Assembly (NCBI GenBank): GCA_021811365.1
Contig: JAJZPB010000004.1
Coordinates: forward strand, 1 to 58,872
Length of the DNA stretch: 58,872 nt
Direction of reading: 5' to 3'
Source: a bacterium
GTDB taxonomy: Bacteria; Patescibacteriota; Minisyncoccia; Phycocordibacterales; Phycocordibacteraceae
Positions 1 through 58,872 of this stretch are shown here, piece by piece. Numbering within the stretch: the first letter of the stretch is position 1; each line of letters opens with the position of its first letter. A program made the translations under genes and the position numbers. A model generated the notes under the pieces. It had not been told where the DNA came from and did no database searches. It worked only from the letters and a program-made list of their open reading frames with translations.

Positions 1-31
1 CCTAGGGCGCCGCGCGCGTATGTTATTGCTT

Positions 32-205
32 TCAGAATTCCCCTGCCGCCTTCGCAAGTTTGAAGGCTCCCCAAATACCAGCGATGCCGCCTATCGTGCT
101 CCAGATTAGATAGGCAAACATGTTTCCGTTCCAGAGGTACGGCAGCGAACCACCCACGGTAGAACCAATGACCATTCCCCACCACACCATGCGTTTGCCG
201 CTCAT
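32..205 (-). CDS. small membrane protein (57 aa, two Gly-rich hydrophobic helices)
   Basis: Read by hand, below the ORF-track cutoff: ATG at 205 to TGA at 32, MSGKRMVWWGMVIGSTVGGSLPYLWNGNMFAYLIWSTIGGIAGIWGAFKLAKAAGEF; extended -10 (TGcTAGAAT) 10 nt upstream. Confidence 0.7.
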   Translation of the reverse strand: MSGKRMVWWGMVIGSTVGGSLPYLWNGNMFAYLIWSTIGGIAGIWGAFKLAKAAGEF

Positions 206-228
206 GTTGCGTATAATTCTAGCATTAC

Positions 229-270
229 AAAAACAGCAGGGCCCGCTTCGCGGGCCCTGCTGTTTTTTTT
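229..270. terminator. intrinsic terminator downstream of groEL (bidirectional type)
   Basis: AAAAACAGCAGGGCCCGC-TTC-GCGGGCCCTGCTGTTTTT perfect inverted repeat with A and T tails. Confidence 0.85.
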
Positions 271-279
271 GGTAGCGAA

Positions 280-1914
280 CTAAAAATCCATTCCGCCACC
301 CATGCCACCCGGAGCCGCCTCCTTCTTCGGTTCGGGAATATCGGTAATCGCCGCCTCGGTGGTGAGTAGAATTGCTGCCGCCGAAACCGCGTTTTCGAGC
401 GCCATGCGTGGCATCTTAGCCGGGTCGACAATGCCGGCGCTGAGCATGTCATCGACCAGCTTGTCGGCCATTGCGTCGTAGCCGGAATTAGGCTTCCCCG
501 CCTGCACGCTCGAAACGATTTCTGCAGCATCGTCTTTGCCAGCATTCATCGCAATCTGCGCAAGCGGCATCTCAAGCGCGCGCACGACGATGTCATACCC
601 CGACTTCTCGTCGGCAGTCATCTTTTTAGCTGGGTTCGCAATCTTTTTTGCAACCTTCGCGAGCGCAGTGCCGCCGCCGGGAACGATACCCTCCTCAATC
701 GACGCCTTCGTAGCTTTCACTGCGTCGTCAATCTTATCCTTGAGGTACTTCATTTCGGTTTCCGTCGCTGCGCCGACCGAGATAACCGCGACGCCGCCGG
801 AAAGTTTCGCAGCTCGTTCTTCGAGTTTCTCACGGTCGTACTTGGACTCGGTCAACTCCGCCTGAGCCTTGAGCTGCTGCACCCGCGCAGCCACGTCGGC
901 TTTCTTACCCTTGCCGCCGACCACCGTCGTCGAGTCCTTGGTGGCCACTACGCGGGAGGCCTTGCCGAGCATTGAGAGCGTTACGTTCTCGAAGGTGATA
1001 CCGAGATCGCTTGAGACGAGCTGGCCGCCAGTGAGCGTCGCGATGTCTGAAAGCATTTCCTTCTTGCGGTCGCCGTAGCCCGGCGCTTTCACCGCGAGCA
1101 CGCTAAACGCCCCGCGCAGTTTATTAAGTACGAAGGTCGGCAGCGCGTCCCCATCGACGTCGTCGGCAATGATAACCAGCTCCTTCTTGCCGCTCTGAGC
1201 GACCTTTTCGAGGAGCGGCAGAATCTCCTGCACGCTCGAGACTTTCTTGTCAGTGATGAGGATTGACGCATCGCGCATCTCGGCCTCCATCCGCTCCGGG
1301 TTCGTGACCATATACGCGCTCACATACCCCTTGTCGAACTGCATACCCTCGACAATCTCATACGAAAGCTCCATGCCCTGCGACTCTTCGACTGTGACGA
1401 CGCCGCTGCTACCCACTTTCTCGACCGCTTCAGCAATAATGCTGCCTAGCTCGTCGGACTCCGCAGAAATAGACGCTACCTGGCGCACCTCCGCCTTACC
1501 GGAAACCGGCCGTGCGATCTTCTTGAGTTCGGCAATGGCGTTTTCTTTGGCAAGCTCCATGCCCGCGCGTATTCCCATCGCGCCAGCACCCTTCATAACG
1601 CGGGAAAGACCCTCGTTGACGAGCGCTTCAAAGAGAACGACCGTGGTCGTGGTACCGTCCCCGGCAGTGTCGTTGGTCTTACTCGCTACCTCCTTCACAA
1701 TTTCAGCCCCGAGGTTTTCGAATTTGTCCGGGAGGGAGATTTCTTTCGCGATTGAAACGCCGTCGTTAGTAATGCGCGGACCGCCGTACGAGCGTTCAAT
1801 GATTACGTTACGCCCTTTGGGACCGAGGGTCACTTTCACCGCGCGCGACGCCTGTGCGACGCCTCTGGCGACCGCGCTGCGCGCGTCTTCAGAAAAAAGA
1901 ATTTGCTTTGCCAT
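280..1914 (-). CDS. groL: chaperonin GroEL
   Basis: 544 aa; TLGPKGRNV, AGDGTTT, GMQFDKGY, GIVPGGG motifs and GGM tail. Confidence 0.99.
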   Translation of the reverse strand: MAKQILFSEDARSAVARGVAQASRAVKVTLGPKGRNVIIERSYGGPRITNDGVSIAKEISLPDKFENLGAEIVKEVASKTNDTAGDGTTTTVVLFEALVNEGLSRVMKGAGAMGIRAGMELAKENAIAELKKIARPVSGKAEVRQVASISAESDELGSIIAEAVEKVGSSGVVTVEESQGMELSYEIVEGMQFDKGYVSAYMVTNPERMEAEMRDASILITDKKVSSVQEILPLLEKVAQSGKKELVIIADDVDGDALPTFVLNKLRGAFSVLAVKAPGYGDRKKEMLSDIATLTGGQLVSSDLGITFENVTLSMLGKASRVVATKDSTTVVGGKGKKADVAARVQQLKAQAELTESKYDREKLEERAAKLSGGVAVISVGAATETEMKYLKDKIDDAVKATKASIEEGIVPGGGTALAKVAKKIANPAKKMTADEKSGYDIVVRALEMPLAQIAMNAGKDDAAEIVSSVQAGKPNSGYDAMADKLVDDMLSAGIVDPAKMPRMALENAVSAAAILLTTEAAITDIPEPKKEAAPGGMGGGMDF

Positions 1915-1920
1915 GATGTG

Positions 1921-2229
1921 TTAGCGCTTAATGAGGCTTATATCGGACTGATTCAATACGAAATATTCTTCTCCGTCTATCTTCAGAGGCTCGTCCCACG
2001 GTTTCTTGAAGAGCACCACCTCGCCCTCGGCGACTTCCATGGGGATGCGGCTGCCCGCTTCGCTCATGCGGCCGGGACCAACCGCCACCACCTCGCCCGT
2101 GAGGAGCTTCTCCTTGTCGACTGACTCGGGAATGATGATTCCCGATGCAAGCTTCTTCTCGCCAGCTTTTTCGGTCGGCTTGACCAGCACGCGCTCGCCA
2201 AGCGGCATATACGACAGTTTTTTCGCCAT
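1921..2229 (-). CDS. groS: co-chaperonin GroES
   Basis: PLGERVLVK, SGIIIP, GEVVAVGPG motifs; directly upstream of groL; start set at MAKKLSY; upstream TTGCGG-17-TATACT promoter. Confidence 0.97.
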   Translation of the reverse strand: MAKKLSYMPLGERVLVKPTEKAGEKKLASGIIIPESVDKEKLLTGEVVAVGPGRMSEAGSRIPMEVAEGEVVLFKKPWDEPLKIDGEEYFVLNQSDISLIKR

Positions 2230-2394
2230 AAAAGTATGAACGTTATTTAAATGAATAATGCGCCCGTGTGAAATGAGTATAGAGAACACGCAACCTTACC
2301 GCAACACTTGACAGCTCGCCCGCTAACCAGTAGAGGTCATGTCAGACTCTGTTCCCAGCAGCAGGATGTGCTGCGCGAGTAACTGCATGAGGAT

Positions 2395-2811
2395 ATGTGC
2401 GTCATGTATCACTTTTGGGTTTACCTCGCGTTCGGTCTAGGCGTGTTCATGGGGTTAGGCATATTTGTTCATAAGGAGCCCGGGGAACGAGCGTTCGCAG
2501 CCCTCATCGCACTTGCCCTGTTTGGCTTCGCGACCTTCTACTTGGCGCCAGCGATACTCGGATATGGGTATGTTACTTCCTGGACTGAGAGCTTCGACGG
2601 GCGCCTCGACAATGGGACGACGTATCAGACGATTGCATCGACCCAAAGCGGCTCCAGCTACGTCCTACTGGTGAAAAAGTTTGGCACGTCGGACTTCATC
2701 GCGATTCGCGTAAAGACCGTACCGCCACCGCTCTTCGCGCTGGTGAGTGGCAAGCCAGTCGGCATCCCCACCACAAGCACGGCGGCTACCTCGCCTCCAA
2801 TGAGCAAGTAG
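2395..2811 (+). CDS. hypothetical membrane protein (2 N-terminal TM helices plus a small soluble domain)
   Basis: 138 aa ORF filling the gap, hydrophobic N-half; TTGACA upstream and terminator hairpin downstream. Confidence 0.6.
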   Translation: MCVMYHFWVYLAFGLGVFMGLGIFVHKEPGERAFAALIALALFGFATFYLAPAILGYGYVTSWTESFDGRLDNGTTYQTIASTQSGSSYVLLVKKFGTSDFIAIRVKTVPPPLFALVSGKPVGIPTTSTAATSPPMSK

Positions 2812-2828
2812 AGCGACCACGATCCCAA

Positions 2829-2865
2829 AGCGCCACGAGAACACTCCTCGTGGCGCTGCTCTTTT
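2829..2865 (+). terminator. intrinsic terminator
   Basis: AGCGCCACGAG...CTCGTGGCGCT followed by CTTTT. Confidence 0.6.
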
Positions 2866-2948
2866 ACACGTGTATACGCGTGCTTGCGTGGCCGCTCCAT
2901 TAGGCACTTGCCTACCGCTCCCCGGCTATGCTATCCTTCTGGACACAG

Positions 2949-3188
2949 ATGGAGGCACTCGTATCGGCATTGCCCTACGCGGAAATCGTCCTCTCAATCC
3001 TCCTCATCGTCGGTATCGTGCTCCAGCAGCGCGGCGCGACCCTAGGCGGAGCTTTTGGAGGCGATAATTTCGCGTCAACATTCTACAAGCGCCGTGGCGC
3101 CGAGAAGTTTTTGTTCAATGCGACGATTGGCATCGCCGTACTGCTCGTGCTTGCGGCGGTAGCCAACTTCCTTCTGTTGGGGTCATGA
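2949..3188 (+). CDS. secG: preprotein translocase subunit SecG
   Basis: Two TM helices around LQQRGATLGGAFGG...RRGAEKFL, the SecG signature. Confidence 0.93.
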   Translation: MEALVSALPYAEIVLSILLIVGIVLQQRGATLGGAFGGDNFASTFYKRRGAEKFLFNATIGIAVLLVLAAVANFLLLGS

Positions 3189-4924
3189 CGCGCGCCGGCG
3201 GCGTTACTAGGCGCCTTGCGGCTTTTTCCGACCTTCTCGTTCGACCCCATTCCTGGCAGCCGCTTGAGGCTCTGTATGCGCGCGTACGCGCACTTCCTCC
3301 AAGCGACCAGCTCGTCATGGGGCTACTAGCGGTATGCGCAGTCACTGCGGCGATTGCGAGTCTCTTTGCTCTTGAGCAGTCGATTCTCGTGACTGTTCCC
3401 GCCTATGGCGGGACGCTCGTCGAAGGTGATGTCGGAAATCCACGCTTCGTGAACCCGCTTCTAGCAATTAGTGACGCCGACAACGACCTGACGGCGCTCA
3501 CCTATGCTGGACTGATGGGACTTTCAGGGAATGGCACTCTCGTCCCAGTACTTGCCCAGAGCTATACCGTTTCGCCAGACGGCAAGACGTATACCTTTAC
3601 CCTGCGGCCGAATGCCCAGTTCAGTAACGGCACTCCGGTAACCGCTGCAGATATCGTGTACACGGTACAAAAAGCACAAGATCCTGCCTTGAAAAGCCCC
3701 GTATACGCCGACTGGGCGGGAATCGACGTAACAGCGATCGATTCACACACGGTACGCTTCGTTCTTCCGCGGCCCTACGCGCCATTCCTTGAGCTCACGA
3801 CGCTTGGCATTTTACCGGCACAAGACTGGAAAAGTATCTCCGATGAGAATTTTCCCTTCTCTCAGCTTGAGACGCGGCCCGTGGGCGCTGGTCCGTTCAA
3901 GATAACGAGCGTTTCCCGCGATTCGTCGGGCCTCATTACGAGCGTAGCGCTCGCGGCAAATCCGCACTACGCACTCGGCCGGCCCTATCTTAACGGCATA
4001 CGGCTGACGTTTTACTCACGGACTGAAGACCTTGCCTCGGCTCTAAGCAACGGCGCCGTGCAAAGTGCATACGGAATATCGACACCGCATGCACTGCTTG
4101 CTCCGTACTCGCGCGTCTTTGGTGTCTTTTGGAATCCGAGCGAAAACCAGGTCTATGCGCGCGCAGAGGTACGCAAAGCGCTTTCGCTCGCAATCAACCG
4201 CACCGCACTCGTCAAAAACGCGCTCGGCGGATACGCAACTGCGATTATGGGGCCGGTGCCGCCGGGCAGCGGTATCACCGAAGTGCCGATTCCTGCCGAA
4301 TCCAATTACACCGCCGCGGCGGCAAACGTCCTTGAAGCGGGCGGCTGGACCTACGATGGCAGTGCCCGAGAGTGGAAAAATGCCAAAACGAAACAAACTC
4401 TCGGCAACATTACCTTGCGCACAAGCAACGCGCCGGAGCTTAAGAACGTCGCGCTCGCGGTGCAGCACGATTGGCAGCAGCTCGGCATTACGGTATCCGT
4501 AGAACTCTACGAACCCGGCGACCTCTCGCAAAACGTTATCCAGCCGCGCAAGTACGACGCACTGCTCTACGGCGAGGTTATAGGCCGGAGCCAGGACCTG
4601 TATGCGTTCTGGGATTCGCAGGAGCAAAATGACCCTGGCCTCAATATCGCGCTCTATGCAAACAAAACCGTCGACGCGCTTCTCGAAGACGCGCGCACGA
4701 ACCCGGACCCGAACGCACGACTGAATGATCTGCAAAAGATCGAAACAACCATAGCCTCCGACTACCCGGCCGCCTTCCTCTACGCACCCGACTTCGTATA
4801 CTCAGTGCCCAGCTCGCTGCATGGCGTGGAGCTCCCGCAAATCGCTTCACCCGCCGACCGGTTTGCGACCGTCTCGAAGTGGTACCAAGAGACGGTACGC
4901 GTGTGGCCCTTCTTTGCTCGCTAG
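3185..4924 (+). CDS. ABC transporter peptide/nickel substrate-binding protein (family 5), membrane-anchored
   Basis: GGTLVEG, LAQSYTVSPDGKTYTFTLR, FSNGTPVTAADIVYT, PVGAGPF, VRKALSLAINR; ATGA overlap with secG. Confidence 0.9.
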   Translation: MTRAGGVTRRLAAFSDLLVRPHSWQPLEALYARVRALPPSDQLVMGLLAVCAVTAAIASLFALEQSILVTVPAYGGTLVEGDVGNPRFVNPLLAISDADNDLTALTYAGLMGLSGNGTLVPVLAQSYTVSPDGKTYTFTLRPNAQFSNGTPVTAADIVYTVQKAQDPALKSPVYADWAGIDVTAIDSHTVRFVLPRPYAPFLELTTLGILPAQDWKSISDENFPFSQLETRPVGAGPFKITSVSRDSSGLITSVALAANPHYALGRPYLNGIRLTFYSRTEDLASALSNGAVQSAYGISTPHALLAPYSRVFGVFWNPSENQVYARAEVRKALSLAINRTALVKNALGGYATAIMGPVPPGSGITEVPIPAESNYTAAAANVLEAGGWTYDGSAREWKNAKTKQTLGNITLRTSNAPELKNVALAVQHDWQQLGITVSVELYEPGDLSQNVIQPRKYDALLYGEVIGRSQDLYAFWDSQEQNDPGLNIALYANKTVDALLEDARTNPDPNARLNDLQKIETTIASDYPAAFLYAPDFVYSVPSSLHGVELPQIASPADRFATVSKWYQETVRVWPFFAR

Positions 4925-5001
4925 TTCTGTTTTCTATTTACGTACGGGTTTGAATGTTAGTTACGTATTGCAAGCCCCTTATCCAATTACTGATTTGATT
5001 T

Positions 5002-6936
5002 ATGAACTCATCACCAGCTCCTGCCCCCGCGCCCGCTCCGGCTCCCGCGCGGAACACTCCGCAAGAAAAACCGGACGCGCCGCAAACACGCACGGAGCGC
5101 ACCGACACCGAGAAGCCCCAGCCGCGGCGGGGGGGCGTCCGGAGCGCGCGCGGCGGACCGCGCAGCAACGTCCGTCGCATGCAGCGCATGCGACGCGGCG
5201 CTCCTCCCACGCCCGCGAAACCGCGCGGCGCCGACTACTACCCCGATCCGGTAGGCGCGGACTCCGTGCGCATCATCCCGCTGGGCGGCGCCGAAGAGGT
5301 CGGCCGCAACATGTTCGCGGTCGAAGTAGGCGCAACGGGCGACATTATCGTACTTGACGCAGGATTCCAGTTTGTAAGCGAGGACGGGAGCGGTCCGGGT
5401 GTCGACTACATTCTTCCTAATACCCGCTACCTCGAGCACAACCAGGCCCGCGTCCGTGGCGTAATCATTACCCACGGCCACCTTGACCACATCGGTGGCA
5501 TTCCCTTCCTTCTGCCGCGTTTCGGCACTCCGCCGATCTACACCCAGCGCCTCACCTCGGTGATGATCCAGCGCCGCCAAGAAGAGTTTCCAGACGTTCC
5601 TAAACCCGAAATGATCGAGGTGGAAGTCGGCCAGACGGTTACGATTGGTTCCACCAAAGTAAAATTCTTCCCGGTTACGCACTCAATCCCCGACTCGATG
5701 GGCGTTTCGATTATGACGCCGCAGGGCAACGTCGTCGTTACTGGCGACCTGAAGCTCGAGCACGACGGCACGACGCCCAGTCCACGCGAACAGAAGACCT
5801 GGGGCGACATTGGCAAAGACCACAATATCTTCTTCATTGCCGACTCGACCAACGCCGAGCGCGATGGCTTCTCGATTCCCGAGCAGCGTGTTAACGACAC
5901 GCTTGAGAACATCGTAAAAACCGTAAATGGCCGCCTGATTATCGGCACGTTCGCTTCGCAATTCGAGCGCATGGTGCGTATCATTCAGGCTGCCGAGAAG
6001 CTCGGAAAGAAGGTGGTCACGGAAGGTCGTTCAATCAAGAACAACCTCGAGATTGCCCAGCTAACCGGCCTTTTGAAGATTGAGAAAGGCACGATTATTC
6101 CCGCACAGGACATCGGCGACTACCCGCCGGACAAGATTCTTATCCTGACGACCGGCGCCCAAGGAGAAGAATTTGCCGCGCTCATGCGCATCGCGACTAA
6201 CCAGCACAAATTCATCACGCTCAACAGCCGCGACACGATTGTGCTTTCCTCCTCGGTCATCCCGGGAAACGAGAACTCCGTCCAGAAGCTTAAGGACAAC
6301 CTGTACCGCCACGACGTGACGCTCATTCACTACCGCTCGAGCGACGTCCACTCGACCGGCCACGGCAACGCAGGCGAACTTGTGTGGATTAACCAGCAGG
6401 TGGGGGCGAAGTTCTTCATGCCCTACTATGGCTACCACTCGATGCTCCGCTGCCATGCGCGCGCCGTCGAGCAGGCAGGCCGCCCCAAAGACACGATTGT
6501 CATTCCGGATAACGGCCTTGTCATCGACGTAGAAAATGGCGAACGGCTCAACGTACACAAGCAGAAAGTGCCGTCGTCGCCCATGATCGTGGACGGCTTT
6601 ACGATTGGCGACATTCAAGAAGTGGTTATCCGCGATCGCCAGGCGCTTTCTAAGGACGGCATGTTTGTCATCGTTGCGAGCGTAAACATGAAGACCGGCA
6701 AGCTGCGCAAATCGCCAGACATCATGAGCCGAGGCTTCGTCTATCTGCGCGAGTCGCAGGGGCTTCTGAACGAAGCACGCTTGCTTATCAAAAAGACTGT
6801 CGAGGACTCGACGCGCGGCATGAACCCGATTGACCTCGACTACGTCAAAAACAACTTGGCCGACACGGTCGCTGGATTCCTCTTCGCGCGTACGAACAAG
6901 GCTCCGCTCGTGCTCCCCATGGTGATTGGAATGTAG
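5002..6936 (+). CDS. rnj: ribonuclease J
   Basis: IIPLGGAEEVGRNM, THGHLDHIGG, HSIPD, TGDLK, HSTGH, PDIMSRGFVY; long low-complexity N-terminus. Confidence 0.97.
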   Translation: MNSSPAPAPAPAPAPARNTPQEKPDAPQTRTERTDTEKPQPRRGGVRSARGGPRSNVRRMQRMRRGAPPTPAKPRGADYYPDPVGADSVRIIPLGGAEEVGRNMFAVEVGATGDIIVLDAGFQFVSEDGSGPGVDYILPNTRYLEHNQARVRGVIITHGHLDHIGGIPFLLPRFGTPPIYTQRLTSVMIQRRQEEFPDVPKPEMIEVEVGQTVTIGSTKVKFFPVTHSIPDSMGVSIMTPQGNVVVTGDLKLEHDGTTPSPREQKTWGDIGKDHNIFFIADSTNAERDGFSIPEQRVNDTLENIVKTVNGRLIIGTFASQFERMVRIIQAAEKLGKKVVTEGRSIKNNLEIAQLTGLLKIEKGTIIPAQDIGDYPPDKILILTTGAQGEEFAALMRIATNQHKFITLNSRDTIVLSSSVIPGNENSVQKLKDNLYRHDVTLIHYRSSDVHSTGHGNAGELVWINQQVGAKFFMPYYGYHSMLRCHARAVEQAGRPKDTIVIPDNGLVIDVENGERLNVHKQKVPSSPMIVDGFTIGDIQEVVIRDRQALSKDGMFVIVASVNMKTGKLRKSPDIMSRGFVYLRESQGLLNEARLLIKKTVEDSTRGMNPIDLDYVKNNLADTVAGFLFARTNKAPLVLPMVIGM

Positions 6937-6953
6937 TCTCCCTGTGTTGCCGC

Positions 6954-6984
6954 AAAAAAAGACCGCGCTCTGCGCGGTCTTTTT
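6954..6984. terminator. bidirectional intrinsic terminator
   Basis: AAAAAGACCGCGC-TCT-GCGCGGTCTTTTT between convergent genes. Confidence 0.85.
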
Positions 6985-7013
6985 GTAGGGTCTCCTGCCC
7001 CCACGCTCACGAT

Positions 7014-7241
7014 TCAGGATTCAGGATATGCGATCTCAGCCCCTGCCGCCTGGATGTGCTTTACCCACTCGTCCCGTGCGCCTTCAACGCCATCGGAGAC
7101 GGACGGGCATTCCCACCCGCAGCTGCAAAAGCTGTGGTAAATCGTGCCGTTTGACTCTACTACAGTGACAAAGTGGTTGATTTCTCTGCCCGCAGCTTCT
7201 TCCGCCGCACGGCGTCCGTGTTGTAGTGATACCGTACCCAT
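7014..7241 (-). CDS. small hypothetical protein, possible Zn-binding (HSFCSCGW...WVKH)
   Basis: 75 aa from ATG at 7241, preceded by SD-like GGAGGA. Confidence 0.5.
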   Translation of the reverse strand: MGTVSLQHGRRAAEEAAGREINHFVTVVESNGTIYHSFCSCGWECPSVSDGVEGARDEWVKHIQAAGAEIAYPES

Positions 7242-7296
7242 CGAGTCCTCCCTTCCAACCCAGCAAAACCATAGCACTAAACGCTGTTCTCGTGAA

Positions 7297-8097
7297 TTAC
7301 CGCGCCAACGCATAGCCCCGCTGCGTTTTTTGCACCAGGCTCTCGGTAACCAACTCCCTAAGCGCTTGCGCGAGCTGGTCGCGCCGGTCGTCGCCCAGAA
7401 GACTCAGTAAACGCCGTTCACTCTGTGCGCACTTTGCAAGCTCTTTAAGAATAGCGCCACGCGCTTGTCGGCTGCTGCCCGCAAACTTCGACTGCTTCGA
7501 GTAGTGCGCACTCCGGGCATTAATCCGTACCCCTGAGCGCTTTAGGAAGGAACCGTAGTCCATGAGCGCGTAGTACCATTCGCGCGCCGACCCCTTTGGC
7601 GCAGTTTTCCGTAGCACTTCTCCGACTTCCTTGTCGCTCACTTTCGTCTCGCCCGGAAAGAAGTGGTGCGTAATAGCCGTCCGAATGTTCGTCTCAAGCA
7701 CGAGACCGTGCTCGTCCCATGCAAAGGCGGCGACTGCAGCGGCTGTATACGGCCCGACACCGGGCAACTTTTCTAGCTCAGCTGCGCTCCTTGGCATACC
7801 GCTTTCTGCAATGCCTTTCGCAGCCTCGTGGAGCATTTTCGCGCGGCGATTGTACCCGAGCCCCTGCCACATTTTGAGCACCTCAGAAAGCGGCGCCTCC
7901 GCGAGCCGGCGAGCAGTCGGGAACTTTTTCACAAACTCCCGGTAGTACGGGGCCACACGTTCCACCTGGGTCTGCTGCAGCATCACCTCGCTCACTAAAA
8001 TTTTGTACGGGTCGCGCGTCTTTCTCCATGGCAGCTCGTGCCGCCCGAGTTTTTTATAGTGCGCCCACACGAGACGCCTGAAAACCGCGGGCGTCAT
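7297..8097 (-). CDS. mutY: A/G-specific adenine glycosylase (short form, lacks Fe-S cysteines)
   Basis: LPWR, PYKILVSEVMLQQTQV, WQGLGYNRRA, HhH LPGVGPYTA; start MTPAVF overlaps the upstream stop (ATGA). Confidence 0.92.
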   Translation of the reverse strand: MTPAVFRRLVWAHYKKLGRHELPWRKTRDPYKILVSEVMLQQTQVERVAPYYREFVKKFPTARRLAEAPLSEVLKMWQGLGYNRRAKMLHEAAKGIAESGMPRSAAELEKLPGVGPYTAAAVAAFAWDEHGLVLETNIRTAITHHFFPGETKVSDKEVGEVLRKTAPKGSAREWYYALMDYGSFLKRSGVRINARSAHYSKQSKFAGSSRQARGAILKELAKCAQSERRLLSLLGDDRRDQLAQALRELVTESLVQKTQRGYALAR

Positions 8098-8519
8098 CTG
8101 AGTTCGCGAAGCACACTTCGCAACTCTTTTTCTGTGCGCGCAACGCGCGACAAGCTCTCGTCGAGAATGAGATTCATTCCGTATGGATCGAGCGTACGAG
8201 TATCGGTAGCGTAGCCAATGCAAGGCTTCCCGAGCGCGTAGGCCATACCAAGCTCGAAGCACATACCCTCATCGGGCACACGGCCATCAAGCAGGCATAG
8301 AAACGCGTCGCACCGGCGAATCTCCTTTGTGTCGAGCTCGAAAATTTGTTTGCGTACTACGACCGCATCCTTACCTTGCGCGATTTCATCCACTGCAAGT
8401 TTCCCATCCTCCTGCGGAAGAAACGCCGTATGCCCTTCGCCCTCAACGATCTTCGTTATGTCACGATTTCGGGCCCGCTCCATATCGTTAAAGAGCGGTC
8501 CGGCGATGTAGATTCGCAT
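8094..8519 (-). CDS. nucleoside 2-deoxyribosyltransferase / nucleotide N-hydrolase family protein
   Basis: IYIAGPLF, FLPQE, D-x-G-x-x-FELGMAYA family motifs. Confidence 0.88.
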   Translation of the reverse strand: MRIYIAGPLFNDMERARNRDITKIVEGEGHTAFLPQEDGKLAVDEIAQGKDAVVVRKQIFELDTKEIRRCDAFLCLLDGRVPDEGMCFELGMAYALGKPCIGYATDTRTLDPYGMNLILDESLSRVARTEKELRSVLRELR

Positions 8520-8721
8520 AACTAAAATACTACGTTAGCAAGAAGTGAAACATTTGCTAAAAAAACGGTCGGCGGGAGCGAAGGACAAGTTTTGAACCTG
8601 TGAGACAGCGAACGCGGGTGTGCAGTGAGAAAAGCCTCTGCGCAGGGCGGCGGCCCGAGCAGGAGGAAATTTTTCAGTAGAAAAATATTCCGCGGTTTTC
8701 GAGATCCACACGCGCGTTTGT

Positions 8722-9411
8722 TCATAACTCGTAAATGACGTCTTTGCGTTCGACCACCACCTTCCAGCCGCGCCGCTTCGCGTGCGCGTACAGCGCCTGG
8801 TTCGGATTAAACGCAATCGGCTGCTCGACCGTCTCAAGCATCGGAATATCGCTCTCGGTGTCGCCCACCGCCATCGAGCCTACTAGCGTTAGCTCCTCCT
8901 TACGCACCGCGCGCTGGAGCACGGCCGCTTTATTGAAAATGAGGTCTCGGTCCTCTACCTCGCCCGTGAACTTCCCAGACGGGCCGGTCGCGTAGAACGT
9001 CCCGTACACCTTGTCGAAGCCGTGTTCGTAGCCAAAGCCGTCGACAATAAACTTCGGCGAGTGCGAAATGCCAAGAATAAAGTACCCTTCCTGTTTGAGC
9101 GCCTTGATGCGATCACGGGTAAAGCGGTACACCCGGTCGCGCTTCTCTTCGATAATCTCGCCCGCAAGGTTGGCCACCTCTTCGTACGGCAGACCCTTAA
9201 TCTGCGCTCCGAAAGCGGCGACAACCTTTTCGATATACGACTCGTACCCGCCCTTCCGGTCGAGCCACTGCTCCTGCTCGCGCTCGTACATTTCCCGTGC
9301 CGCCCTCGGAAATAACTCTGCCTCGATAAGCCGCTCGACAAGTTCAACAAGGAGCGACGAGCGGAACACGGTCCCGTCTATGTCGAAAGCCGCAACGACC
9401 CGCTTCTCCAT
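8722..9411 (-). CDS. HAD-IB family phosphatase (SerB-like)
   Basis: AAFDIDGT motif I, ISHS motif II, K motif III, GDTESDIPML motif IV. Confidence 0.92.
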   Translation of the reverse strand: MEKRVVAAFDIDGTVFRSSLLVELVERLIEAELFPRAAREMYEREQEQWLDRKGGYESYIEKVVAAFGAQIKGLPYEEVANLAGEIIEEKRDRVYRFTRDRIKALKQEGYFILGISHSPKFIVDGFGYEHGFDKVYGTFYATGPSGKFTGEVEDRDLIFNKAAVLQRAVRKEELTLVGSMAVGDTESDIPMLETVEQPIAFNPNQALYAHAKRRGWKVVVERKDVIYEL

Positions 9412-9421
9412 GGCCTCTATC

Positions 9422-10009
9422 CTACCCTATTTGCCGGCGACGAGCCCAGCCGACGTACAGCGCACCCAGTGTCGTCGCGTCGATAAAAACCATGTATACC
9501 GGGTAGGCGAGATTCGGCGCGTTAATGATATTCGCAGATAACACGCTTGCGAGCGACGCAAACATGATAATCCACCAGCCCAGCAGACTTTCGGATGCTG
9601 GCTCTATCAGCGCTTTCACGAGCGTAGGAACCGATGCAAAAAGATCTGCAAAAATAGCAAACCCAATTGCAACGATAGGGTCCTTAGTAGCCTGCCACGC
9701 AGCTACCGCTATGAGCGCCAGGACAAAACAGACGATATCGGTCCTGCCGTAAGCGTGGTAGCCGTACCCAGTGAGCGCGAGTACGGTTACCACGGCAGTA
9801 TTTACTGTGATGACCACAAGCAGCACCACCGACCACGACGCACCTGCGGAAAACTGCGCAGCCATGGCAATGCCCTGAAGCAGAGTCCACAGAAACCACG
9901 AAACGGCATTAGGGCGCGTTGTGCCGTAGAAGATATCCTTTATGTAAGGGACGATTGCGGCAACCGCCAAAACGCCGGAGAGTATCGCCAACGCAGGATG
10001 CCAGTACAT
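9422..10009 (-). CDS. multi-pass membrane protein (PQ-loop/SemiSWEET-like duplicated fold)
   Basis: 195 aa, ~7 hydrophobic helices, PYIKDI...TRPNAVSW and PTLVKA...ESLLGW half-repeats. Confidence 0.7.
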   Translation of the reverse strand: MYWHPALAILSGVLAVAAIVPYIKDIFYGTTRPNAVSWFLWTLLQGIAMAAQFSAGASWSVVLLVVITVNTAVVTVLALTGYGYHAYGRTDIVCFVLALIAVAAWQATKDPIVAIGFAIFADLFASVPTLVKALIEPASESLLGWWIIMFASLASVLSANIINAPNLAYPVYMVFIDATTLGALYVGWARRRQIG

Positions 10010-10015
10010 AGGAAG

Positions 10016-10684
10016 CTACGTAGCCTTCGGCCAGCGCGTTGCCGCTTCGGGCCACCGTTTGGTGAGCGGATGGCTCGCGCAGTCGTGCGGACGCGCTGGG
10101 CACACGTAGCGGCCATAGAGCACAAGTCCGTTATTGACGTACTTCCAGTCACTTTTGGGCACAAGTTGTTCGAGGTCCTTGGAAATCTTTGTAGGATCGT
10201 TCGCGTCTGAGAGGTCAAAACGCTTCGCAAAGCGCTTCACATGCGTGTCGGTGGCAATGCCGTCCCACACATCGAAAAGCTCGCCTAAGATGACGTGCGC
10301 GGTCTTGTAGCCGATGCCCGGCAGGGCGACGAGCTCCGCTTCGGTTCGCGGGACCTTGCCCCTGTGTTTTTCTGCAACCACCGTTGCGGCACCTATAATC
10401 GCCTTCGCCTTGTTGCGGAAAAACGGAATCGAGGAAATCTCGTTCGTAAAGACTGCGGGGTCGGCCGCGGCAAAGTCGCGCGGCGTTTTGTATTTCTTCC
10501 AGAGTAGAGCCGTCACCTTGTTAACCGCCTTGTCGGTGCACTGGGCCGAGAGCATTACCGCGGCAACGAATTGAAAATTGGTTTTATACGCGAGCTCGCT
10601 CTTTGGCTTCGGATACGATTTTTTAAGGTACGCAAGGATTTTCTTCATGCGCGCTTTCCGTTCGGCGAGCGCTCTGGGAGTCAT
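10016..10684 (-). CDS. nth: endonuclease III (degenerate Fe-S motif)
   Basis: VMLSAQCTDKAVN, FFRNKAK, LPGIGYKTA, DTHVKR; start MTPRAL at 10684. Confidence 0.92.
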   Translation of the reverse strand: MTPRALAERKARMKKILAYLKKSYPKPKSELAYKTNFQFVAAVMLSAQCTDKAVNKVTALLWKKYKTPRDFAAADPAVFTNEISSIPFFRNKAKAIIGAATVVAEKHRGKVPRTEAELVALPGIGYKTAHVILGELFDVWDGIATDTHVKRFAKRFDLSDANDPTKISKDLEQLVPKSDWKYVNNGLVLYGRYVCPARPHDCASHPLTKRWPEAATRWPKAT

Positions 10685-10752
10685 GAGCGCATTGTAGCGC
10701 GAAAGGAGCGGCCGTGCGTCCGGGGCCATTCCCTTCGCGCACGGAGGCGCTA

Positions 10753-11229
10753 TCACCCGGCCATTCCGGAAAGGTCTTTGATCACCTCTGCTGCGTGAGT
10801 TTCGGGCTTTACCTTCTCGTACACCTTTGCGATCGTCCCCGCGGGATCTATAAGAAACGATGTACGACTCGTGCCCATATACGTCTTCCCCATCATGGTC
10901 TTCTCGCCGAATACCCCATACTGGTTCACCACTTCCTTGTGCTCGTCAGCAAGAAGCGTGAAAGGAAGTTCGTAAGCGGTTGCGAACTTCTTATGGCTTG
11001 CGACGCTGTCGGTCGACACGCCGAGCACTACGGCCCCGATCTTCTGGAAGTCTTTAAACTGATCGCGGATTGCGCACGCCTCAAGCGTGCAGCCGGGCGT
11101 ATCATCCTTGGGATAAAAATAAAGAAGAACCCACTTCCCGCGATAATCGGCAAGCGCATGTTCTTTTCCGTCTTGGTCGGGAAGCAAAAACGTTGGGGCC
11201 TCTGCGCCGATTACTGGGATTCGTGCCAT
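10753..11229 (-). CDS. bcp: thioredoxin-dependent peroxiredoxin (BCP/PrxQ)
   Basis: LYFYPKDDTPGCTLEAC motif. Confidence 0.95.
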   Translation of the reverse strand: MARIPVIGAEAPTFLLPDQDGKEHALADYRGKWVLLYFYPKDDTPGCTLEACAIRDQFKDFQKIGAVVLGVSTDSVASHKKFATAYELPFTLLADEHKEVVNQYGVFGEKTMMGKTYMGTSRTSFLIDPAGTIAKVYEKVKPETHAAEVIKDLSGMAG

Positions 11230-11309
11230 TACGAAACAGTATACCGCACACAACGCAGAAGTTATGGTGACGAGTACACGGATGGCCAGTGCCACGAGCG
11301 AACACCCCG

Positions 11310-11762
11310 CTAGGCGCTTTCTGTATCTTCCTTCCTCAGCGCGTTACGAACCGGCTCGATGCGCGTGGCAAAAATAAAGATGAGCAGCACAATCAGAGCC
11401 GAGCCTACGCAGTATTCGCACAGCGCTTGGATTACGAAAACCTGCAGAAGCGTGAACGCGATTGAGACGAGCAAACCGACAATGGCGAGGCCTTGGAGCA
11501 CGCGCCGCAAGAGCCGGTCAAACAGCGCGAGCTCGAGAGCTGAGAGGGCAAAGATGACGCCGTAAAAAAGGAGCCCGTATTCAGCAACCGGAACGCCGAA
11601 GAGCCGCGAATACGGGCTCTGCGCAACGATATTACAGCCCGAAAGGTTCGCGATATTGCATTGGAGCGGCGTTCCGTTGATCTCGTGCCTAGCCAAGTAC
11701 GCCGAATCGGCTAGTCCGCAAAACGCAAGTAAAAGTATGAAGATGACGCCCCAACGCTTCAT
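11310..11762 (-). CDS. vitamin K epoxide reductase (VKOR) family disulfide-bond formation protein
   Basis: C-x6-C pair, SPYSRLFGVP, C-terminal CEYC; four TM helices; GGAGG SD and TTGCAG-17-TATGGT promoter. Confidence 0.9.
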   Translation of the reverse strand: MKRWGVIFILLLAFCGLADSAYLARHEINGTPLQCNIANLSGCNIVAQSPYSRLFGVPVAEYGLLFYGVIFALSALELALFDRLLRRVLQGLAIVGLLVSIAFTLLQVFVIQALCEYCVGSALIVLLIFIFATRIEPVRNALRKEDTESA

Positions 11763-11935
11763 AATGGTGCCTCCACCATACGCGCCCGACGCGCTCACTG
11801 CAAGCAGTGAAAATCCGGAATGCTCTCCTACTCTAATGAAAGAACTGAGTGACGAGGCTTGCGGTAGAGCTCTCAGCACGCGTTCGCTGCCGCCAGCGCG
11901 CTTGCTTTACGTGCAACAAGCATCCTGCTGCCGCC

Positions 11936-11969
11936 ACAAACTCGCCGCTCAGGCGAGCGGCGAGTTTGT
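11936..11969 (-). terminator. hairpin overlapping the stop codon of the metallopeptidase gene
   Basis: ACAAACTCGCCGCTC-AGGC-GAGCGGCGAGTTTGT. Confidence 0.6.
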
Positions 11970-12398
11970 TTCGTCCTCGCTCTCGGTGAAGTGGTTCGTT
12001 CCTGCCTCTTCGCGCTCACGCACTTCCTGCTCAGCAAGCCCGAAATAGTGCCCTATCTCATGCCAAAGCGTCTCATGCACCGCGAGGCGCACTGCCTCTG
12101 GTTCGGTCTGTGCGCGCCCGGTGTGCAAAAGTTCCTTTGCTTCTTCGAGAAGCGGTACGCGATACAGGGTGATCGTGTCGGGCAAAACTCCGCTGTAGAA
12201 GTCGCCGCGCTCGTTTGCGGGAACGCCGCGGTACAGTCCGAGGAGCGTCTCTTGTGGAGCGAGCGACTCTTCGCGCCGCACCGCTTCGCTCGGCGCGTCC
12301 TCGAGCAGAAGCGCGACGTTTTCTATGCGGCGCGCAAAGCGCGCCGGAATTTTTCGGAACTCTTCTCCAACTATTCGCTCGAAATCATCGTTGTTCAT
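11949..12398 (-). CDS. zincin-like metallopeptidase (DUF1025-type)
   Basis: LLGLYRGVP, PDTITLYR, HEIGHYFG (HExxH). Confidence 0.9.
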   Translation of the reverse strand: MNNDDFERIVGEEFRKIPARFARRIENVALLLEDAPSEAVRREESLAPQETLLGLYRGVPANERGDFYSGVLPDTITLYRVPLLEEAKELLHTGRAQTEPEAVRLAVHETLWHEIGHYFGLAEQEVREREEAGTNHFTESEDETNSPLA

Positions 12399-12498
12399 GT
12401 ATCTAAAACGATACCGCCGCCCGAGGGCGGCGGTATCGGATGCAGCCCCGCACCAAGAGGAGTGAATGCCGCTACGCTCGCTAGTAGCAGCATTCCAG

Positions 12499-13377
12499 CT
12501 AGAAGCCGTTCTCGTCGAGATCGCGGAGCTGCTTGTAAGGGCGAATGCCCCTACACACATCACTACGCGCAATGCCAGACATTCTTTCAGTACTTGAAGA
12601 AAACACAGCGACGGGCGAAGATGGCGGTCTCGAACCAAGCCCGAATACCCGCCAAGGGAACACGAAACACGCATGGAAAACAGTACTCGACGACGTGGGA
12701 CCGACCACCGGCACGCCTACCACGCGCACCGTTCCGCCGCGAGCGAGTATCGTAAGGTCGATGCCGCGCAAATCAGCCCCGTCGATTTTCCATAGGTGTC
12801 CGGAAAAGTCCTTGAGGACAAACCCGAGCGGCGAGGATGAGGCCGCCGAAGCGACCGACATGACCACTCCGCCCAAGAGCCCTCGGTTCGGGTTAAGCCA
12901 CCAGCCGTGTTCTTGCTGCAAAATAGGCCGATAAAAGGGCGGGATGCTGCCGAGCGCCTCTTCAACACGGCCTCCGTAGCCAGCGGCATAGAGAGCGCTA
13001 CCCAAAGTAACCGACGTGAGCACCGCTCCTGCAGCAATGAGCAACAACGGATAGCGATATCCGCGGTTTGTGTGGCGAATGTTGACATAGCCAAGGAGTA
13101 TAAAAACCGCGAGCGCAATAACCCACAAAAATGGCGCGACCGCGAGTACGAACGAAAAAAGGTTCGGATGGGTTGCCATATACAGCCGCCAGGTGGTGTT
13201 CTCCACCTCAAAGAGTGCCGCAGAGAAGGCAACCGCGCCCAGAGTGACCGCCACGGCGCCAACGGTCCAGAACGTGTAGTTCTTGAGCAAAAACTCCCAC
13301 CGCGGGCGCGGATGCACATCTTCCGCTTCAATTCGATGAAGAACGCGTTCAGCAAGCTGGTTCGACGTTTCGTTCAT
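12499..13377 (-). CDS. membrane protein, putative anti-sigma partner of the adjacent ECF sigma factor
   Basis: Short N-terminal cytoplasmic helix, three TM helices, extracytoplasmic beta domain with Cys pair; 9 nt downstream of the sigma gene. Confidence 0.65.
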   Translation of the reverse strand: MNETSNQLAERVLHRIEAEDVHPRPRWEFLLKNYTFWTVGAVAVTLGAVAFSAALFEVENTTWRLYMATHPNLFSFVLAVAPFLWVIALAVFILLGYVNIRHTNRGYRYPLLLIAAGAVLTSVTLGSALYAAGYGGRVEEALGSIPPFYRPILQQEHGWWLNPNRGLLGGVVMSVASAASSSPLGFVLKDFSGHLWKIDGADLRGIDLTILARGGTVRVVGVPVVGPTSSSTVFHACFVFPWRVFGLGSRPPSSPVAVFSSSTERMSGIARSDVCRGIRPYKQLRDLDENGF

Positions 13378-13386
13378 GGGCAGGGA

Positions 13387-13956
13387 TTAAAGAATGAAGG
13401 CGTTAGGGAGCGCGGCGCGTAGAGCACGCTTTGCTCGATAGATAAGGGTAGAGACAGTTCCGAGCGGCACCTGGAGAATATCAGAAATTTCGGTGTACGA
13501 ACGATCGTCAAAGAAGCGTAAGATAAGCACTTCGCGGTACTGCGGGTCGATGGCTACCAGCGCGCGAGAAAGCTCTTCACGCGAGAGCCGCCGCTCGGCG
13601 GCTCTCGTCGAATCTGCATGCTCGTCGCGCAACTCCGATAGAAGGAAGTCGCTATCGTCGCCGAGCACCACCTGCGGCCGCGCGCGCCGCGCGCGGAAGA
13701 AGCTCATGGCTTCATTATGCGCAATACGATAAATCCAGGACGAAAAGGACAACGATGGGTCAAAGCTATTGAGGTTCCGATACGCTTTAATGAACACGTT
13801 CTGGAGCACGTCTTCCCGGTCTTCGCGCACGCCTAACCCCAGCCGCTCCAAGTAGCGGCCAAGCTTCGCCTCATAGCGACCTATGAGCTCTGCAAAGGCG
13901 TCTTTGTCGGTTATCGTCCGACGGACAACTTCTTCATCGGTCGATTCTCCCGGCAT
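13387..13956 (-). CDS. ECF sigma-70 factor
   Basis: EDVLQNVFIKAY, FSSWIYRIAHN (region 2), SYTEISDILQVPLGTVSTLIYRA (region 4). Confidence 0.95.
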   Translation of the reverse strand: MPGESTDEEVVRRTITDKDAFAELIGRYEAKLGRYLERLGLGVREDREDVLQNVFIKAYRNLNSFDPSLSFSSWIYRIAHNEAMSFFRARRARPQVVLGDDSDFLLSELRDEHADSTRAAERRLSREELSRALVAIDPQYREVLILRFFDDRSYTEISDILQVPLGTVSTLIYRAKRALRAALPNAFIL

Positions 13957-14049
13957 CCCCCCATTCTACTACGATAGTACGCATAGAAGGAGTGCCCTAT
14001 TTCGTCCGTCGATTTCAGTAGGGGCATGCTAAGATAACCGCCACGGCTC

Positions 14050-14658
14050 ATGTCTCTCACGGCCATCTTTCTGCACTTCATCAGCAGTGCTGCGGGCAGT
14101 TCCATCCTCACCGGAGTGGCGATCGTCATCGCTACCTTTATTTTGGAGGACCCGACAACCATTCTAGTGGGCATCCTTGCCTCGGAAGGCGTCATCTCCA
14201 TACTTACCGCACTCGTCGCCCTCTATGTTGGAATCGTGCTGGGCGACCTTGGTCTCTATGGGCTCGGGTCGCTTGCCCGCACCCATCCCACGCTTGGAAA
14301 GTATGTAGAACACGAAAGGGTGACTCCCATCAAAAGCTGGTTCGAGAAACGGTATGCGCTTACGATTTTTACCGTACGATTCGTACCCGGGCTGCGTCTG
14401 CCCACGTATACAGCGAGCGGATTTTTCCGCATGCCCATTCTCCCCTTCCTAGTAACCGCCATCGGCGCAACGCTTGTCTGGACGACCGTCCTCTTCTCAG
14501 CGGCTTACTGGTTCGGCAACCTCACCAACGAATGGGTCGGCTGGGTGCGCTGGCCTATCGCGGGCATTTTCTTGCTCATTCTTTTCTTCGTCGGACGGCA
14601 CAACATTATGAATTTTCGCGCAGAAACCAAGGGGGAGCCGCCGCGCACTGACACCTAG
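14050..14658 (+). CDS. DedA/VTT family membrane protein
   Basis: TFILED, GDLGLYGLG, RFVPGLRLPTYTASG. Confidence 0.9.
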   Translation: MSLTAIFLHFISSAAGSSILTGVAIVIATFILEDPTTILVGILASEGVISILTALVALYVGIVLGDLGLYGLGSLARTHPTLGKYVEHERVTPIKSWFEKRYALTIFTVRFVPGLRLPTYTASGFFRMPILPFLVTAIGATLVWTTVLFSAAYWFGNLTNEWVGWVRWPIAGIFLLILFFVGRHNIMNFRAETKGEPPRTDT

Positions 14659-14659
14659 C

Positions 14660-15721
14660 ATGGGCGACCCGGTAAAGAAAGAACGTTTGTTCTCGCTGCT
14701 TGAGTACGCGCCCGAATGGCTCGTGCGGCTTCCGTACATCCCGTATATCGCCTGGCTCATGCTGCGCTTCCGCAGCGTGACACTGCCGACCATTGCCAAC
14801 CCCTCTTTCTTCTTAGGCGACCTAGTCGGCGCGTCCAAGACCGATATGCACGCGTGCATGGGGGCCGACGCACGCCAATACTTCGCGCCATTCGTTACGG
14901 TCAAAGCCGTAGCACCACTCTCCGAGATCCGTGCGAAGCTCGAACGTGCAGGTCTCTCTTTCCCGCTCGTCGCAAAACCTGACTTAGGCCGCAACGGCCG
15001 CGGGGTGAGCGTGGTGGAAAACGAAAACGCGCTGGCGTTGCATCTCGCCAAATTTCCGCCTGACGCCCACATGGTACTCCAGCGGTACGTACGAGCGCCG
15101 CGCGAAGCGGGCGTATTCTACGTGCGGCGACCATCAGAAAAAGACGGTCGGATAACCTCGCTCACCTTGAAGAGCTTCCCCTTCGTGGTCGGCGATGGGC
15201 GCGCTACGCTGCGAGAACTTATTCTTGCCGACGAGCGCGCGGCGCGCATCGCTCGTATCTACTTCCGCCGCAATAAACGCGCGCTCGATGAAGTCATTCC
15301 CGCAGGCGTTGAACACCCGCTCGTGTCGGTAGGCAACCATGTGCGCGGAGCGATTTTTACGAACGGCGAACAAGCCATTACGCCTCAGCTCTCTGCGGTA
15401 TTTGACCGCATCGGTAAAGACATAAAAGAGTTTTATTTCGGCCGCTTCGACGTGCGCTACGACGACTTTGAAGCATTCAAGCGCGGCGAAGGGTTCACCA
15501 TTATCGAATTTAACGGCTCGTCGAGCGAGCCGACCCATGTGTGGGACCGCCGCACAAGTGTATGCGACACCTACCGCGCGCTCCTGGGTCACTGGCGACT
15601 CGCTTTCGAAATCGGCGCGGAAAACCGAGCGCGCGGCATACGAACTCCCTCCGCACGCGCTGTGCTTCGCGCCCACTTCGCGGAAGACCACCTCATTAAG
15701 CGGTACCCCGACGAAGAATAA
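14660..15721 (+). CDS. ATP-grasp protein (D-Ala-D-Ala ligase-like, cyanophycin-synthetase-type insert)
   Basis: FPLVAKPDLGRNGRGV, VVGDGRATLRELI, GRFDVRY, IIEFNG; 1 nt after dedA. Confidence 0.8.
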   Translation: MGDPVKKERLFSLLEYAPEWLVRLPYIPYIAWLMLRFRSVTLPTIANPSFFLGDLVGASKTDMHACMGADARQYFAPFVTVKAVAPLSEIRAKLERAGLSFPLVAKPDLGRNGRGVSVVENENALALHLAKFPPDAHMVLQRYVRAPREAGVFYVRRPSEKDGRITSLTLKSFPFVVGDGRATLRELILADERAARIARIYFRRNKRALDEVIPAGVEHPLVSVGNHVRGAIFTNGEQAITPQLSAVFDRIGKDIKEFYFGRFDVRYDDFEAFKRGEGFTIIEFNGSSSEPTHVWDRRTSVCDTYRALLGHWRLAFEIGAENRARGIRTPSARAVLRAHFAEDHLIKRYPDEE

Positions 15722-15724
15722 TGA

Positions 15725-16231
15725 CTAGCTGAATATCTTGGTAATCGACTCGCCGTAGCGAATCCGGTATTCGTGCACCGTAAGGATGAGAATAGCGAAA
15801 TCGAGCGCGGCAAGCACCTGCAGCACCACCTCGTGGCGTGCCATACCGCGGTAAATCTCGTATACGCCAAATACCAAAAGGCTCGCCATAAAGAGCGGGT
15901 ACGCGATGCGCCGACCCGAAAAGATGCCGACGACGAGTAGCACCTTTATGAGTCCATGGAGCACCAGGTACCCCGCAATGAGCCAGTGCCCCGACGCCGC
16001 GAGCGAGTGCACAAGTGCGTGCACTGCATGTGCCGTGAGGCCGTTCGGCTCGCGGGCAAGCTCCTCCGCGGTAAACCGCGCAACCCACCCCGTTATCATT
16101 GCCGGGCGCACCATGGCCAAAAAGAGACCGCCGAGCACCTCGATAACACCGTCGACCCCCTTTATGCCAAGCGCGATATCGAATAACCGGCGATACTCTA
16201 ACTCGCGCTTCGGCTCCGGTAGCTCTTCCAT
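15725..16231 (-). CDS. DUF2127 family membrane protein
   Basis: KGVDGVIEVLGG, YLVLHGLIK, four TM helices. Confidence 0.8.
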   Translation of the reverse strand: MEELPEPKRELEYRRLFDIALGIKGVDGVIEVLGGLFLAMVRPAMITGWVARFTAEELAREPNGLTAHAVHALVHSLAASGHWLIAGYLVLHGLIKVLLVVGIFSGRRIAYPLFMASLLVFGVYEIYRGMARHEVVLQVLAALDFAILILTVHEYRIRYGESITKIFS

Positions 16232-16275
16232 GGTGCGCAGAATACCAGAATTCGCCCGCATACCTAACTAACGCA

Positions 16276-16306
16276 AAACGCGCGGCGCCAGAGGCGCCGC
16301 GCGTTT
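16276..16306. terminator. intrinsic terminator hairpin
   Basis: AAACGCGCGGCGCC-AGA-GGCGCCGCGCGTTT. Confidence 0.7.
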
Positions 16307-16319
16307 CTCGTCCGAACCG

Positions 16320-16898
16320 TTACTTTTGCACGCGCGCAGCAAGCGTCTCGAGCGCCTTTGCCACAAGTTCCTTCACACTTTCGTTCTTCATAGGCCCAGG
16401 CGCGTCGTGGTACGCCTTTGCCTGGTCATCCGACATCGCAAACACCTCTGCCGCAGGGCCGAGGTAGAGTTCAGGCTGACCAATCACGCGCGCATCAAGG
16501 TACAGCAGCGTGTGCTTCAGCTGGCTCTGCGCTATGGCGGTGCCGATTTTCCCGACCGACACCCCCGCAACGAGCACGATTTTGCCGGCCAGCGAGTTCT
16601 TACCGTACGGACGGCTCAGCCAATCAATGGCGTTGCTAAGCGCCCCGGGAATCATGCGATTGAACTCTGGCGTCGCGATAATGATTCCGTCGGCGTTTTC
16701 GACTTTCTGCTTGAGCGCCAACGCTTCCGGCGGAAACTCTGTTTCGAGGTCGCTGTTATAGAGCGGCAACGAGCCGATGTCGGCAACCGTAATTTCCATT
16801 CCGGAAGGCGCGAGCTTCTGCATCTCGCGCAAAAGCGCCAAATTAAACGAACCCTCCCGCAGACTTCCTGATATACCGACAATATTCATTGTATTCAC
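16320..16898 (-). CDS. NADPH-dependent FMN reductase
   Basis: GSLREGSFN, ADGIIIATPEFN, IDWLSRP. Confidence 0.92.
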   Translation of the reverse strand: MNTMNIVGISGSLREGSFNLALLREMQKLAPSGMEITVADIGSLPLYNSDLETEFPPEALALKQKVENADGIIIATPEFNRMIPGALSNAIDWLSRPYGKNSLAGKIVLVAGVSVGKIGTAIAQSQLKHTLLYLDARVIGQPELYLGPAAEVFAMSDDQAKAYHDAPGPMKNESVKELVAKALETLAARVQK

Positions 16899-16968
16899 AC
16901 GTTATGGCTACACCCTAAGCCTAGCCTTTCTCGCGCGGGGCCTAGGTGGGGATAACGTCAAAAAGCCC

Positions 16969-17670
16969 TTATTTTAGGTACTGTTTCCAGCGATGATACA
17001 GCGCCGCGGTAGCAAAGAGATCGCCTGCATTGTAGCGGGCAATATCAAGTCCCTTTCCTGCGCGAAAGAGCCCTGCCACGTCGTCGCCCTTCGTGCCGCC
17101 CGCTTTTGGACTTTCGATACCGAGTGCGCGACAAAAAAGGTGGAGGCTTTTCTTATAACGCGCGGCGCCGTAAAAAGTGAGCTGGTCCAGCAAATCGACG
17201 TGCTGGCAGCCGCGCTGAAGCGACGTGTAGCGGTTACTCAAGAGGTCGCGCGAAGGCTTGAGGTTGTGCACCAGCGAACGAATCGCAAGAAACGGCGCGT
17301 CGAAACTGCGACCATTAAATGAAACAAACTCGGTATACTGCTGGGCTCCTTCCCAAAAAAGCTCGAGCATGTCGCGCTCGCCGACGGGCTTGTAGGTGAT
17401 GCTGCGTTCTTCTGACTCCTCCGCGGTCGTTCCTGCCGGATCGTAGTACACGACGCCTTTTTTCTTTTCCGTGTCATACACGCCAATCGCCACAATGAAC
17501 CCGGTAAGCGGTGAAAGGCCGAGCCCCTCACGAAGCTGTTTGAGCTCGAACGCCGCGTCTTCTTCGTCGCGCGAAGACTGTTCAAGATACCAGGCGAGAT
17601 TGTGCTGCGTGGTTTCGTCGAATGATTCCCAGTCTTCGCCGACCGTCTCAATATCGAATACGAGCGCCAT
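16969..17670 (-). CDS. DEDD 3'-5' exonuclease (PolB-like/RNase H-like fold)
   Basis: LVFDIET, FNGRSFDAPFL, HVDLLD, YNAGDL. Confidence 0.88.
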   Translation of the reverse strand: MALVFDIETVGEDWESFDETTQHNLAWYLEQSSRDEEDAAFELKQLREGLGLSPLTGFIVAIGVYDTEKKKGVVYYDPAGTTAEESEERSITYKPVGERDMLELFWEGAQQYTEFVSFNGRSFDAPFLAIRSLVHNLKPSRDLLSNRYTSLQRGCQHVDLLDQLTFYGAARYKKSLHLFCRALGIESPKAGGTKGDDVAGLFRAGKGLDIARYNAGDLFATAALYHRWKQYLK

Positions 17671-17718
17671 ACGTGCATTACATCATAACCCGTCCGCGCT
17701 TCGTGATTTAATCAGGAC

Positions 17719-18642
17719 ATGAGCCCGCACCTTCGGCGCGCAAGCGCCGCCCTCGCGTTCGCCAGCGTCACCGGCATCGGTGGTTACCTTATCGGCCAAA
17801 ACGGCAGCACCAGTGCCGAAACAGCGCTCGGCGGCGTAGTACTCCCTGCGCCCGCGCCGAACACTACACGCCTTCTCTACTCGCTCGACCAGAAGCAAAA
17901 CGACCAGGAGCTGATTGCACTTATCGACGCGACCAAGAAACGCGCGTACTTCGCAATGTACGAATTCACACTCAAAGACATAGCCGACGCGCTTGTGGCA
18001 GCGAAACGGCGCGGCGTCGACGTTCGCGGTCTCGTCGACGCAGGCGAAAGCGCGAACAGCTACGACGCACCCATCATGACCGAGCTTTCCGCCGCAGGCA
18101 TTCCGATTGAAACAGAGCACCACGTCGATGGGCAGGGCATCATGCACATTAAGGCGCTCGTCACCGATACCGCCTACGCAATCGGCAGCTATAACTGGAC
18201 GAGCTCTGCCACGAACGAAAACGACGAGATTTTGGAGATTGGAACCAGCCCTGTCCTTGTGAGTGCATACGCGAGCTTACTGGAACGCTTACTACAAAAA
18301 TATGCGGGCACTGCCGCGGCGGCGCAAAGCGCCGCCGCGTCTGCTTCTATAGGCACAATCGACTACACCGAAGCGCCGCAGCACATCGGCGCATACGCCT
18401 CGGTGCGCGGGACGCTCATTAGCGCCTATACCGCTTCGAGCGGAACGGTCTTTCTCGACTTTTGCAAAAGCTATAAAACCTGTCCGTTCTCGGCCGTTAT
18501 TTTCTCGGGCGACACCAAAGCCTTCGGCGACCTCTCGAGACTTGCTGGCAAAACGGTCACCCTCACCGGCACCATCACCGCCTACAACAGCCGCGCCGAA
18601 ATCAAGCTCACCAACCCAAACCAGCTTTCGGTGGCTCCCTAG
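17719..18642 (+). CDS. secreted/membrane-anchored phospholipase D-like nuclease with C-terminal OB-fold-like domain
   Basis: N-terminal hydrophobic anchor; single HxK(x4)D...GSYNW...N motif (HIKALVTD...GSYNWT...NENDE); Ala linker; C-terminal OB-like VTLTGTI...EIKL. Confidence 0.85.
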   Translation: MSPHLRRASAALAFASVTGIGGYLIGQNGSTSAETALGGVVLPAPAPNTTRLLYSLDQKQNDQELIALIDATKKRAYFAMYEFTLKDIADALVAAKRRGVDVRGLVDAGESANSYDAPIMTELSAAGIPIETEHHVDGQGIMHIKALVTDTAYAIGSYNWTSSATNENDEILEIGTSPVLVSAYASLLERLLQKYAGTAAAAQSAAASASIGTIDYTEAPQHIGAYASVRGTLISAYTASSGTVFLDFCKSYKTCPFSAVIFSGDTKAFGDLSRLAGKTVTLTGTITAYNSRAEIKLTNPNQLSVAP

Positions 18643-18686
18643 CAAACTTGGCGCAGGACCGCACAATATGTTATAATTACTCCCAA

Positions 18687-19241
18687 GTGGCAGCCGAACG
18701 ACTAAATATCAACCGTGAAATTTCGACGCGTGAACTGCGCGTTATAGGCACCGAGGGTGAAAACCTCGGCGTCCTTACGCTTGCACAGGCTCTTGCCGCT
18801 GCTGAGCGCGCTGGCCTCGACCTTATCGAGATTTCGCCCAGAGCGGTCCCGCCCGTTGCGAGAATCGCGGATTATGGTAAATTCGAGTACGAGCGAAGCA
18901 AAAAGGAAAAGGCGGTAAAAGCCAAGGCCAAGGTCTCCGAAACCAAGGAAGTCCAAATAAAGGTCGGCACGGGTGATAACGACATGCTGCTCAAAGCCAA
19001 AAAGGCCGCCGAATGGCTTGACGAAGGTCATCGCGTGCGCGCTGAACTTTTCCTGAAAGGCCGCTACAAAGGCATGAGCGAGGAGTTCCTGAAAGAACGG
19101 CTCGTGAGATTCCTGGAGCGTATCCCGTATGCGTACCGGCTTGCCGAGCCGATTACCCGCAGCCCGAAAGGCTTTGCCGGCGTTATCGAACGCGACCCGA
19201 AAGCGGTGCGAAAGGCTGAGGAAACCAAAACAAACCCATGA
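18687..19241 (+). CDS. infC: translation initiation factor IF-3
   Basis: INREI, LDLIEISP, PPVARIADYGKF; GTG start 9 nt after TGtTATAAT; followed by rpmI-rplT. Confidence 0.95.
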   Translation: MAAERLNINREISTRELRVIGTEGENLGVLTLAQALAAAERAGLDLIEISPRAVPPVARIADYGKFEYERSKKEKAVKAKAKVSETKEVQIKVGTGDNDMLLKAKKAAEWLDEGHRVRAELFLKGRYKGMSEEFLKERLVRFLERIPYAYRLAEPITRSPKGFAGVIERDPKAVRKAEETKTNP

Positions 19242-19423
19242 AAACCAACAAATCGTACACAAAGCGGATCCGCGTAACGCGTAACGGTAAACTCGTAGTA
19301 CGCATAAAGGGCCAGAACCATTTCAACGCGAAGTCGAGCGGCAGCAAGCGCCAGGCAAAGCGTCGCGCGGTGAGCCTCGTTCTCTCAGCGCGCGTACGCC
19401 GCCGCTTCCTCCCCGGCACGTAG
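19238..19423 (+). CDS. rpmI: 50S ribosomal protein L35
   Basis: MKTNKSYTKR...H motif; position between infC and rplT. Confidence 0.93.
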   Translation: MKTNKSYTKRIRVTRNGKLVVRIKGQNHFNAKSSGSKRQAKRRAVSLVLSARVRRRFLPGT

Positions 19424-19453
19424 GATTATTTAAGCTGTAGTAATTATTTTTGT

Positions 19454-19801
19454 ATGGCACGAGTTAAAGGCGGTGTAGCAGCACAAAAACGACGCAGGAA
19501 CCTCCTTGCACGAGCAAAGGGCTATCGCTACGGCCGATCGACAAAAAAGCGCCAGGCGCACGAGGCGATTCTCCACGCAGGGAAATACTCTTTCGACCAT
19601 CGAAAGAACAAGAAGACCGATTTCCGTCAGCTTTGGATTGTACGTCTCAATGCCGCTGTCCGCGAAAATGGTCTGACCTCGTACTCAACCTTTATCGGCA
19701 ATCTGAAGAAACAGAGCATCGCACTTGACCGCAAGGTGCTCGCTCAGTTTGCTGCCGAGCGGCCCGAGATCTTCTCCCGTATAGCCGCACAAGTGAAGTA
19801 G
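19454..19801 (+). CDS. rplT: 50S ribosomal protein L20
   Basis: MARVKGG, AKGY, FRQLWIVRLNAA, LDRKVLA. Confidence 0.97.
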   Translation: MARVKGGVAAQKRRRNLLARAKGYRYGRSTKKRQAHEAILHAGKYSFDHRKNKKTDFRQLWIVRLNAAVRENGLTSYSTFIGNLKKQSIALDRKVLAQFAAERPEIFSRIAAQVK

Positions 19802-19813
19802 TGGTTCCCGTTT

Positions 19814-19854
19814 TCAAATAGCAAAGGCCCGCTTGGCGGGCCTTTGCTATTTGA
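19814..19854. terminator. bidirectional terminator
   Basis: TCAAATAGCAAAGGCCCGC-TTG-GCGGGCCTTTGCTATTTGA. Confidence 0.8.
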
Positions 19855-19908
19855 GCCTGCCCGTTACCTAGGAGCCGTCTTCGTCGAGAGGTCACCTTGA
19901 GCGGCCTT

Positions 19909-21300
19909 TTACACATTTCGAACACCCGCTTTTGAAATTTCCCACACCGCGCCAACTTCGGGTACTATCGCGCGGCCACCAAGGTAGTCGTGAATGCGCT
20001 GTGCAAGGAAGCGTTCGCTTGCGGGCTCGCCAAGACCTACAAAAATCGCTTTGAGCCGCTTGCCCGCAAGCGACTGCTCCGCAAAATCGAGCAGTTCGTC
20101 GCGGTCAGCGTGACCCGACCAGCCTTCGAGGATTTCCACTTTGCCGCGTATGCGCACGTCCTGCCCGCCTAAGCGCACGTGTGAGGCACCTTCGGCCATG
20201 TGCCGGCCCGGCGAGCCTGGCGCCTGGTAGCCAACGATAATGAGCGTTGTAGACGGGTCTGGCAGGTATTGCCGCTCCCACCGCCCTATGCGCCCTCCAT
20301 GGCTCATGCCGGCACCAGCAATAATGATTTTCTGTCCGCGCGCTTTGGCGATTTCGTCGGATTCGGGCCGCGAGAGCGTCTTCGTAAGAAAGGAAAAGTC
20401 AAAAAGGCTTCCCTCCCGTTTCATTTCCTCCTCTGCTACGGGCTTGAAGTAGGTCGAGCCCCATTTGTCATACACGTCGGTGACGTGTATGGCGAGCGGC
20501 GAGTCGAGGTAGACCGGGATATGCGGCAGCTCTCCTGCCGCATAGAAGTTCGACAGTTCGTAGAGCATGAGCTGCGTACGCTCGATCGAAAAGGCAGGTA
20601 TAAGTATCGTTCCGCCCCGTTCTATCGCTTTTTTGAGCGTGTCGCGCAAACGACTGACCCGGTCCTTGTGCGGCGGGTGAAGGCGGTCGCCGTACACGCT
20701 TTCCATTACCATCGCGTCGGCATCCGGCACCGGCTCCCAGTCGGGGAGCAAGGGCGACGGCGCGTTTCCAATATCGCCCGTAAGCGCGACCGCGGTACCG
20801 TCTTCGTCCGTGAGCCGCACGCTCGCCGAGCCCAAGATATGCCCAGTGTTGCGCAGATAGGCAGTCATGCCCGGAGCAACCTCGTGGTCCTTTCGGTACT
20901 CAAGGGTCTCGATGAGCTGGAAGGTCTCCGCGACGTCCTTTTCTTCGTACAGTGGCGACAGGCCGCGACGCTCGGCGTCTTCCGCGAGAATAGTTACTGA
21001 GTCTTTAAGTATAAGCTCCGCAAGGTCTTTGGTCGGCGGCGTCATGAAAAGTTTCCCGCGGAAGCCATCGCGTACGAGCTTCGGAATGCGCCCCACGTGG
21101 TCGAGGTGCGCGTGTGTGAGCACGAGTGCATCGATGCCCGCCGGGTCATACGCAAAAGGACCATACACGTCTTCGGTTGCTACGTCTGCTCCCTGCTCGA
21201 TGCCACAGTCCACAAGCACCTTTGCTTTGCCGCTCTCCACTAGAAAGTTTGAGCCGGTAACCTTGCCAGCCCCGCCATAAAACCCGAGTCGTAGTGCCAT
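19909..21300 (-). CDS. MBL-fold beta-CASP ribonuclease (bacterial CPSF-like)
   Basis: GGAGKVTGS, THAHLDHVGR, GHILGS, ESVYG, PAFSIERTQ, GMSHGGRI, SGHAD. Confidence 0.95.
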   Translation of the reverse strand: MALRLGFYGGAGKVTGSNFLVESGKAKVLVDCGIEQGADVATEDVYGPFAYDPAGIDALVLTHAHLDHVGRIPKLVRDGFRGKLFMTPPTKDLAELILKDSVTILAEDAERRGLSPLYEEKDVAETFQLIETLEYRKDHEVAPGMTAYLRNTGHILGSASVRLTDEDGTAVALTGDIGNAPSPLLPDWEPVPDADAMVMESVYGDRLHPPHKDRVSRLRDTLKKAIERGGTILIPAFSIERTQLMLYELSNFYAAGELPHIPVYLDSPLAIHVTDVYDKWGSTYFKPVAEEEMKREGSLFDFSFLTKTLSRPESDEIAKARGQKIIIAGAGMSHGGRIGRWERQYLPDPSTTLIIVGYQAPGSPGRHMAEGASHVRLGGQDVRIRGKVEILEGWSGHADRDELLDFAEQSLAGKRLKAIFVGLGEPASERFLAQRIHDYLGGRAIVPEVGAVWEISKAGVRNV

Positions 21301-21357
21301 GCAGAAACTGTAGCATGCAGCCTACATGTAAAAACACCTCAGAGCGGCATTTTTTGC

Positions 21358-21500
21358 GCGAAACCACCCCCCTCGGGGGATGGCAACTTTTATTGCCACG
21401 TGGGGCGTGCAACAAGGCTCCTGCGCACAAAAGAGAGCCGCCCTACCAACCTGCCTGCACCCTACAAAGCAGTTACTTGCTCAAAAAAGAAAACGGTCGC
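21358..21500 (-). ncRNA. candidate 6S-like RNA, copy 2 (~143 nt)
   Basis: Shares an identical 32-nt 3' core with copy 1; 5' GUAACU pairs with core AGUUGC, GGGUGCAG with UUGCACGCCC; weak GU-rich closing stem GCGACCG/UGGUUUCGC; TGTAAT 6 nt upstream. Confidence 0.45.
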
Positions 21501-21645
21501 TTGGCGATTACACAAGCTATCCCGACAGGGGTCGTTCTCCGCGTGAAAGTCCAACTTTCATAACGCATACAACCGCGCTTGCGCGCGGTTGTATGCGAGG
21601 AACCGTTCCGGGGTGGCAACTTTTATTGCCACGTGGGGCGTGCAA
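21381..21645. repeat. exact 32-bp direct repeat pair (21381-21412 and 21614-21645)
   Basis: TGGCAACTTTTATTGCCACGTGGGGCGTGCAA occurs twice, 233 bp apart. Confidence 0.95.
21564..21597 (-). terminator. hairpin with GCAA tetraloop immediately 3' of ncRNA copy 1
   Basis: CGCATACAACCGCGC-GCAA-GCGCGGTTGTATGCG on the minus strand. Confidence 0.7.
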
Positions 21646-21743
21646 TGCGTGCCGGTCGATGCTGTTGCCAGCCTCGTTTGAACGCGCTCAATACACGTAT
21701 CCCCTGAAAGAGAGCAAGTTGCGTTTATACGGAACGGCCCCTC
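21597..21743 (-). ncRNA. candidate 6S-like RNA, copy 1 (~147 nt)
   Basis: TTCACG-16-TATAAT promoter directly upstream; 14-bp closing stem GAGGGGCCGUUCCG/CGGAACGGUUCCUC (GU pairs only on the minus strand); rod-like fold with internal bubble; terminator hairpin directly downstream. Confidence 0.65.
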
Positions 21744-21816
21744 CGCCATTATACGCGCGTCTTCGCGCGCGTGAAGCTATACGTGGAAGGTCTGACCTTC
21801 CACAAAGTAGGCGCTG

Positions 21817-22425
21817 CTACTGCTCAAGATAGTCGTCGAGCTCCGGGCTGTAGACGATCGCGTCCTGCATGCGGCGGTACCTGACAATCTCTTCCGGTTT
21901 GAACCAGTGCTTAATTTCCGCTTCAGCTTCGCTCGGCGAGCCTGAGGCGTGAATGAGATTGCGGATAGCGCGGCCGTCTGTGTCCGACATAGGATATGAA
22001 TCAAGCACATAGTCTCCGCGAATCGTGCCGGGGGCGCTCGAAAGCGGCTCGGTGCTACCCACAAGCTTGCGTACGACCTTTACGGCATGCGCGCCTTCCC
22101 AAATCATCGGGACGATCGGGCCGGCAACCATATACCGCTTAAGATTTTCTAGAATTACTGCGGTCACCTCGTATGGATCTTCTGAAGGGGGAGCTGCGCC
22201 CTTCTCCTTGTAGGAGCTAATTGTTTTTTCGCCGGTGATGCGGCGCCACTCGGGATCGAGCGTATAGTGCTTTTCCACATGCTCGGCACTCGTTGTCGTC
22301 ATTTTAATTGCAACGAGTTTGAGACCAACGTTCTCAAAACGCTTCATGATTTCGCCCACCAAGGCGCGCTGGACGCCGTCAGGCTTCACAATAACGAGCG
22401 TTCGTTCAGTTTTCGGATGTGCCAT
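21817..22425 (-). CDS. ndk: nucleoside diphosphate kinase (long form)
   Basis: ERTLVIVKPDGVQR, PGTIRGDY, RNLIHAS catalytic His. Confidence 0.96.
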   Translation of the reverse strand: MAHPKTERTLVIVKPDGVQRALVGEIMKRFENVGLKLVAIKMTTTSAEHVEKHYTLDPEWRRITGEKTISSYKEKGAAPPSEDPYEVTAVILENLKRYMVAGPIVPMIWEGAHAVKVVRKLVGSTEPLSSAPGTIRGDYVLDSYPMSDTDGRAIRNLIHASGSPSEAEAEIKHWFKPEEIVRYRRMQDAIVYSPELDDYLEQ

Positions 22426-22498
22426 AGGTTTAAAAATAAAATCGCCGAGGGCGACGGTTACAGACGTACTATACAGGTTTTGCGGCCCTTGAGCCAGG

Positions 22499-23260
22499 CT
22501 ACACCACCGTTACCGGAGTGGCGGCGCCATTTTCGAGAATGACCGTGTGCTCGAAACAGGCGACGCGCGAGCCGTCTTTGGTGATGTAGGAAAAGCCGTC
22601 GGGCGCCACCCGTATGGCCGCTTTGCCGGTTCCCACTATCGGTTCGATAGCGATAACCATGCCTTCCTCAAGCAGTGCGCCCGTGCCAGCTCTACCGAAG
22701 TTCGGAATAAACGGCTCTTCGTGCACAAGTTCGCCCAACCCGTGGCCGCCAAGCGCCTTAATAATCGTGAAGCCAGCGCTCTCGACCACACACTGCACGG
22801 CATGCGAAATATCGCCCACGCGGCCGCCGGGCTTGGCGGCCGCCACTCCCGCATCGCGCGCTGCTTTCGTAACTTCGAGCAGTTTCCGCGAGCGTTCGTC
22901 GACCTGCCCCACTGCCACCGTTATCGCCGAGTCGACGACCATGCTGTCGTGAATGAGCCCAAGGTCGAGAATGACCACATCACCCTCTTTGAGCACTTTC
23001 GCTGCCTGCGGCAAACCGTGCGCCGCCTCTTCATTGACTGACACACACAAGCTTGCTGGGTACGGGTGCGTACCGTCGGGCGCATACCCCAAAAAAGAGG
23101 GGGTATCCCCGCCGTCGCGGATAAGGGTTTCAGCCAGATCGTCGAGCGTCTGCGCGGAAACTCCTGGCGCTACGCGCTTGCCGAGTTCTTCCAAAATGCG
23201 CGCGAGGCGTCGCCCGCCTTCTACGAGCGCTGCGCGCTGGCTGCCGTTCGTAATTGTCAT
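22499..23260 (-). CDS. map: methionine aminopeptidase type I
   Basis: CVSVNEEAAHG, DLG...DSA, GHGLG...HEEP, AIEP, FEHT. Confidence 0.97.
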   Translation of the reverse strand: MTITNGSQRAALVEGGRRLARILEELGKRVAPGVSAQTLDDLAETLIRDGGDTPSFLGYAPDGTHPYPASLCVSVNEEAAHGLPQAAKVLKEGDVVILDLGLIHDSMVVDSAITVAVGQVDERSRKLLEVTKAARDAGVAAAKPGGRVGDISHAVQCVVESAGFTIIKALGGHGLGELVHEEPFIPNFGRAGTGALLEEGMVIAIEPIVGTGKAAIRVAPDGFSYITKDGSRVACFEHTVILENGAATPVTVV

Positions 23261-23850
23261 TGCGCTAATTCGAGCGCCTTTCTGATGTCCGCTGCAATGG
23301 CATCCGGCCCTTGTTCGCCGTTTATGTTGACCAGCACGTCTTTCTCGCGGAAGAAGTCAATCGCACCTTGCGTATGCTCGGTAAACTCCTTAAATCGAAT
23401 GCGGATTTTCTCTTCTGAGTTGCTGTCCGGCCGACCGCCCGTCTGCGCGCGGTCGAGCTGACGGCGCGTTGCCTCCTCTTCGCTGACCTCAAGGTTAAGC
23501 ACGCGGTACGAACGACCAAGCCACGTTACCACTTCATCAAATAGTTCGGCTTCCGCCCGCCAACGGCCTGTTCCTTCGAAAATAACACCCGTGCCGTGCG
23601 GAGCGCGCAAAAGCGCGTCCTCAAAAAGATACTCGGCAAACCACGCTGGCATCAGCTTGCCCGTGTCGTAAACCTCCCTCACTCGCTCCCCGAGCGCATC
23701 GCGATGCTCACGCAGCTCACGAAACCGCTCGCCGGTAGAAAAGATATGGAAACCGGTGTCATCGGCGAGTCGGCGGGCCTGCGTTTCCTTCCCGGATCCA
23801 GGGCGGCCGATAAAGAGAATCGTGCGAATCGGATGATGGCGATGCGGCAT
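23257..23850 (-). CDS. adk: adenylate kinase family (short LID)
   Basis: GRPGSGKETQA P-loop, STGERFR, GRPDS; position between secY and map; some canonical residues differ (EGTGR for DGFPR). Confidence 0.8.
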   Translation of the reverse strand: MPHRHHPIRTILFIGRPGSGKETQARRLADDTGFHIFSTGERFRELREHRDALGERVREVYDTGKLMPAWFAEYLFEDALLRAPHGTGVIFEGTGRWRAEAELFDEVVTWLGRSYRVLNLEVSEEEATRRQLDRAQTGGRPDSNSEEKIRIRFKEFTEHTQGAIDFFREKDVLVNINGEQGPDAIAADIRKALELAQ

Positions 23851-23901
23851 GTACCGAAAGTGTAGCAAAGACGCGCACGAGCCGCTATACTGTGTACACG
23901 T

Positions 23902-24465
23902 GTGAAAAAAAATATCATCACCATAGCCGGCTCGATCGGCAGCGGTAAGTCGTCGACCGCCAAGGCCATCGCGAGCGCGCTGGGCTACCAGCACTTCTCG
24001 TCAGGCGACTTGTTCCGCCAAATAGCAGCCGAGCGCAATATGTCCGTCGAGGCCATAAACGCCCTCACCGTCGAAGAGCGGAACGAAATCGACCAGCATG
24101 TAGACGGAATGCTCCGCGACATGAGCACTGGGGGCAACCTGGTCATCGACTCGCGTCTTGCATTCCACTGGATTCCTGATTCTTTCAAGCTCTTTCTCTG
24201 TGTCGACCCTGAAACGGCTGCTGAACGCATTTTTGCGCAGATTTTGGGTGAGGGCCGCATAAGCCAAAGCGGTTCGTCGATTGAGGAGATCCAAGCAGCA
24301 ACTGAAACGCGCACCAAGCAAGAAACCAGCCGCTACCAAGCCCTCTATGGCGTCAATATCTACGATGTGAGTCAGTTCGACGCCATGTTCCATACAGGCA
24401 AAAACGACCTCCCTACGGTCGCTGCAATGGCACTAGCTGCCTTCCGAGCCTGGCATCAGAACTAA
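23902..24465 (+). CDS. cytidylate kinase, archaeal-like (short) type
   Basis: ITIAGSIGSGKSS, SSGDLFRQIA, VIDSRLA, RYQALYG; GTG start. Confidence 0.85.
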   Translation: MKKNIITIAGSIGSGKSSTAKAIASALGYQHFSSGDLFRQIAAERNMSVEAINALTVEERNEIDQHVDGMLRDMSTGGNLVIDSRLAFHWIPDSFKLFLCVDPETAAERIFAQILGEGRISQSGSSIEEIQAATETRTKQETSRYQALYGVNIYDVSQFDAMFHTGKNDLPTVAAMALAAFRAWHQN

Positions 24466-24549
24466 CTCCTGTCGCAAGTACGATACCCGCGTTGTGCACC
24501 ATTTCCCCGTAGCAAGGCCGCTCGGGATTATTGCAATCTACTGCAGGTA

Positions 24550-25824
24550 CTAGTACTCCCGAAGAGAAACCTGCGCGTCGATTTTCTGCGCCAGGTCGAG
24601 GGTCACCTGCACCGCAATGAGGAGCGCGGTGCCGCCTAGAACGAGCGTCGTTATTCCCGTCAGGCCTTGAATGATGCTCGGTGCAACGGCAATGAGCCCA
24701 AGAAACGCCGCGCCCGGAAGCGTTACGCGGTTTACTACCTGCGAAATGTACGTCTCGGTCTCGTGGCCTGGGCGCACGCCCGGCACAAAGGCACCCGTCT
24801 TCTGGAGGTTTTCGGCAACGCGGTGCGGCTCAAATGTCACTGCCGTGTAGAAGTACGTGAACAGCACTACTAGAAGAAAGTACACCGCACCGTACTCCCA
24901 GGGATTTGCAAGGAAGGTTGCGTACCAGAGCGAAGCGCCAGTCGCGAAAGATACGTGAGCGGCTGAGAGCATGGTGAGCGCCATCTGCGGCAGTAAGAGG
25001 AGCGAGAGAGCGAAAATAATGGGAATGACGCCTGCCTGCAGAAGACGAATCGGCAAGTACGTTGCGGCTCCCTGCGACATTGCCGCGCCGCGCACCGCGC
25101 GTGCATACGCTATCGGAATAGAACGTTCCGCATCAGAAACAATAACCACGGTGTAAATCATGGCGAGCGCGAGCGCGAGAAACGCGACATAGGCGGGGAT
25201 ATTCGCGGCCGTTGACGCGTAAATTGCCTGGGAAATGCCCGATGGCACGCTCGCCATAATACCCGCCAAAATGATGAGCGAGACGCCGTTTCCGATGCCA
25301 AATTCGGTCACGAGCTCGCCAATCCACATGAGAAGCAGCGAACCTCCCACTACGAGTCCGATATTCGCAATAAACGCAACTGCGCCGAGGTGCGCAATCA
25401 CGCCCTGGCTTTCGAGGAGAAGCAAGAAACCGATTCCCTGAAGCACCGCGATAGGGATGGTGAGCAGGCGGCTCCACTGAATGAATTTCGCGCGACCCGT
25501 CTCTCCTTCCTCAAAGTAGGCATCTTTCACCTGCGGGAAAATAATCGTACCGAGCTGCATAATGATGCTTGCGGTTATGTACGGACCAACGCCGAGCATA
25601 ACGAGCGAGAGCCGGGAAAGGCCGCCGCCCGAGAAAATATTCAAAAGGCCGAAGAACTGGTTGTTTGCGAAAAAGCTTGCGAGCGCCGAGCGATTAACGC
25701 CAGGGATGGGAATAGCAGCAAGAAAGCGGAACACGACAAGCGAACCTGCCAAAAAAAGCATGCGACGGCGGATCTCCGCGTCACCGTACGCAAGCCTAAG
25801 CTTGCGGAAAAAAGCCTCAATCAT
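24550..25824 (-). CDS. secY: preprotein translocase subunit SecY
   Basis: LGVGPYITASIIMQL, GIGNGVSLII, AGVIPIIFA, FVPGVRPG, GGTALLI. Confidence 0.98.
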   Translation of the reverse strand: MIEAFFRKLRLAYGDAEIRRRMLFLAGSLVVFRFLAAIPIPGVNRSALASFFANNQFFGLLNIFSGGGLSRLSLVMLGVGPYITASIIMQLGTIIFPQVKDAYFEEGETGRAKFIQWSRLLTIPIAVLQGIGFLLLLESQGVIAHLGAVAFIANIGLVVGGSLLLMWIGELVTEFGIGNGVSLIILAGIMASVPSGISQAIYASTAANIPAYVAFLALALAMIYTVVIVSDAERSIPIAYARAVRGAAMSQGAATYLPIRLLQAGVIPIIFALSLLLLPQMALTMLSAAHVSFATGASLWYATFLANPWEYGAVYFLLVVLFTYFYTAVTFEPHRVAENLQKTGAFVPGVRPGHETETYISQVVNRVTLPGAAFLGLIAVAPSIIQGLTGITTLVLGGTALLIAVQVTLDLAQKIDAQVSLREY

Positions 25825-26269
25825 GGATCGTTCCGCCCGCCGCGAGCAGCGCCGCGCGCGCCGGCTTCGATACCTCGCATCGCGCGACAACGAGCGCCTT
25901 CGATACGGAGTCGGTAGCAAGCACTTTTACCATAGGCGCCCGGCCCTTCGCGCGACGTACGAGGCCCTTGACGAGCAGCGTTGCCGGAGAGACCGTTTCT
26001 CCCGCCACAAAAGCCGACTCAAGTGCGGCGAGATTTACCGAGCTCACGGGGATGCGGTTCGTACGAACAGTACGCGCCCGGTTCTTTCCGTAGCCGCGGC
26101 GCTTCGGAAGCTTCTTAATAAGGTCGCGCATCTCTGGACGCATCTTGTGCCCAGCGCGAGCTTTCTGACCTTTGGTTCCGCGTCCGCTCGTTTTACCGCG
26201 CTTTCCGCCACGGCCGACCGCAGTTGACGTCTTCTTTTTCGTATGAGGAGTGAGGGTATGGAGCTGCAT
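25817..26269 (-). CDS. rplO: 50S ribosomal protein L15
   Basis: GRGGKRGKTSGRGTKGQKARAG, LPKRRG. Confidence 0.97.
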   Translation of the reverse strand: MQLHTLTPHTKKKTSTAVGRGGKRGKTSGRGTKGQKARAGHKMRPEMRDLIKKLPKRRGYGKNRARTVRTNRIPVSSVNLAALESAFVAGETVSPATLLVKGLVRRAKGRAPMVKVLATDSVSKALVVARCEVSKPARAALLAAGGTIHD

Positions 26270-26280
26270 GGTAGTAAAAT

Positions 26281-26916
26281 CTAGACAACTGCTTCCGGCA
26301 CAGCCGCCTTCGGGGTCGTTGGCGTGCGGCGAAGCTGTTCAAGCGCCGCCACTGTTGCGCGCGCATTTGCGAGCTTATTCTTGCTGCGCGTGTGGATCTT
26401 AGTCACGACGTCGGTAACGCCCGCCATGTCGAGCACGGTACGGACAGACGAGCCAGCCACGAGACCGCGTCCTCTGGACGGAATAACTTCGACTACTGAC
26501 GCATTCGCCTTAGCGCTCACGCCGTGAGGAATGGAGTTGTTCGCCGTGCGCGGCACGGTGCAGAGATGCTTGCGTGCATCACGCGTCGCCTTCTCTATCG
26601 CAAGCGCCGTATCGACACCCTTTCCAAGCCCGACGCCGACCCGACCCTTTCGGTCGCCGATGACCACCGCAACGCTAAAGTTAAAGCGCCGGCCGCCGGC
26701 CATAACGCGAGCCACGCGACGCGCATCGATGGTCACCTGATCAAACTCGCCACGTTCGCGCGGCGGGCGGGCGCGCTGGCCACCACGCGGAGCGCGACCG
26801 CGAAGCGAACCGCGGTCCCGGCGATCCGCGGCGCCGCGCTGCGGGACGGCCTGCTTAGGCGCTTCCGGCGCTCCTCCTTGCTCCTGTGCGATTTCAGTTT
26901 CAGTACCTGTGGTCAT
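26281..26916 (-). CDS. rpsE: 30S ribosomal protein S5 (N-terminal extension)
   Basis: RVARVMAGGRRFNF, GRVGVGLGKG, GLVAGSSVR. Confidence 0.98.
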   Translation of the reverse strand: MTTGTETEIAQEQGGAPEAPKQAVPQRGAADRRDRGSLRGRAPRGGQRARPPRERGEFDQVTIDARRVARVMAGGRRFNFSVAVVIGDRKGRVGVGLGKGVDTALAIEKATRDARKHLCTVPRTANNSIPHGVSAKANASVVEVIPSRGRGLVAGSSVRTVLDMAGVTDVVTKIHTRSKNKLANARATVAALEQLRRTPTTPKAAVPEAVV

Positions 26917-26922
26917 AACTAT

Positions 26923-27273
26923 TTAAAATGAAAGCCCTCCTTCTCGCGCAGCATCCGCGAGTTCTTTAACGTGCCCGACGTAACGATAGCCGCCGCGATC
27001 AAACACAACGGCGCCGACGCCGAGCGTTTTAGACTTTTGGGCAATCGCCTTGCCCACCGCAACCGCCTGTGCCGACTGCGAACCCTTAAAGCTCTTGCCG
27101 TGTGCCGAAGCGAGCGTATTCCCGGCAGCGTCATCGATAAGCTGCGCCGAAAGGTAACGGTTCGACTTAAACACGGACAGCCGCGGACGTTCGGCCGTAC
27201 CCGAAACCCGGGCGCGTACGCGCGCGCGACGGCGTTCGCGCATGAGCTCTTTTGCGTTGGTGGTAGTTTTCAT
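26923..27273 (-). CDS. rplR: 50S ribosomal protein L18
   Basis: RPRLSVFKSN, VFDRGGYRY, LADAAREGGL. Confidence 0.97.
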   Translation of the reverse strand: MKTTTNAKELMRERRRARVRARVSGTAERPRLSVFKSNRYLSAQLIDDAAGNTLASAHGKSFKGSQSAQAVAVGKAIAQKSKTLGVGAVVFDRGGYRYVGHVKELADAAREGGLSF

Positions 27274-27277
27274 AGAC

Positions 27278-27835
27278 TTATGTAGCGCGCTTGCCCTGCT
27301 TGCGGCGAACGACTTCACCCTCATAGCGAATACCTTTTCCGAGGTAGGGCTCAGGCGGCTTCACGCGCCGGACGTTTGCCGCAAACTGGCCGACGGTCTC
27401 CTTGTTTGCGCCGGTAAGCGTCATGACATTTTTTTCGACGAGTGCGGTTACGCCTTCGGGGATGTCGAGTGCCACCTGGTGAGAGAAACCAACCGTAAGC
27501 ACCACCTGCGCACCCTTCACCTCCATACGGTACCCCACGCCTTCGAGAATGAGCTTGCGCACGTACGGGCTCTCGACACCACGCACCATATTTTTAATAT
27601 GAGCCGCATACGTACCCACGAGCGCTCGCGCGAGGCGCGAACGGTCATTTGCCGTCACCATAATGCCCTCTGTCCCTACCATAATGTTGACCGACGGGTG
27701 CACGCGCTTCTCAAGCGTCGCCTTTGAGCCCTTAACCGTAACCATGCCTCCCGCAACCGACACCTGGGCCTTACCCGGTATAATCGGCTTTCGCGCAAGA
27801 CGGCTTACTCCTTTTTTTACAGTTTCGGTTTCCAT
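27278..27835 (-). CDS. rplF: 50S ribosomal protein L6
   Basis: GVGYR, GFSH, PPEPYLGKGIRY. Confidence 0.98.
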   Translation of the reverse strand: METETVKKGVSRLARKPIIPGKAQVSVAGGMVTVKGSKATLEKRVHPSVNIMVGTEGIMVTANDRSRLARALVGTYAAHIKNMVRGVESPYVRKLILEGVGYRMEVKGAQVVLTVGFSHQVALDIPEGVTALVEKNVMTLTGANKETVGQFAANVRRVKPPEPYLGKGIRYEGEVVRRKQGKRAT

Positions 27836-27838
27836 GGT

Positions 27839-28237
27839 TTACCAAATTTCGAAAAGCGCCTCCCCGCCGACGCGTTGTTTACGGACTTGTGCATCCGAGA
27901 GAATGCCGACCGACGTAGAAAACACACGCGCGCCAGCGCCCGCTTTCACCCGATTCGCCTTGGTATGCGGCGCATAGAGGCGGCGACCCGGAGTGCTGAT
28001 GCGCTTAACGCCATGGAGTTTTGCCTGGTCCTTCCCGTCGAAACTTAGCTCGACTGCAAGCAAACGCTTTACTCCATCCTTTTCTTTGATTTCGACCGAA
28101 TCAAGATAGCCGAGCTCTTTGAGCGTGCGGGCAATCGCCTCAAGGTGCGCCGAATACGGCGTCGCCACGTCGCGCTTATTGATCATCGCCGCATTCTGCA
28201 AGCGGATTATGAAATCTCCAACGCGGTCGCTTACCAT
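27839..28237 (-). CDS. rpsH: 30S ribosomal protein S8
   Basis: [27 protein letters not shown]...W; overlaps the rpsN stop by 7 nt. Confidence 0.97.
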
Positions 28238-28500
28238 GATGCTTTCTTTACGCCTGGAATCTTGCCCTCCCGAGCGAGCTCTCGAAAGAGCATGCGAGAA
28301 ACCCCAAAAGTTCGAATATAGCCGCGCGAACGACCAGTAATAGCACATCGGTTTTTAAGACGAACCGGAGAGGAGTTACGCGGCAGCTTTTGAAGCCCGT
28401 CCCAGTCGCCCGCAGCTTTAAGCGCCGCGCGCTTCGCGGCGTACTTTTTCACCAGCTTTGCCTTCTTGGCATAGCGAGCGAGTTGGGATGTTTTTGCCAT
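28231..28500 (-). CDS. rpsN: 30S ribosomal protein S14, long Zn-independent (C-) form
   Basis: 89 aa; [29 protein letters not shown]; single Cys. Confidence 0.96.
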
Positions 28501-28568
28501 AAGTTAAGAAGGTGTGCTTCCGCGGGGAGGTAAAAAATAAGCTCCGAGAAGAGCGTATCTCTACGATA

Positions 28569-29117
28569 TCAGCGTTTCTCCGCGCGGTCAACCAGCGGGA
28601 AACCGAGGTGCCGCAGGAAGGCAATCGCCTCTGCCTTGTTTTTTGCCGACGTGACCACCGTCACAGCAAAGCCGAACACATCGCGCAGATCTTCGTCCGC
28701 AGTTTCGGGGAAAATCGTGTGCTCGCGCAAACCGATCGTCAAATTGCCCATCTCGTCCACCGCAGTCGTCGGAATGCCGCGGAAGTCGCGGGTGCGCGGG
28801 AGGGCGATGTGGACGAGTTTCTCGACGAAGTCATACATGCGCGCGTGGCGCAACGTCACCTGAAGGCCAACCGTGTCGCCGGCACGCACTTTGAAAGACG
28901 CCACCGAGAGGCGCGCCGTGCGAATGCTCGGCTTCTGGCCGGTAATCTTCGCGACGCGATCAATGGTGAGCTCAAGCTGCTTCGGGTCGCGTTTCTTACC
29001 GACGCCTATAGAGACCACCACCTTGACGAGCCGTGGCGTCTGCATTGGGTTGGCGTACTCAAAGCTGCCCGAAAGCGCCTCTTTCACCGACTGTTGTTTT
29101 TCTTGGGTAATCGTCAT
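28569..29117 (-). CDS. rplE: 50S ribosomal protein L5
   Basis: [19 protein letters not shown]. Confidence 0.98.
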
Positions 29118-29326
29118 ACTTTTTGTACGTTTGAAACGTGGATGGGACGGGGGCGTTCTACTATGCGACCGACCTCACCCTGCACTCCCTTGCGGTGGCG
29201 CTTCACGATTGCAACACCGTCAACGACCACGCGATCCTCCTTCGGAAGCGCGCGCACGATCGTGCCCGTCTTCCCCTTGTCTTTGCCGGTAAGGACCCGA
29301 ACCGTATCTCCTTTTTTTACATGCAT
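29114..29326 (-). CDS. rplX: 50S ribosomal protein L24 (70 aa, C-terminally truncated)
   Basis: [22 protein letters not shown] motif, PIHVSNV then stop. Confidence 0.95.
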
Positions 29327-29336
29327 AATAGATTCG

Positions 29337-29714
29337 TTACACTACCTCGGGAGCGAGGGAGGTAATAGCGTGCCAGCCGCGCTCCGAAAGCTCACGCGGC
29401 ACCGGCCCGAAGATGCGGTTCCCTTTCGGACCCATCTCCTTGCCCTGCTTTTCGATAAGTACGACGGCATTCTCGTCAAAGCGCACATAGGAACCATCCT
29501 TACGCGCAAAGGGTTTGCTCTGACGAACCACTACTGCTCGGTAGATGTCTTTCTTTTTTACCGCCTTGCGCGGCTCAGCCGTTTGTACCGAAACGACGAC
29601 TACGTCGCCGATTCGCGCATAACGACGTTTGCTGCCGCCCGGTACTTTGAAGATGCGGGCAATTTTTGCTCCGGAGTTATCTGCGACAGATACGATAGAT
29701 TGTGGTTGCAGCAT
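29337..29714 (-). CDS. rplN: 50S ribosomal protein L14
   Basis: [31 protein letters not shown]. Confidence 0.98.
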
Positions 29715-29722
29715 GGTACGTT

Positions 29723-29983
29723 CTAGGAAGCGGTCTTCTCTTTCGAGACGATAGCGAAGCGCTTTAGCTTGCTAATCGGACGTACCGACACAATAGTCAC
29801 AGTGTCGCCGACCTGCGCAGCGTTGCCCGGGTTGTCGACCAAGTACTGCTTCGAGCGAACGCGGTACTTCTTGTACTTCGGATGCTTTACGTAGCGGTCG
29901 ACGCGCACGGTGGCCGTGTTCATCATAGCGGTTTTGACAACCGTGCCCGTGAAGGACTGAAGTTGAGAGGTGGTAGTATCCAT
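29723..29983 (-). CDS. rpsQ: 30S ribosomal protein S17
   Basis: HPKYKK, GDTV, RPISKLKRF. Confidence 0.96.
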   Translation of the reverse strand: MDTTTSQLQSFTGTVVKTAMMNTATVRVDRYVKHPKYKKYRVRSKQYLVDNPGNAAQVGDTVTIVSVRPISKLKRFAIVSKEKTAS

Positions 29984-29991
29984 ACAAAAAT

Positions 29992-30222
29992 TTATGCAAC
30001 CGCCGCGGCATCTGCCGCGCGGGAAACGCCCCGGAGCGTGCGTGCGTGGCGTTCGGTGAGCGCCCGCGCCACGACCACTCGGAGCTTGCGTGCGGCATTC
30101 GGGTCCTTAGGGCGCGCGCCAGCAGCGGTAAAACGCTCCGCGCGGATGTGCGCGCGCGTTTCGATGACGAGCTTCGTGAGCTCGGCGTCAGTCTTCTTCG
30201 TCATGTCGTCTCTTTTTGCCAT
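29992..30222 (-). CDS. rpmC: 50S ribosomal protein L29
   Basis: Position between rplP and rpsQ; helical, RF...LRVVVARALT. Confidence 0.85.
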   Translation of the reverse strand: MAKRDDMTKKTDAELTKLVIETRAHIRAERFTAAGARPKDPNAARKLRVVVARALTERHARTLRGVSRAADAAAVA

Positions 30223-30242
30223 AAATGTTCCGTATACGCAAC

Positions 30243-30662
30243 TTACCGCGCGATAATGGTGGTTTTTACCGGGAGTTTCATTCCTGCTTGCCGCAAGTGC
30301 GCGCGGGCAATCGGCTCTGCTACGCCGTCAAGCTCGAAAAGCATGCGTCCTGGTCGAACTTCGAATACATAGTGGTCGGGGTTCCCCTTGCCGCTCCCCA
30401 TGCCTACCTCGGCCGGCTTTGTCGTGACCGGACGATCCGGGAAGATGCGAATCCAGAGCTTCCCAGTCTTCGCGGTTGCGCGCGTAAGCACTTTACGCGC
30501 CGCCTCGATCTGGTTACTTGTGACGCGCGCGCTTGTAACCGCTTTCAGTCCATACGAGCCGAAGTCGAGAGACACGCCGCGCGTATCCGGACGCGCAAGG
30601 CGTGCAGCGCTCTTGCGCTGGGTCTGCCACTTGCGGTGCTTTACTTTCTTCGGGAACAGCAT
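30243..30662 (-). CDS. rplP: 50S ribosomal protein L16
   Basis: QIEAAR, WIRIFPDRP, MGSGKG, KLPVKT. Confidence 0.98.
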   Translation of the reverse strand: MLFPKKVKHRKWQTQRKSAARLARPDTRGVSLDFGSYGLKAVTSARVTSNQIEAARKVLTRATAKTGKLWIRIFPDRPVTTKPAEVGMGSGKGNPDHYVFEVRPGRMLFELDGVAEPIARAHLRQAGMKLPVKTTIIAR

Positions 30663-30672
30663 GGCAAAAACG

Positions 30673-31377
30673 TTAGGCGCGCGCCGGAGCGGACGCTACG
30701 CTGCGCGGTGCTGCGCGCTTGTCCTGATAAATATTCCCGCGGTAAATCCAGACCTTGATACCGATAACGCCGTACGGAAGGTGGGCTTCTTCGTGTGCGA
30801 AATCAATATCGGCGCGGAATGTCTGGAGCGGAATACGACCACGCTTAAGTTCTTCTTTGCGGCTCATCTCGGCCCCGCCAAGGCGGCCGGAAATCGTAAT
30901 GCGCACACCTTCAACTTCGCGTACTGCCATGACCTTCTCGATGGTCTGCTTGAGTACGCGGCGAAACGGCATCCGGCGTTCAAGCCCTTCTGCCACCATA
31001 TAGGCTACGACGGCGGCATCGGTCTCCGGCTGGCGGATTTCAACAATATCGAGCTTGAGGCTGCGCCGCTCTTCCGGATTTGCCTTACGAATTGCCTCGG
31101 CAAGTTCCTTGCGCAGCTTTGTAGCGTTTTCCCCCGAACGGCCGATTACGAGCCCGGGGCGAGCAGTTGAGAGGATAATCCGGAACTCGTTAGCCGAGCG
31201 CTCGATCTCGATTCCAGACGTGTACGTCCCGCGCAGGCGCTTCATAAGGAAACGGCGCGTCAGCTCGTCAGTTTTGAGGTTATCGCGGTAACTTTTCTTA
31301 TCGTTTGCAAACCAGCGGCTCTTCCAGTCGCGGATAATACCGAGCCGATGCGCGTAAGGATGTACGGTGTGAGTCAT
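30673..31377 (-). CDS. rpsC: 30S ribosomal protein S3
   Basis: RLGIIRDWKSRW, RPGLVIGRSG, SGRLGGAEM, PLQTFRADID, GIKVWI. Confidence 0.98.
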   Translation of the reverse strand: MTHTVHPYAHRLGIIRDWKSRWFANDKKSYRDNLKTDELTRRFLMKRLRGTYTSGIEIERSANEFRIILSTARPGLVIGRSGENATKLRKELAEAIRKANPEERRSLKLDIVEIRQPETDAAVVAYMVAEGLERRMPFRRVLKQTIEKVMAVREVEGVRITISGRLGGAEMSRKEELKRGRIPLQTFRADIDFAHEEAHLPYGVIGIKVWIYRGNIYQDKRAAPRSVASAPARA

Positions 31378-31394
31378 GGAAATGAATTGCTGCG

Positions 31395-31715
31395 TTACCC
31401 AAGCTGGACGCGAACGCGGCTCTTGCGGCGGCGAATAATCGAGGCGCGACCGAACGCACGCGGCATAAAGCGCGTAAGCATACCAGCGCTTTCCACGGTA
31501 ATCGACCGTATCGTAAGCTCCTCCGGATTCTGCCCCTCCTGCCGCGCGTTCGCAACGGCGCTCTCAATGAGTTTTTTCACCGGGTCAGCAGCGCGTTTAG
31601 GGAGGAACGTGAGCGCCGCAAGCGCCTCAGATACCTTCTTTCCCCGCACCAGGTCCGTCACGAGGCGCACCTTGCGTGGCGGCTGGCTGTAGCTCTCTAG
31701 GGTAGCGTGTGCCAT
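31395..31715 (-). CDS. rplV: 50S ribosomal protein L22
   Basis: PRKVRLV, SAVANA, MPRAFGRA. Confidence 0.97.
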   Translation of the reverse strand: MAHATLESYSQPPRKVRLVTDLVRGKKVSEALAALTFLPKRAADPVKKLIESAVANARQEGQNPEELTIRSITVESAGMLTRFMPRAFGRASIIRRRKSRVRVQLG

Positions 31716-31717
31716 AC

Positions 31718-32059
31718 CTATTTCTTAGCGGCCGGAGCGGCCTTAGTAGCCTTAGCAGAGGCGATTTCTGCCTGCTGCTTCTTCTGCTCCATTTCTTTTT
31801 GCATCTTTCCTCCGTGGCGGACGAACTTCTTGGTCGGCGAAAACTCACCCAAGCGGTGCCCAACCATTTCCTCGACCACCAGAACGTCCACATGCTGCTT
31901 TCCATTGTGCACGCCAAGCGTGAATCCGATCATATCTGGGCTAATCTGGCTGCGGCGCGCCCACGTCTTAATGACCCCCGTCTCCGAAGGTTTCTTACCG
32001 GAGACCTTTTTGAGGAGTTTGACATCCACAAAAGGTCCTTTCTTGACTGAGCGTGCCAT
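31718..32059 (-). CDS. rpsS: 30S ribosomal protein S19 (Lys/Ala-rich C-terminal tail)
   Basis: [31 protein letters not shown]. Confidence 0.98.
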
Positions 32060-32098
32060 AAATTAAGCAATGAAAAGCCCGCGCTGCGGGATGACTGA

Positions 32099-32127
32099 AA
32101 GATACAGGACTGCGCGGGAAACGTCAA
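32099..32127 (-). promoter_or_regulatory. sigma70 promoter for the rpsS...secY segment
   Basis: TTGACG-17-TATCTT. Confidence 0.6.
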
Positions 32128-32158
32128 CTTTTTGCTACTCTGCTATGATACGAGACAT

Positions 32159-32926
32159 ATGACGCGCATACCTACTAAAATCCTCGTGGGCGGGACGGCT
32201 CTCGTGCTTATCGTTGGCGGAACTGCGTGGTACGTTGCGCACCGCTCCGGCGCTCCGCTCGCGGGTCTCACCGCTTCGTCAGTGGCTTTGCCAGCTCAGT
32301 CGCCGTACAAAGCAAGCGGTCCGTACTTCAAAATTGTCGCTAACTACCCGACAACGACGCCCTTTGCTGCCGCCCAAAGTCAAGCGGCGATTTCGGCCAT
32401 GCATGCGTGGATTGCAGCGGAAGTCGCGCAGTTTAAAAAGGACGGCAATTTCATTGCACTGATCCCCGCAAAAGCGGCACAGCAGGGGCTCACAGCAGGC
32501 CGAAAGTACACGCTCAGTATCGTGTACCTTGAAGGTTCTTCTGCGCACACCTACTCATATATTTATACCGTCTACGAGGACACCGGAGGCGCCCATGAAA
32601 ACACCTTTTTCAAGACGTTTACCTTTGATGCTAGCAGCGGGAAACTCCTGTCGCTGAGCGACCTATTCACTGGCGGTTACCTTCAAAAACTCTCTTTGCT
32701 TTCACAGGAAAAGCTTACACAAAACCTTGGTCAATTCGCGAACGCCTCTATGATTAAAAGTGGAACCGCGCCTGCGGCGGTCAGCTTTGGAAATTGGTTC
32801 TTCGACAACAACGACTTCGTGCTGCTGTTCCCCCCGTACCAGGTAGCTGCCTACGCCGCAGGTCCGCAGACCGTGCGCATTCCCGCAAGCGAGTTGAGCG
32901 GACTTCTCAAAAACCAGTATCCGTAG
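32159..32926 (+). CDS. secreted DUF3298/RsiV-PdaC-like protein, inserted antisense between rplB and rpsS
   Basis: N-terminal TM; YEDTGGAH, LSLSDLF, FPPYQVAAYAAG motifs. Confidence 0.85.
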   Translation: MTRIPTKILVGGTALVLIVGGTAWYVAHRSGAPLAGLTASSVALPAQSPYKASGPYFKIVANYPTTTPFAAAQSQAAISAMHAWIAAEVAQFKKDGNFIALIPAKAAQQGLTAGRKYTLSIVYLEGSSAHTYSYIYTVYEDTGGAHENTFFKTFTFDASSGKLLSLSDLFTGGYLQKLSLLSQEKLTQNLGQFANASMIKSGTAPAAVSFGNWFFDNNDFVLLFPPYQVAAYAAGPQTVRIPASELSGLLKNQYP

Positions 32927-32976
32927 CGCCGCGCGCCGCGGAGCAACTTCCGATTGTCGTCGACGTTCTGTCAGGA

Positions 32977-33017
32977 GCAAAAAGACCCGCCGCGCTACGC
33001 GCGGCGGGTCTTTTTGC
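32977..33017. terminator. bidirectional terminator between rplB and the inserted gene
   Basis: GCAAAAAGACCCGCCGCGC-TAC-GCGCGGCGGGTCTTTTTGC. Confidence 0.85.
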
Positions 33018-33022
33018 CGTTG

Positions 33023-33871
33023 TTAGCCCTTCTTTCTCTTGCCGACCTTGCGTCGAGAGACTATGAACACATTTGAGTACTTCTTTGGAGTCCTCGTCTT
33101 CTGTCCTTTGCCGGTAGGCTTGCCCCACAGGCTCTTTGCACGCTTCAAACCGCGGCCCTGCTTGCCCTCGCCGCCACCGTGCGGGTGATCCACGGGGTTC
33201 ATTGCGGTGCCGCGTACCGTGGGGCGCTTGCCGAGCCACCGGCTGCGACCCGCCTTACCGAGATTTACGAGGTTGTACTCCTCATTACCGACGGCGCCCA
33301 CGCTTGCCCAGCACAGGTCAGAAACGCGGCGCACTTCGCTCGACGGGAGCTTGATCTGTGCGTAGCCGGCATCATGTGCTATTACCTCTGCGTTTACTCC
33401 AGCGCTGCGTACGAGGACAGCGCCTGCGCGGGGCGAAAGTTCGATGTTGTATACGAATGTGCCAACCGGAATTTTACCCAACGGCAGTCGATTGCCCGGT
33501 GTAAGCGGGGCGTTCTCTGAGACAAGGAAGGTACTGTCGACTGCAACACTTTTCGGGAGAACGACGTAGCGACGCTCGCCGTCCGCATAGAGCGCGAGGC
33601 CGACGAAGGCGCTACGACCCGGGTCGTACTCTACCGTTTCAATCTTGGCCGGGATGTCCCTCTTGTCGTACACGAAATCGACGGCGCGCATGCGCTGTTT
33701 GTGCCCGCCACCCTGATGGCGCATCGTGATGCGACCGAAGCCGTTACGACCCCCTCTGCTCGACTTGAGTCTTAGGAGTGGTTTGTGCGGCTTGTCTCCA
33801 GAAAGGAGCTCGCGATACGGCAACGTGGTCATGTGCCGTCGGCTCTTGGTAGTGGGTCGATAAGATTTCAT
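33023..33871 (-). CDS. rplB: 50S ribosomal protein L2
   Basis: RHQGGGHK, EYDPGRSA, VRGTAMNPVDHPHGGGEG. Confidence 0.99.
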   Translation of the reverse strand: MKSYRPTTKSRRHMTTLPYRELLSGDKPHKPLLRLKSSRGGRNGFGRITMRHQGGGHKQRMRAVDFVYDKRDIPAKIETVEYDPGRSAFVGLALYADGERRYVVLPKSVAVDSTFLVSENAPLTPGNRLPLGKIPVGTFVYNIELSPRAGAVLVRSAGVNAEVIAHDAGYAQIKLPSSEVRRVSDLCWASVGAVGNEEYNLVNLGKAGRSRWLGKRPTVRGTAMNPVDHPHGGGEGKQGRGLKRAKSLWGKPTGKGQKTRTPKKYSNVFIVSRRKVGKRKKG

Positions 33872-33882
33872 GGTGATAAAAA

Positions 33883-34260
33883 TTACGCGAACTGAATGGT
33901 GTCGCCCTTCGCGAGGTACACGTACGCCTTGTGGCGTGCCGTCCGAACGCCCTCTCCGCGGCGCGTGCGCATACTCTTGCGTTTCGCGGGGAGCCGAACA
34001 ATGCGCACCTTGCGCGGCTGTACCTTGAAGATCTGCTCTATTGCCCCCGCAACCTGCGCTTTCGTCGCATCAGCGGGAATCTGGAAAGCGTACACGCCCT
34101 TCTCAGTGGCAAGGAGTGCCTTCTCAGAGAACCACGGAGCGCGAATGACTTCATGCTCCATCCCGTCCTTGAGCACCACGCGGCGCGCACGCGCCTTTAG
34201 GACCTTCTCGCCTTTGTCCTTCTTCGCCTTCGATTTCTTGGAGTCGCCAAAGAGTGCCAT
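33883..34260 (-). CDS. rplW: 50S ribosomal protein L23 (N-terminal basic extension)
   Basis: SEKA, ATKAQV, KAYVYL. Confidence 0.95.
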   Translation of the reverse strand: MALFGDSKKSKAKKDKGEKVLKARARRVVLKDGMEHEVIRAPWFSEKALLATEKGVYAFQIPADATKAQVAGAIEQIFKVQPRKVRIVRLPAKRKSMRTRRGEGVRTARHKAYVYLAKGDTIQFA

Positions 34261-34263
34261 ACG

Positions 34264-35022
34264 CTATTTTTTAGACTGCTTAGCGCGCACGCTGAGCGTT
34301 TGAAAAGCCGCCTGCGGTCGCTCGATAATAAGATACCGGTGCGCGAGCACGTCTACCGGGTTCAAGTTGCGCACCTCTTCCGTGAGCACATTGCCCATGT
34401 TGCGGAAGCTCTTAATCTTGATGGGGTCGTAGCTCGAAAGCGCAATGAGCGCGCTGTTCTTTGTCTTGACGGTGAGCGCTTCCGCTTTCGCTCCCACAGC
34501 AAGAGCCGCCAGGAACTTCTTTGCCTCAGTCGTCTTCGGCACGCTAAACGCGAGTTCGTCGACAAAGAGCACCTCGCCATCGCGCATTTTGCGAGAAAGC
34601 ACTGCGAAGAGTGCGCCAGCGCGCATGCGCTTATTAATCTTTTCCGAGTAGTCGCGCTCGCTGCGCGGCCCGAAGGTAACGCCGCCGTGGCGCCAAATCG
34701 GAGAACGCGAGGATCCGTGGCGCGCGTTTCCGGTACCCTTCTGCTTCCATGGCTTTTTGCCGCCGCCGGACACCTCAGAGCGGTCCTTGGTGTGGGCGCG
34801 GTTCTGACGGGCGTTCGCCTGCATACCCGTGACGACCTGGTGAACAAGGTCGGCTTTCCAGACAGCCCCGAAGAGCTCCGCCGGAAGCGCAATCTTCGAA
34901 ACTTCCGAACCCGCCATTGAGTAGACGACCGCCTCAGTCGACGCAACCGGTGCCGCCTTTTCAGCTTTTTTGGCGGCTTTCGCCGGCGCTTTTTTCTTGG
35001 GAGTGGTTGGTGTAGTAGCCAT
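34264..35022 (-). CDS. rplD: 50S ribosomal protein L4 (Lys/Ala/Pro-rich N-terminal extension)
   Basis: TKDRSEVSGGGKKPWKQKGTGNARHGS, GGVTFGP. Confidence 0.98.
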   Translation of the reverse strand: MATTPTTPKKKAPAKAAKKAEKAAPVASTEAVVYSMAGSEVSKIALPAELFGAVWKADLVHQVVTGMQANARQNRAHTKDRSEVSGGGKKPWKQKGTGNARHGSSRSPIWRHGGVTFGPRSERDYSEKINKRMRAGALFAVLSRKMRDGEVLFVDELAFSVPKTTEAKKFLAALAVGAKAEALTVKTKNSALIALSSYDPIKIKSFRNMGNVLTEEVRNLNPVDVLAHRYLIIERPQAAFQTLSVRAKQSKK

Positions 35023-35032
35023 ACGAAAATAA

Positions 35033-35647
35033 TTACTCCGCAACAATCTCGAGCACGGTACCGCGACGACCAGGCACCGCGCCTGAAACGAGGATTTCGC
35101 CCGCTAGGGCATCAACTGCAAGCACGCGCAGGTTAGTGACCGTTACGCGGTCTCCTCCCATGCGGCCGGCCATGCGGATGCCCTTAGCAACCCGTCCGCC
35201 GGCGCGGCCGCCCGAGCCGCCAATCGAGCCCGGCTCGCGCTCGGAGTGCTTCTGGCCGTGGGTGCGAGGGCCACCATGGAAACCGTGACGCTTCACAACG
35301 CCGGCGAAACCCTTACCTTTCGTGACGCCCGCGACTGAAACACGGTCGCCGACAGCAAAGGCCGTCGTGTCCACTTTCGCACCAACCTCAAGGCCTCTAG
35401 CGCCACGGAACTCGCGTAGCGTCTCGTAGCCTTTCCCCTTGGTGTGGCCGAGCACCGCCTTAGAAATATTCTTTTCTTTACGGGAGCCGAAGCCAACCTG
35501 CACCGACACGTACGCATCTGCGCCGTCGGCCGTTTTAACCTGCGTCACCGTTACGCCGTCCGTCTTGAGGAGCGTCGCTGCACGCGCGCGCCCGTCTTCC
35601 CCGTAGACACGGGTCATGCGTTCTTTCTTGGCGAGGATGAATTTCAT
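35033..35647 (-). CDS. rplC: 50S ribosomal protein L3
   Basis: KGKGFAGVVKRHGF, PGSIG, MAGRMG, GAVPG. Confidence 0.98.
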   Translation of the reverse strand: MKFILAKKERMTRVYGEDGRARAATLLKTDGVTVTQVKTADGADAYVSVQVGFGSRKEKNISKAVLGHTKGKGYETLREFRGARGLEVGAKVDTTAFAVGDRVSVAGVTKGKGFAGVVKRHGFHGGPRTHGQKHSEREPGSIGGSGGRAGGRVAKGIRMAGRMGGDRVTVTNLRVLAVDALAGEILVSGAVPGRRGTVLEIVAE

Positions 35648-35770
35648 GCGTAAATATGAGAAATCGCGCCCAAGCCAATCGCTGGGTGCGATTTGGCTAG
35701 TGGTCCCGTCAGCCGTAGGCCGGGGACATAGCGACATGGGCACTCTACTGCAGAACACAGAAATATGCAA
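35648..35770 (-). promoter_or_regulatory. rplC promoter (TTGCAT-17-TAGAGT) and structured 5' leader
   Basis: -35 at 35765-35770, -10 at 35742-35747; leader hairpins with alternative pairings. Confidence 0.55.
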
Positions 35771-35798
35771 ACACCCCTCGCTCAGGGGTGTTTGCATA
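35764..35798 (-). terminator. terminator of the inserted membrane-protein gene
   Basis: TATGCAAACACCCCT-N5-AGGGGTGTTTGCATA. Confidence 0.7.
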
Positions 35799-35863
35799 CG
35801 CTAACTTCCTTGTCCCTATGCACCACTAACGTTTTTGACGGTAGCTGCCTTAGTGTTTCGTCT

Positions 35864-37252
35864 TTACGGTGATGGCGGCAAAAACGTGCCAAAAGTGGTT
35901 TTAATCAGATCTTGGAGCGACCGGGCTGTGGTCGGCGCAGTAATGGATACGGGCTCATTGAATCCAGAAAACGTCGTAGTTGCAGCGATGGTTACCTGTC
36001 CTCCGCCCTGGGGACTCACAAGCTGAATTGGAGAAAACGCTACCTGGTAAAACCGTTTGTCTGATTTGCCCACCCAAAAATCGACCCGAACGTCTTTCCC
36101 CACCATTCCCGAAAATGCTTGAGAGAGGTCGAGCGTCGTCGTGCCCATCGCGGTCGCCTGATCTGCAATCAGTTTTTTCAAAAGGTCGGCCAATTGCGGT
36201 TGGAATTTCAGTACGACCGCGACCCGGTACGTTGAAACACCTTGAATTGCTTCCGAATCAACGACCTGTGCATGGTCTACATACGATCCGGAAGCAATAT
36301 ATGAAGAAAGTGACGAGAGGTCGGATGCCTCCTGCGGAGCGCTGGTTGCCACCGGAACTGAAGCAGTACTGCTCGCTGCGAGCGTAATCCACTGATTCTC
36401 AATAGAAGCCGCGGCTCCGTTTACTACGCTCACCAGCATAGGCACGACTAACTGCGCTTGCGGAGGCATCTGCGCGGAATTTCCGAGTGAGACTTGCACA
36501 TTGAGATTGCTGAGGTTTATGTAGGGCGTTTGGTTTGCGTAGATAATATGGAGCGCAAAGGTAGCCGACCCTGTTGTCCCTCCGTCGGCATAGGAGTGAT
36601 CCGTTCCGGAAAGCATAATATCGGCAGCTGCGCCGTGTGCACTTGCTGTGCTTCTATGCGCACGACCAGAGAGTGCAATCTGCATGTGCGAGGTCGTTGT
36701 ACCAACGCTGGGCGCCGTTGCTACCGATGTTACGGTAGAGGTCGCCGCAAAGGAAGCCGAGGTAACCGATTGCATCGCAGCAAAACCTTCGGAAAGAAGT
36801 ACGCTGGGCGACGGTGTCGCGAGCAGTCCCGCGTAGTAGGCAGCGGCGCTTCCCGCTCCCAGGAGGAGCACAACGCCCGCTGAAATGCCGAGCACCAGCC
36901 CCACGCGAACGCCCTGATGCGCGCCGGACCCAGAAACCATCGGCAGCTGCGCTGAAGCGGCAGCTTCCTGTGTGTGAACGGACTGCACCAGCTCCGGCGC
37001 GAACACTTCCCCCTGAGACGGAGCGCTACTATCTGCAACAGAGGGACTCCCCTGGTGGGCAAGTATTGGCGGGCCCTGCGTTGCGGGAGACGGCGGAAAA
37101 GTGTCTGGTGAAATCGAAGGGGGCTCGCCGAGCGCGGTGGCGACGTCCGACTCCGTCCATCCCGCAGAAACAAGTTCGTGTCGAATCATGTCGGGGGTTG
37201 CCCCGGCGGCTTTGCGCTGCGTAATATAGTTTGCGAGTTCTGTATTTTCCAT
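35864..37252 (-). CDS. bitopic membrane protein: small helical N-domain, Pro-rich linker, TM, large extracellular beta domain (LppX/LprAFG-like)
   Basis: ELANYI...IRHELVSAGW N-domain; TM VGLVLGISAGVVLLLG; C-terminal DFWVGKSD...FSGFNEPVSITAP. Confidence 0.7.
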   Translation of the reverse strand: MENTELANYITQRKAAGATPDMIRHELVSAGWTESDVATALGEPPSISPDTFPPSPATQGPPILAHQGSPSVADSSAPSQGEVFAPELVQSVHTQEAAASAQLPMVSGSGAHQGVRVGLVLGISAGVVLLLGAGSAAAYYAGLLATPSPSVLLSEGFAAMQSVTSASFAATSTVTSVATAPSVGTTTSHMQIALSGRAHRSTASAHGAAADIMLSGTDHSYADGGTTGSATFALHIIYANQTPYINLSNLNVQVSLGNSAQMPPQAQLVVPMLVSVVNGAAASIENQWITLAASSTASVPVATSAPQEASDLSSLSSYIASGSYVDHAQVVDSEAIQGVSTYRVAVVLKFQPQLADLLKKLIADQATAMGTTTLDLSQAFSGMVGKDVRVDFWVGKSDKRFYQVAFSPIQLVSPQGGGQVTIAATTTFSGFNEPVSITAPTTARSLQDLIKTTFGTFLPPSP

Positions 37253-37305
37253 GCTGAACGTATTTCAGCACGCATTTGCACATTTTGCTGAAACGCGCTG
37301 GGGAC

Positions 37306-37341
37306 AAAACAAAAACCCTGCAGTCGCAGGGTTTTTGTTTT
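37306..37341. terminator. terminator after rpsJ
   Basis: AAAACAAAAACCCTGC-AGTC-GCAGGGTTTTTGTTTT. Confidence 0.85.
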
Positions 37342-37359
37342 TCCGGAAGAAATCCGTGG

Positions 37360-37731
37360 TTACACCATCTTTACGTCAATCGTGACGCCGCTCGGAAGAC
37401 TGAGGTTCGTGAGAGCCTCAATCACCTTTGGCGTTGGGTTCATGATGTCGATGAGACGCTTATGGATGCGCATTTCGAACTGTTCGCGCGCATCCTTGTG
37501 AACGAAGGTGGAACGGTTGACCGTCCAGCGCTTAATCTCGGTCGGAAGGGGCACGGGGCCCACGACCTTGGCGTCAAAGCGAGCCGCCGTGTCCATGATC
37601 TGTTTGACCGAGAGGTCGAGAATCTTGTGCTCGTAGGCACGGACGCGGATGCGCAGCTTGTGCTCGACGCTCGGTGTTTCCACCTTCTTGGCGGGGCGCT
37701 TTGCCTTGGGCTTTTCGGCGGTCGTTGCCAT
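37360..37731 (-). CDS. rpsJ: 30S ribosomal protein S10 (N-terminal extension)
   Basis: [27 protein letters not shown]. Confidence 0.98.
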
Positions 37732-37753
37732 ACGATTAGGATTCGATACGCGC

Positions 37754-38953
37754 TTACGCCGTAATCTTGGTCACGACGCCGGCACCCACCGTCTTACCAC
37801 CTTCGCGGATAGCGAAACGGCGCTGTTCCTCGAGCGCAATCGGGGCTACGAGCTTCACCTTAAAGGTGACGGTGTCGCCCGGCATGACCATTTCCTTGCC
37901 TTCCGGAAGCGTTACTTCGCCCGTCACATCGGTCGTGCCGATGTAGAACTGCGGCTTGTATCCCGTGAAGAACGGCGTATGGCGACCACCTTCGTCCTTG
38001 TTGAGGATGTAGACTTCCGACTCGAAGTCCGTGTGCGGCGTGATGCTGCCGGTCTTGGCAAGCACCTGGCCGCGGTGCACGTCGTCTTTCTTTGTGCCGC
38101 GCAGGAGGATGCCAGCGTTGTCGCCCGCTTGCCCTTCCTGAAGCTGCTTGTTAAACATTTCGATACCGGTAACGGTCGTCTTGGCCGTCGGCTTCATGCC
38201 CACGATCTCAACTTCCTCGCCAACCTTGATGATGCCGCGTTCGATACGGCCGGTCACCACGGTGCCACGGCCTTCAATCGAGAAGATGTCTTCAATCGGC
38301 ATGAGGAACGGCTTGCTGGTTTCGCGCTCCGGGAGGTCGAAGTAGGTATCCATTGTGTCGACGAGCTCCTTCACCTTCTGGGCCCATTCGTCCGACGCAT
38401 CCTTTGCTTCAAGAGCCTTGAGGCCCGAGCCGCGCAGAATCGGCGTGTTTGCGCCATCGTAGCCCTGTTTCGTCAGAAGTTCGCGAACTTCCTCCTCGAC
38501 GAGGTCGACGAGGTCCTGCTCCTCCACCATGTCTACCTTGTTGAGGAAGACGATAAGCTTCTTGAGTCCCACCTGCTTCGCAAGAAGAATGTGCTCGCGC
38601 GTCTGCGGCATGACGCCGTCGCCGGCGGCTACCACGAGGACTGCGCCATCCATCTGAGCGGCGCCCGTGATCATGTTCTTAATGTAGTCGGCGTGACCCG
38701 GAGCGTCCACGTGCGCATAGTGGCGATTCGGGGTTTCATACTCCGAGTGATGGAGCGCGATAGTAATGCCACGGGCCTTCTCTTCCGGGGCGCTGTCGAT
38801 CTTGTCGACTTCCTCAACGCGCGAGCCATACCCCTGGTCTCGAAGCATGTCGAGCGTGTGGAGGATGCCGGCGGTCAAGGTCGTCTTGCCGTGGTCAACG
38901 TGGCCAATAGTGCCCACGTTCATGTGCGGCTTCGAACGAGTGAATTCTGCCAT
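37754..38953 (-). CDS. tuf: elongation factor Tu
   Basis: [47 protein letters not shown]. Confidence 0.99.
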
Positions 38954-39132
38954 GATTGTGTGGTTACAAACGTACGGATAAATCTAAACCTCCGACGCTG
39001 GCTGCGAGCGAAGCCGCCCAAGCAAGCGAGTCGGAACGACTCTCCGGCCCGCTACCACGGTTAGCAGACAAGCCAAAGAGCGACGCCAAGATGCGTTATA
39101 GGCACTATACGAGAGCGCCCAACCAAATGCAA
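38954..39132 (-). promoter_or_regulatory. tuf promoter (TTGCAT-17-TATAGT) and ~145-nt structured leader
   Basis: -35 at 39127-39132, -10 at 39104-39109; two GC-rich hairpins in the leader. Confidence 0.6.
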
Positions 39133-39152
39133 GACAGCCTGGGGCTCTAAGA

Positions 39153-39186
39153 GCAGCGCGGCCGCCCTTTCGGGCGGCCGCGCTGC
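39153..39186. repeat. 34-bp palindrome, copy A (terminator-like)
   Basis: GCAGCGCGGCCGCCCTTTCGGGCGGCCGCGCTGC; GAAA loop on the minus strand. Confidence 0.9.
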
Positions 39187-39210
39187 TCCTTTGTTCGGCT
39201 ATCCTCAAAA

Positions 39211-40416
39211 CTACTCCTGCCCGCTCGAGCTTGCGACCGTAAACGTGCTGGTCGCGCTCGTGCCGTTTTCGTTTCTCACCGAGAGCGCGTACGCGCCCGG
39301 CGCGACGCGCAGTAGGTAGAGCGCGCAGAACTGACCAGCCGGGCAGTACGGGCCCATGCTGTCCGGCACGCGGAAGGTAAGCGTTTGGGCGTAGTTACCG
39401 CAGGTTGTTGTAGTCGACCCGGCCGGAATCATCGGGCAGTGGAAGATTGCCGGTTGAGCAGCAACATTCTTCGCGGCGACAGCGCCATTGAGGAGAATCG
39501 TGTTGTCGCCCGTAAAACCACTCCCCCCGATCGTCACTTGCGTGCCGATTGCTCCGGATGTCGGCTGGAGCGAGATGATTCTTGGCGTTGTAGTAGCAGC
39601 TGCCGTGCTTGTTGCGGAACTCGTGCTGGTCACGACTACGTGCGCCTGTGCAAGCATCATGACAGCAATCTCGCAGCGAGGAGTGCTGTACATACAAGCG
39701 ACGTACGGCGAAAGCGTTGCGGTGTAGTCTCCTGCCTTCGTGTAGGTATGCACGGTAGTACTGCCTCCCGCAAATGCCCCGCTTATGCTGCCGTCGCCGT
39801 AGGTGAGAACGTACTGCTGCGTGCTGCTTGCGCCTACGGTTGAGAAGCGTACCGGAAGCGGAGCGACGCCCTCGGTCGGCTGCGCCGAGAGGCTAATATT
39901 TGAGTGGTTCGCGCTCGGAACGGTATCGTCCCGGTGCGACGGATTGCATGCGTGCGCAATAGCAGCGCGCGTCAGGGGACCTACGAACCCTGTTGCCGGC
40001 ACGCCATGCGCGGCCTGCCACGCTTTCACCGCGCCCTCGGTTTCGGGACCAAAGTAGCCCGTTACCCCTGCGGAGTAGCCGGTGCTTGAGGCACTTTCAA
40101 GAAAGCGCTGCAGCGCGGAGACCGCATCGCCATGCGAGTGCTTATCAGAGTGGCCGCGCCCAAGATCTTCAGAAAACGTTGGGCAAACGGAGGTCACGGT
40201 GGACGGCAAGGGCGGTACTGAAACGACTGCACTGCCGGTAAGCGCGCTTTGCACCTGCATAATGGTCGTGCTACCAACGCCAAAGGACTGCAGGAGGCCA
40301 ATGACGCTTTGGATTTGAGCAGACGTAAGCGATGCGGCTTGCGCCGGCAGAGCTATCGTAACGAGGCCAGCCAGTGCAAACGCTACGGCGACGAACCCGA
40401 GAGTAAATCGTTGCAT
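39211..40416 (-). CDS. secreted surface protein with peptidoglycan-binding, PKD and IPT/TIG-like domains
   Basis: Signal peptide ending AQA; VSALQRFL...TGYFGPETEGAVKAWQ...TGFVGPLTR (PG-binding); APLPVRF...YGDG...HTYTKAGDYT (PKD); PTSGAIGTQVTIGGSGF (IPT). Confidence 0.85.
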   Translation of the reverse strand: MQRFTLGFVAVAFALAGLVTIALPAQAASLTSAQIQSVIGLLQSFGVGSTTIMQVQSALTGSAVVSVPPLPSTVTSVCPTFSEDLGRGHSDKHSHGDAVSALQRFLESASSTGYSAGVTGYFGPETEGAVKAWQAAHGVPATGFVGPLTRAAIAHACNPSHRDDTVPSANHSNISLSAQPTEGVAPLPVRFSTVGASSTQQYVLTYGDGSISGAFAGGSTTVHTYTKAGDYTATLSPYVACMYSTPRCEIAVMMLAQAHVVVTSTSSATSTAAATTTPRIISLQPTSGAIGTQVTIGGSGFTGDNTILLNGAVAAKNVAAQPAIFHCPMIPAGSTTTTCGNYAQTLTFRVPDSMGPYCPAGQFCALYLLRVAPGAYALSVRNENGTSATSTFTVASSSGQE

Positions 40417-40508
40417 AAAGAATGGTTTAGAATTTCGAACGTTCTTATTTTTATGTGCTGGTACGGAGCAATAGACGCCGGTACAGTCCCTATCTTACAT
40501 CCCCAACC

Positions 40509-40542
40509 GCAGCACGGCCGCCCTTTCGGGCGGCCGTGCTGC
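40509..40542. repeat. 34-bp palindrome, copy B (terminator-like, after fusA)
   Basis: GCAGCACGGCCGCCCTTTCGGGCGGCCGTGCTGC; differs from copy A by one compensatory base pair. Confidence 0.9.
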
Positions 40543-40562
40543 GGTTCCGCTGTCCGGGAACG

Positions 40563-42740
40563 CTACTTTCGTGAAGCAATTATATCCTGCGCCACGTTCT
40601 GCGGGACCACGTCGTAGTGATCAAACTCCATCGTCATGGCGCCACGCCCTTCGGTCATGGAACGCAAGGTCGTCGTGTAGCCGAACATTTCTTTGAGCGG
40701 AACTTTGGCGCGGACCACCTTGCTCATACCACGGTCATCCATGCCCTCAATCGAGCCGCGCTTGCCCGAAAGACTGCCGGTAATGTCGCCCATGAACTGC
40801 TCCGGAACGGTCACCTCCACTTTCATAATCGGTTCAAGCAAGACCGGCTTCGATTTATGCACGCCATCCTGGAAGGCCATGGATGCAGCAATCTTGTAAG
40901 CAACTTCCGAGGAGTCCACGTCGTGATACGAGCCATCGTACAAATCGACTGATACGTCAACCATCGGGAACCCAGCAAGAACGCCGCGGGCCATCGCTTC
41001 ACGTACGCCCTTCTCCACGGCAGGGATATATTCCTGCGGGATGACGCCGCCCTTGATGTTGTTAATAAATTCAAAGTGGTCCTCGCGCGTAACGTTCTTG
41101 GGTACTTTCGTATTTCCCCCTTCAGGAAGCGGCTCGAGCTTCTTGATCTTAATCTTGACATGCCCGTACTGGCCGCGACCGCCGGTCTGCTTGATGTATT
41201 TGCCCTCAACATCAGCGTTACCGAGAATCGTCTCGCGGTACGCTACCTGCGGCTGGCCGGTATCAGCAACAACGTTGAATTCGCGCTTCATACGATCCAC
41301 GAGGATCTCGAGGTGAAGCTCGCCCATACCCGAAATAATCGTCTCGCCCGTTTCTTCGTCACCTGCAACGCGGAACGTCGGGTCTTCGTCAGCAAGCTTC
41401 CTGAGCGCAATGCCCATCTTCTCCTGGTCAGCTTTCGTTTTCGGTTCAATGCGAACAGACACAACCGGCTCGGGAAATTTAATTTCTTCAAGCACAATCG
41501 GGTTCGCTTCGTCACAGAGCGTGTGCGAGGTTTTGGTGTCCTTGAGTCCCACGCCCGCGGCGATTTCCCCGGCAAAGACCTGCTCGACTTCTTCACGCTT
41601 GTCGGCCTGCAGGCGCACGATGCGGCCAAGGCGCTCCTTGCTGCCTGTCGTTGAGTTGTACACATACGAACCGGCAGTGATGCTGCCCGAATACACGCGG
41701 AAGAAGGTCAACGAGCCCACGAACGGGTCGGTCTGGAGCTTGAAAGCCAGTGCACAGAACGGCTCGTCGTCGGATGCGTGGCGTACCACCTCTTCGCCCG
41801 TCTTCGGGTTGATGCCCGTCACCGGCGGCAGGTCGAGTGGGCTCGGCAGGTAGTCGACTACCGCGTCGAGCACGAGCTGCACACCCTTATTCTTGAGCGC
41901 GCTGCCGCAGTACACAGGGAACACCTGGTTTGAAATGACTGCCTTGCGCAAAAGCGCCTTGAGCGTCCCCATCGGCGGTTCGTTGCCCTCAAGGTACGCG
42001 TTCATCGCCACCTCGTCGTTCTCTACAATGCGCTCGATAAGCTCAGCGCGATACTGCTTAGCAGTGTCAACCAGCTCGGCGGGAACCTCGCCTTCAACCA
42101 CCTTGTCGCCCATAGGACCCTCGAAGTGGTACGCACGCATGGTGAGTAGGTCCACGACGCCCTCGTGCGCACTCTCCTCGCCGATAGGAATCTGCATGCG
42201 AATCGCTTTGGGCGAGAGGCGATCGAGAATGCTCTTGTAGGAATTCTCAAACGAAGCGCCCGTGCGGTCGAGCTTGTTGATGAAGCACAGGCGCGGCACA
42301 CCAGCGTCGTCGGCATAGCGCCAGTTCGTCTCTGACTGCGGTTCAACGCCCGAAACGCCGTCGAATACGGTGATTGCGCCGTCGAGTACACGCATCGAGC
42401 GCTGTACCTCGGCGGTGAAGTCGATATGTCCTGGCGTATCGATAATGTTGAAGCGGTGCCGCTCAGGGTTTGCTGCCTCTGCTGCTTTAGAAGCTCCATC
42501 CTCCATGCGTGAATGAATCGGGGTCCAGAAGCACGTGATGGCCGCTGCGGTAATAGTGATGCCGCGCTCGCGCTCCTGTTCCATCCAGTCGGTAACGGTT
42601 GCACCTTCGTGCACCTCGCCAATCTTATGGCTCTGGCCGGTGTAGTAGAGGATACGCTCGGACGTGGTCGTCTTGCCCGCATCGATATGGGCGATGATGC
42701 CGAAGTTGCGCACCTTCTCTAGAGGATAATCTCGCTTCAT
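40563..42740 (-). CDS. fusA: elongation factor G
   Basis: [48 protein letters not shown]. Confidence 0.99.
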
Positions 42741-42878
42741 GCGTAATGGTATTTACAAAAAATAAAGCCCGCCAGGGCGTTAGTAATAACCATACCGGAT
42801 ATTGGTGAAAATGCAAAACCATCTCTCTTAGCGGCGCGCGAAACATATCCCACTAATCAGGAGTTATACTAGGTACAT

Positions 42879-43169
42879 ATGATGTACCACTACTACGGAT
42901 ACGGGCCTGACATGGGTTGGGGCGGCGGCTTTGGCGTTTTTGCGGTTATTTTGCATGTATTTTGGCTGATTGTTGTCGTTGCGGCCATAATCTGGCTTAT
43001 CCGCTTGGTCTTTGGTCGCCGGCACGGGCACCGACACTGGAACCGGTACCTCGACGGCACCTCTTCTGCACTTGAGATCCTCAACGAGCGCTTTGCCAAA
43101 GGCGAAATAAATAAAGAAGAGTACGAGGAGCGCAAGCGCGTTCTCCTCGCAGAACCCGAACACAAGTAA
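42879..43169 (+). CDS. SHOCT-domain membrane protein
   Basis: GWGGGF + TM + ALEILNERFAKGEINKEEYEERK. Confidence 0.88.
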   Translation: MMYHYYGYGPDMGWGGGFGVFAVILHVFWLIVVVAAIIWLIRLVFGRRHGHRHWNRYLDGTSSALEILNERFAKGEINKEEYEERKRVLLAEPEHK

Positions 43170-43184
43170 AGCGACTCTATAGAG

Positions 43185-43226
43185 AAAAGAACACTCGCGC
43201 CCTGTTGGGCGCGAGTGTTCTTTTTT
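43185..43226 (+). terminator. terminator of the SHOCT gene
   Basis: AAAAGAACACTCGCGCCC-TGTT-GGGCGCGAGTGTTCTTTTTT. Confidence 0.85.
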
Positions 43227-43350
43227 ACCCGTGCAAATAAAATAATCCCTTTCCCGGCACGAACCCGCGAGGACAGCCCAGAAGGGTACCCGCTTGCAGA
43301 GTGCAGAGCAGCTAAGGCAACGAGGATACGCGAAAGCTAAAAAGTGGAAA

Positions 43351-43395
43351 AAGAAAACCCCCACAGCAAGACAAGCGAGTGTCTTACTGTGGGGG
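43351..43395 (-). terminator. terminator of the two-gene secreted module
   Basis: CCCCCACAG(C)AAGACA...TGTCTT(A)CTGTGGGGG with a T-run on the minus strand. Confidence 0.65.
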
Positions 43396-43424
43396 AGTGA
43401 TTTAAGGAGCGGAACGAATGGTGG

Positions 43425-44150
43425 TCAGCTGGAGGGCACGGCCGAACCCGAACTGAGGCTGCCCGCCAGCACGTTTTCCTTGTGGTAGCAGGCCGGGTAC
43501 GCAGACCAGACGAGCGAGGGAAACGCGCAGTACGCGAGCGCGCCCTTCGCCTCCGACGGCGGGATGCGGACTTTGGCGAGCACCATTGCCGGCTTCGCCG
43601 AGGTGATGCGCGCAACGGTCTTCACCGGCGGCGCGGACGAGACGTCCGCCGACACCGCAACGGGCTTCACGGAGCTGCAGACGCCCGGAGGGGCGACGGC
43701 ACGTACCGTCTTGTTCGCCGCGCAGGCCATGCCGACCGCCCACCGGATGTAGACCGGATTGTGCGTCGCCGCTGCCGTGCGCATCGCCAGAACGTACCAG
43801 TTCTGGAGATTGCACTCCGTGATCGAGCGCGTTGTGCCGAACGAGATGCCGAAGCCGGCGATGGAGGCCCCACCGGACACGCCGCCCGAGCACTTGTTCA
43901 TCGAGTAGATCGACGGTGCCACGACGTCGGGAGTGTTGTGTACGGTATACTGTCCCCCGTACTGCATCGCTCCGCTGCCCGTCTGGTTGACGACAGCGGC
44001 AGCGCCGGCACCCGCCTGGGCACCCGCCTGGCCACTTGCATTCACTGTCGCAGCGAATGCGCTGGTGGAGAGCGAGAAGGCGACGAAAGTCGCGGCGAGC
44101 GCAAGCCCACCGAAACGGAGTGCGCCGGTGAGGCGCTTCGTGATGGTCAT
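43425..44150 (-). CDS. secreted hypothetical protein with Gly/Ala-rich N-region and six Cys
   Basis: ATG at 44150 with GAGGAG SD; signal peptide ending SAFA; NTPDVVAPSI..C..G.SGG.S..GFG.SFG.....EC core. Confidence 0.75.
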   Translation of the reverse strand: MTITKRLTGALRFGGLALAATFVAFSLSTSAFAATVNASGQAGAQAGAGAAAVVNQTGSGAMQYGGQYTVHNTPDVVAPSIYSMNKCSGGVSGGASIAGFGISFGTTRSITECNLQNWYVLAMRTAAATHNPVYIRWAVGMACAANKTVRAVAPPGVCSSVKPVAVSADVSSAPPVKTVARITSAKPAMVLAKVRIPPSEAKGALAYCAFPSLVWSAYPACYHKENVLAGSLSSGSAVPSS

Positions 44151-44237
44151 CGAACAGTTCTCCTCGATTTCGCGAAGAAAGTGAAGTGAAAACGGAGGTC
44201 GCCGAAGCGGCCTCCGTCTGCTCACCCCCGGGGAACG

Positions 44238-44588
44238 TCAGTAGCCGTAGTAGCTCCCCGTGGACACACTGCCGCTGCCGAAAGCGCTGAAGCCGCTACC
44301 GGCGTGCTGGCCCATCGCATTGCTGAAGCCGTATGAGGCGGAGTGGGTCCTGCTGTAGGTGGCGTAGCCTCCCCAGCCGCCGAAGGTCCTGAAGGAAGCG
44401 GACCCGCTCCCCCGCGCACCGGCTTCGGAAGCCGAGAAGCCGCCGGCGACGGCACTGTGGCCGCCGACCGAACTCATGGAGTTCGCCGAGAGCCACTGCG
44501 CATGGGCCGCCGGGGTCGTGGCCACGGCGCCGGTGACGAGCAGGGCGCCGAAAGCAAGGCCTGTGAGGGCCTTTTTGAAGGCATTCAT
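44238..44588 (-). CDS. small secreted Gly/Ser/Ala/aromatic-rich protein
   Basis: MNAFKKALTGLAFGALL...AAHA signal peptide; mature part low-complexity; strongly GC3-biased codons. Confidence 0.75.
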   Translation of the reverse strand: MNAFKKALTGLAFGALLVTGAVATTPAAHAQWLSANSMSSVGGHSAVAGGFSASEAGARGSGSASFRTFGGWGGYATYSRTHSASYGFSNAMGQHAGSGFSAFGSGSVSTGSYYGY

Positions 44589-44736
44589 GCCGTGTAACCT
44601 TTCGTTGGTTGCCAAGCACCGCCTGGCACGGATTACTTCGCATCATTGGATAACAAGGAACGCGTTCTCCATCGTTTGCGGAGTAACACTTGCACATTTT
44701 CACAAGTGATACTTTTTGTCAAGAGAAAACCAAGGG

Positions 44737-44771
44737 AAACAGAGCGCCGCTCTTTGGGCGGCGCTCTGTTT
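44737..44771 (-). terminator. terminator after rpsG
   Basis: AAACAGAGCGCCGC-N7-GCGGCGCTCTGTTT. Confidence 0.75.
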
Positions 44772-44795
44772 GCTTCTATATTTCCTTTCTAAAAA

Positions 44796-45257
44796 CTACC
44801 AGGCGAAGTGGGCAAATGCCTTGTTCGCATCGGCCATACGGTGCATTTCATCCCGCTTTTTAATCGCGTCACCCTCGTTCTTGCTCGCAAGGAGAATTTG
44901 CTCAGCGAGCTTGTCGGCCATAGGACGGCCTTTCTTGTTGCGTGCGCTGTTGATGATCCAGCGGTACGCCAGAGCAAGGCGACGCTTCTGTGGCACTTCG
45001 CGCGGTACCTGATAATTTGCACCGCCAACGCGACGCGAGCGCACCTCCATAAGCGGAGACGTATTGCGGATAGCGGATTCAAAAGTCTCGAGTGGGTCGC
45101 TTTCCGCCTTAATTTTATCGAATGCGTCATAGACAACCTTGCGAGCTACGTCCTTTTTGCCGTCCCACATGACTGCGTTAATGAAGCGGGTCACGCTCTC
45201 GGATTGGTAGCGCATGTCGGGACGCCAAACGCGTTTTTCTTTAAGAGGTCTGCGCAT
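44796..45257 (-). CDS. rpsG: 30S ribosomal protein S7
   Basis: EVRSRRVGGANYQVP, HRMADANKAFAHF. Confidence 0.99.
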   Translation of the reverse strand: MRRPLKEKRVWRPDMRYQSESVTRFINAVMWDGKKDVARKVVYDAFDKIKAESDPLETFESAIRNTSPLMEVRSRRVGGANYQVPREVPQKRRLALAYRWIINSARNKKGRPMADKLAEQILLASKNEGDAIKKRDEMHRMADANKAFAHFAW

Positions 45258-45259
45258 AC

Positions 45260-45670
45260 TTATGACTTAGGCCTCTTGGCGCCATAGCGAGAACGGCCAC
45301 GGCGGCGCTTTTCAATGCCGGACGTATCGAGTTTACCGCGCACGATGGTGTACTGGACGCCGATATCCTTCACGCGGCCACCGCGAAGCAGCACCACCGA
45401 GTGTTCCTGAAGGTTGTGCCCCTCGCCCGGAATGTATGCGGTCACTTCCATGCCGTTCGTGAGACGCACACGGGCAATCTTACGAATAGCCGAGTTCGGT
45501 TTGCGCGGAGTCTTAGTGGTTACCTTCGTGCACACGCCACGCTTAAAGGGCGACGGGTAGTACGTTGGCCGGTTCTGCAGCGCATTGAAACCACGCGTAA
45601 GCGCAAGCACCTTTGTCTTACGCGTTTTGTCGCGACGGCGCTTGTTTGTGAGCTGGTTGATGGTGGCCAT
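45260..45670 (-). CDS. rpsL: 30S ribosomal protein S12
   Basis: [34 protein letters not shown]; TTGCAA-17-TATAGT promoter at 45705-45733. Confidence 0.98.
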
Positions 45671-45821
45671 GAGAAAATAAGACCCGCAAAGTGCGGTTAG
45701 GAGCACTATACGGGAAGAGTGAAGGGATTGCAACATTCTCCCTCCGTTACTCGACGCAGATGCCACGTTCGCCGAAATCCAATACTCCGAAGAGGGCATC
45801 ACGCTCGGAGCATTGGGCGTT

Positions 45822-46943
45822 CTACTCAATAGCCTCGCGATAGGGATCTGGGTTCGCGTAGGCGTTTGTCGAAGGCGGCGTGAATGGGCGCGCTGACTGC
45901 TGGGCGATGGGCGCGCTCGGTTGTACGGGCGCGTGCTGCGGGACGTAAGGCGGGTCTCCCACTGAGGACAGATCTCTGTCCTCAGGTATTTGAGACGGAC
46001 CAATGTGTGGAGGCTCTGGAGCCGGTTGTGGCGGCGCGTACGGCGCAGCCGCAGGTACTTCGGGCTGTTGAGCATATGTATTCGGAAATGCTGGTGCCGG
46101 ACTGTACACGCCCGGAAGGTTGGGGGGAGGCGCGGGTGGCTGCGCCTGGCGCGGTAAGTCTGTTTGTGGAGGCGGGCTCCATGAAGCCGGTTCCGGCACT
46201 CGAGGCTGCGGTTGAACAAACGCAGGCGGTGTTGAATCTTGCGGCCGCGGGATTGCTGGCTGCTGGTAAAGTTCCGACGCACGTTCGGCAGGCACATAGT
46301 TCGGCTGCAGCGTATCCTGCGCACGATCTGGCTGCGATGGTAGTGGTGGAGCATAAATAGCCCGTGGCTGCGCGGTAGGCATTATATTGCGCGGAGGCAA
46401 TGGCGCAGGAGCGCGGTACGAGGGCGCCGGCCGCGGAGCCGCAAACGCCGCAGCGGAAGAAAATGGAGGCATTCCCCCGCCTTGGGCTACCGCAGAGGCA
46501 AGTTGTGACTGCGCCGCTACCGAGCGCTGTATCACTCGCTGGTCTGGAGCAATCTGCTGCGGCATCTGCGACGCTTCGTAGTGCGGAACAGATACCGATT
46601 GCGCGGAAACATTTGGTTCTTGGTCGTGTTTCGCCATCCCCAAGACCTGTGCGTGAAGCGGTTTGAAAATTAGTTCGTTTATTTCTTGAATAAGTGTATT
46701 TGCGATGTCTTGCGGTATGCCAGCATCAAGCAGACCTTGCAGAAACTCCGGTGGCCGAATAAGGCCAAGTAGCAGGTTGCGATTAAGTTGAGCTAACAAC
46801 CCTATCTGATCTATGTGCAACCCAGACCGTGAGCCTATGTCCGCTATTTTCATTGCCATACCCGGAGCAGTCATCGCATCCTGCACAGCTTCGGGAAGCC
46901 GCTGTATAAGATCGGTTATCTCTTTATCCGAGTATTGGCGCAT
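45822..46943 (-). CDS. hypothetical protein: ~100-aa helical N-domain, long Pro/Gln-rich disordered region, C-terminal DPYREAIE motif
   Basis: 373 aa ORF; co-directional with the upstream membrane cluster. Confidence 0.75.
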
Positions 46944-46957
46944 GGGTGTAAATCATT

Positions 46958-49441
46958 TTACGGTATAAGCAAGTCTCTTTTTACACGTGGGTCAGCTCGC
47001 ACATACGCGTCAAACGATGCTTGGCGGGGGTCCCTAGGGTTGCCAATTACGTCAGTAACATATTGGCCGAGCTTTTGGCGGTCGGTCGGGTTAAGATTTC
47101 CCCGACGAGCAACATCGACTAAATTGAGCGCGTCAGCCCCAAGAAAATCAAGCACCGTTCTGTTTGTGATCGTGTCTGCCGGAAGCTTGTTAATAGCATC
47201 TCGATTCCACTTAAGGCCTTTGATAGCCCCAGCAACGGCAATTGCGGCCGTTGGAGAAGCGTTTGGATCAAAACGGTCTTTACGATACGCGTCAATCTTG
47301 GCCTTCTCTGTTGCGGGCAATCCACCATCTTTCGATATTGTGTCGTACTGGTCGTTGGTAAGCGCCTCCGCGACATACTGGTTTGTAAGAAAACCACCGC
47401 CTGCATGAATTATCTCCTTTTGTGAAATTTTTGCGACTGCGTCTTTCGCGGCTGTGATTTCCGCAGCGGTAGCTGTTGGTTTTGACGCTTCAGTCACCAG
47501 GTTGGTCACTGTGGCAAAGCGCACTTTTTGCATTTGTTCGTGCTCTTCTGATGTCAGTTTTTCGCTCTTCATAAGGGCGTCGAACTGCTGCGGCGAAAGA
47601 TTTTCCACAAGCGCGGCTACGCCCTTCTTGATGCCGCCAAGCTCTTCAAGCTGCTTTGTGCTCATTTTTGCGAGACCGTCTGTAATGGTCTTTGTTGGAG
47701 CCGCGACTTCACTATCGAATTCAGCTTGTGTTATAGAGCCAGCCTTGAGTTTTTGTTGCGCTACGGCGATTGTGTCTTGGGCATTGGCAAAGTCAACGTC
47801 GCGCTTAGCTCCCTTGAATTCTTCCATTTCTTTCTTTCTTTTCTCCTGGCTCGATTTAAGACCAAATTTGCTTTCAACCATTTTGTTCGCGGTCAAAGCA
47901 GAGGGTTTGCCCGCATCAGTTCCCATTGTTTTTTGTACCCAGCCGGCGCCAGGAATATTACGCGGGTCGTACGTTCTGTTGCTCATTCCTCGACCCAAGC
48001 GCACGCCAAGGTTACGGGCCATAAATGCTCTGGCCCCAGTTCCCGCAGCACTTGCCCGCATTTTTTTTGAGTTCAGCCTCGTACCTGCCATACCAAGCGA
48101 CATGCGACCGCCCCACGCGAGCGCGCCAAACGTCGCCATGCCGCCCACTTTAGTAGCAAAACCGGCGCCGGCAGCGGACATAGACTTAGCTGCCATAGTT
48201 ACCGCGAGCAAGAGCCCCATAGCAACAATAAACGAGAGTAAAACGCCGGCAAAGCCCGTAAGGTTCGACCCGCTGCTGCCTGCATTCACAAAACCGGTCC
48301 ACAGATTGCTTGCGGCCGTGGCGCTATTGCCGCCCGCAACGAACGTGGAAAGAAAATGCACGTCGGTTATCACCCTGAGCGCAACGTAGAGCAGAAGAAT
48401 AAGCACCGGCGCCGTCATGGACTGTTCGAGAAGGGTGTCGCGCCATTTTTTTCCAAGCGACTTAAGCTGCGGTATCGCAAACGAAGCCACTCCTATCGGC
48501 GAGACCACAAGCAACAGTATGAGTACCACGAACCGCGTCACAAGAATAATTGAGAGCGAGAACATGACAAACGCTGCCACAATAAAGAGGACGCTGCTCA
48601 GAAACCCGATGAAAAACGAATTCGAACCAGAAAAGATGGTCGACGGAGATGAACCCGTTTGCGACGTACCTGCGTTCATCGCGGCACCATAGAGCGTTTG
48701 CATGCCCAACTGACTCATAATGGCGTTGGAAACACCTTCTTCGTGCACTGCAGTGGAGAAGTTATCGAAACTGGGTGGCGCTGGAATTGCGCCGTTGTTT
48801 ATTTGTGAATAGAACTCCGTCGCAAACAGGTTACTCACGTCCACGACTGCACTCGCTAAAAAGAGCGAGAAATTGAGAAGCACGGCAACAATAACGAGCG
48901 TAGGAAGCAGTTTCGTCCCCCCGCCGTAAAAGTCGACCCCGAGTATCGTTTCAAGTCCTATGGCCAGAAAACCGAAGATAAGCGCGATATTACCGAAATC
49001 GCGCATAATGCGCCACACGAGCGGTATCGCACCGATCCCGTTTGCTTGACTCAAAATCGACCCCATCTTGACCACGGTGTAGTACACCGTTGCATCAAGC
49101 ACGATCATGGCGACGCCGAGCAGCCACGCGAAAAGACTTGCGATTTCCGTCATTATCGCCCCCGGAATGCAGCTAAAAGTACTTAGTCCGCTGCACGGCT
49201 GGGGAGTTACATTTGGAGGAAGTGCTTTTTTTGCTGCCGCGGTTTGCGCTGCGGCAACGTCCGCCTGCTGCTGCGGTGTAGCATTCGGCGACAAAGCGCT
49301 CGCATCCTGGGGATTTGCTTGTGCCGCTGGCACCCCGGCATCTGTTGCGGGATCAGCAAACGCTGTCGGCACAAAAGCAAAGGCCGCAGCGCTCGCGGAG
49401 AGCGCGAGGCCGATGCTAAGTACCGCAAAGAGTCGTCTCAT
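46958..49441 (-). CDS. large polytopic membrane protein, VirB6/TrbL-like, with long soluble C-terminal extension
   Basis: Signal peptide, WRIMRDFGNI..IF, L..NFSLF....VD..N, RFVVLILLLVVSP.......IP......KKW, ~8 TM helices, Gly/Ala-rich then helical tail. Confidence 0.65.
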   Translation of the reverse strand: MRRLFAVLSIGLALSASAAAFAFVPTAFADPATDAGVPAAQANPQDASALSPNATPQQQADVAAAQTAAAKKALPPNVTPQPCSGLSTFSCIPGAIMTEIASLFAWLLGVAMIVLDATVYYTVVKMGSILSQANGIGAIPLVWRIMRDFGNIALIFGFLAIGLETILGVDFYGGGTKLLPTLVIVAVLLNFSLFLASAVVDVSNLFATEFYSQINNGAIPAPPSFDNFSTAVHEEGVSNAIMSQLGMQTLYGAAMNAGTSQTGSSPSTIFSGSNSFFIGFLSSVLFIVAAFVMFSLSIILVTRFVVLILLLVVSPIGVASFAIPQLKSLGKKWRDTLLEQSMTAPVLILLLYVALRVITDVHFLSTFVAGGNSATAASNLWTGFVNAGSSGSNLTGFAGVLLSFIVAMGLLLAVTMAAKSMSAAGAGFATKVGGMATFGALAWGGRMSLGMAGTRLNSKKMRASAAGTGARAFMARNLGVRLGRGMSNRTYDPRNIPGAGWVQKTMGTDAGKPSALTANKMVESKFGLKSSQEKRKKEMEEFKGAKRDVDFANAQDTIAVAQQKLKAGSITQAEFDSEVAAPTKTITDGLAKMSTKQLEELGGIKKGVAALVENLSPQQFDALMKSEKLTSEEHEQMQKVRFATVTNLVTEASKPTATAAEITAAKDAVAKISQKEIIHAGGGFLTNQYVAEALTNDQYDTISKDGGLPATEKAKIDAYRKDRFDPNASPTAAIAVAGAIKGLKWNRDAINKLPADTITNRTVLDFLGADALNLVDVARRGNLNPTDRQKLGQYVTDVIGNPRDPRQASFDAYVRADPRVKRDLLIP

Positions 49442-49443
49442 AC

Positions 49444-51135
49444 CTACTGGCCGCCACCGCCGTAGTTGGTGTAGCCACCGTAACCCGTAGTACCGGCTGG
49501 CACGGGAGCGCAGGAGCTGAAAAGCCCCGCCGCGTTCGAGGCAATGAGGTTCATTTGATCCAACTGCGAAGACGCGGTCACACTAAGCGGGCTCGAGCCA
49601 CTTGCCTGCGCATTGCCAAATGACATCGCCTGCTGTTGTACATTCGCAATATCCGTCTCAGTGGGCGCGGTTGTTTGCGAGAGCGCCAAATCGCTCGCGT
49701 ACGCCGCAGTATTCCCCGCATTTGCGTCAGCAGCAATCTGAGCCTGAAAAGCTTGCGCGCTCGCGATGACCGCGTTTGCCTGCGCAATCTGCTGAGCGAC
49801 CGGCGCAACCTCGGAACTGAGCGCGCCCTGCGCTTCAATGAGCGTCGTTTGCGCGGTCGAGGGCATCTGCATACCGACCGTTGTTGATGCAGAGCAGGCT
49901 GTTATGAGCTTTTGCAGCGTAGACGACGCGTTATTGGTGGCTGCAGCAATCGTATTCCACGCGGTTTGGTACTGCGTAACGCGGGACGCAAGGTCGGTGC
50001 CAACGCTCGTCGCCGCACTAGTGTTGAGAACCGTACTGTTTGTCACTCCGAGATAGCCCGCCTGATTTTGGTATTGGTTGAGCGTCGATTCGCTCCCGCC
50101 ACTCGTCAGCCCTGCGAGGCCGCCCGAATTCACCCCGCCGAGAAGCTGCTGACCGAAACTGAGCGTATTCATCACCGTAGCTACGTCACCGAGAATCGCA
50201 TTAACTTCCGGACCGACCTGGCCCATTTGAATGAGTTTGTCGATGTTCACGCCGAGCGCTTTATTAAGAGCGTCCTTAATAACTGAGCCCGGCGTCTTAA
50301 TCACGCCCGGCGTTCCGTTAGACTGGGTACAGGCATCGGTCGTAGGGTTTGCTACGCCTCCGCCGATGGTGTTCGTGCTCCCGCACCAAGAAAGAAAGCC
50401 GTTGCCCCAGTTGAGCTGCGCGAAGGCGTTGTTTACCGCATTCGTCATAAGAGCATTCCCCTCCGCCCGTGCATTCATGAAGAGCATATACGGGTTATTT
50501 TGAGGCTGCGTGGTCAGAGCAAACCACGCGGCAACACCGCCTTGCGACCAGTTGCCGTTTAAATAGCCGGTTATATTTGAAGAAACCTGCGAGAGGGTAC
50601 ACTGGTTTGCTGCAAAAAATCCTCCGAGCGTCGACCCCTGGAGGTACTGCGTCCTCAACGAGGAAACAATCGACGAGGAAAAGGGCGAATTCGATAACGA
50701 ACTGAACTGTGAAAAGAACGAAAACGCCTGGGTGTCGGCCACTGCCTGCAAATTACCTGAGATATCCTGCACGAACTGGGGTATGCCCGTGCCGTTTGCG
50801 GCCCCGTCTACAAACTGGACTACCCCCGCGGTAATCGCCTTCAAAAGCTGACCGCTTTCAATAAACGCGATGGGCTCAAGCACGTACTTATCGACCACCA
50901 GCATATATGAGGCGATCTTGTTGGCAACGGTGGCGACGGCGGTAATTGCTGACTTAACTGCGGTAAAAGTATTCTCGATAGCTGATTTTAAGGCGGGCTG
51001 CAATGTGGGGGTAAAGTCGACCGTAACTGGGATGACCGCATGTGCTTTTGGCGTCGTCATAAAAAACACCGACGGCATGAGCACTGCCGCAACGAGCGAA
51101 AGCGCAAGGAACCGCGTAACGGGAGAATACGTCAT
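49444..51135 (-). CDS. secreted protein (VirB5/TrbJ-like N-terminus, helical body)
   Basis: Signal peptide ending AHA-VIPV; GG..AW..LT..PQNNPY, G.GFLS..C, IKTPGS motifs; 2 nt from the next gene. Confidence 0.6.
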   Translation of the reverse strand: MTYSPVTRFLALSLVAAVLMPSVFFMTTPKAHAVIPVTVDFTPTLQPALKSAIENTFTAVKSAITAVATVANKIASYMLVVDKYVLEPIAFIESGQLLKAITAGVVQFVDGAANGTGIPQFVQDISGNLQAVADTQAFSFFSQFSSLSNSPFSSSIVSSLRTQYLQGSTLGGFFAANQCTLSQVSSNITGYLNGNWSQGGVAAWFALTTQPQNNPYMLFMNARAEGNALMTNAVNNAFAQLNWGNGFLSWCGSTNTIGGGVANPTTDACTQSNGTPGVIKTPGSVIKDALNKALGVNIDKLIQMGQVGPEVNAILGDVATVMNTLSFGQQLLGGVNSGGLAGLTSGGSESTLNQYQNQAGYLGVTNSTVLNTSAATSVGTDLASRVTQYQTAWNTIAAATNNASSTLQKLITACSASTTVGMQMPSTAQTTLIEAQGALSSEVAPVAQQIAQANAVIASAQAFQAQIAADANAGNTAAYASDLALSQTTAPTETDIANVQQQAMSFGNAQASGSSPLSVTASSQLDQMNLIASNAAGLFSSCAPVPAGTTGYGGYTNYGGGGQ

Positions 51136-52184
51136 GGCGTTTGCGTCGTAGCCTGGGAGGCGGCAATGTCCGGAATGATATTTATGAATGTCGAGCCGGG
51201 GTCGTTTGCCGAAAACGTGATGCCCGACGTCGTGTACACCTGGTTGATGCCGATAAGCCCGTTACCGAGCTGTTGCACGGCAGTCGGGTACTGCTGAATG
51301 GCGAGCATAGCAGCCATAGGGTCGGTATCGACCTTCGTGAAATCGCTCAATATGCCACTTAAGCGCACAAGCGCGTTGATAACCGCAAGGTCATACGGCG
51401 CAATTGACGCGGGCGCTGGAAGGGCTGCGAGCCCAACAGCGGCTTGTCGATAGAGCTTGGCAATTGAGGCAATGCGGGCAAGCGGCACCGCGTCGTTTGC
51501 AGGGTCTTGCACCGCCTGGCGCAAATACGCGACTTCGCTCGTGGACGCATTCGCCGTGTTGGTCTCAAAAACCGTCCCGGCCGCTGTAGCAAATGCGCGT
51601 AGCGCGGTTGCCGTGCTCGGCACCGTTGTCAAATCCTGCAATGTTTTGAAATCGGGTGCCGCTGAAATGCTCGAAGCAAACTGGGTCATTGCTTGCTGGG
51701 CGATTGACTGCACCTGCGCCTGGGTGAGATTGGCTCCGCCGTTTTGCTGCTTAGCGGCAAGGTACAGAGTTAAAAAGGTCTGTGCGAAAGCGTTCGTAAG
51801 CGTACCCTGCGCTGGCGCAGGAGGAAGCGATGAATCGGTAGCGACGGACGCACCCGTGGCGGTTGAAGTCGCCGAGGGCAAGTCGGCGACCGCCTTAGGA
51901 ACGATGAGCCCCTTAGCGACCGCTTGGCCGTCGGTCATTCCGAGATGGAAGTAGTCGGTTGTTGTTGCATTTATCGGAATGCCATAGAGCGTCTTTTCCC
52001 AGTCCGGCAGCCCGTCACCATTCGAGTCTTTCGTTGCAATAGCCTGTAGCACGGCACTCTCTTCCGACGCCTGTGCCACAGGCGGTGTGCCAACGCTATG
52101 CGAAAGCCAGTAGGACCCGCCCACAAGCACGACGGCCCCTACGGTAGCTGTAAGCACGCGCCAATTTCGTGCAATTCCCCCCAT
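51132..52184 (-). CDS. membrane-anchored protein with Ca-binding thrombospondin-type-3-like motif
   Basis: N-terminal TM; DSNGDGLPDWE; ATGA overlap with the next gene. Confidence 0.7.
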   Translation of the reverse strand: MGGIARNWRVLTATVGAVVLVGGSYWLSHSVGTPPVAQASEESAVLQAIATKDSNGDGLPDWEKTLYGIPINATTTDYFHLGMTDGQAVAKGLIVPKAVADLPSATSTATGASVATDSSLPPAPAQGTLTNAFAQTFLTLYLAAKQQNGGANLTQAQVQSIAQQAMTQFASSISAAPDFKTLQDLTTVPSTATALRAFATAAGTVFETNTANASTSEVAYLRQAVQDPANDAVPLARIASIAKLYRQAAVGLAALPAPASIAPYDLAVINALVRLSGILSDFTKVDTDPMAAMLAIQQYPTAVQQLGNGLIGINQVYTTSGITFSANDPGSTFINIIPDIAASQATTQTP

Positions 52185-52291
52185 GGTATCGCTCTCAAGT
52201 ATACCCAGTACTGGCCACCTTTTCCTAGGAAAGCTGTGCACATGCAGTGACGCCGCATACCACACTACGTACGCGTACGTTTCGTTGCGGC

Positions 52292-53170
52292 CTACTGCTT
52301 CGCTCGCTTTAGCCACTCACTGAATGGGACATCTTCCGCTCGTATGCGCTCCGGAAGTCCAGACACAGAAAGACCTGCTTCGTGAAAATTTTTTGCCAGC
52401 TGTTTGCGCTTGTGCGCAAACCCAGCATGGATAAGCGTAAAAAAACGCGCCTCTTCCTCACTATTTTTGAAGCGCGCTCGGGAAATCTTACGTACTACAA
52501 TGACCGCCGAGTCTACCTTGGGCGCGGGAGAAAAGGCGCCACGCGGCACTGTAAAACGGTACTCGGGCTCGCCGTACGCTTTCACCGAAAGCGAAAGGAG
52601 GCTCTCCTTTTTACTGCGCACGATGCGTTCGGCTACCTCTTTTTGCACGAGCAGGGTGAGCGCGGACGGCTGATTTTGCGCGGTAAGCAGTCTGCGAATA
52701 AGTTCTCCCGTGAGATAGTACGGAATATTTGCCACGACCTGGTACCCCTTCGGCAGCTGCTCGAGCGCAAAGGTACGAATGTCCGCATGAATAAGTTCGA
52801 GCTTTCTACTCTCGAGTTCGGGTGCGAACGTGTCCCGAAGCCCTGCGAGCAGGCGCTCGTCCGCTTCGACCGCGACAACCTTCTGTGCACGGGTTAGCAG
52901 CGCGCGCGTAAGCTTGCCGGTGCCCGGACCAACCTCAAGCACGACGCTTTCGTTCGTTATCGGTGCTGCCGCAGCGATGCGTTCAGCTGTCTGCGCGTGC
53001 TTTAGGAAGTTTTGTCCGAGAGACTTCTTTGCAAGCACGCTCTGTCGCGCAGACCGCTGAACGGGAGCGAGCGTTTGCCGACCGGACCGGAACGCCCTCG
53101 GACTGTGCGCCGCCCGCGTGCGCGTTTTTTCCGCACGCGGCAGCTCAGATTTCGATGACGTTTTCCTCAT
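52292..53170 (-). CDS. rsmA: 16S rRNA m6,2A1518/1519 dimethyltransferase (start uncertain; GTG at 53038 is an alternative)
   Basis: KKSLGQNFL, LEVGPGTG, VANIPYY, QKEVAER, PAPKVDS. Confidence 0.96.
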   Translation of the reverse strand: MRKTSSKSELPRAEKTRTRAAHSPRAFRSGRQTLAPVQRSARQSVLAKKSLGQNFLKHAQTAERIAAAAPITNESVVLEVGPGTGKLTRALLTRAQKVVAVEADERLLAGLRDTFAPELESRKLELIHADIRTFALEQLPKGYQVVANIPYYLTGELIRRLLTAQNQPSALTLLVQKEVAERIVRSKKESLLSLSVKAYGEPEYRFTVPRGAFSPAPKVDSAVIVVRKISRARFKNSEEEARFFTLIHAGFAHKRKQLAKNFHEAGLSVSGLPERIRAEDVPFSEWLKRAKQ

Positions 53171-55058
53171 ATCCGTGTCCCTCATCATATACCGTGAGCG
53201 AGCGGTCGAGGTCAGTCAAAAAATCGGACGGTTCCGCGTAGCTATCCACACCGTAAATCTTGCGCACGCGCGCGAGCGTAAGAAAAAGCTGCTCCTTTGC
53301 GCGCGTCATCGCCACATAAAAAAGTCGTCGTTCCTCTTCCTCGTCACGGTCGCTGCTGTCGCCCATGCCGCTGTGCGGGAAAAGCCCTTCCTCCATGCCA
53401 GCGACAAACACCGCGGTAAACTCGAGCCCTTTGGCCGCGTGCACCGTCATGAGCGCGACGCCCTTTTGTTCGGTTCGGTCGAGCTCATCTTGGTCTCCTG
53501 CAAGGGCCGACTCAGCGAGAAAAAGCGCTATGCCCTCTTTGCCGGTTGCACCATCATACCGTGCCGCAACGCTCGCGAGCTCCTCGACGTTTTCAAAGCG
53601 CTCGCGGTCTTCGGCGGTACCCTCTTCCCCAAGAGCGCGGCGCAGGCCGCTCTTTTCGATGACCAGCTTCACGAATTCGCTCGGCGTCATTTGCTCAGCA
53701 GCGTCCGCGAGTTCGCGGACGACGCGCTCAAACGTCTCAACCTTTGCACGCTCGCCATCGCGCAGGAGGTCGCGCTGTCCTGCGGCGAGCTTGCCGAGCG
53801 TCACCTTGCCGATGCCGCGCGGCGGCGACGCCGCCGCGCGGACCTTATCTGCCTCGCGCGAAGGATCGAGCGCAAGTCGTACCCACGAAAGTGCGTCTTT
53901 GACCTCTTTTCGATCAAAGAAGCGCGTCCCGAGAAGCTTATACGGCACACCGGCATGCAAAAGCCCCTCTTCAAGTGCGCGCGACTGGAAGTTTGTTCGG
54001 TACAAAATCGCAATTTCCTCAGGCGGCACGCCATTGCGTACTAGTGAGCGGACCTTGAGCGCAATCCAGCGCGCTTCATCTTCCGCGTTGCCGGATAGAT
54101 GAATGATTATCGGCTCGCCCGGTGCGTTGTCGGTCGTCGCTCGCTTTTCTTTACGGTTCTTGTTCTTCTCAATGACGGCATTTGCGGCCTCAACGAGATT
54201 TTTCGTCGAGCGGTAGTTGCGCTCGAGGATAATTGTTTGCGCTTCCGGATAGGCTCGATCAAACTCAAGCAAGTTCTCAATGGTCGCGCCGCGCCAGGTA
54301 TAAATCGTCTGGTCGATGTCACCCACCACGAAAAGGTTCCTGTGCTTTTCCGCGAGCAGGTTCGCAATCTGCCCCTGCTGCGCACTCGTATCCTGGTATT
54401 CGTCAATGTGCAGGTACTGCCACCGTTCCTGCACTGCGGCGCGCACCTCTGGAAACTCCTCGAGCAGGTGCGCGGGCTTCGCAATAAGGTCGTCAAAGTC
54501 GAGCGCTTTTTCCGCCGCGAGCGTTTTTTCATACCGCAGCCACGTTTCTGCGGTGATGCGCGCGCCGAAGCTCGAACGACCAAGTTTTTCGTTAAACGTC
54601 TGTGCGGTCATGCCGCTGCTCTTTGCGCGCGAAATGCGCGACAGCACGGCGCGCGGAGAAAGTTCTTTCGTCGAGACGTCGAGCGCCTTAAGCGCTGTCG
54701 AGATTACCCGCTCTGAGTCGTCGCGGTCGTATACGCTAAAGTACCGTGGCACGCCTATGACCGACCCGTGGCGCTCAAGCAGCTCACGCCCCAGTCCGTG
54801 AAAGGTTGCAATAAAAGGGAGCTCGGCGCCTTCGCCCAGAAGCGCGCGCACGCGTTCGCGCATCTCACGAGCAGCTTTGTTCGTGAAAGTAACAGCAAGA
54901 ATTTTGCTTCCCGGAACCCCAAGCCGTATGAGGTGGTAGATGCGCATCGTAAGCACGCGCGTCTTGCCGCTACCCGCTCCTGCGAGCACGGAAATCGGTC
55001 CCTCGGTTGCAAGTACCGCTCGTCGCTGCTGATCATTTAGTCCATCGAGATACTCCAC
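53145..55058 (-). CDS. pcrA: ATP-dependent DNA helicase PcrA/UvrD
   Basis: AGAGSGKT, TFTNKAA, IDEYQD, NYRST, TVHAAKGLEF, EEERRLFYVAMTRA. Confidence 0.97.
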   Translation of the reverse strand: MEYLDGLNDQQRRAVLATEGPISVLAGAGSGKTRVLTMRIYHLIRLGVPGSKILAVTFTNKAAREMRERVRALLGEGAELPFIATFHGLGRELLERHGSVIGVPRYFSVYDRDDSERVISTALKALDVSTKELSPRAVLSRISRAKSSGMTAQTFNEKLGRSSFGARITAETWLRYEKTLAAEKALDFDDLIAKPAHLLEEFPEVRAAVQERWQYLHIDEYQDTSAQQGQIANLLAEKHRNLFVVGDIDQTIYTWRGATIENLLEFDRAYPEAQTIILERNYRSTKNLVEAANAVIEKNKNRKEKRATTDNAPGEPIIIHLSGNAEDEARWIALKVRSLVRNGVPPEEIAILYRTNFQSRALEEGLLHAGVPYKLLGTRFFDRKEVKDALSWVRLALDPSREADKVRAAASPPRGIGKVTLGKLAAGQRDLLRDGERAKVETFERVVRELADAAEQMTPSEFVKLVIEKSGLRRALGEEGTAEDRERFENVEELASVAARYDGATGKEGIALFLAESALAGDQDELDRTEQKGVALMTVHAAKGLEFTAVFVAGMEEGLFPHSGMGDSSDRDEEEERRLFYVAMTRAKEQLFLTLARVRKIYGVDSYAEPSDFLTDLDRSLTVYDEGHGYEENVIEI

Positions 55059-55173
55059 CTGCCCACTATACCGAGCAGAAGCGAGGGTTCGCTAGTGTGT
55101 ACAGCGCATTCACGGCACGCTGCAATCTAATTTCGACATAAAAACCTTCTCCACACAAACTTCACCTACCCAG

Positions 55174-55201
55174 TTGACCCGACTGGGTTCTCCGCTATAC
55201 T
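55174..55201 (+). promoter_or_regulatory. sigma70 promoter upstream of the LysM-M23 gene
   Basis: TTGACC-16-TATACT. Confidence 0.55.
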
Positions 55202-55368
55202 GCCGGTACTGACTGAACGGATGGATGAAAGAAATGGCTTATCTAAGCCATTTTTGTATTATGACCGATTCGCTGACGTGCATTCCTTAACGTATAGATT
55301 TCCCTAAAAAAACTCCTGTTCCCGCTACAAAGCGCGATACTCTGGATTTATATAAAACGTTCGAGCAA

Positions 55369-56442
55369 GTGGCGCTCCTATTAGCAGGATTCGCTCTGGT
55401 TGCGCTCGCAGCGTCCATGCTACCGAGTAAAGCCAAGGCATTTTGGCCCTTTTCGACCGGCATAGCTGCCGCCACGAGTGCAGCCGTACCGAGCGCAACA
55501 ACGCCCGCGCTCGTTGCGCCCCTTAATAGCGACCCGAACGCGCGTGCTCCTATTGCTCTTGCCACATCCGAAAGCGCGCTTGTCGCCTACAGCGGTCCTT
55601 CAGGAACCATTGCCGATGTTGCCTCGACCACACAGTCCGACCGCATATCAGTCTATGTAGTGCGTCCGGGCGATACGCTTTCTGAAATTGCGAATATGTT
55701 CGGCGTGTCCGTAAATACCGTCATCTGGGCAAATAACCTCAAAGGCGCAAATGATATCCACCCGGGCGATATGCTTATCATCCTGCCCGTTTCTGGCGTA
55801 GAGCACGTGGTTCAAAAAGGCGACACGCTTACTTCGATTGCGGCAAAATACCACGCTGACCCGCTCGAAATCGCTCAGTACAACGGCCTCGACCCTCAGG
55901 CACCGCCTCCGGTCGGAGCAACAATCACCATTCCAGGCGGCGAGCTTTCTATACCGTCGACTTCCTCTCTTAGCACGCCGCACAGCAGTGGCACCAAACG
56001 CGCACCGAGCAGAGGCAAGATTAGCGAGCCGTACCTCGGCGGCAATGGCCCTGCCCTTCCTGGCTTCTTTGCGAGCCCCGTACCAGGCGGGATCATTACG
56101 CAGGGCATTCATGGGTGGAATGCTGTTGATATCGGAGCGCCGCGCGGCACGCCAATTCACGCCGCCGCTTCCGGCACGGTCATCATCGCGCGCGGTAACG
56201 GCGCATGGAATGGCGGCTACGGCAATTACGTCGTCATTAACCTCAGCAACGGCGTGCAAACCCTCTACGCACACATGCTGCGCACAGCAGTGTCTCCGGG
56301 CGAGACAGTTACAAAAAATCAAATCATCGGGTACGTCGGCATGACCGGCTGGACTACCGGACCGCACGTTCACTTTGAGGTGCGCGGCGCGGCAAACCCA
56401 TTCCGTAACTGTCCCGTCGGCGACTCCTGCAGCCCACAATAA
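55369..56442 (+). CDS. LysM-LysM-M23 peptidoglycan endopeptidase
   Basis: YVVRPGDTLSEIA and HVVQKGDTLTSIA LysM repeats; H...AVD, GYGNYV, TLYAH, TGPHVHFEV. Confidence 0.93.
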   Translation: MALLLAGFALVALAASMLPSKAKAFWPFSTGIAAATSAAVPSATTPALVAPLNSDPNARAPIALATSESALVAYSGPSGTIADVASTTQSDRISVYVVRPGDTLSEIANMFGVSVNTVIWANNLKGANDIHPGDMLIILPVSGVEHVVQKGDTLTSIAAKYHADPLEIAQYNGLDPQAPPPVGATITIPGGELSIPSTSSLSTPHSSGTKRAPSRGKISEPYLGGNGPALPGFFASPVPGGIITQGIHGWNAVDIGAPRGTPIHAAASGTVIIARGNGAWNGGYGNYVVINLSNGVQTLYAHMLRTAVSPGETVTKNQIIGYVGMTGWTTGPHVHFEVRGAANPFRNCPVGDSCSPQ

Positions 56443-56504
56443 AAACAACATACCAGCAGGCGGCGCAAATCGCGCCGCCTGCTATCGCGTTTTAGCGCGC
56501 CGCC

Positions 56505-57209
56505 CTACCCTTTAGCTCCCGAGAACACCATAATCGGGCTGCCACTTTCGTCAATGGTTACGGTCTGGAGTTCCCGCTGAAGAAGTTCGAGCACTGTTTG
56601 CCGGTCGGCGGCCGTAAATTCTTTGATCGCGCCTGCTGGATAATTTGCAAACTGTGTTTCGCCTAGGCTCGTCTGAAACTCATAACACGCCGACTCGTTG
56701 CGAACCCAGAGTCGGTATACCGCACCCGTTGCGTAATGCCCCATCGCCGCGTCCCCAATGGGCGAGAACACGCTAGTCGAGTACGCGTCGGCAGTATTGG
56801 TCGAGACGGGGGTGATGCTCGCAGCATATCCTGCAGGCGGCGTATCCAAACACAGCCGTTCGGTCGCTATATCCGAGCGCTTGCGTATGCTCACTCCCGC
56901 ATCTTCGAAGTTCGTACCCTGGTATGCGGCACCACTATAATAAAGACAGTACGCGAAGCTTTGGCCGCACGGCGGAATGTAGCCACTCTTCAAGACCTGC
57001 TGTGGCGTCACGGCAAGTCCGAAGTCGGGGAGCTGCGCGAAGGTTATGATGCCGTCAGACGTGGTGTTGACCGTCGAAGTCGCAGTCTGCACCGTAGTCG
57101 TACTGGTCGGCGAAACTCCCGAGCCGACCGGCTGGCTCCACACATAGTACCCAACACCCCCAAGTATGATAGTGAGCGCTAAAATCACAAAAACGGTGTT
57201 TGTTCGCAT
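56505..57209 (-). CDS. secreted/membrane-anchored hypothetical protein with four Cys
   Basis: N-terminal TM, Thr-rich linker, GDAAMG...YR.....CYEF. Confidence 0.7.
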   Translation of the reverse strand: MRTNTVFVILALTIILGGVGYYVWSQPVGSGVSPTSTTTVQTATSTVNTTSDGIITFAQLPDFGLAVTPQQVLKSGYIPPCGQSFAYCLYYSGAAYQGTNFEDAGVSIRKRSDIATERLCLDTPPAGYAASITPVSTNTADAYSTSVFSPIGDAAMGHYATGAVYRLWVRNESACYEFQTSLGETQFANYPAGAIKEFTAADRQTVLELLQRELQTVTIDESGSPIMVFSGAKG

Positions 57210-57271
57210 AGGCCTAAGTATAGGACGAATCGGACCGGGCGTGTCTTACGTCACGGGTGTTCGCTCAAGAA

Positions 57272-57381
57272 GCAGAACCGCTGTTACTTTTTGAGAGTTG
57301 GCGAAGCGCAGCGACATCCCCTCGCGCCGTAAGGCGCGGGGAGTTTGAGCGAAGTGCTCTCAAAAGTAACAGCGGTTCTGC
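57272..57381. repeat. 110-bp element with ~25-bp terminal inverted repeats and internal GNRA hairpin
   Basis: GCAGAACCGCTGTTACTTTT(T)GAGAG ... CTCTCAAAAGTAACAGCGGTTCTGC; inner TCGCGCC-GTAA-GGCGCGG. Confidence 0.85.
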
Positions 57382-57391
57382 AATCAATCAG

Positions 57392-58027
57392 CTAGCCTGC
57401 CGTAACCTCGAGCATCCGCCACAGGTAGAAACAGGCGACCGTGCGGTTGCCGCGCCACGGCGCTGCAAGCTTTTCCATCTGCGCCGGTGCGGGTAGCGTT
57501 CTCAGCTTGAACACGCGCTGAAACGCTTTCTGAATGCCTAAATCACCGGTCGGCAACACATCCGGGCGATGGAGCGTAAACATGAGAAACATCTGCGCCG
57601 TCCAACGACCAACGCCTTTCACCGCACAGACGTGTTCAATGATGTCTTCGTCACTCATTTTGGGAAACTGCACCGGGGCGACTGTTCCGTCCAAAAACTT
57701 CGCGGCAAGGTCCTTAAGATAGGTAGCTTTCTGTAGCGAAAGTCCGCAGGTTCTCATACGGGCAATGTCCATGCGTGCAACAGCGCGCGGCGTTGGAAAT
57801 GCAGCACGAGGCCAGAGCGCGCGAAAACGCACAAGTATGGAAGCAGCCGCGTTTCCAGAAATTTGTTGGTATATGATTGCTTCACAGAGCGCTTGAAACG
57901 GGTCTTCGGCGTGCGCCCGGCGAAACGTCAGCGGGCCGCACGAGCTAACGAACGCACCCAGACGCGCGTCGTCCTTGAGCGTCCGCCTTGCTTTCAGTAT
58001 AAGTGCGCGCTCTGTCATGTTCGGCAT
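57392..58027 (-). CDS. alkA: DNA-3-methyladenine glycosylase II (AlkA-like)
   Basis: IIYQQIS, GLSLQKA, VKGVGRWTAQMFL, DVLPTGDLG, YLW. Confidence 0.9.
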   Translation of the reverse strand: MPNMTERALILKARRTLKDDARLGAFVSSCGPLTFRRAHAEDPFQALCEAIIYQQISGNAAASILVRFRALWPRAAFPTPRAVARMDIARMRTCGLSLQKATYLKDLAAKFLDGTVAPVQFPKMSDEDIIEHVCAVKGVGRWTAQMFLMFTLHRPDVLPTGDLGIQKAFQRVFKLRTLPAPAQMEKLAAPWRGNRTVACFYLWRMLEVTAG

Positions 58028-58058
58028 ACTACACGAACAGTATTCTCCACTCTTGTAT

Positions 58059-58872
58059 TTATTCAAAACCCAGGAGACCGCGCGGGCGATACTGGAGTGC
58101 TTCGAGCACATGCGCGCTTTCGACACTATCGCTTTCGGCAAGATCAGCGATGGTTCGTGCTATGCGCAGTGTGCGGTGATAGCCGCGCGGAGAAAGACCA
58201 AGGCGGGCCGCTGCGACAGAGAGCGTGTCCCGCGCAGATTTCGAAATCGCACTAATGTCATCGAGTTGTCTCGAGGAAAGCGTCGCATTGGTCGCGCTGG
58301 CTTTGCCAGCGCGCTTCTGCGCGCGAGCACGCGCTTTGGCGACTCGCGCACGCACTGTTTCCGAAGCCTCTCCGGTCGCAAGTTTCGCCAATGTCTCATG
58401 CGGCACGTGCGGCACCTCTACCCAGAGGTCGAGCCGGTCGGCGATGGGTCGTGAAATGCGGCGCGCCTGGCGCGCCGCAGCACGATCCGTGACGCGCGGA
58501 TCGTTCGAGAGCGAGTCGGCAGGATTCATAGCCGCAACGAGCATGCAGTCCGCCGGAAAGGTGATGCTCGCCTTCGCTCGCGCTACCGTAACAACACGGT
58601 CTTCGAGCGGCTGCCGCAACGCTTCAAGCGTACGCGGATCGAACTCAGGGAATTCGTCCAGAAAAAGCACACCCTTGTGCGCGAGGGTAACTTCTCCCGC
58701 TTTCGGCACCGTGCCGCCTCCCACAATCGCCACCATTGAAACGCTATGGTGGGGAGCGCGCAAGGGCGGATAGTGCACCACTGCGCCCTCTTTTAGCACG
58801 CCTGCGGTCGAGTGAATAGCCGTTACTTCGAGCGCCTCGTCATTTGTTAAGGGCGGCAAGATGCCCGGGAGC
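58059..58872 (-). CDS. comM: ComM/YifB Mg-chelatase-like AAA+ ATPase (5'-truncated by the window edge)
   Basis: [46 protein letters not shown]. Confidence 0.93.

Follow-up and report, generated by a model that had tools for sequence, protein, structure and literature searches.

A probable compact 6S RNA gene and a probable degenerate partial second copy between ndk and a beta-CASP ribonuclease gene in a Patescibacteriota lineage

The interval between ndk and the beta-CASP gene

What lies between ndk and the beta-CASP gene on the minus strand of this 58,872-nucleotide stretch of DNA (hereafter the window)? The upstream gene encodes a nucleoside diphosphate kinase (Pfam NDK, E 2.5e-39), and the downstream gene encodes a beta-CASP ribonuclease of the CPSF73/TTHA0252 type with Lactamase_B, Beta-Casp and RMMBL domains in Pfam; an earlier note on this DNA had named the two as ndk and a beta-CASP nuclease gene. 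The closest solved relative of the beta-CASP protein is the ribonuclease TTHA0252 (E 4e-73); no NCBIfam model was met above its cut-off. The interval itself contains an exact 32-mer at two places, 21381-21412 and 21614-21645, against 0.00 matches expected in the window from 100 shuffles, and the repeat that the note had pointed out is therefore real. It extends to a direct repeat of 36 nt with one mismatch (21377-21412 and 21610-21645, spacing 233). We refer to the units that carry it as copy 1 and copy 2. The features of the locus are listed below in the direction of transcription.

21817-22425, minus strand: ndk, nucleoside diphosphate kinase gene, upstream of copy 1
21783-21803, minus strand: 10-bp hairpin just 3' of ndk (inverted repeat, 100% complementary), likely the ndk terminator
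21748-21775, minus strand: predicted promoter TTCACG-16-TATAAT, 10 of 12 matches
21597-21743, minus strand: copy 1, probable compact 6S RNA, 147 nt (family-model match 21599-21741)
21730-21743, minus strand: 5' strand of the closing stem, 14 bp, pairing with 21597-21610 (inverted repeat and minimum free energy (MFE) structure)
21716-21722, minus strand: 5' box GCAACUU, 5' strand of the bubble-flanking helix, pairing with AAGUUGC at 21616-21622
21635-21704, minus strand: apical (internal) stem-loop, from GGGG to CCCC (MFE structure)
21614-21645, minus strand: core of copy 1, the exact 32-mer; it forms the foot of the apical stem on its 3' side, runs through the 3' bubble strand CCCACGUGG and supplies the 3' partner of the flanking helix
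21613-21632, minus strand: alternative 3' hairpin GUGGCAAU-AAAA-GUUGCCAC (MFE structure), candidate release hairpin
21564-21597, minus strand: predicted terminator hairpin of copy 1, 15 bp, GCAA loop, weak U tail (inverted repeat, 100% complementary)
21366-21494, minus strand: copy 2, probable degenerate partial second copy (earlier bounds 21358-21500)
21381-21412, minus strand: core of copy 2, the exact 32-mer (36 nt with one mismatch, 21377-21412)
21307-21315, minus strand: extended -10-like box TGCTACAGT, 6 nt before the beta-CASP ATG, read from the sequence
19909-21300, minus strand: beta-CASP ribonuclease gene, CPSF73/TTHA0252 type, downstream of the RNA

The concern that the 32-mer might be a repeat dispersed over many sites was removed by a search of the whole 787,663-base genome, in which no third copy was found. 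None of the contigs of four DNA runs spans both copies; those of one run, possibly from the source sample, break off at the 32-mer, which is what a repeat of 32 nt would cause, and a variant is seen in another run. A contig of 261 nt (21383-21643) is bounded by the repeat at both ends, which fits a real two-copy arrangement and is not independent support for it.

The earlier description of the interval as free of any credible ORF has to be amended, since ORFs of 150, 94, 89 and 63 aa exist, none of which matches any Pfam family. We rejected a protein-coding reading of the gap on that ground and because the open frames over the RNA are inconsistent among orthologues, the antisense frame being present in 22 of 49 elements and absent from 27. 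Gene order is conserved: ndk lies upstream of the RNA on the same strand at 45 of 48 loci in the genus and 7 of 11 loci at the level of the order, and the beta-CASP gene lies downstream on the same strand at 45 of 48 and 9 of 11, respectively. The linkage between the RNA and the beta-CASP gene persists across families of the order.

Copy 1 and its RNA family

Judged from its sequence, copy 1 is a genuine small-RNA gene and probably a stand-alone one, with a predicted promoter of its own, a fold far better than those of shuffled sequences and a predicted terminator hairpin. The promoter proposed in the earlier note was recovered at 21775-21748 as the sole promoter-like site in 21100-22000 (shuffle mean 0.3), and in 44 of 49 elements the 5' box is preceded by a TATA[ACG]T hexamer whose end lies 19-24 nt away. 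Copy 1 folds with an MFE of -65.9 kcal/mol (z -6.10), a value that none of 200 shuffles equalled. The helices described in that note were found as well, namely the 14-bp closing stem, the GGGG..CGUGUA/UGCACGCCCC helix, the hairpin of the core and the 15-bp hairpin with its GCAA loop. The last of these was not called by the terminator rule that we applied; in 46 of 48 elements the sequence that follows the RNA has a fold more stable than those of shuffles by over 8 kcal/mol.

The proposal that copy 1 forms a rod holds in part. The rod helix GCAACUU/AAGUUGC is kept by compensatory changes across homologues, but the MFE structure of the free RNA is a hairpin conformer (-65.9 kcal/mol, versus -61.2 kcal/mol when the rod helix is enforced, a gap of 4.7 kcal/mol). 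This conformer contains the self-fold of the core that had been put forward as the alternative, and that hairpin, too, shows compensatory changes across homologues. It shares its 3' arm with the bubble-flanking helix, so that the two are mutually exclusive. If only GCAACU/AGUUGC pairs in the rod, then the central bubble has a 5' strand of ~12 nt and a 3' strand of ~13 nt. UUGC(U/C)/GGCA is also able to pair, in 92.8% of cells, and this would leave a bubble smaller than that of a textbook 6S RNA.

How widely is this RNA conserved? A BLAST search of the whole 451-nt region against 60 relatives returned just short matches to the core, in two genomes, and homologues were therefore collected by pattern search and with a covariance model of the family. 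Copy 1 is among the seed members of the model and scores 80.1 bits on it. The model matches in 134 of 151 genomes of the genus (104 of the 111 of high quality), once per genome, with the exception of one genome with three matches on separate contigs and another with matches on both strands at the same place. Elsewhere in the order, 30 of 150 genomes have one match each, of lower score. Match lengths are mostly 134-152 nt, a few divergent members ranging from 117 to 202 nt. The 5' box and the core are almost invariant in the genus; the apical part is variable in sequence and loop.

The earlier note had looked to covariation among homologues as a check, and the closing stem, the bubble-flanking helix and the alternative 3' hairpin all covary. 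Compensatory changes affect 7 of 9 model pairs of the closing stem in 35 sequences aligned with MAFFT and 9 of 9 among 59 sequences; for the alternative 3' hairpin the corresponding counts are 2 of 6 and 5 of 6. The bubble-flanking helix is 99.5% paired among the 35 sequences, with one compensatory pair, and its count of 5 of 6 comes from the 59-sequence alignment, which was fitted to the rod structure itself. Its covariation rests on few sequences (one of the 35) because the helix is nearly invariant in the genus. RNAalifold picks this helix unaided. In the apical stem it is the inner pairs that covary; the GGG/CCC pairs do not vary. The covariation score of each of the two structures as a whole, which mostly reflects the closing and apical stems, was reached by none of 500 shuffles, and slid controls scored far lower. 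Finally, in 10 of 10 full-length homologues at the level of the order a hairpin directly follows CCCAC, with differing letters in its stem.

Comparison with 6S RNA

Is the RNA a 6S RNA? The Rfam 6S model (RF00013) gives no match on the window at its gathering score of 46.4 bits, nor at E<=10, and the link to 6S runs through the orthologues because the model is silent on the window's own copy. The search recommended in the earlier note was thus negative on this DNA itself but returned sub-threshold matches on the orthologues: in the genus, 17 of 101 genomes have matches at E<=1, the best at 35.1 bits (E 4.9e-6 per genome), and none of the 101 reaches the gathering score. Sixteen of the 18 sub-threshold matches coincide with matches of the family model. 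There was no match at E<=0.1 on 11 order-level loci. As a control, RF00013 was run on 14 model genomes (one archaeon, Haloferax volcanii); it matched in 7 and exceeded its cut-off in 4, the cut-off being an operational threshold.

The RF00013 alignment of the orthologues places GCAACU/AGUUGC, GGGAGC...GCACCC and CCCACCUGG on the 6S consensus around the central bubble. The helix of the 5' box aligns to the model helix 'GAgCC/GGuUC', the apical stem aligns to 'GGGagc...gcaCCC', and the core matches 'CCCACCUgg'. In the orthologues, then, the likeness to the 6S consensus around the bubble is both significant and specific. In addition, covariation keeps the rod architecture, from the closing stem through the central bubble to the apical stem, and a rearrangement element that excludes the bubble-flanking helix is present as the hairpin at 21613-21632. 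No other 6S candidate was found in the genome with the Rfam 6S model; RNase P RNA and tmRNA were found elsewhere in it. Searches of the region, the window and the 11 order-level loci against Rfam returned no family at useful E-values, and an isrK match (E 0.081) was rejected as driven by two hairpins. The literature collection that we searched contained no work linking 6S RNA with these bacteria.

Ms1, which is much longer than the present RNA, binds RNA polymerase core, and nothing in the present RNA points to it. This RNA of actinobacteria is a 6S-like rod that standard 6S models miss (PMC9130861). The closest likeness is to the E. coli-type 6S RNA (SsrS, RF00013). The two share a closing stem, a bubble-flanking helix, a central bubble, possibly a smaller one here, and an apical stem that is irregular; in the orthologues, CCCACCUGG of the 3' bubble strand and GGGAGC/GCACCC match the Rfam consensus; and there is one gene per genome here. 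The rod, its bubble and the release-hairpin mechanism are described in PMC8876501. Here the 3' strand of the flanking helix can re-pair with the 3' bubble strand in a hairpin of 6-8 bp, which is the design given there for E. coli 6S RNA. There are also differences. The family is ~140 nt long and thus falls short of the ~185-200 nt of E. coli-type 6S RNA and of the range of about 160-200 nt for RF00013 (roughly 200 nt for 6S RNAs in PMC8876501), and it stays below the Rfam cut-off throughout (best 35.1 versus 46.4 bits). Its 5' bubble strand is in part able to pair with the opposite strand, and the predicted ground state of copy 1 is already the hairpin form. Likewise, in the 6S-1 system the 3' bubble hairpin already forms in the free RNA. 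A truncated 6S-1 consisting of the bubble and two short arms completes the 6S cycle in vitro (PMC8876501), and since such minimal variants work, a compact natural 6S RNA is plausible.

We consider it likely, on this comparative evidence, that copy 1 is the compact (~140 nt) 6S RNA of the lineage and that copy 2 is a degenerate partial second copy. The suggestion that both units are 6S-like thus survives for copy 1, whose orthologues are the best sub-threshold matches of the Rfam 6S model in the genus, and is not supported for copy 2.

We propose that copy 1 would be transcribed from its own sigma-70-type promoter, would end at the 15-bp hairpin, and would fold, in order, into the closing stem, the GCAACUU/AAGUUGC helix, the central bubble (5' strand about UGCUCUCUUUCA, 3' strand ACGUGGCAAUAAA) and the irregular apical stem. 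By analogy with known 6S RNAs, it probably binds the housekeeping RNA polymerase holoenzyme as a mimic of an open promoter. The polymerase would probably then make a short product RNA from the 5' bubble strand and the 5' box, the latter thus contributing to the pRNA template in this analogy, and in doing so would unwind GCAACUU/AAGUUGC. The freed 3' strand and the 3' bubble strand would then probably form the hairpin GUGGCAA...UUGCCAC, helping to release the RNA as in E. coli-type 6S.

Copy 2 and other readings of the locus

The earlier note took copy 2 to be a second rod that had diverged while preserving its structure, and the pair to be two paralogous 6S RNAs in tandem. Neither view is borne out. 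At 21358-21500 copy 2 folds no better than shuffled sequence (z +0.27; 119 of 200 shuffles as good); at the wider bounds 21352-21546 z is -2.42. Outside the core, the similarity between the units is not above that of shuffled sequence (z -0.3 to 1.9); on the 5' side of the core they agree at 75 of 143 aligned positions, and on its 3' side at 28 of 50. Because the units are no more alike there than shuffles, structure-preserving divergence is indistinguishable from chance, whole-unit tandem duplication was rejected, and the derivation of copy 2 from a complete copy could not be shown. Copy 2 demonstrably shares just the 32-36-nt core with copy 1. On the family model it reaches 17.5 bits (E 0.008 in the window, 0.107 in the genome), less than every listed orthologue of the genus (lowest 28.4 bits) and far from the 80.1 bits of copy 1. 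Its 5' box departs from the nearly invariant one of the genus, and what is left of the closing stem consists mostly of G-U pairs. No promoter-like site was found for it in 21100-22000. Its unique part is absent from the 221 other genomes of the genus, making it unique among the 222 searched, and the core search gave one match per genome elsewhere; since the other genomes have no second copy, copy 2 is not a conserved paralogue. A full-length, conserved second 6S RNA with the family's structure, of the 6S-1/6S-2 type, is therefore not what lies here.

Judged from these comparisons, copy 2 is most likely a species-specific decaying duplicate or recombination scar and no independent 6S gene. The identity of its core to that of copy 1 may reflect gene conversion or recent acquisition; selection on the core is possible as well, as an exact 32-nt core in otherwise unalignable sequence is unlike simple neutral decay.

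It is on this last point that a reading of both copies as working 6S-type RNAs draws. In such a reading copy 2 would be a minimal form that a ribonuclease excises from read-through transcripts starting at the copy 1 promoter, and its different 5' bubble strand would give a different product RNA or sigma preference. An identical core amid unalignable sequence is what selection on the 3' bubble strand could leave behind. In copy 2 a GUAACU/AGUUGC helix and pairing of GGG..UGCA with UGCA..CCC are still possible, its wider fold has a z of -2.4, and the weak U tail of the copy 1 hairpin, which the terminator rule passed over, would favour read-through. There is also a precedent: in the Bacillus cereus group, ssrSA and ssrSB are 6S-type units in tandem, head to tail, co-transcribed from one promoter, with ssrSB described as having none of its own (PMC7726162), and the truncated 6S-1 introduced above functions in vitro with its bubble and two short arms (PMC8876501). 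However, the Bacillus RNAs are both full-length, conserved in their group and shown to be co-transcribed (PMC7726162), whereas copy 2 is degenerate, is confined to one species and is separated from copy 1 by a strong hairpin. A 6-nt complement allowing G-U pairs is, by our estimate, about a coin-flip event in 100 nt, and the low model score, the z of +0.27, the altered 5' box and closing stem, the lack of a promoter-like site and the absence of a second copy elsewhere all weigh against a working copy 2. We regard two working RNAs as unlikely.

A more specific form of this idea, to which we give little credence, is that copy 2 is a natural 'mini-6S' that would bind RNA polymerase while retaining, of the 6S fold, just the bubble's 3' strand flanked by two short helices. 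Its transcripts would arise by read-through from copy 1 and be trimmed by the CPSF73-type beta-CASP ribonuclease, whose gene is linked to the RNA order-wide, its core would be kept by selection for recognition by the polymerase, and its differing 5' bubble strand would therefore yield a different product RNA; these ultra-small bacteria would pair a compact 6S RNA with a dedicated beta-CASP enzyme for its processing or turnover. RNase J1, a beta-CASP nuclease, both matures and degrades 6S RNAs (PMC10578484). The neighbouring nuclease here differs in being of the CPSF73/TTHA0252 type and not an RNase J; it may or may not process the RNA as the earlier note suggested.

Could the family be a new class of structured small RNA that merely resembles 6S RNA, for example a protein-binding RNA with the 5' box and core as its site and a function tied to the beta-CASP ribonuclease? 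No member reaches the Rfam 6S cut-off, the RNA is short at ~140 nt, the near invariance of the 5' box and core in the genus is unusual for 6S bubbles across wider groups, and the beta-CASP linkage is kept at 9 of the 11 order-level loci. However, chance cannot explain why 16 of 18 sub-threshold 6S matches fall on one ~140-nt RNA in genomes of ~700 kb, and it is in particular the helices and the 3' strand bordering the bubble that match. The architecture and the pair of mutually exclusive helices are, moreover, as described for E. coli-type 6S RNA (PMC8876501), and the genome offers no other 6S candidate. The new class that the earlier note had offered as its second option is thus not needed, because the orthologues of copy 1 match Rfam 6S and both the rod helix and the 3' hairpin covary. 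We consider it improbable.

Far less probable is that the region is a cis-acting leader of the beta-CASP gene, such as a riboswitch or attenuator, possibly in tandem, or a dispersed or mobile repeat. The order of promoter, structured RNA, hairpin and gene on one strand is leader-like, and two tandem units recall tandem riboswitches, but a -10-like box that belongs to the beta-CASP gene itself lies 6 nt from the ATG. Boxes similar to TGCTACAGT precede the downstream gene in many orthologous loci, and TGCTACAGT is probably the promoter of the beta-CASP gene, whose mRNA would probably be leaderless. A strong terminator follows the RNA in 46 of 48 loci, and in about half of the loci of the genus ~340 nt of extra sequence, which at one locus appears to carry a small gene, separates the RNA from the beta-CASP gene. 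The 32-mer is not a dispersed repeat, because the genome holds just these two and there is about one per genome elsewhere.

The reading of copy 1 as the missing signal recognition particle (4.5S) RNA is close to refuted. The small and large bacterial SRP models of Rfam (RF00169 and RF01854) are silent in the genome, as is the small one in 101 genomes of the genus, and the family is single-copy and nearly universal in the genus. However, the SRP models miss this RNA while the 6S model matches its family, and its apical part is variable in sequence and loop, unlike SRP domain IV, which is conserved. Nor was the Ffh partner found: the Ffh M domain is absent from the genome and from 61 genomes of the genus (0 of 81 phylum-wide, a zero that may partly reflect the initial filter of the search), the SRP54 GTPase domain was not found in the genome and gave just short P-loop matches in 81 genomes of the order, and a six-frame motif scan found no SRP-type GTPase. 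In PMC4508563, ffh and ffs are reported as undetected in any Parcubacteria genome, which favours a true absence in that group, to which the present genome may or may not belong. With neither an SRP-model match nor an Ffh partner, this reading is almost certainly wrong.

What would a compact 6S RNA mean for these bacteria? 6S RNA is a global regulator of transcription that is often assumed to be dispensable in reduced genomes. If our reading of copy 1 is right, then a lineage whose genomes measure 0.5-1 Mb, and from which the signal recognition particle itself seems to be missing, has retained one 6S gene in a shortened and strongly conserved form, and the design of the release hairpin is kept by covariation across the order. 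The tandem remnant, copy 2, is a minor curiosity unless it is expressed. Standard annotation, which applies Rfam at its cut-off, misses the compact gene; with the alignment and model of the family, 6S annotation could be carried over to these uncultured bacteria. Furthermore, a natural form of ~140 nt would be a ready-made minimal 6S RNA for mechanistic work.

The RNA unit between ndk and the nuclease gene

What occupies the 516 nt that separate ndk from the downstream beta-CASP nuclease gene? This gap and its borders contain the following features:

21817-22425, minus strand: ndk, upstream of the RNA
21775-21748, minus strand: promoter-like site TTCACG-16-TATAAT, 10 of 12 matches
21743-21597, minus strand: copy 1, the RNA unit, 147 nt
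21564-21597, minus strand: perfect 15-bp hairpin with a GCAA loop, directly 3' of copy 1
21307-21315, minus strand: -10-like box TGCTACAGT, 6 nt before the beta-CASP ATG
19909-21300, minus strand: Lactamase_B/Beta-Casp/RMMBL gene, downstream of the RNA

The promoter-like site is the only one between 21100 and 22000, where shuffled sequences average 0.3. Copy 1 has a minimum free energy (MFE) of -65.9 kcal/mol, compared with -44.1 +/- 3.6 kcal/mol for its shuffles (z -6.10; 0 of 200 equally good), and its fold comprises a 14-bp closing stem, a long irregular arm and the hairpin GUGGCAAU-AAAA-GUUGCCAC. The promoter, closing stem and GCAA-loop hairpin that an earlier note had read from the sequence are all present, and copy 1 is a gene-like unit. 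The same note saw no credible ORF in the gap; four ORFs of 63-150 aa do run across it, but none matched a Pfam family.

Copy 1 shares an exact 32-mer, the core, with a second unit, copy 2. The core belongs to a 36-nt direct repeat with one mismatch (21377-21412 and 21610-21645, spacing 233 nt), and the 32-mer occurs twice in the window against an expectation of 0.00 from 100 shuffles. No further copy of the repeat region exists in the 787,663-base, 32-contig genome, and the 32-mer is therefore not the dispersed repeat that the earlier note had considered.

Relatives and competing pairings

BLAST recovered the core alone, in two genomes of the genus, and both loci are single elements of the same layout with a closing stem of different sequence. 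A core pattern allowing up to three mismatches, which does not count the window's own core because its loop is one base shorter, matched in 79 of the 222 genomes of the genus, almost always at a single place (reversed control, 5 genomes). A covariance model of the RNA family, built on a MAFFT alignment of 35 elements, recovered the RNA from 134 of the 151 genomes in the genus and from 104 of the 111 of high quality, at one per genome with the exception of G009, which has 5% contamination and three copies on separate contigs, and G134, in which the same place matched on both strands. Beyond the genus, 30 of 150 further genomes from the order each gave a single, weaker match (21-39 bits). Of 49 elements, 44 carry a TATA[ACG]T box whose end lies 19-24 nt upstream of the 5' box, and in 46 of 48 the sequence 3' of the RNA has a fold over 8 kcal/mol more stable than those of shuffles.

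Given the MAFFT alignment, RNAalifold chose unprompted to pair the 5' box GCAACUU with AAGUUGC of the core, the helix of the rod form. Across the 35 sequences, seven of the nine closing-stem pairs are compensatory (97.5% of cells paired), the 5' box helix is 99.5% paired and nearly invariant with one compensatory pair (U-A to C-G, in locus L051), an extra pairing UUGC(U/C):GGCA is 92.8% paired, and the inner apical pairs covary. The alternative core hairpin competes with the 5' box helix for its 3' nucleotides; the hairpin is 91.3% paired, with two of six pairs compensatory. The covariation scores for the rod and hairpin counts were reached by 0 of 500 shuffles, and slid controls were all far lower, bearing out covariation among homologues as a check on the earlier note. 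In a model-fitted alignment of 59 distinct rows, which leans towards the rod and includes one reverse-strand row and ten partly gapped order-level rows, compensatory pairs number 9/9 in the closing stem, 5/6 in the 5' box helix and 5/6 in the hairpin, the last being outside the family model used. All ten full-length order-level homologues have the -10 box, the closing stem, AGGGAG...CACCCACCU and a hairpin right after CCCAC, whose stem letters differ (e.g., CUAGC/GCUAG). Because of the compensatory changes and these order-level hairpins with different stem letters, the alignments indicate that two mutually exclusive pairings are both maintained. For copy 1, prediction favours the hairpin conformer over the rod by 4.7 kcal/mol, which counts against a 6S reading; in several orthologues the rod is the MFE structure.

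The apical arm also varies among members. An internal-loop motif, (C/U)UGGUGAA ... hairpin ... AUCCGA, recurs in the apical stem of many (e.g., locus L046, 1560-1600) and in order-level homologues, and in alignment with Rfam 6S it falls on the asymmetric loop conserved in the apical stem; the window's version is weaker (CGAGGCUG-GCAA-CAGCAUCGA).

The status of copy 2

Copy 2 scores 17.5 bits on the family model (E 0.008 for the window, 0.107 for the genome) against 80.1 for copy 1, below every genus match listed, the lowest of which is 28.4. In the model alignment its closing stem is almost all G-U, its 5' box is altered and four apical pairs are broken. Within the bounds 21358-21500 its folding is not better than that of shuffles (z +0.27), while wider bounds of 21352-21546 give z -2.42, and the scan of 21100-22000 found no promoter-like site for it. 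The earlier note's reading of two paralogous 6S-like RNAs is not supported by these values, and we read copy 2 as a degenerate partial second copy.

Beyond the core, the two units agree at 75 of 143 aligned positions 5' of it and at 28 of 50 positions 3' of it. In global alignment no stretch stands out from 1000 shuffles: the 5' part as a whole has z 1.9, the RNA body -0.3 and the 3' part 1.8. Several features are nevertheless co-linear in the alignments: copy 2 has TGTAAT at the TATAAT of copy 1, CCGUU within its closing-stem strand, GUAACU in place of GCAACU, and an AGGG with comparable spacing. These hint at an old common origin, though as judged from sequence the core alone is demonstrably common to both. 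The unique 150 nt of copy 2 have no counterpart in the 221 other genus genomes, which yield only four chance-level matches of 23-30 nt. Since the core is exact even in a loop one base shorter than that of relatives, it points to gene conversion, recent acquisition or selection.

In DNA run X1, the inter-repeat contig has a depth of 18.1 against about 25 for its flanks, and the extra unit might therefore be polymorphic. In run X2 (record 14), one 342-nt contig of depth 3.4 touching window positions 21381-21613 carries the arm and core of copy 2 (104 nt, 0 differences) and, after them, a 3' end and terminator resembling those of copy 1 (62 nt with 5 differences); it may stem from a related strain with a different 6S allele or arrangement, or from the assembler walking around the 32-nt repeat. 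That copy 2 is itself a functional 6S RNA seems to us improbable; we retain the idea because tandem 6S genes of the Bacillus cereus group are co-transcribed and the second has no promoter of its own (PMC7726162), a likeness to copy 2.

Two genus loci on the minus strand around position 1500, L010 (in G064) and L011 (in G065), retain the RNA's 3' part alone, directly after ndk: the apical-stem end, core hairpin, 3' closing strand and terminator, with the 5' box and 5' half missing. The family model has no match in G064. These loci look like cases in which the 6S gene was naturally lost or truncated, leaving the same 3' part as in copy 2.

Neighbouring genes and probable identity as a 6S RNA

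In 45 of 48 genus genomes that have a complete element, ndk precedes the RNA on the same strand; the beta-CASP gene follows it in 45 as well, and 42 have both neighbours. Most of the exceptions are loci truncated by contig ends. At order level, nine of 11 loci have the nuclease gene downstream and seven have ndk upstream. The conserved linkage of RNA and nuclease gene shows nothing by itself. RNase J is a beta-CASP enzyme that matures and degrades 6S RNAs in B. subtilis (PMC10578484). The neighbouring nuclease is not RNase J but an enzyme of the CPSF73/TTHA0252 type (E 4e-73 to its best solved relative; no NCBIfam model above cut-off). Because it has its own -10-like box 6 nt before the ATG, the nuclease gene is probably transcribed separately, without a leader.

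The beta-CASP gene and the downstream genes of many orthologues begin 6-9 nt downstream of an extended -10 box resembling TGCTA(C/A)AGT, which suggests leaderless mRNAs. Distances from core to nuclease gene in the genus fall into two classes, ~85-135 nt and ~430 nt; in L003, of the long class, the extra stretch appears by eye to hold a small same-strand gene, possibly for a membrane protein. The window's 314 nt is a third state, made by the extra 233-nt unit.

Rfam at its cut-offs has no match in the window, and its 6S model, the comparison envisaged in the earlier note, finds nothing here or elsewhere in the genome when the limit is relaxed to E<=10. In the genus, by contrast, 17 of 101 genomes have a match to the Rfam 6S model at E<=1, the best at 35.1 bits (E 4.9e-6 per genome; cut-off 46.4 bits). 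By comparison of coordinates with family-model matches, 16 of the 18 sub-threshold matches lie on this RNA; one, in G100, adjoins it on the terminator, and one, on G238:C32, lies elsewhere. The 6S link thus runs via orthologues, always below the curated threshold. Three parts align with the 6S consensus:

GCAACU/AGUUGC: helix that flanks the central bubble towards the closing stem
GGGAGC...GCACCC: base of the apical stem
CCCACCUGG: 3' bubble strand 'CCCACCUgg'

With RNase P RNA and tmRNA both located at other sites in the genome, no other RNA occupies the 6S slot. "6S-like" was an apt description of copy 1 in view of the orthologue matches and the aligned bubble-flanking parts, and we conclude from this comparative evidence that copy 1 is probably a compact 6S RNA that Rfam misses. 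In the literature searched, nothing joined '6S RNA' with the candidate phyla radiation or Saccharibacteria; in one paper the term stands beside Patescibacteria, where it means SRP RNA.

Separately, the Rfam model of the Bacteroides sRNA BTnc231 matches locus L048 (1471-1620, minus strand) below threshold (30.8 bits; cut-off 80.4), overlapping the RNA's 3' two-thirds and terminator, a match probably driven by hairpin and terminator.

The RNA could instead fill the SRP RNA slot, because SRP RNA is recognised neither in the window's genome nor in 101 genus genomes, but the partner protein Ffh/SRP54 was not found either, and this reading is very improbable. An Ffh M domain is absent from searches of the window's genome, 61 genus genomes and 81 phylum genomes (this last zero may partly reflect the search filter), the SRP54 GTPase domain has no match in the window's genome and short P-loop matches alone in 81 order genomes, and a six-frame scan with GTPase motifs gave no SRP-type GTPase. 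That SRP components go undetected in this genome and in the genus, order and phylum samples agrees with the statement of Nelson and Stegen 2015 (PMC4508563) that ffh and ffs were undetected in any genome of Parcubacteria, to which this genome may belong, as the earlier note suggests.

Finally, we return to copy 1 as a probable compact 6S RNA. As set out in PMC8876501, 6S RNAs are rods of ~200 nt with a central bubble; in the E. coli type, product-RNA synthesis opens the bubble-adjacent helix, whose 3' strand is then free to pair with the 3' bubble strand in an extended hairpin. According to the same paper, 6S-1 variants trimmed down to a bubble plus two short arms complete the cycle in vitro. 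As points against the 6S reading, the RNA described here is shorter and its bubble may be smaller, yet it has the same pair of competing helices in a compact frame. By analogy, it would bind RNA polymerase and support product-RNA synthesis.
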